This document shows, piece after piece, positions 1 to 19,174 of a stretch of DNA of 19,174 bases. Under the pieces are notes generated by a model, which was given only the letters and a program-made list of their open reading frames with translations, had not been told where the DNA came from and ran no database searches. Each line of letters begins with the position of its first letter. Within the stretch, counting starts at the first letter, position 1. The stretch comes from Candidatus Tepidifontimicrobium thermophilum (GTDB taxonomy: Bacteria; Sysuimicrobiota; Sysuimicrobiia; Sysuimicrobiales; Sysuimicrobiaceae), in the NCBI GenBank assembly GCA_031459915.1, contig JAVKHO010000029.1, positions 1-19,174 of the forward strand. The letters run 5' to 3'. The translations under genes were made by a program, and so were the position numbers.

Positions 1-204
1 ATGCGGCCAAGCGGTTCAAGAAGGTGGAGCGGGCTGCGGCGGTGATCTGGAAGATGCTGATGGTGGCCCAGACGAGGTTCCGGCGGCTGAACGCCCCGGA
101 GCTGCTGGCCAAGGTTTACGTGGGGGTGCGGTACGAGGACGGGATCGAGGCCGCCGGGAAGGAGGTCGCCGCCTGAGTGTTTACACACTTTTTGACGGAA
201 CCTC
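1..204 (+). mobile_element. Right end of an IS256-family insertion sequence; terminal inverted repeat about 179-204
   Basis: GTTTACACACTTTTTGACGGAACCTC follows the transposase stop. Its reverse complement GAGGTTCCGTCAAAAAGTGTGTAAAC has the GAG...TCAA...GTGTAAA layout typical of IS256 ends. The left end is outside the window. Confidence 0.75.
3..176 (+). CDS. IS256-family transposase, C-terminal fragment (truncated by the window edge)
   Basis: Frame from position 3 reads AAKRFKKVERAAAVIWKMLMVAQTRFRRLNAPELLAKVYVGVRYEDGIEAAGKEVAA* (TGA 174-176), which resembles IS256 transposase C-termini. It is immediately followed by an IS256-like terminal repeat. Confidence 0.8.
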   Translation, partial: AAKRFKKVERAAAVIWKMLMVAQTRFRRLNAPELLAKVYVGVRYEDGIEAAGKEVAA

Positions 205-555
205 GCTTCTGGCTGGACGTGGGGTGGCTGTTTCAGCACCCGCTGCCGCCCGCCGCGGACTGCCTGGCGCAGGTCACCGGAGGGTGGCGGGCTGTGCAGG
301 TCATGTCCAGCCCCACCTCTGCGGCGCAAGCTCGCAAGACGTCAAAACTGGCCGTGTTGGGGCTCTCGGTCAGGTGGGCGAGCTGGACCCAGTGGAACAG
401 ATCCCGCATCCTCGCGCAGCACGGTCAAGCAGGAGCTCACGTGAGGAGCGTGGTGCCATAGCAGGGCTGGCCCGTCCGGCCGCTCAGGAGCGGACGTAGC
501 GGGGAGGGTCCGCCCGGGCGGGACTTCCACAGCCGCAGGGTCGACCGGGGGCAGC

Positions 556-584
556 TTGCGCGGGCCTGGCCGGCTGCGTAGAAT
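556..584 (+). promoter_or_regulatory. Putative sigma70-type promoter of the pyrG operon
   Basis: TTGCGC (556-561), 17-bp spacer, TAGAAT (579-584); about 115 nt upstream of pyrG. Confidence 0.6.
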
Positions 585-593
585 GCCGGTGGC

Positions 594-635
594 ATGCGCA
601 GGCGCGGCCGACTCCAAACGCTGGAAGGGTCCTAG
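594..635 (+). CDS. Putative 13-aa leader peptide (MRRRGRLQTLEGS)
   Basis: ATG lies 9 nt after the -10 box, the same spacing as the gene at 10293. The TAG (633-635) ends 1 nt before the terminator-like hairpin. Confidence 0.3.
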   Translation: MRRRGRLQTLEGS

Positions 636-3267
<2,632 letters not shown>

Positions 3268-3271
<4 letters not shown>

Positions 3272-3810
3272 AGGAAGTCCCCGAGGAGGTCCTCGCCAGC
3301 CGGGTGGTGTTCGAGGGCCGTGTGGTACGGGTGCGGCTGGACCAAGTGCGGCTGCGCAGCGGCCGGGTCACTACCCGGGAGGTGGTGGAGCACCGGGGCG
3401 CGGTGGGGATGGTCCCCCTGACCGCCGACGGTCAGGTCCTTTTGGTCCGTCAGTACCGCACGGCCCTGGGCGGGTGGACCCTGGAGATCCCCGCGGGCAG
3501 CCTGGAGCCCGGGGAAACTCCCGAAGCGTGCGTGCAGCGCGAGCTGGCGGAGGAGGTGGGTCACGAGGCGGGGCGGGTGGAGCACCTGGTGACCTTCGCG
3601 CCGTCCCCGGGTTTCCTGACGGAGCTGCTGTACCTGTACCTGTGCACGGACCTGCGCCCGCGGGTCCTGCCGCGTGAGGAGGAGGAGATGGAGGTGGTCG
3701 CCGTGCCGCTCCACGAGGCACGGCGGCTGGTGGACCGGGGAGAAGTCCGGGACGCGAAGACCATCATCGGCCTGCTGCTGGCGTGGGAGCGGCATGCGGC
3801 CGGGGTCTGA
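3268..3810 (+). CDS. nudF: NUDIX hydrolase, ADP-ribose pyrophosphatase (NudF)-like
   Basis: NUDIX box GSLEPGETPEACVQRELAEEVG, plus REVVEHRGAV, LVRQYR, SPGF and DAKTIIG. GTGA overlap with ilvE. This is the C-terminal part of track ORF 2206..3810. Confidence 0.85.
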
Positions 3811-4735
3811 GCCACCGGAGCCCTTCGCCCGGGCGATGGACGCCTTTCTGGACTACCTGGGCGCGGAGGTGGGGCTGGCGGAACGCACCCGCACCGCGTA
3901 CCGCACGGACCTGGAGGATTTCGCGGCCTTCGCGGCCCGACAGGGACTTACGGAGCCCGCGGTCGTCCGGCGGCCCGTCGTCACCCTGTACCTGTTCTCC
4001 CTGAGGCGCCGGGGCCGCAGTCCGGCCACGGTGGCGCGCCGGCTGGCGGCGCTGCGTTCCTTCTACAGGTTCCTCGTGCGGGAAGGCTGGGTGCAATCGG
4101 ACCCGACAGAGGACGTGGCCGCGCCCAAACGGGGCGAGCGGCTGCCGAAGGTCCTCTCGGTGGAGGAAGTGGTCCGGCTGCTGGAACAGCCCGACCCAAG
4201 CACCCCGGAGGGCCTTCGCGACCGCGCGGCCCTGGAGCTGCTGTACAGCAGCGGGCTGCGGGTTTCTGAGCTGGTGGGGCTGGACGTGGGGGACGTGGAC
4301 CTGGAAGCCGAGCTGGTCCGGGTGGTGGGGAAGGGCAACCGGGAGCGGGTGGTGCCTCTCGGGACCTACGCGGTGAGGGCCCTGGAAACGTACCTGAAGC
4401 TGGCACGGCCACACCTGGCCCGCTCCGCAGGGCCGCTGTTCGTGAGCCGCAGGGGCCGGCGGCTTTCCCGCCAGTGGGTGTGGGCGCTGCTCCGACGCTA
4501 CGCCGGCGCCGCGGGGATTGCCCGGCGGGTGACCCCGCACGTCCTGCGCCACTCCTTCGCCACCCACCTGCTGGAGGGCGGGGCGGACCTGCGCAGCGTG
4601 CAGGAACTGCTGGGCCACGCCAACATCGCCACCACCCAGGTGTACACCCACCTGAGCCGGCCGCACCTCCGGGAGGTGTTCGACCGCTCCCACCCCCGCG
4701 ACGCGTGGGAAGACCGGACGTCCCGGGGAGGGTGA
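3794..4735 (+). CDS. xerD: Site-specific tyrosine recombinase XerD (RipX-like)
   Basis: Catalytic motifs [55 protein letters not shown]. The nudF-xerD-deoB-punA synteny matches Firmicutes. Start is ATG 3794 (alternative 3836). Confidence 0.9.
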
Positions 4736-4736
4736 C

Positions 4737-5908
<1,172 letters not shown>

Positions 5909-5912
<4 letters not shown>

Positions 5913-6739
5913 CCTCCGAGTTGCGCCGGCGGATGGAAGAGGCGGCCGAGGCGGTGCGCCGGCGGGTGGCCTTCGAGCCGAAGCTGGCCGTGGTGCTGGG
6001 CTCAGGGCTGGGAGCCCTGGCGGACCACATCGAAACCGTCGGCGCCGTCCCCTACGCGGAGATCCCTCACTTCCCCACCTCCACGGTGCCGGGCCACGCG
6101 GGCCGGCTGGTGCTGGGGTGGCTGGAGGGCAAGCCCGTGGCCGCCATGCAGGGGCGGGTGCACCTGTACGAGGGCTACACCGCCCAGGAGGTGGTGTTCC
6201 CCATCCGGGTGCTGTTCGCCCTCGGGTGCCGGACCCTGCTGGTCAGCAACGCCGCGGGCGGGCTGAACCGGGAGTGGCGGGCCGGAGACCTCATGGTGAT
6301 CACCGACCACATCAACTTCCAGGGCACCAACCCCCTCGTGGGGCCCAACGACGACAGCCTGGGCCCGCGGTTCCCGGACATGTCCAGGCCCTACGACCCG
6401 GTCCTGGTGGAGTTGGCGGAACGGTGCGCGGTGGAGGAACGGGTGGTCCTGCGGCGCGGGGTGTACGTGGCGGTGGTGGGCCCGTCGTACGAGACCGCGG
6501 CGGAGTTGCGGATGCTGCGGGGGTTCGGCGCGGACGCGGTGGGGATGTCCACGGTGCCGGAGGTCATCGCGGCCCGACACCTGGGCATGCGGGTGATGGG
6601 CCTTGCGGCCATCACGGACATGGCCACCGGGGAGGCGGCGCAGCCTGTGACCCACGAGGAGGTCCTGCGGGTGGCCCGGGAGCTGGAGCCCCGGTTCGTG
6701 CGCCTGGTTCGCCGCATCGTGCGGGAGATGGAGCTGTAG
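5909..6739 (+). CDS. punA: Purine nucleoside phosphorylase, trimeric (PNP/MTAP family 2) type
   Basis: [42 protein letters not shown] overlap with deoB. Confidence 0.92.
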
Positions 6740-6743
6740 GAGC

Positions 6744-7136
6744 GTGCAGCGGACCTGGGACTGGATGCGGGAGGCGGAGGCGGAGCTGGCCGCAGCCCGA
6801 ACTTTGTACGAGGGGCAGCACTGGTCGTGGTGCTGCTTCACCTGCCACCAAGCGGCCGAGAAGGCCCTGAAGGCGATCTGCGAGCACCGGCGCACCCCGC
6901 AGACCGGGCACAACCTGAACCTGCTGCTCCAGGCGGTGGCCGATCAGGTGTCGGTTCCGGAATCCGTGCGGGGCGCGTGCGCCCGCCTGAACCGGTACTA
7001 CGTGCCGACCCGCTACCCGAACGCCTTCGACCGCGGAGTTCCCGCGGAGCAGTTCTTCGAGGAGGACGCGGCACAGGCCCTGCGGGACGTGGAGGAGGTG
7101 GTGGGCTTTGCCCGGTCCGCGGTGGGAGGGCCCTGA
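6744..7136 (+). CDS. HEPN domain protein (COG2250-like)
   Basis: 130 aa helical protein with CFTCHQAAEKALKA, GHNL and LNRYYVPTRYP motifs; adjacent to a minimal nucleotidyltransferase. Confidence 0.88.
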   Translation: MQRTWDWMREAEAELAAARTLYEGQHWSWCCFTCHQAAEKALKAICEHRRTPQTGHNLNLLLQAVADQVSVPESVRGACARLNRYYVPTRYPNAFDRGVPAEQFFEEDAAQALRDVEEVVGFARSAVGGP

Positions 7137-7530
7137 GGCGGAACCGCTGCACCGGTACGTGGACCACCTGCTGCGGGAGCGGGAGGACGAGCTGGAGTTT
7201 TTGGTCCTCTTCGGCTCCCGCGCACGGGGCGACTGGACGCGGGACAGCGACTTCGACGTGCTGGTGGGCCTGAGGGGGGACGACGGCCTGCGCTGGGTGG
7301 ACCGCCTGGCGGAGTGGGAGGCTCCGGACGGGCGGGTGGACGTGTTCCCGTACGCGAGGTCGGAGTGGGAGCGGATGTTCCAGGACCGGCACCTGCTGCT
7401 CCTGGACGCGCTCGAGCACGGGGTGGTGCTGTGGGACCGGGGGAGTTTCGAGCGGATGCGAGCCACCTTCCGGCAGTGGCGCGAGGCCGGACGGGTGGTG
7501 CCGTGGCGGTCGGGCTGGAGGATCGCGTGA
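7108..7530 (+). CDS. Minimal nucleotidyltransferase (MNT, pol-beta superfamily)
   Basis: LFGSRARGDWTRDSDFDVLV (GS-x10-DxD) plus a third acidic residue in VDVF. TTG start follows SD GGAGGAGGT; overlaps HEPN by 29 nt. Confidence 0.88.
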   Translation: MPGPRWEGPEAEPLHRYVDHLLREREDELEFLVLFGSRARGDWTRDSDFDVLVGLRGDDGLRWVDRLAEWEAPDGRVDVFPYARSEWERMFQDRHLLLLDALEHGVVLWDRGSFERMRATFRQWREAGRVVPWRSGWRIA

Positions 7531-8831
7531 GGCCGTACGACCTGATCCGGAAGAAGCGGGACGGCGCAGAGCTCACCGCGGAGGAGCTGGCGTTTTTGGT
7601 GGATGGGTTCGTGCGGGGTGAGGTGGCCGACTACCAGGTGAGCGCGTGGCTCATGGCGGTGTACTTCCGCGGGATGACCGACCGGGAGACCGCAGAGCTC
7701 ACCCTGGCCATGGCGCGGTCCGGCCGGATGCTGGACTTAAGCGGGATTCCCGGAGTGAAGGTGGACAAACACAGCAGCGGCGGGGTGGGGGACAAGACGT
7801 CCCTGGTGCTGGTGCCCCTGGTGGCGTCGTGCGGCGTGCCCGTGCCCAAGATGTCGGGCCGCGGGCTCGGGCACACGGGCGGGACCCTGGACAAGCTGGA
7901 GTCCATCCCGGGGCTGCGGACGGAGGTGGACGTGGACGCGTTCCTCGACCAGGTCCGCCGGGTGGGCTGCGCCATCGTGGGGCAGACCGCGGACCTCGTG
8001 CCTGCGGACAAGAAGCTGTACGCCCTGCGGGACGTGACCGCCACCGTGGACAGCGTCCCCCTCATCGCCAGCAGCATCATGAGCAAGAAGATCGCGGGCG
8101 GGGCGGACGCCATCGTACTGGACGTGAAGACGGGAAGCGGGGCGTTCCTGAAGGACGTGGAGGGAGCTCGGGCGCTGGCCCGGGCCATGGTGGCCATCGG
8201 GAACCGGTTGGGCCGGCAGACGGTGGCCCTGATCACGGACATGGACCAACCTCTCGGTCACGCGGTGGGGAACGCACTGGAGGTCCGGGAGGCGGTGGCC
8301 ACGCTGCGCGGGGAGGGACCTGGTGACCTCACGGAGCTGTGTCTGGCCCTGGGGGCGGAGATGCTGCGGCTGGGAGGAAGGGTCCGGGACGAGGACGAAG
8401 GCCGGCGCCTGCTCCTGGAGCGCCTGAGGGACGGCGGGGGACTCCGGAAGTTCCAGGAGATGGTCCGCGCGCAGGGCGGGGACCCAGCGGTGGCAGAGGA
8501 GCCGGACCGCCTGCCGTCCGCCCCGGTGACGGTGGAAGTCCACTGCCCCGAAGAGGGGTACGTGCAGGCCATGGACGCGGAGGCCGTCGGGCGTGCGGCC
8601 ATGGTCCTCGGAGCCGGTCGGGCCCGCAAGGACGACCGCATCGATCCTTCGGTGGGCCTCGTGGTGCTCGCCAAGACGGGCACACGGGTGAGCCGGGGGG
8701 ACGTCCTGGCCCTGGTGCACGCCCGGACCCGGGAAGAAGCGGAGGCGGCGGTGCCGGGCGTGCTGCAGGCGTACCGGATCGGGGCTACAGCCCCCCGGCC
8801 CAGGCCGCTGGTGTACGGCCGGGTGGTGTGA
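7527..8831 (+). CDS. pdp: Pyrimidine-nucleoside (thymidine) phosphorylase
   Basis: YDLIRKKRDG, DKHSSGGVGDK, KMSGRGLGHTGGTLDKLESIPG, LYALRDVTATV, SIMSKK. GTGA overlap with MNT. Confidence 0.96.
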   Translation: MRPYDLIRKKRDGAELTAEELAFLVDGFVRGEVADYQVSAWLMAVYFRGMTDRETAELTLAMARSGRMLDLSGIPGVKVDKHSSGGVGDKTSLVLVPLVASCGVPVPKMSGRGLGHTGGTLDKLESIPGLRTEVDVDAFLDQVRRVGCAIVGQTADLVPADKKLYALRDVTATVDSVPLIASSIMSKKIAGGADAIVLDVKTGSGAFLKDVEGARALARAMVAIGNRLGRQTVALITDMDQPLGHAVGNALEVREAVATLRGEGPGDLTELCLALGAEMLRLGGRVRDEDEGRRLLLERLRDGGGLRKFQEMVRAQGGDPAVAEEPDRLPSAPVTVEVHCPEEGYVQAMDAEAVGRAAMVLGAGRARKDDRIDPSVGLVVLAKTGTRVSRGDVLALVHARTREEAEAAVPGVLQAYRIGATAPRPRPLVYGRVV

Positions 8832-8832
8832 C

Positions 8833-9573
8833 GTGCGGATCGTGGTACCCCCGGGCGCGCTGGTGGTCCTGGTGGGGCCGGCGGGGAGCGGGAAGACCAC
8901 CTTCGCGAGGCGGCACTTCCGGGACACGGAGGTCGTGAGCAGCGACCGGTGCCGGGCCATGATCTCCGACGACGAGTCCGACATGAGCGTGAGCGGGAGG
9001 GCCTTCGAGCTGTTCCACGAGATCCTCCGCCACCGGCTGGAGCTGGGGCGGGTGGCGGTGGCGGACAGCACGGCGGTGACCGCCCGCGCCCGGGCAGAAC
9101 TGCGGAGCCTCGCGCGGCGGTGCGGCGCGCCGGTGCTGGTGCTGGCCTTCGACGTCCCCCTGGAGGTGTGCCTGGAGCGCAACGAGCGGCGGCCCCGACG
9201 GGTCGCCCCGGAGGTGGTGGAGCGGCAGTTCCACCTGATGCGTCAGGCCCTGGAACGGATCCCCGGCGAGGGGTACGACGCGTGGTACGTGCTGGACGTG
9301 CGCGCCCAGGAGAAGGCGGAGGTGCAGGTCCTGCGGGCCCGTCCGGGCGGGACCGTCTCACCGTGGAGGGAACTGGAAACTCGGCAGGGAGGTGATGCGG
9401 GTGACGATCCAGACGGTCGGCGTGGTGGGCTGCGGGCTGATGGGCTCGGGGATCGTAGAGACCTGCGCCCGGAGCGGCTACCGGGTGGTGGTCCGGGAGG
9501 TGAACGAGGAGGTCCTGCAGCGGGGCCTCAGGAGGGTGGAGGAGTCCATGGCGCGCGCGGTGGAGCGGGGTAA
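8833..9573 (+). CDS. Stand-alone P-loop kinase resembling the 5'-kinase module of bacterial Pnkp (AAA_33-like)
   Basis: LVVLVGPAGSGKTTFARRHF, VVSSDRCRAMISDDE, DST, CLERNERR. The domain ends near aa 170; the remaining Gly-rich tail overlaps the next gene, so the 3' end is uncertain. Confidence 0.8.
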   Translation: MRIVVPPGALVVLVGPAGSGKTTFARRHFRDTEVVSSDRCRAMISDDESDMSVSGRAFELFHEILRHRLELGRVAVADSTAVTARARAELRSLARRCGAPVLVLAFDVPLEVCLERNERRPRRVAPEVVERQFHLMRQALERIPGEGYDAWYVLDVRAQEKAEVQVLRARPGGTVSPWRELETRQGGDAGDDPDGRRGGLRADGLGDRRDLRPERLPGGGPGGERGGPAAGPQEGGGVHGARGGAG

Positions 9574-10255
9574 GCTGGCCGCCGCGGACCGGGACGCGGC
9601 CTGGACCCGCATCCGGGGGACGGTGCGGATGGAGGACCTGCGGGACTGCGACCTGGTGATCGAGGCCGCGGTGGAGCTCATGGACGTGAAGAAGGAGATC
9701 TGGAGGGAGCTGGACGCCCTCTGCCCGCCCCACACCATCTTCTGCAGCAACACGTCGTCCCTGTCCATCACGGAGCAGGCGTCGGTAACCCGGCGCGGGG
9801 ACCGGTTCTGCGGCATGCACTTCTTCAACCCGGTGCCGGTGATGAAGCTGGTGGAGCTGGTCCGGGGCTACCTCACCAGCGAGGAGACCCTGGCCACCTG
9901 CCGGGCCTTCGCGGAGTCCCTGGGCAAGACGGTAGTGGTGACGAAGGACCACCCGGGCTTCGTGGTCAACTACCTGCTGGTCCCCTTCCTCCTGGACGCG
10001 GTCCGGGCGCTGGAGAAGGGGCTGGCCACCAAGGAGGAGATCGACACCGCGGTGCAGCTGGGGCTGAACCACCCCATGGGCCCCCTGACCCTGCTGGACT
10101 TCGTGGGGATCGACACCACCTACTACATCGCGGAGGCCATGTACCAGGAGCTGAAGGACCCGCGGTACGCGCCGCCGCTTCTACTCAAGCAGATGACGCT
10201 GGCGGGCCACCACGGCCGCAAAACGGGCAAGGGCTTCTACGACTACGGGGCGTGA
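9401..10255 (+). CDS. hbd: 3-hydroxybutyryl-CoA / 3-hydroxyacyl-CoA dehydrogenase
   Basis: Rossmann motif VGCGLMGSGI, SNTSSLSI, GMHFFNPVPVMKLVE, HPMGPL, GRKTGKGFYDY. Start placed at GTG 9401 from SD GGAGGT (9388-9393). Confidence 0.9.
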   Translation: MTIQTVGVVGCGLMGSGIVETCARSGYRVVVREVNEEVLQRGLRRVEESMARAVERGKLAAADRDAAWTRIRGTVRMEDLRDCDLVIEAAVELMDVKKEIWRELDALCPPHTIFCSNTSSLSITEQASVTRRGDRFCGMHFFNPVPVMKLVELVRGYLTSEETLATCRAFAESLGKTVVVTKDHPGFVVNYLLVPFLLDAVRALEKGLATKEEIDTAVQLGLNHPMGPLTLLDFVGIDTTYYIAEAMYQELKDPRYAPPLLLKQMTLAGHHGRKTGKGFYDYGA

Positions 10256-10277
10256 GGCGGCAGGCGGAGGCGCGGGA

Positions 10278-10283
10278 TACAAT
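10278..10283 (+). promoter_or_regulatory. Putative -10 box of a near-leaderless promoter
   Basis: TACAAT lies 9 nt upstream of ATG 10293 in a 37-bp intergenic gap, with no SD at canonical spacing. Confidence 0.45.
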
Positions 10284-10292
10284 GCGGTTGAG

Positions 10293-11279
10293 ATGCCGCT
10301 GACCGCAAGGGACCTGCAGGAGCTGGTGCGGCTGCTGGAGCGGGAGCCGCGGTGGAGGGAAGCCCTCCGGGCCGCCCTGTGGAAGGAGGAGGACCTTGTC
10401 CGGTGGCTACGGGAGCGACTCCCGCGGCTCCTCCAGGAGGAGCCGCGCTTCGGTGCGGAAGTGGTGGGTATCCTCGCGCAGACCCTGAGTCCCCGTTCGG
10501 AGCTGATCCGTGTGCTGGAGGAGATCCGGGCCCTGCGGGAGGACATGGACCGTCGGTTTGCGGCGATGGACGAGCGCTTCCGGGCGCTACAGGAGGACAT
10601 GGATCGCCGGTTTGCGGCGATGGACGAGCGCTTCCGGGCCCTGCGGGAGGACATGGACCGTCGGTTTGAGGCGATGGATGAGCGCTTCCGGGCGCTACAG
10701 GAGGACATGGATCGCCGGTTTGCGGCGATGGACGAGCGCTTCCGGGCGCTACAGGAGGACATGGGGCGCCGGTTTGAGGCGATGGACGAGCGCTTCCGGG
10801 CCCTGCAGGAGGACATGGACCGCCGGTTCCGGGTCCAGGCAGAGATCCTGGACCGCCACGGTCGGGACCTCCGGTACCTTAGGGTGGGGTTCGGCAGCCT
10901 CGGACGTCGCTTCGGGCTAGGGTTCGAGGAAGCGGTCCGGGGCATGGTGGAGGAGTTCGCCGGGGTTGGGCCGCTCAGGGCGGAACGCCTGGTGTTGCGC
11001 GACGAGGCGGGTGAGGTGTTCGGCGTGCCGGGCCAGGTGATCGAGTTCGACGCGTTCGTGCACGATGGGGACCGCTTCCTGGTGGAGGTCAAGGCCTTCG
11101 CGCAGCGGGAGGACGTGCTCCTGTTCCGCCGCAAGGTGGAGTTCGCGGCCCGGCAGCTGGGCCAGACCTTCCGCGCGGTGATGGTGGCCCCCTTTGCCCA
11201 CCGGCGCGCGGTAGAGACCGCGCGGGAGCTGGGGGTTCAGATCCTGGCTGCGGAGGAGCCACCCGAGGGAGACGCGTGA
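10293..11279 (+). CDS. Coiled-coil repeat protein with a C-terminal PD-(D/E)XK nuclease-like domain (DUF3782-like)
   Basis: 18-aa repeats RAL(R/Q)EDMDRRF(A/E)AMDERF, then GRRFGLGFEEAVR and IEFDAFV...FLVEVK (D...ExK motif). Confidence 0.75.
   Translation: MPLTARDLQELVRLLEREPRWREALRAALWKEEDLVRWLRERLPRLLQEEPRFGAEVVGILAQTLSPRSELIRVLEEIRALREDMDRRFAAMDERFRALQEDMDRRFAAMDERFRALREDMDRRFEAMDERFRALQEDMDRRFAAMDERFRALQEDMGRRFEAMDERFRALQEDMDRRFRVQAEILDRHGRDLRYLRVGFGSLGRRFGLGFEEAVRGMVEEFAGVGPLRAERLVLRDEAGEVFGVPGQVIEFDAFVHDGDRFLVEVKAFAQREDVLLFRRKVEFAARQLGQTFRAVMVAPFAHRRAVETARELGVQILAAEEPPEGDA
10527..10829 (+). repeat. In-frame tandem repeat, 54-bp unit, about 5.6 copies
   Basis: Units start at 10527, 10581, 10635, 10689, 10743 and 10797 (partial). 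Unit 1 is CGGGCCCTGCGGGAGGACATGGACCGTCGGTTTGCGGCGATGGACGAGCGCTTC; there are no spacers. Confidence 0.97.
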
Positions 11280-11283
11280 ACGG

Positions 11284-11325
11284 GGTAAGGTCGTGGTCAC
11301 CGGGGGGGACCCGGCCGGACTTACC
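11284..11325. terminator. Imperfect hairpin between convergent genes (possible terminator)
   Basis: GGTAAG(G)TC pairs with GACTTACC, with inner pairing such as CCGGG/CCCGG. No U tract on either strand. Confidence 0.25.
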
Positions 11326-11345
11326 GGCGCGGAAGGCGGGAGAAG

Positions 11346-11972
11346 TCAGACCGGCTCGGCGTCAGCCCGGGCGAGGGCGTCCAGCAGTGCCAGAAGATGG
11401 TGCAGGCCGGGGCGGGGACTGGCCTGCTGCACCCGCGTGCGGAGGGCGGGGAGCCAGGTTTTCAGGTGCTCGCGGAGGAACGACTGGCGGGCGCGGGCAC
11501 ACACCTCTGCGTCCTCCTCGCGCCCTGCCAGGCGCGCGTACGCTTCCTGAGTGCAGACAAGGGCCAGGAACTCCAGTTCCGCGGCAAGGTGGTCCGGGCG
11601 TTCCCCCCTGGCCTGGAATCCGAAGGCCCGGTAGAAGCCCGCCACGTCGGCGATCACCTGGACGTTGGGGCCACCCAGGGGTTGCGGCCCCGAGGCGTGC
11701 TGGCTCGCTTCGTACGGCGGGACGGTGCCCCGCTCGAAGACCCGTACGTACTCCGCCCGGTAGCCCTCTGGGTCCCCCTGCACGTCCTGGAGGAAGGCCC
11801 GCAGGTGCTCCCGGCCCTCTTCCAGCCCCAAGTACCCCAGGCTGCGTCCCAGCCAGTCCACCGACTCCGGAGGCGCGACTCCGCCTGAAGACGGGCCGAC
11901 GAGCCTGGCGCAGGCGCCGTAGGCGACCGCCTTCGCCAGCAGTCGCTGTGCAAGACCGGAATCTGCCCTCAC
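11346..11972 (-). CDS. TorD/NarJ/DmsD-family maturation chaperone (delta subunit)
   Basis: EYVRVF, VPPYE, ADVAGFYRAFGF, ERPDHLAAELEFL, FLREHL..W. The GTG start overlaps the gamma-subunit stop. Confidence 0.9.
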   Translation of the reverse strand: MRADSGLAQRLLAKAVAYGACARLVGPSSGGVAPPESVDWLGRSLGYLGLEEGREHLRAFLQDVQGDPEGYRAEYVRVFERGTVPPYEASQHASGPQPLGGPNVQVIADVAGFYRAFGFQARGERPDHLAAELEFLALVCTQEAYARLAGREEDAEVCARARQSFLREHLKTWLPALRTRVQQASPRPGLHHLLALLDALARADAEPV

Positions 11973-12871
11973 GGCTCCACCCGCAGCCTGCCGAGCAGGG
12001 TGATGGACTTCCGGGCCCCGCGGTCGCCTGCAATCCCCTGCCACACCGCGAAAGCCACGGCGTACGTCCCGCCCGGCGTGAGGGTGATCTCCCTGGCGTC
12101 CGCGGCGCGCAGGGGCTTGCTCAGGACCACCCGCCACCGCCCGTCCTTCCACACCCCCTTGCCCGTGGCGTTCTGGGTCGGTAGCTGCTCCAAAGTCCCG
12201 GCGCCTTGGGCCACCAGCTTCTCCACGGGGCTTGTCTTGCGGGGCTGGGAGAGGGGATTCCCCGCGTACCAGCCGGGCAGCCACCTGCGGGCCTCCCGCG
12301 GATAGGCTTCCGGAAGCTTCGGCGGGTGCTGGGCGCCCACCAGCGGCGGGTAGAAGTCGAAGGCAAGGTTGGGGAAGGCGGCCTCCACGTCCTGGAACCC
12401 TTGGTCCAGGTCCAGCTGCCAGTCCGCCCGCCAGTGCAGCACCGTCACGGGCATCTTGGGGGTCCCCATCATCCACTCCGTGGCGCCCGCGCCCTGCGGC
12501 AGCAGCATGACCCCGCAACCGTCCTTGAACTCCCGCGTCTTGACCGTACGCCGGTCCGCGCGAGGATCGTCCCACTCCAGGAGGAACGCCACCCGTTCGC
12601 CGTCGTGACAGGACCGCACCCGCACGGACCGGACGGACGGCCGCATCTTCGTGGGCAGCACCATAGCCTGTCCGATGAGGGCTATTTCAGCCGGCGGCAC
12701 GCGCGCCCACACCGCCGCTTCGGGCTCCGCGGGCAGGGGGGAGGGCACCCGCACCGCCCGCACGTCCGGCTGCTGGGACGGCTGGGCTTGCGCCACCGCG
12801 GGCAGTGCCGCCGTCCCCAGGGCCGCGAGTCCCGCAAGGGCCTGGCGTCGGGTGATCTTCTGGGCTGCCAT
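11969..12871 (-). CDS. Heme b gamma subunit (EbdC/NxrC-like, EB_dh DOMON-type domain) with a Tat signal
   Basis: N-terminal TRRQAL, hydrophobic stretch and AQA; FLLEWDD, FKDGCGVM, WMMG (candidate Met ligand), HWRADWQ, VAFAVWQG...RGARKS (candidate Lys ligand). Confidence 0.85.
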   Translation of the reverse strand: MAAQKITRRQALAGLAALGTAALPAVAQAQPSQQPDVRAVRVPSPLPAEPEAAVWARVPPAEIALIGQAMVLPTKMRPSVRSVRVRSCHDGERVAFLLEWDDPRADRRTVKTREFKDGCGVMLLPQGAGATEWMMGTPKMPVTVLHWRADWQLDLDQGFQDVEAAFPNLAFDFYPPLVGAQHPPKLPEAYPREARRWLPGWYAGNPLSQPRKTSPVEKLVAQGAGTLEQLPTQNATGKGVWKDGRWRVVLSKPLRAADAREITLTPGGTYAVAFAVWQGIAGDRGARKSITLLGRLRVEP

Positions 12872-12879
12872 ACCTCACC

Positions 12880-14019
12880 TCACGTGACGTTGTGCCGGTA
12901 GGCCCGGTGCTGCGGGTCGTACGCGGGTCGCACCATGGTGGGCTCCTGGAGCGGCACCCGCACCACCTCCTCCCCGCGCTCGTCGTAGCCGTAGGCTTGA
13001 CCCCGTCTCACCTGGAAGCGGTGCACGATGCGGTCCGTGGACACCGCCAGCAGCAGCACGCCCAGGAGCTCGTCGTCCTTGCCCTCCATGGCCCGCCGGT
13101 ACGCGGCGACGGCGGGCTCCACCCCGGGCCCGAAGAGCATCTGCAGGAAGCGTACGTTTCCTACGTGCACGGGCGGGATGTAGTAGACGTTGGCCTCCAG
13201 ACCCAACTGCGGCAGCAGGGGCAGGGCCACCTTCCGCACGTGGACGAGGAAGTCCACCGGGTTGTCCGCCCTCGCCCGGTCCGGGGTGCTCACGAACCCG
13301 AAGGTGCGGATCTTGCCGATGCAGTTTCGCATGCAGCGGGGCTGGATCCCGCGCTCCACCGCGGGGAAGCACAGCACGCACTTCTCCGAAACCCGGGTGG
13401 TGTGGTTGTAGAAGACCTTCTTGAACGGGCAGTTCTTCACGCACTCCCGGTACCCCCGGCACCGCTGCTGGTCCAGCAGCACGATGCCGTCCTCCGGCCG
13501 CTTGTAGATGGCCGTCCGCGGGCAGCTGGCCAGGCAGGCGGGGTACGTGCAGTGGTTGCAGATCCGGGGCAGGTAGAAGAACCACGCGTCGTGCGGCAGC
13601 CGCAGGTAGAAGCGCTCCTCCGTGATGGGGACGTTGGTCTCGTCCTCCCCCCGGTTGGGATACGCGTAGTCCAGGTCCTCGGGCAGGTAGCCCACCGCGC
13701 GCTCGCCGCCGGGTGCGGCCTCAAACAGGGTCCGACCCCGGTATACGTTCCCCTCCCACGCCTGAGGCCCCAGCATCTCGAGAACCCGGACGTCCCAGGC
13801 GAGGGGGTAGGAGCCCCAGGGCTTGGTCTCCACGTTGTTCCAGAACATGTACTCCTGCCCTTTGCCGGAGGTCCACGTGGTCTTGCAGGCCATGGTGCAG
13901 GTCTGGCAGGCGATGCACTTGTTGGTGTCGAACACCGCCGCCGCCTGCCGGTGGGGCCGCCGGCCCTCGAAGGGGTAGTCCATCTCACGGCCGATCTGCC
14001 AGTTGTACACCTTCGGCAT
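12880..14019 (-). CDS. Fe-S beta subunit of a type II DMSO-reductase-family enzyme, NxrB-like
   Basis: MPKVYNWQIGREMDYP...GQEYMFWNNVETKP resembles periplasmic-type NxrB. Four Cys groups: CIACQTCTMAC, CNHCTYPACLASC, CRGYRECVKNC (3Fe-4S type) and CVLC...CMRNC. Confidence 0.92.
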   Translation of the reverse strand: MPKVYNWQIGREMDYPFEGRRPHRQAAAVFDTNKCIACQTCTMACKTTWTSGKGQEYMFWNNVETKPWGSYPLAWDVRVLEMLGPQAWEGNVYRGRTLFEAAPGGERAVGYLPEDLDYAYPNRGEDETNVPITEERFYLRLPHDAWFFYLPRICNHCTYPACLASCPRTAIYKRPEDGIVLLDQQRCRGYRECVKNCPFKKVFYNHTTRVSEKCVLCFPAVERGIQPRCMRNCIGKIRTFGFVSTPDRARADNPVDFLVHVRKVALPLLPQLGLEANVYYIPPVHVGNVRFLQMLFGPGVEPAVAAYRRAMEGKDDELLGVLLLAVSTDRIVHRFQVRRGQAYGYDERGEEVVRVPLQEPTMVRPAYDPQHRAYRHNVT

Positions 14020-14022
14020 GGC

Positions 14023-17000
14023 CTACCTCCGCTTCACGGTGATGAACTGGCCCGCCAGGTACCGGCGCACGGCTTCCGACTCCCGGCCGGGCCGGAACCT
14101 CTGGGCCGCGGGTGCCCACAGGCCCTTGCCGTCCTCGCCGCCGGGCTCGGCCCGCCGGATCCGCACGTAGCTCTCCTTCGGCGCGCCCACGGTGCAGTGG
14201 ACGTCGAGCGCGAACCCGGTGCCCAGCAGCTGGCCGATGGGGTCCTTGCGGACCAGGCTATCGGTCTGCAGGGTGGGCCGCAGCCAGGCACGGGTGACGG
14301 ACTGGTGGCTCCCGTACCGGTAGGCGGCCTGGTAGTTGGTCCTCGGGTTCTTGGCGAGCCCGTCGGGCCGCTTCTCGTGCCCCTCCACGCTGCCGTGGGT
14401 AGCGATGTAGAAGTGGAACCACGCCCGGCCGGTCCCCTTCATGATGCTGGGGTAGTAGCGGGCCCGCACCAGCCACCGGAAGATGCGCCGCTCCTCGGGC
14501 TTGCGCTCGTGCCCCACGAAGGGCCGGTCCTGCGGGTCCGCCTCGCACCACACGTAGTCGCCGTCCGCGATGCCGAGCCGCCTCGCGTCCTCGGGGTTCA
14601 GGTCGATGTACCCCTCACTGACCCACGGCTTGCGGCGGTCGTGACGGTAGAAGTCGCCGAACGGGCCCCAGAACACCACGTCGAGGTCCGTGCTGGCGCC
14701 CGTGGAGTGACACGCGTGTCGGTACTTGGGGGTGATCAGGACGTGCGTGTATCCGAGCTTGCGCAGGGGGTGGCGGCTCGAAGCCACCTCCTCGGGGCTG
14801 CGCACCACGTTGCGGACCTGGCGGACCTCCGTGCGCAGGTCGTCGGGCCGCAGGCCGTAGGCCTCCGGCGGCGCCGGCCGGAGGGCGGGGTGGGGCTTGG
14901 CCACGATCACGTTGGGTTCGTGGTGGGTGCCGTCCACGGGCTCCCGGTGGACCGGCAGGTTCTCCCCGTACTCGATGAACTCGTCCTCCTCCCGGTAGAA
15001 CTCCAGCCGGCCCGTCTTCGTGTACCAGGGTTTGCTCTCCTGGGTCTGCTCCCAGCCCACCACCTTGGGGCTCGTGCGGGTGAGCAGGTACAGCGGGGTG
15101 CCGTTCCGGCAGCTCTCCAGGAGCTGCTGGAAGCTGTAGCCGCGGGTGGTGTTGCCGGCCCGGAAGGCGCGCTCGATGTACACTTCCGGCTTGCCCTCGA
15201 GGACGAAGTGCCAGTAGTCCCGGAAGCGTCGGTCCCCGGTGAGCTCCGCCAGTTTCGCCGCCACGCCGGCCCAGCACTGCAGGTCGTCTCGGGTGTCGAA
15301 GATGCGGGGAAGCGGTGAGGGCGGCCAGGCCTGCAGGAAGGGGTTCGTGACCGACCCGTACACGTCCGGCAGCTTGCGCTCGGCCCAGCTGTCCACCGCG
15401 AACACCACGTCCGCGTACTCGCAGGTGGCGGTCCAGAACCAGTCCGCCACCACCAGCATCTCGATCTTCGGGAGGGTGTTCACGATGACGTTGTGGGCCC
15501 ACTTGGCATTCCCCAGGATGGAGTTCGACAGGGCCCACATGGCTGACTTGGTGGGGGTGGGCATGTGGGTCTTGCCGGTGAACTGCTTGCGGCCCACCCG
15601 CAGGGGCCGGTCGTCGTAGTTGAAGTAGTGGGCTGATTCCCCCTTCACGTAGGCACGGGTGCGGGCGGGCCGGCTGGGGTCCAGCTCTGGATGGAAGGGG
15701 TCCTCGTTGATGTACTGCACGATGCCGGGCAGCAGCGCCAGCCGGTAGTTCCCCGCGTAGCTGCCCACCGTGCCCCCGAAGTGCCCGATGTTGTTCGTCA
15801 GGGCCGCGACCAGGATGATGGCCCGGTCCTTCAGGTCGTTGTTGAAGAAGTGGTTGGGCCCCATTCCGGTGACGAACAGGGTCCTGGTCTTGTTCTGCGC
15901 GATCTGGCGCGCGAGGCTCACCACCGCCTCCGGCGGGGCTCCCGTGACCCGGTGGGTGTTCTCCGGGGTCCACGTGTCCACCAGGTACTGCTTCAGCAGG
16001 TCGAACACCGGGCGTACGGCGACCCGCCTGCCGTCCCGCAGGGTGACCTGGAACTCGCCCTCGAGGGCGGGGTCGAGGCCCGTGGCCGCGAAGTGACGGC
16101 CCACCTGGTCCCGCGTTACCGCCTTCGGCGAGTTGCTGTTCCGGTCCCACACCACGAAGTCGTCCCACTCCTCCCGCAGGGCCCGGGGGACCAACTGGGC
16201 GTCCTGTTCCGCCGGAGGAGGGACGGGCTGGCCCGGCTCCAGGACCCGGGTGGCGTTCCGCAGGGGCGCGGGCCTGTAGTTCGGGAACACGTCCCGGGCG
16301 CGCAGCTCCTTGAGGGTGTCCATGCGCACCAGCAGGGGCAGGTCGGTGAACTGCTTGACGAAGGCTTCGTCATAGAGCCGTTCCCGAACGAGGACGTGGG
16401 CCAGGCCCAAGGCCAAGGCTGCGTCCGTCCCCGGCCGGATGACGATCACCTCGTCCGCCTTGGAGCTGGTGGACTGGTACTCCGGGGCGATGGTCACCAC
16501 CCGCGCGCCGTGCAGCTTGGCTTCTGTGAGCCAGTGGCCGTCCGGCATCTTGGTGGCGATCCAGTTCTTGCCCCACAGGGTGATGAGGCGCGCGTTCTCC
16601 GCGGTGTACAGGTCGAAGTCCAAGGTCTGCTGGCCGGTGACCATGGGGTGGCCCGGAGGCAGGTCCGTGTGCCAGGAGTAGCTGTCCCAGTGCCGGCCGC
16701 CTTTCGCCTCCTCGGGCTCCACCCTGCGCACGTGGGCGTCCAGCAGGGCCATCATGTTGGCCATGCGGTAGAGCCCCCCGACCCGGAACGGCGCGATGAA
16801 GGGCATCCCGCCGCGGAACTTGAGGGTGCGGGTGCCAGCTCCCTCCATGGCCTCCACCATGTCGGGGTCGTAGCCCTGACGCAGGAGCCGCCGCTTGCCC
16901 AGTTCTCCGGAGTAGGTCTGTGCGATGTTCACAAGCGCCTTCGCCACGTACGCGAACGCCTCGTCCCAGCTCACCCGGACGAACTCCTCTTTCCCGCGGC

Positions 17001-17511
17001 CTTCGAAGTACCGGGCCGGTGGCCGGCCGGTCTCCGGGTCGCGGGGGAACCCCGCGTCCACCCACTCCTTGAACCCCTTGCGGACCATGGGCCCCTTGAC
17101 GCGGCGGTCGGAGTAGAAGCGGCGGACGTACGCGAGCCCGCTGATGCAGATGCGCGGGTCCCACCGGGCCGAGGCCTGGTTGCCGTACAGGTCCGTGGCC
17201 TTGCCATAGCCGAAGCTGGGGTCCGCGTACACCACGACACCGTTCTTCACGCTGGCGCGGAGCAGGCACCCGTGAGTGTCGTTGGGCGCGCACAGGTAGT
17301 GGAAGGTGAAGTCGGGCGTGTACAGCTCGCGGTAGACCTTCTCCCAGTCGCGGTTGGGGTACCGCTGCAGCGGGTTCAGGCCCGGCTCCAGGGGCTGGAG
17401 CACCGCGAGGCTCAGGAGTTCCTCGGGAAGTTCCAGACCTCCCAGGGCGGTGGCCGCGGCAGGCAGGGCAGCGAGAAACTCGCGGCGGGTCAGGCGGAAA
17501 GTCGGATCCAA
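14023..17511 (-). CDS. Mo-bisPGD catalytic alpha subunit, type II DMSO reductase family, periplasmic NxrA/pNar-like (1162 aa)
   Basis: TTG start after SD GGAGGAGGT; Tat motif TRREFL; NPLQRYPNRDWEKVY; FS0 motif CAPNDTHGC-x39-C; Mo-ligand region SWHTDLPPGHP; WYTKTGRLEFY; TPKYRH. Confidence 0.93.
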   Translation of the reverse strand: MDPTFRLTRREFLAALPAAATALGGLELPEELLSLAVLQPLEPGLNPLQRYPNRDWEKVYRELYTPDFTFHYLCAPNDTHGCLLRASVKNGVVVYADPSFGYGKATDLYGNQASARWDPRICISGLAYVRRFYSDRRVKGPMVRKGFKEWVDAGFPRDPETGRPPARYFEGRGKEEFVRVSWDEAFAYVAKALVNIAQTYSGELGKRRLLRQGYDPDMVEAMEGAGTRTLKFRGGMPFIAPFRVGGLYRMANMMALLDAHVRRVEPEEAKGGRHWDSYSWHTDLPPGHPMVTGQQTLDFDLYTAENARLITLWGKNWIATKMPDGHWLTEAKLHGARVVTIAPEYQSTSSKADEVIVIRPGTDAALALGLAHVLVRERLYDEAFVKQFTDLPLLVRMDTLKELRARDVFPNYRPAPLRNATRVLEPGQPVPPPAEQDAQLVPRALREEWDDFVVWDRNSNSPKAVTRDQVGRHFAATGLDPALEGEFQVTLRDGRRVAVRPVFDLLKQYLVDTWTPENTHRVTGAPPEAVVSLARQIAQNKTRTLFVTGMGPNHFFNNDLKDRAIILVAALTNNIGHFGGTVGSYAGNYRLALLPGIVQYINEDPFHPELDPSRPARTRAYVKGESAHYFNYDDRPLRVGRKQFTGKTHMPTPTKSAMWALSNSILGNAKWAHNVIVNTLPKIEMLVVADWFWTATCEYADVVFAVDSWAERKLPDVYGSVTNPFLQAWPPSPLPRIFDTRDDLQCWAGVAAKLAELTGDRRFRDYWHFVLEGKPEVYIERAFRAGNTTRGYSFQQLLESCRNGTPLYLLTRTSPKVVGWEQTQESKPWYTKTGRLEFYREEDEFIEYGENLPVHREPVDGTHHEPNVIVAKPHPALRPAPPEAYGLRPDDLRTEVRQVRNVVRSPEEVASSRHPLRKLGYTHVLITPKYRHACHSTGASTDLDVVFWGPFGDFYRHDRRKPWVSEGYIDLNPEDARRLGIADGDYVWCEADPQDRPFVGHERKPEERRIFRWLVRARYYPSIMKGTGRAWFHFYIATHGSVEGHEKRPDGLAKNPRTNYQAAYRYGSHQSVTRAWLRPTLQTDSLVRKDPIGQLLGTGFALDVHCTVGAPKESYVRIRRAEPGGEDGKGLWAPAAQRFRPGRESEAVRRYLAGQFITVKRR

Positions 17512-17537
17512 GCGATCCACCTCCTCCCAGTAGCCCG

Positions 17538-17583
17538 AAAAACGCGACGGGCAGCGCGCCCGCGCCGTGCGGGTGCGCTGCCC
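17538..17583 (-). terminator. Terminator-like hairpin just upstream of the alpha-subunit RBS
   Basis: The minus strand reads GGGCAGCGCACCCGC-ACGGC-GCGGGCGCGCTGCCC (15-bp stem, one mismatch) followed by GTCGCGTTTTT. Confidence 0.6.
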
Positions 17584-17708
17584 TCTTGGGTCAGGCGGAC
17601 CCTTCAGGTCCCCGATGTCTACTGGTAAGCGCAGAACAGGCGGGCGCCAATCGGGCGGGCAACCGATGACCTCGGTCCAGAGGCCGGACGTTCCGGAGGC
17701 GTTGCGTT

Positions 17709-18809
17709 TCAGAGGACGCCCCGCGCGACCAGGGAGGAGGCGGCGCGGAGTCCCGTCCGGGCACCTGCGTACAGTCCTGCGGCGTACAGCCAGCCCTCCA
17801 CCCGCAGGGTGGCCACGGTGCTCCAGAAGCCGGAGACGTTGCAGCCCACCGCCACCCACACCGCCACGCCCATCACAACGCCCCCCGCAAACCCCACGGC
17901 GGCGTCCCGCAGCCGCCAGGGACGGAAGCCCACGAACTCTCCGCTCAACAGGGCCGCGGTGAGGCTGCCGAGGATCAGGCCCGCGTCCAGGTGGAAGCCG
18001 GGGTCCAGGGCGGGCAGGCGGGCTCCCCAGAACTGGGTCCAGCTCAACCGGTCGGTAGTAGCCCCCACAGCCTGCGCGGCCCACAGGGAGAACCGGGCGA
18101 GAGGCAGCTGGATCCCCAGGGCGGAGTGGTAGGCGAACTGCACGGTGAACAGGACAGCGACAACTACGCCTCCCAGCCAGGCCGGCCACGGAGCGCGCAG
18201 CAGGGAAGGTGCTGGAGCTGCAGCCGCCAGGACAGGTTCAGGGTGCGGGGGCCTGAGGCGCCAGTACAGGACCGCCAGCGCCGCGAGGTTCAGGGCGGTG
18301 GCGGGCCACAGGCCGACTGCCTCCGGCAGGGAAAACCGCAGGCCCCAGTTCATCAGGCGTTCTGTGACCGGCCAGGCGTAGGCGGCTCCCAGTCCGTTCC
18401 CCACGAGGATGCCCAGGAAGGCGGCCAGGGACTTGGGCTGGCCGGTACCTAAGCGGTACAGGGTGCCGGTCATGCACCCACCCGCAAAGGGCATGGCGAA
18501 CCCGAACAGGAAGGACCCCAGCAGGGTGTGCCACCCGAAGGGCAGGCGGGGCGGGCGGTTCCACCCCAGCTCCACCACCGCCGCGGAGCCCACGCTGGCC
18601 AAGGCCAGCCCCAACAGGATGCCCCGCAGCAGGACCCGGTTGCCGTAAAAAGCCGAGGCGAAGCACAGGCGGCTGCGCTGGAACGCAAACCCGTACGCCA
18701 GGCCCAACACCAGCAGCACCGCCGCGGAGCGCAGCTGCAGGCTCCACGCCACCGCGGCGGTGGCGGCGGAGGTCAGCAGGACCGCCAGGGCTACCGCCGG
18801 CTGGCTCAC
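17709..18809 (-). CDS. YeeE/YedE-family membrane protein (thiosulfate/sulfur-compound transporter family)
   Basis: Multi-TM protein with the three family Cys motifs GFAFQRSRLCFASAF, FAGGCMTGTLYRLG and AVGCNVSGF. GTG start overlaps the upstream stop. Confidence 0.88.
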   Translation of the reverse strand: MSQPAVALAVLLTSAATAAVAWSLQLRSAAVLLVLGLAYGFAFQRSRLCFASAFYGNRVLLRGILLGLALASVGSAAVVELGWNRPPRLPFGWHTLLGSFLFGFAMPFAGGCMTGTLYRLGTGQPKSLAAFLGILVGNGLGAAYAWPVTERLMNWGLRFSLPEAVGLWPATALNLAALAVLYWRLRPPHPEPVLAAAAPAPSLLRAPWPAWLGGVVVAVLFTVQFAYHSALGIQLPLARFSLWAAQAVGATTDRLSWTQFWGARLPALDPGFHLDAGLILGSLTAALLSGEFVGFRPWRLRDAAVGFAGGVVMGVAVWVAVGCNVSGFWSTVATLRVEGWLYAAGLYAGARTGLRAASSLVARGVL

Positions 18810-19174
18810 TCGACGATGAACTCCCCGAACATGGTGGCGTCGTGGCCGGGCACCGTGCACACGTAGCGGTACCGGCCGGGTTGCGTGGGGGTGAAGACCA
18901 TGGTCTCCCGCTGGCCGGGCCCCAGCAGCCCGGTGGTGGCCCGTGGGAACACGGGCTCAAGATAGGGAGGCCGCTCATCCGCTCCCACGATACGGATGTC
19001 ATGTGCCACCTGGTCGCGGTTCTCGAAGGTCAGATACACCCGCTGGCCCGCCCGCACCCGCAGCACGGGTCCTGGCACGCGGCCACCGAACTTGTTACCA
19101 CGTTCTGCCGTCATCTGCAGCTGGACGGGCTGCCGTGCGGGCTGCGCCGGCGCGACACGATCCCGCGACCGGGA
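18806..19174 (-). CDS. Cupredoxin (type 1 blue copper) domain protein, 5' end outside the window
   Basis: VPGPVLRVRAGQRVYLTFEN, AHD (His ligand), YVCTVPGHDATMFG (C-x4-H-x3-M). The frame is open without a stop up to 19174. Confidence 0.85.
   Translation of the reverse strand, partial: SRSRDRVAPAQPARQPVQLQMTAERGNKFGGRVPGPVLRVRAGQRVYLTFENRDQVAHDIRIVGADERPPYLEPVFPRATTGLLGPGQRETMVFTPTQPGRYRYVCTVPGHDATMFGEFIVE

What the first reader, a model, noticed from the sequence alone, without database searches (positions are those of the whole stretch)
11346..17511. Complete periplasmic NXR-like molybdoenzyme operon (alpha-beta-gamma-chaperone) in a host that is not an obvious nitrifier
Seen: four contiguous genes encoding a Tat-signalled 1162-aa alpha subunit with a C-x3-D-x3-C FS0 motif, a beta subunit starting MPKVYNWQIGREM, a heme b subunit and a TorD-type chaperone. 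Established: the Asp-containing FS0 motif (CxPNDTHxC) and this beta N-terminus characterise Nitrospira/Nitrospina/anammox NXR and relatives, whereas NarG, Ebd, Ser, Clr and Pcr have His-first FS0 motifs. Inference: the Mo-ligand loop here (WHTDLPPGHP) differs from the Nitrospira-type WHGDQ as I recall it, so this is probably a sister clade, possibly the Nitrotoga-like/uncharacterised group. The neighbouring genes suggest a high-GC thermophilic Terrabacteria-type host, so this could be an undescribed nitrite oxidiser or a novel periplasmic nitrate/oxyanion reductase. Reaction direction cannot be read from sequence.
Basis: partly seen in the sequence, partly recalled or inferred. Interest (0 to 1): 0.85.

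Follow-up and report, generated by a model that had tools for sequence, protein, structure and literature searches.

The report
Hot-spring bacterium's outward-facing nitrate reductase
These four genes encode a molybdenum enzyme of an already known nitrate/nitrite-converting group, predicted to work outside the cytoplasm; they share an upstream DNA motif with the cell's predicted nitrite- and nitric-oxide-reducing genes, so this uncultured hot-spring bacterium likely uses the enzyme to breathe nitrate rather than to oxidise nitrite.

Summary
The operon is real: alpha (14023-17511), beta, Met/Lys heme-b gamma and TorD-type chaperone. All Kuenenia NXR active-site residues are kept. The alpha subunit falls in the known sister clade of periplasmic NXRs, with Hydrogenobacter thermophilus Nar (54%). 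It is 75% identical to the protein named NxrA of Ca. Nitrotheca patiens. The host is inferred to be Sysuimicrobiota, family Sysuimicrobiaceae, for which nxrA/narG and denitrification are already in print (PMC11604079). Context favours nitrate reduction. The genome has NirK, an eNOR-type NO reductase and clade II NosZ, and no other nitrate reductase was found. eNOR lies 5-7 kb upstream in 5 of 7 relatives. An ATCGG-N8-CCGAT palindrome occurs 6 times in the genome, always between genes, including before this operon, eNOR and nirK. Operon and eNOR are both transcribed in one hot-spring metatranscriptome. Nitrite oxidation is not excluded: the closest named relative is a putative nitrite oxidiser's NXR, and the palindrome also heads an O2 reductase. 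The scan noted this enzyme type before in other genomes. Verdict: new member of a known kind.

The parts
14023..17511 (-). Alpha (catalytic Mo-bisPGD) subunit, 1162 aa; Tat motif; 3Cys/1Asp FS0 (C74, D78, C82, C122); substrate Asn77; Mo ligand Asp283
   Evidence: residue roles by alignment to 7B04 and PMC8387239
12880..14019 (-). Beta subunit, 379 aa, four Fe-S motifs (residues 35, 154, 187, 214), no signal peptide
11969..12871 (-). Gamma subunit, 300 aa, EbdC/NxrC type; own twin-arginine signal; heme b ligands Met135/Lys288 (align to Kuenenia Met155/Lys305); no hydrophobic stretch beyond the signal, so predicted soluble
11346..11972 (-). TorD/NarJ-type chaperone, 208 aa
17650..17667 (.). Palindrome ATCGG-N8-CCGAT about 140 bases upstream of alpha; candidate operator shared with eNOR, nirK and an A2-type oxidase operon
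17547..17583 (-). Conserved GC-rich hairpin followed by a T run in the alpha leader (terminator-like, possible attenuator); no Rfam match
17709..18809 (-). YeeE/YedE sulfur-transporter-family protein; part of a sulfur module between eNOR and the operon; nearly silent in run X6
18806..19174 (-). Type-1 copper cupredoxin (C-x4-H-x3-M), cut at the contig end; candidate periplasmic electron carrier

Best explanation
The operon encodes an alpha-beta-gamma molybdoenzyme of the Hydrogenobacter/Nitrotoga/Nitrotheca branch, predicted to be exported to the periplasm, that likely serves as the respiratory nitrate reductase starting low-oxygen denitrification in this hot-spring Sysuimicrobiota bacterium. 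Shown: genes, cofactor ligands, clade, partner genes, shared palindrome and transcription. Inferred: the chaperone matures alpha, and Tat exports alpha-beta and gamma. Electrons from quinol would pass via the Rieske/cytochrome b complex and a cupredoxin or cytochrome c to gamma heme b, then FS4-FS1, FS0 and Mo, reducing nitrate to nitrite. The Ser-type NirK, eNOR and clade II NosZ would then take nitrite to N2. One regulator binding ATCGG-N8-CCGAT would switch the set on when oxygen is low. The enzyme is probably reversible in vitro, like other NXRs.
For: (1) Clade: 100/100 support for a 22-row group with H. thermophilus P0122, Hydrogenobaculum and Natronococcus. The H. thermophilus enzyme is an assayed periplasmic NAR (PMC6050957). 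(2) The genome has the other three denitrification steps: NirK C1:50777 (548 bits to PDB 6HBE); a heme-copper subunit I with His230-x3-Gln234 in place of Tyr, the eNOR signature (PMC8756737); NosZ at 839 bits against a cut-off of 625. The five other molybdoenzyme stretches found with the alpha query (four genes) match Ttr, Phs or Fdh models best, not NarG or NapA. (3) eNOR lies on the same contig and strand 5-7 kb upstream in 5 of 7 family relatives holding the operon or part of it (G001, G006, G010 intact; G008 truncated; G011 with an alpha fragment). (4) The palindrome has 6 hits in 2.6 Mb, 6 of 6 intergenic, against 5 hits and 0 intergenic for the 11 other spacer lengths 3-14. It lies before alpha, eNOR and cupredoxin-nirK, with a one-mismatch copy before rrf2-nosZ, and is kept before alpha in 6 of 6 family relatives examined. 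(5) Run X6: operon 16-37x on the sense strand against 0-3.4x for flanking housekeeping genes. On the G001 island, operon 22-49x and eNOR 9-12x, with the genes between at 0-3.5x. (6) No RuBisCO and no acetyl-CoA synthase found in a 96% complete genome.
Against: The closest named protein is NxrA of Ca. Nitrotheca patiens (75%), a putative nitrite oxidiser, and it is much closer than H. thermophilus Nar (54%). The palindrome also heads an A2-type O2 reductase operon, a copper-chaperone operon and a CBS gene, so it may mark low oxygen rather than denitrification as such. It was not found at two qNOR loci of relatives, nor as an exact match at 4 eNOR loci (G004, G012, G017, G018). The eNOR link is family-specific: 0 of 12 loci from other lineages of the subclade had eNOR or NirK hits in their flanks. 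G008 keeps the operon with a truncated eNOR. The join of this contig to the eNOR contig is not in the assembly. Expression rests on one run (X4 14 reads, X5 none) with mixed strains; nirK and nosZ transcription was not examined. Reductive-glycine genes are present, so autotrophy is possible. No dedicated quinol-oxidising subunit is in the operon, so the electron donor is inferred.
Confidence: 0.7

Rival explanations
1. The enzyme works mainly as a nitrite oxidoreductase: the host gains energy from nitrite, passing electrons through cupredoxins or cytochrome c to an A-family O2 reductase, with CO2 fixed by the reductive glycine pathway or with organic carbon.
For: 75% identity to Ca. Nitrotheca NxrA, in a subclade with Caldarchaeum. 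PMC6050957 reports that the only nxr-like genes of a 75 C nitrite-oxidising enrichment metagenome grouped with the Caldiarchaeum protein. The genome has two Tyr-bearing A-family oxidases, one under the same palindrome. A cupredoxin gene lies next to alpha in G041 and G062. FTHFS and GcvP are present.
Against: Full NirK-eNOR-NosZ set with no other nitrate reductase found. eNOR is clustered with the operon and co-transcribed. The operon is single-copy and patchy: 7 of 12 family genomes by the beta search, broken in G009. Nitrotheca's nitrite oxidation is called putative (PMC10470456).
Confidence: 0.12
2. The enzyme is used in both directions in vivo: nitrate reduction when O2 is scarce and nitrite oxidation (energy top-up or nitrite detoxification) when O2 returns.
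For: NXRs are bidirectional, and Kitzinger et al. propose this for nitrate reducers of the clade. The shared palindrome covers both an O2 reductase and N-oxide reductases. eNOR users denitrify under micro-oxic conditions (PMC11214002).
Against: No direct evidence. High-potential carriers were not characterised.
Confidence: 0.13
3. The enzyme reduces another oxyanion (chlorate, perchlorate, selenate) or oxidises a hydrocarbon.
For: Type II DMSO-reductase architecture with an EbdC-like gamma. Sulfur-related genes (YeeE, TusA, sulfide-oxidoreductase-like flavoprotein) lie next door.
Against: 213 bits to the Pcr-type 4YDD and 134 to EbdA against 939 to NxrA. Asn77 is kept where EbdA has Ile. The only chlorite-dismutase-family gene sits beside heme-biosynthesis-like genes, so it is likely coproheme decarboxylase (gene names read from the sequences, no family scan).
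Confidence: 0.05

Closest known systems
NxrA of Ca. Nitrotheca patiens (P0011; Chloroflexota, putative thermophilic nitrite oxidiser, periplasmic NXR per PMC12998223 passage)
   Same: 75% identity over 1157 aa; same CAPNDTHGC and YSWHTDLPPGHP motifs; same 8-row clade at 100/100
   Different: Different phylum. Its gene context could not be fetched and the primary paper (Spieck 2020) is not held. Here the operon sits with eNOR and a shared palindrome.
Periplasmic nitrate reductase of Hydrogenobacter thermophilus (cluster representative P0122; equated with the assayed enzyme by name only)
   Same: 54% identity, CAPNDT FS0 motif, HTD Mo loop, same major clade
   Different: Separate sub-branch (loop FHTDLAPG...QN); described as membrane-bound, whereas this gamma is predicted soluble.
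NXR of Ca. Nitrotoga fabula (PMC6050957)
   Same: Same four-gene layout, Tat alpha, signal-less beta, helix-free heme gamma, Y-4x-D-11x-Q pattern; same sister clade as judged from shared members named in the paper
   Different: Pattern ends QT here, QM in Nitrotoga; gamma has a twin-arginine signal here, Sec there; one copy here, two there. Its sequence was not retrieved.
Kuenenia stuttgartiensis NXR-ABC (PDB 7B04; PMC8387239)
   Same: 3Cys/1Asp FS0, substrate Asn, Mo Asp, Met/Lys heme b
   Different: Sister clade: 939 bits against 1782 for the Kuenenia-type copy of relative G036; WHTD versus WHGD; AU test rejects grouping with that type, p=3e-5.
NxrA/NarG and denitrification in Sysuimicrobiaceae (PMC11604079)
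   Same: Reports nxrA/narG in four of five families, a separate horizontal origin for the Sysuimicrobiaceae enzyme, and denitrification in that family
   Different: It relies on norB (qNOR found here in G003 and G010, likely G006). Its main text does not mention eNOR, and the passages read give no direction for this enzyme and no shared motif. Its supplements could not be read.

Membership tests
Nitrotoga/Hydrogenobacter sister clade of periplasmic NXR/NAR | Alpha groups with H. thermophilus Nar and Caldarchaeum, sister to Nitrospira/anammox NXR | tested here: met
   (30 rows chosen from the 70; LG+G4; 100/100)
Nitrotoga/Hydrogenobacter sister clade of periplasmic NXR/NAR | Groups with Nitrotoga NxrA itself | not tested
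   No protein named Nitrotoga in three homologue lists; no QM-type motif among stored proteins
Nitrotoga/Hydrogenobacter sister clade of periplasmic NXR/NAR | 3Cys/1Asp FS0, substrate Asn, Mo-ligand Asp in Y-4x-D-11x-Q | tested here: met
   C74/N77/D78/C82/C122, D283
Nitrotoga/Hydrogenobacter sister clade of periplasmic NXR/NAR | Tat alpha, signal-less beta, heme gamma, chaperone in one operon; a periplasm exists | tested here: met
   Omp85 over cut-off
Nitrotoga/Hydrogenobacter sister clade of periplasmic NXR/NAR | Nitrate/nitrite interconversion activity | not testable with these tools
   needs assay
Nitrospira/Nitrospina/anammox NXR | Alpha inside that clade; WHGDQ loop | tested here: not met
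   AU p=3e-5 using four Kuenenia-type proxies, L088, L089, L091, L092; WHTDL here
NarGHI and haloarchaeal pNar | His-first FS0; NarG model cut-off | tested here: not met
   HxVNCTGSC in L116-L118 versus CAPNDTHGC; TIGR01580 172 versus 1084 bits
Ebd/Ser/Clr/Pcr | Alpha similarity and cut-offs; chlorite dismutase partner for Clr/Pcr | tested here: not met
   no Ser or Clr reference sequence was in the tree except L119
Chemolithoautotrophic nitrite-oxidising bacteria | CO2-fixation pathway | tested here: inconclusive
   RuBisCO and ACS not found; citrate-lyase search rang in no control; FTHFS and GcvP present
Chemolithoautotrophic nitrite-oxidising bacteria | Growth on nitrite | not testable with these tools
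   uncultured
eNOR (partner enzyme, contig C4) | Gln in place of the cross-linked Tyr; CuA-type subunit II upstream | tested here: met
   GHPSQQIN, H230/Q234; subunit II; criterion from PMC8756737; no HCO tree built

The most novel reading that the evidence does not exclude
Sysuimicrobiaceae are overlooked thermophilic nitrite oxidisers or two-way nitrogen cyclers. One Nitrotheca-type enzyme, wired mainly by copper carriers, feeds nitrite electrons to an A2 oxidase when O2 is present and starts eNOR-based denitrification when it is not. Both modes run under one undescribed ATCGG-N8-CCGAT regulon, with CO2 fixed by the reductive glycine pathway. This would add a phylum to the nitrite oxidisers and a candidate for nitrite oxidation near 70 C.
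Probability: 0.2. Interest if true: 0.75.

Novelty: new member of a known kind. Interest (0 to 1): 0.4.

Why it matters
Enzymes of this clade are routinely annotated 'narG/nxrA' and used to nominate new nitrite oxidisers, though the direction is known for very few. This case gives three context clues for reduction in a close relative (75%) of a putative nitrite oxidiser's NXR. That is a caution for such nominations, including Ca. Nitrotheca. It also completes a nitrate-to-N2 pathway, through eNOR, in a genome without norB. The palindrome offers a cheap marker for testing direction in hot-spring transcriptomes. The enzyme type itself is known.

Tried and rejected
Cluster-member names for housekeeping proteins could not be obtained, so the host was placed indirectly: the phylum search gave 94 genomes in one order and seven families, matching '1 class, 1 order, 7 families' (PMC11962464). 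The three genera, flagellar genes, qNOR and sporadic RuBisCO (1 of 12) match Sysuimicrobiaceae. A 16S gene was found but no named reference was available. The primary Nitrotheca paper is not held. The supplements of PMC11604079 were unreadable and may already show this protein, eNOR or its expression. My first reading of the C4 oxidase as a ba3 O2 reductase (which would have favoured nitrite oxidation) was rejected: it has Gln for Tyr. The GTG at 17520 was rejected as start because it lies inside the Shine-Dalgarno sequence. FNR/Crp consensus boxes (recalled patterns) were not found at these genes. Rfam gave nothing near cut-off in the leader. No sigma-70 promoter match. A paper search for the palindrome found 0 papers. 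Runs X1-X3 are contigs and cannot show expression level; X5 had no reads. No structure prediction was run, since full-length alignment to 7B04 answered the residue questions.
Full report
Observation. The four genes are present as described on the minus strand: alpha 14023-17511 (1162 aa), beta 12880-14019 (379 aa), gamma 11969-12871 (300 aa) and chaperone 11346-11972 (208 aa). They match the type II DMSO-reductase alpha, beta, gamma and chaperone models best, each below its cut-off. Alpha aligns end to end with Kuenenia NxrA (7B04, 939 bits), far above Pcr-type 4YDD (213), NarG (about 141) and EbdA (134). The Kuenenia residues C67, N70, D71, C75, C115 and D275 (PMC8387239, passages) map to C74, N77, D78, C82, C122 and D283. 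Gamma keeps the heme b ligands (Met135, Lys288 against Met155, Lys305), has its own twin-arginine signal and no further hydrophobic stretch. An Omp85 gene indicates an outer membrane. The complex is therefore predicted to be soluble and periplasmic.

Placement. A 70-row FastTree and a 30-row IQ-TREE subset put alpha in a 100/100 clade with H. thermophilus (P0122), Hydrogenobaculum, Natronococcus and Caldarchaeum. This clade is sister to the Kuenenia-type enzymes, represented by copies from other families of the host's order; one of them (L088) scores 1782 bits to 7B04. Forcing alpha with those is rejected (p-AU 3e-5). This is the sister clade described by Kitzinger et al., which holds the Nitrotoga NXR and the assayed periplasmic NAR of H. 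thermophilus (PMC6050957, section 9). Nitrotoga's own sequence was not retrieved. Inside the clade, alpha sits with Dehalococcoidia, Acidimicrobiia and P0011, named NxrA of Ca. Nitrotheca patiens (75% identity, against 54% to P0122). The group is large: 2898 of 7997 scored proteins passed E 1e-50.

Host. The genome is 2.6 Mb, about 71% GC and 96% complete. Its phylum holds 94 genomes in one order and seven families, as reported for CSP1-3/Sysuimicrobiota (PMC11962464, passages). A 90% identical alpha is labelled Armatimonadetes, which I recall as the older label for this group. The family has three genera, flagellar genes (read from sequences), qNOR in some members and RuBisCO in 1 of 12. That fits Sysuimicrobiaceae (PMC11604079, passages and sections 7 and 12). 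This assignment is an inference. That paper already reports nxrA/narG in four families, a separate horizontal origin in Sysuimicrobiaceae, and denitrification in that family. Its supplements were unreadable. The close type of operon was found in 7 of 12 family genomes by the beta query (G000 included) and in 2 of 34 genomes of family f5; G011 adds an alpha fragment. The copy in G009 is broken.

Direction, clue 1: partner genes. The genome encodes a three-domain copper nitrite reductase (548 bits to 6HBE; the label 'Thermus scotoductus Ser-type' is recalled and also given in note e1-1156154). It has a clade II NosZ above cut-off and a heme-copper enzyme on contig C4 whose active-site helix reads GHPSQQIN. 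Gln for Tyr is the eNOR signature (PMC8756737, passages), and the Rhodothermus eNOR reduces NO and not O2 (PMC11214002, passages). No qNOR was among the five COX1-family matches. The other molybdoenzymes found with the alpha query match Ttr, Phs or Fdh models. So this operon is the only candidate found for the nitrate step of an otherwise complete pathway.

Clue 2: linkage. In G001, G006 and G010 one same-strand island runs: eNOR small subunit, II, I; a COX1-like 421-aa protein; TusA-like; a 260-aa unknown; a Tat flavoprotein of the sulfide-oxidoreductase type; cupredoxin; YeeE; then alpha to chaperone. G008 has it with a truncated eNOR, and G011 has eNOR 7 kb before an alpha fragment. G002's contig is too short to tell and G009 has no eNOR match, giving 5 of 7. 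In G000 the island is split between the ends of C4 and the window. The sulfur module seems to be duplicated (C10 and C9 ends), so the join is inferred, not assembled. In other families eNOR lies beside nirK (G012) or near nosZ (G018). Against: 0 of 12 loci from other lineages of the subclade had eNOR or NirK hits nearby.

Clue 3: a shared palindrome. ATCGG-N8-CCGAT lies at 17650-17667 (1 match; 0.01 expected). Genome-wide it occurs 6 times, all intergenic in a genome about 93% coding by my crude gene calls; the 11 other spacer lengths give 5 hits, none intergenic. The six targets are alpha, eNOR, cupredoxin-nirK, an A2-type oxidase operon, a copper-chaperone-like operon and a CBS gene. A one-mismatch copy precedes rrf2-nosZ, exact in G009. 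It is kept before alpha in 6 of 6 family relatives examined, and was not found in 2 of 2 f5 loci or in 32 loci of other lineages (32 of the 77 were examined). It was not found at two qNOR loci, nor exactly at four eNOR loci. One paper search for it found nothing. The regulator is unknown.

Clue 4: transcription. In stranded hot-spring run X6 (1231 reads laid, 630 of them at least 99% alike) the four genes are covered 16-37x on the sense strand. Flanking housekeeping genes are at 0-3.4x and YeeE/cupredoxin at 0.1-1.8x, which implies a promoter in the 17512-17708 gap. Laid on the G001 island at 85% likeness, the operon is at 22-49x, eNOR at 9-12x and the genes between at 0-3.5x. X4 gave 14 reads and X5 none.

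Mechanism. Most likely (0.7) this is a periplasmic respiratory nitrate reductase in a low-oxygen regulon. Electrons would reach gamma heme b from the Rieske/cytochrome b complex on C31 through a cupredoxin or cytochrome c; only seven or so heme-c-type proteins were seen among 15 CxxCH hits. They would pass along the Fe-S chain to Mo. The electron route is inferred. The adjacent cupredoxin is nearly silent in X6, so the one before nirK is the better candidate. Rivals are use in both directions (0.13), mainly nitrite oxidation (0.12) and another substrate (0.05). The case for oxidation is the closeness to Nitrotheca NxrA (called putative in PMC10470456, passage; periplasmic per PMC12998223, passage), the Caldiarchaeum-related enzyme from a 75 C nitrite-oxidising enrichment, the oxidase in the same regulon, and reductive-glycine genes. 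RuBisCO and ACS were not found; the citrate-lyase search was uninformative.

Novelty. The enzyme clade, the operon layout and its presence in this phylum are known, and the scan has noted the same enzyme type in at least seven other genomes. Not found in the texts searched are the eNOR link, the palindrome regulon and the resulting argument for direction. New member of a known kind; interest 0.4.

Noticed in passing
window 17547-17583 (-): Conserved long hairpin plus T run between the palindrome and the alpha start; 7 of 21 predicted pairs in the leader show two-sided changes across 7 genomes. Possible attenuator or RNA-stability element; no Rfam match.
   Followed up: partly
window 17611-17627 and the leaders of relatives: A second short inverted repeat, GGAC-N7-GTCC, is kept before alpha in relatives and also seen before nirK and before eNOR of G010; possible second operator.
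   Followed up: no
window 17709-19174; G000 C4, C9, C10 ends; L137:9339-13145: A sulfur module (TusA-like, 260-aa unknown without NCBIfam match, Tat sulfide-oxidoreductase-like flavoprotein, cupredoxin, YeeE) seems to occur twice in G000, the second copy beside a Phs/Dms-like molybdoenzyme; the cupredoxin may replace the usual cytochrome c partner of the flavoprotein.
   Followed up: partly
G000:C4:87356-88621 (L104): A 421-aa COX1-like membrane protein directly behind eNOR subunit I, conserved in the island; candidate heme-modifying or assembly factor; no NCBIfam match.
   Followed up: no
L138 (G009:C12:52700-55600): In a 100% complete relative the operon is frame-broken, lacks gamma and lies in another neighbourhood, yet keeps the palindrome; eNOR was not found there.
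   Followed up: partly
L135:16306-17619 (G008): The eNOR subunit I remnant is fused in frame to the upstream HMG-CoA-lyase-like gene after a deletion.
   Followed up: no
L087 versus L092 (G041, G026; same genus g15): One genus of family f5 carries either this enzyme type or the Kuenenia type in different species, a natural pair for comparing the two clades.
   Followed up: no
window 10293-11279 (+): DUF3782/PD-(D/E)XK nuclease-family gene with 18-residue coiled-coil repeats whose copy number differs from G001 (328 versus 276 aa).
   Followed up: no
G000:C3:5560-6952: A cupredoxin plus two-domain multicopper protein behind a variant palindrome (ATCAG-N8-CTGAT); a 48% identical homologue lies near the operon in archaeal locus L015.
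   Followed up: no
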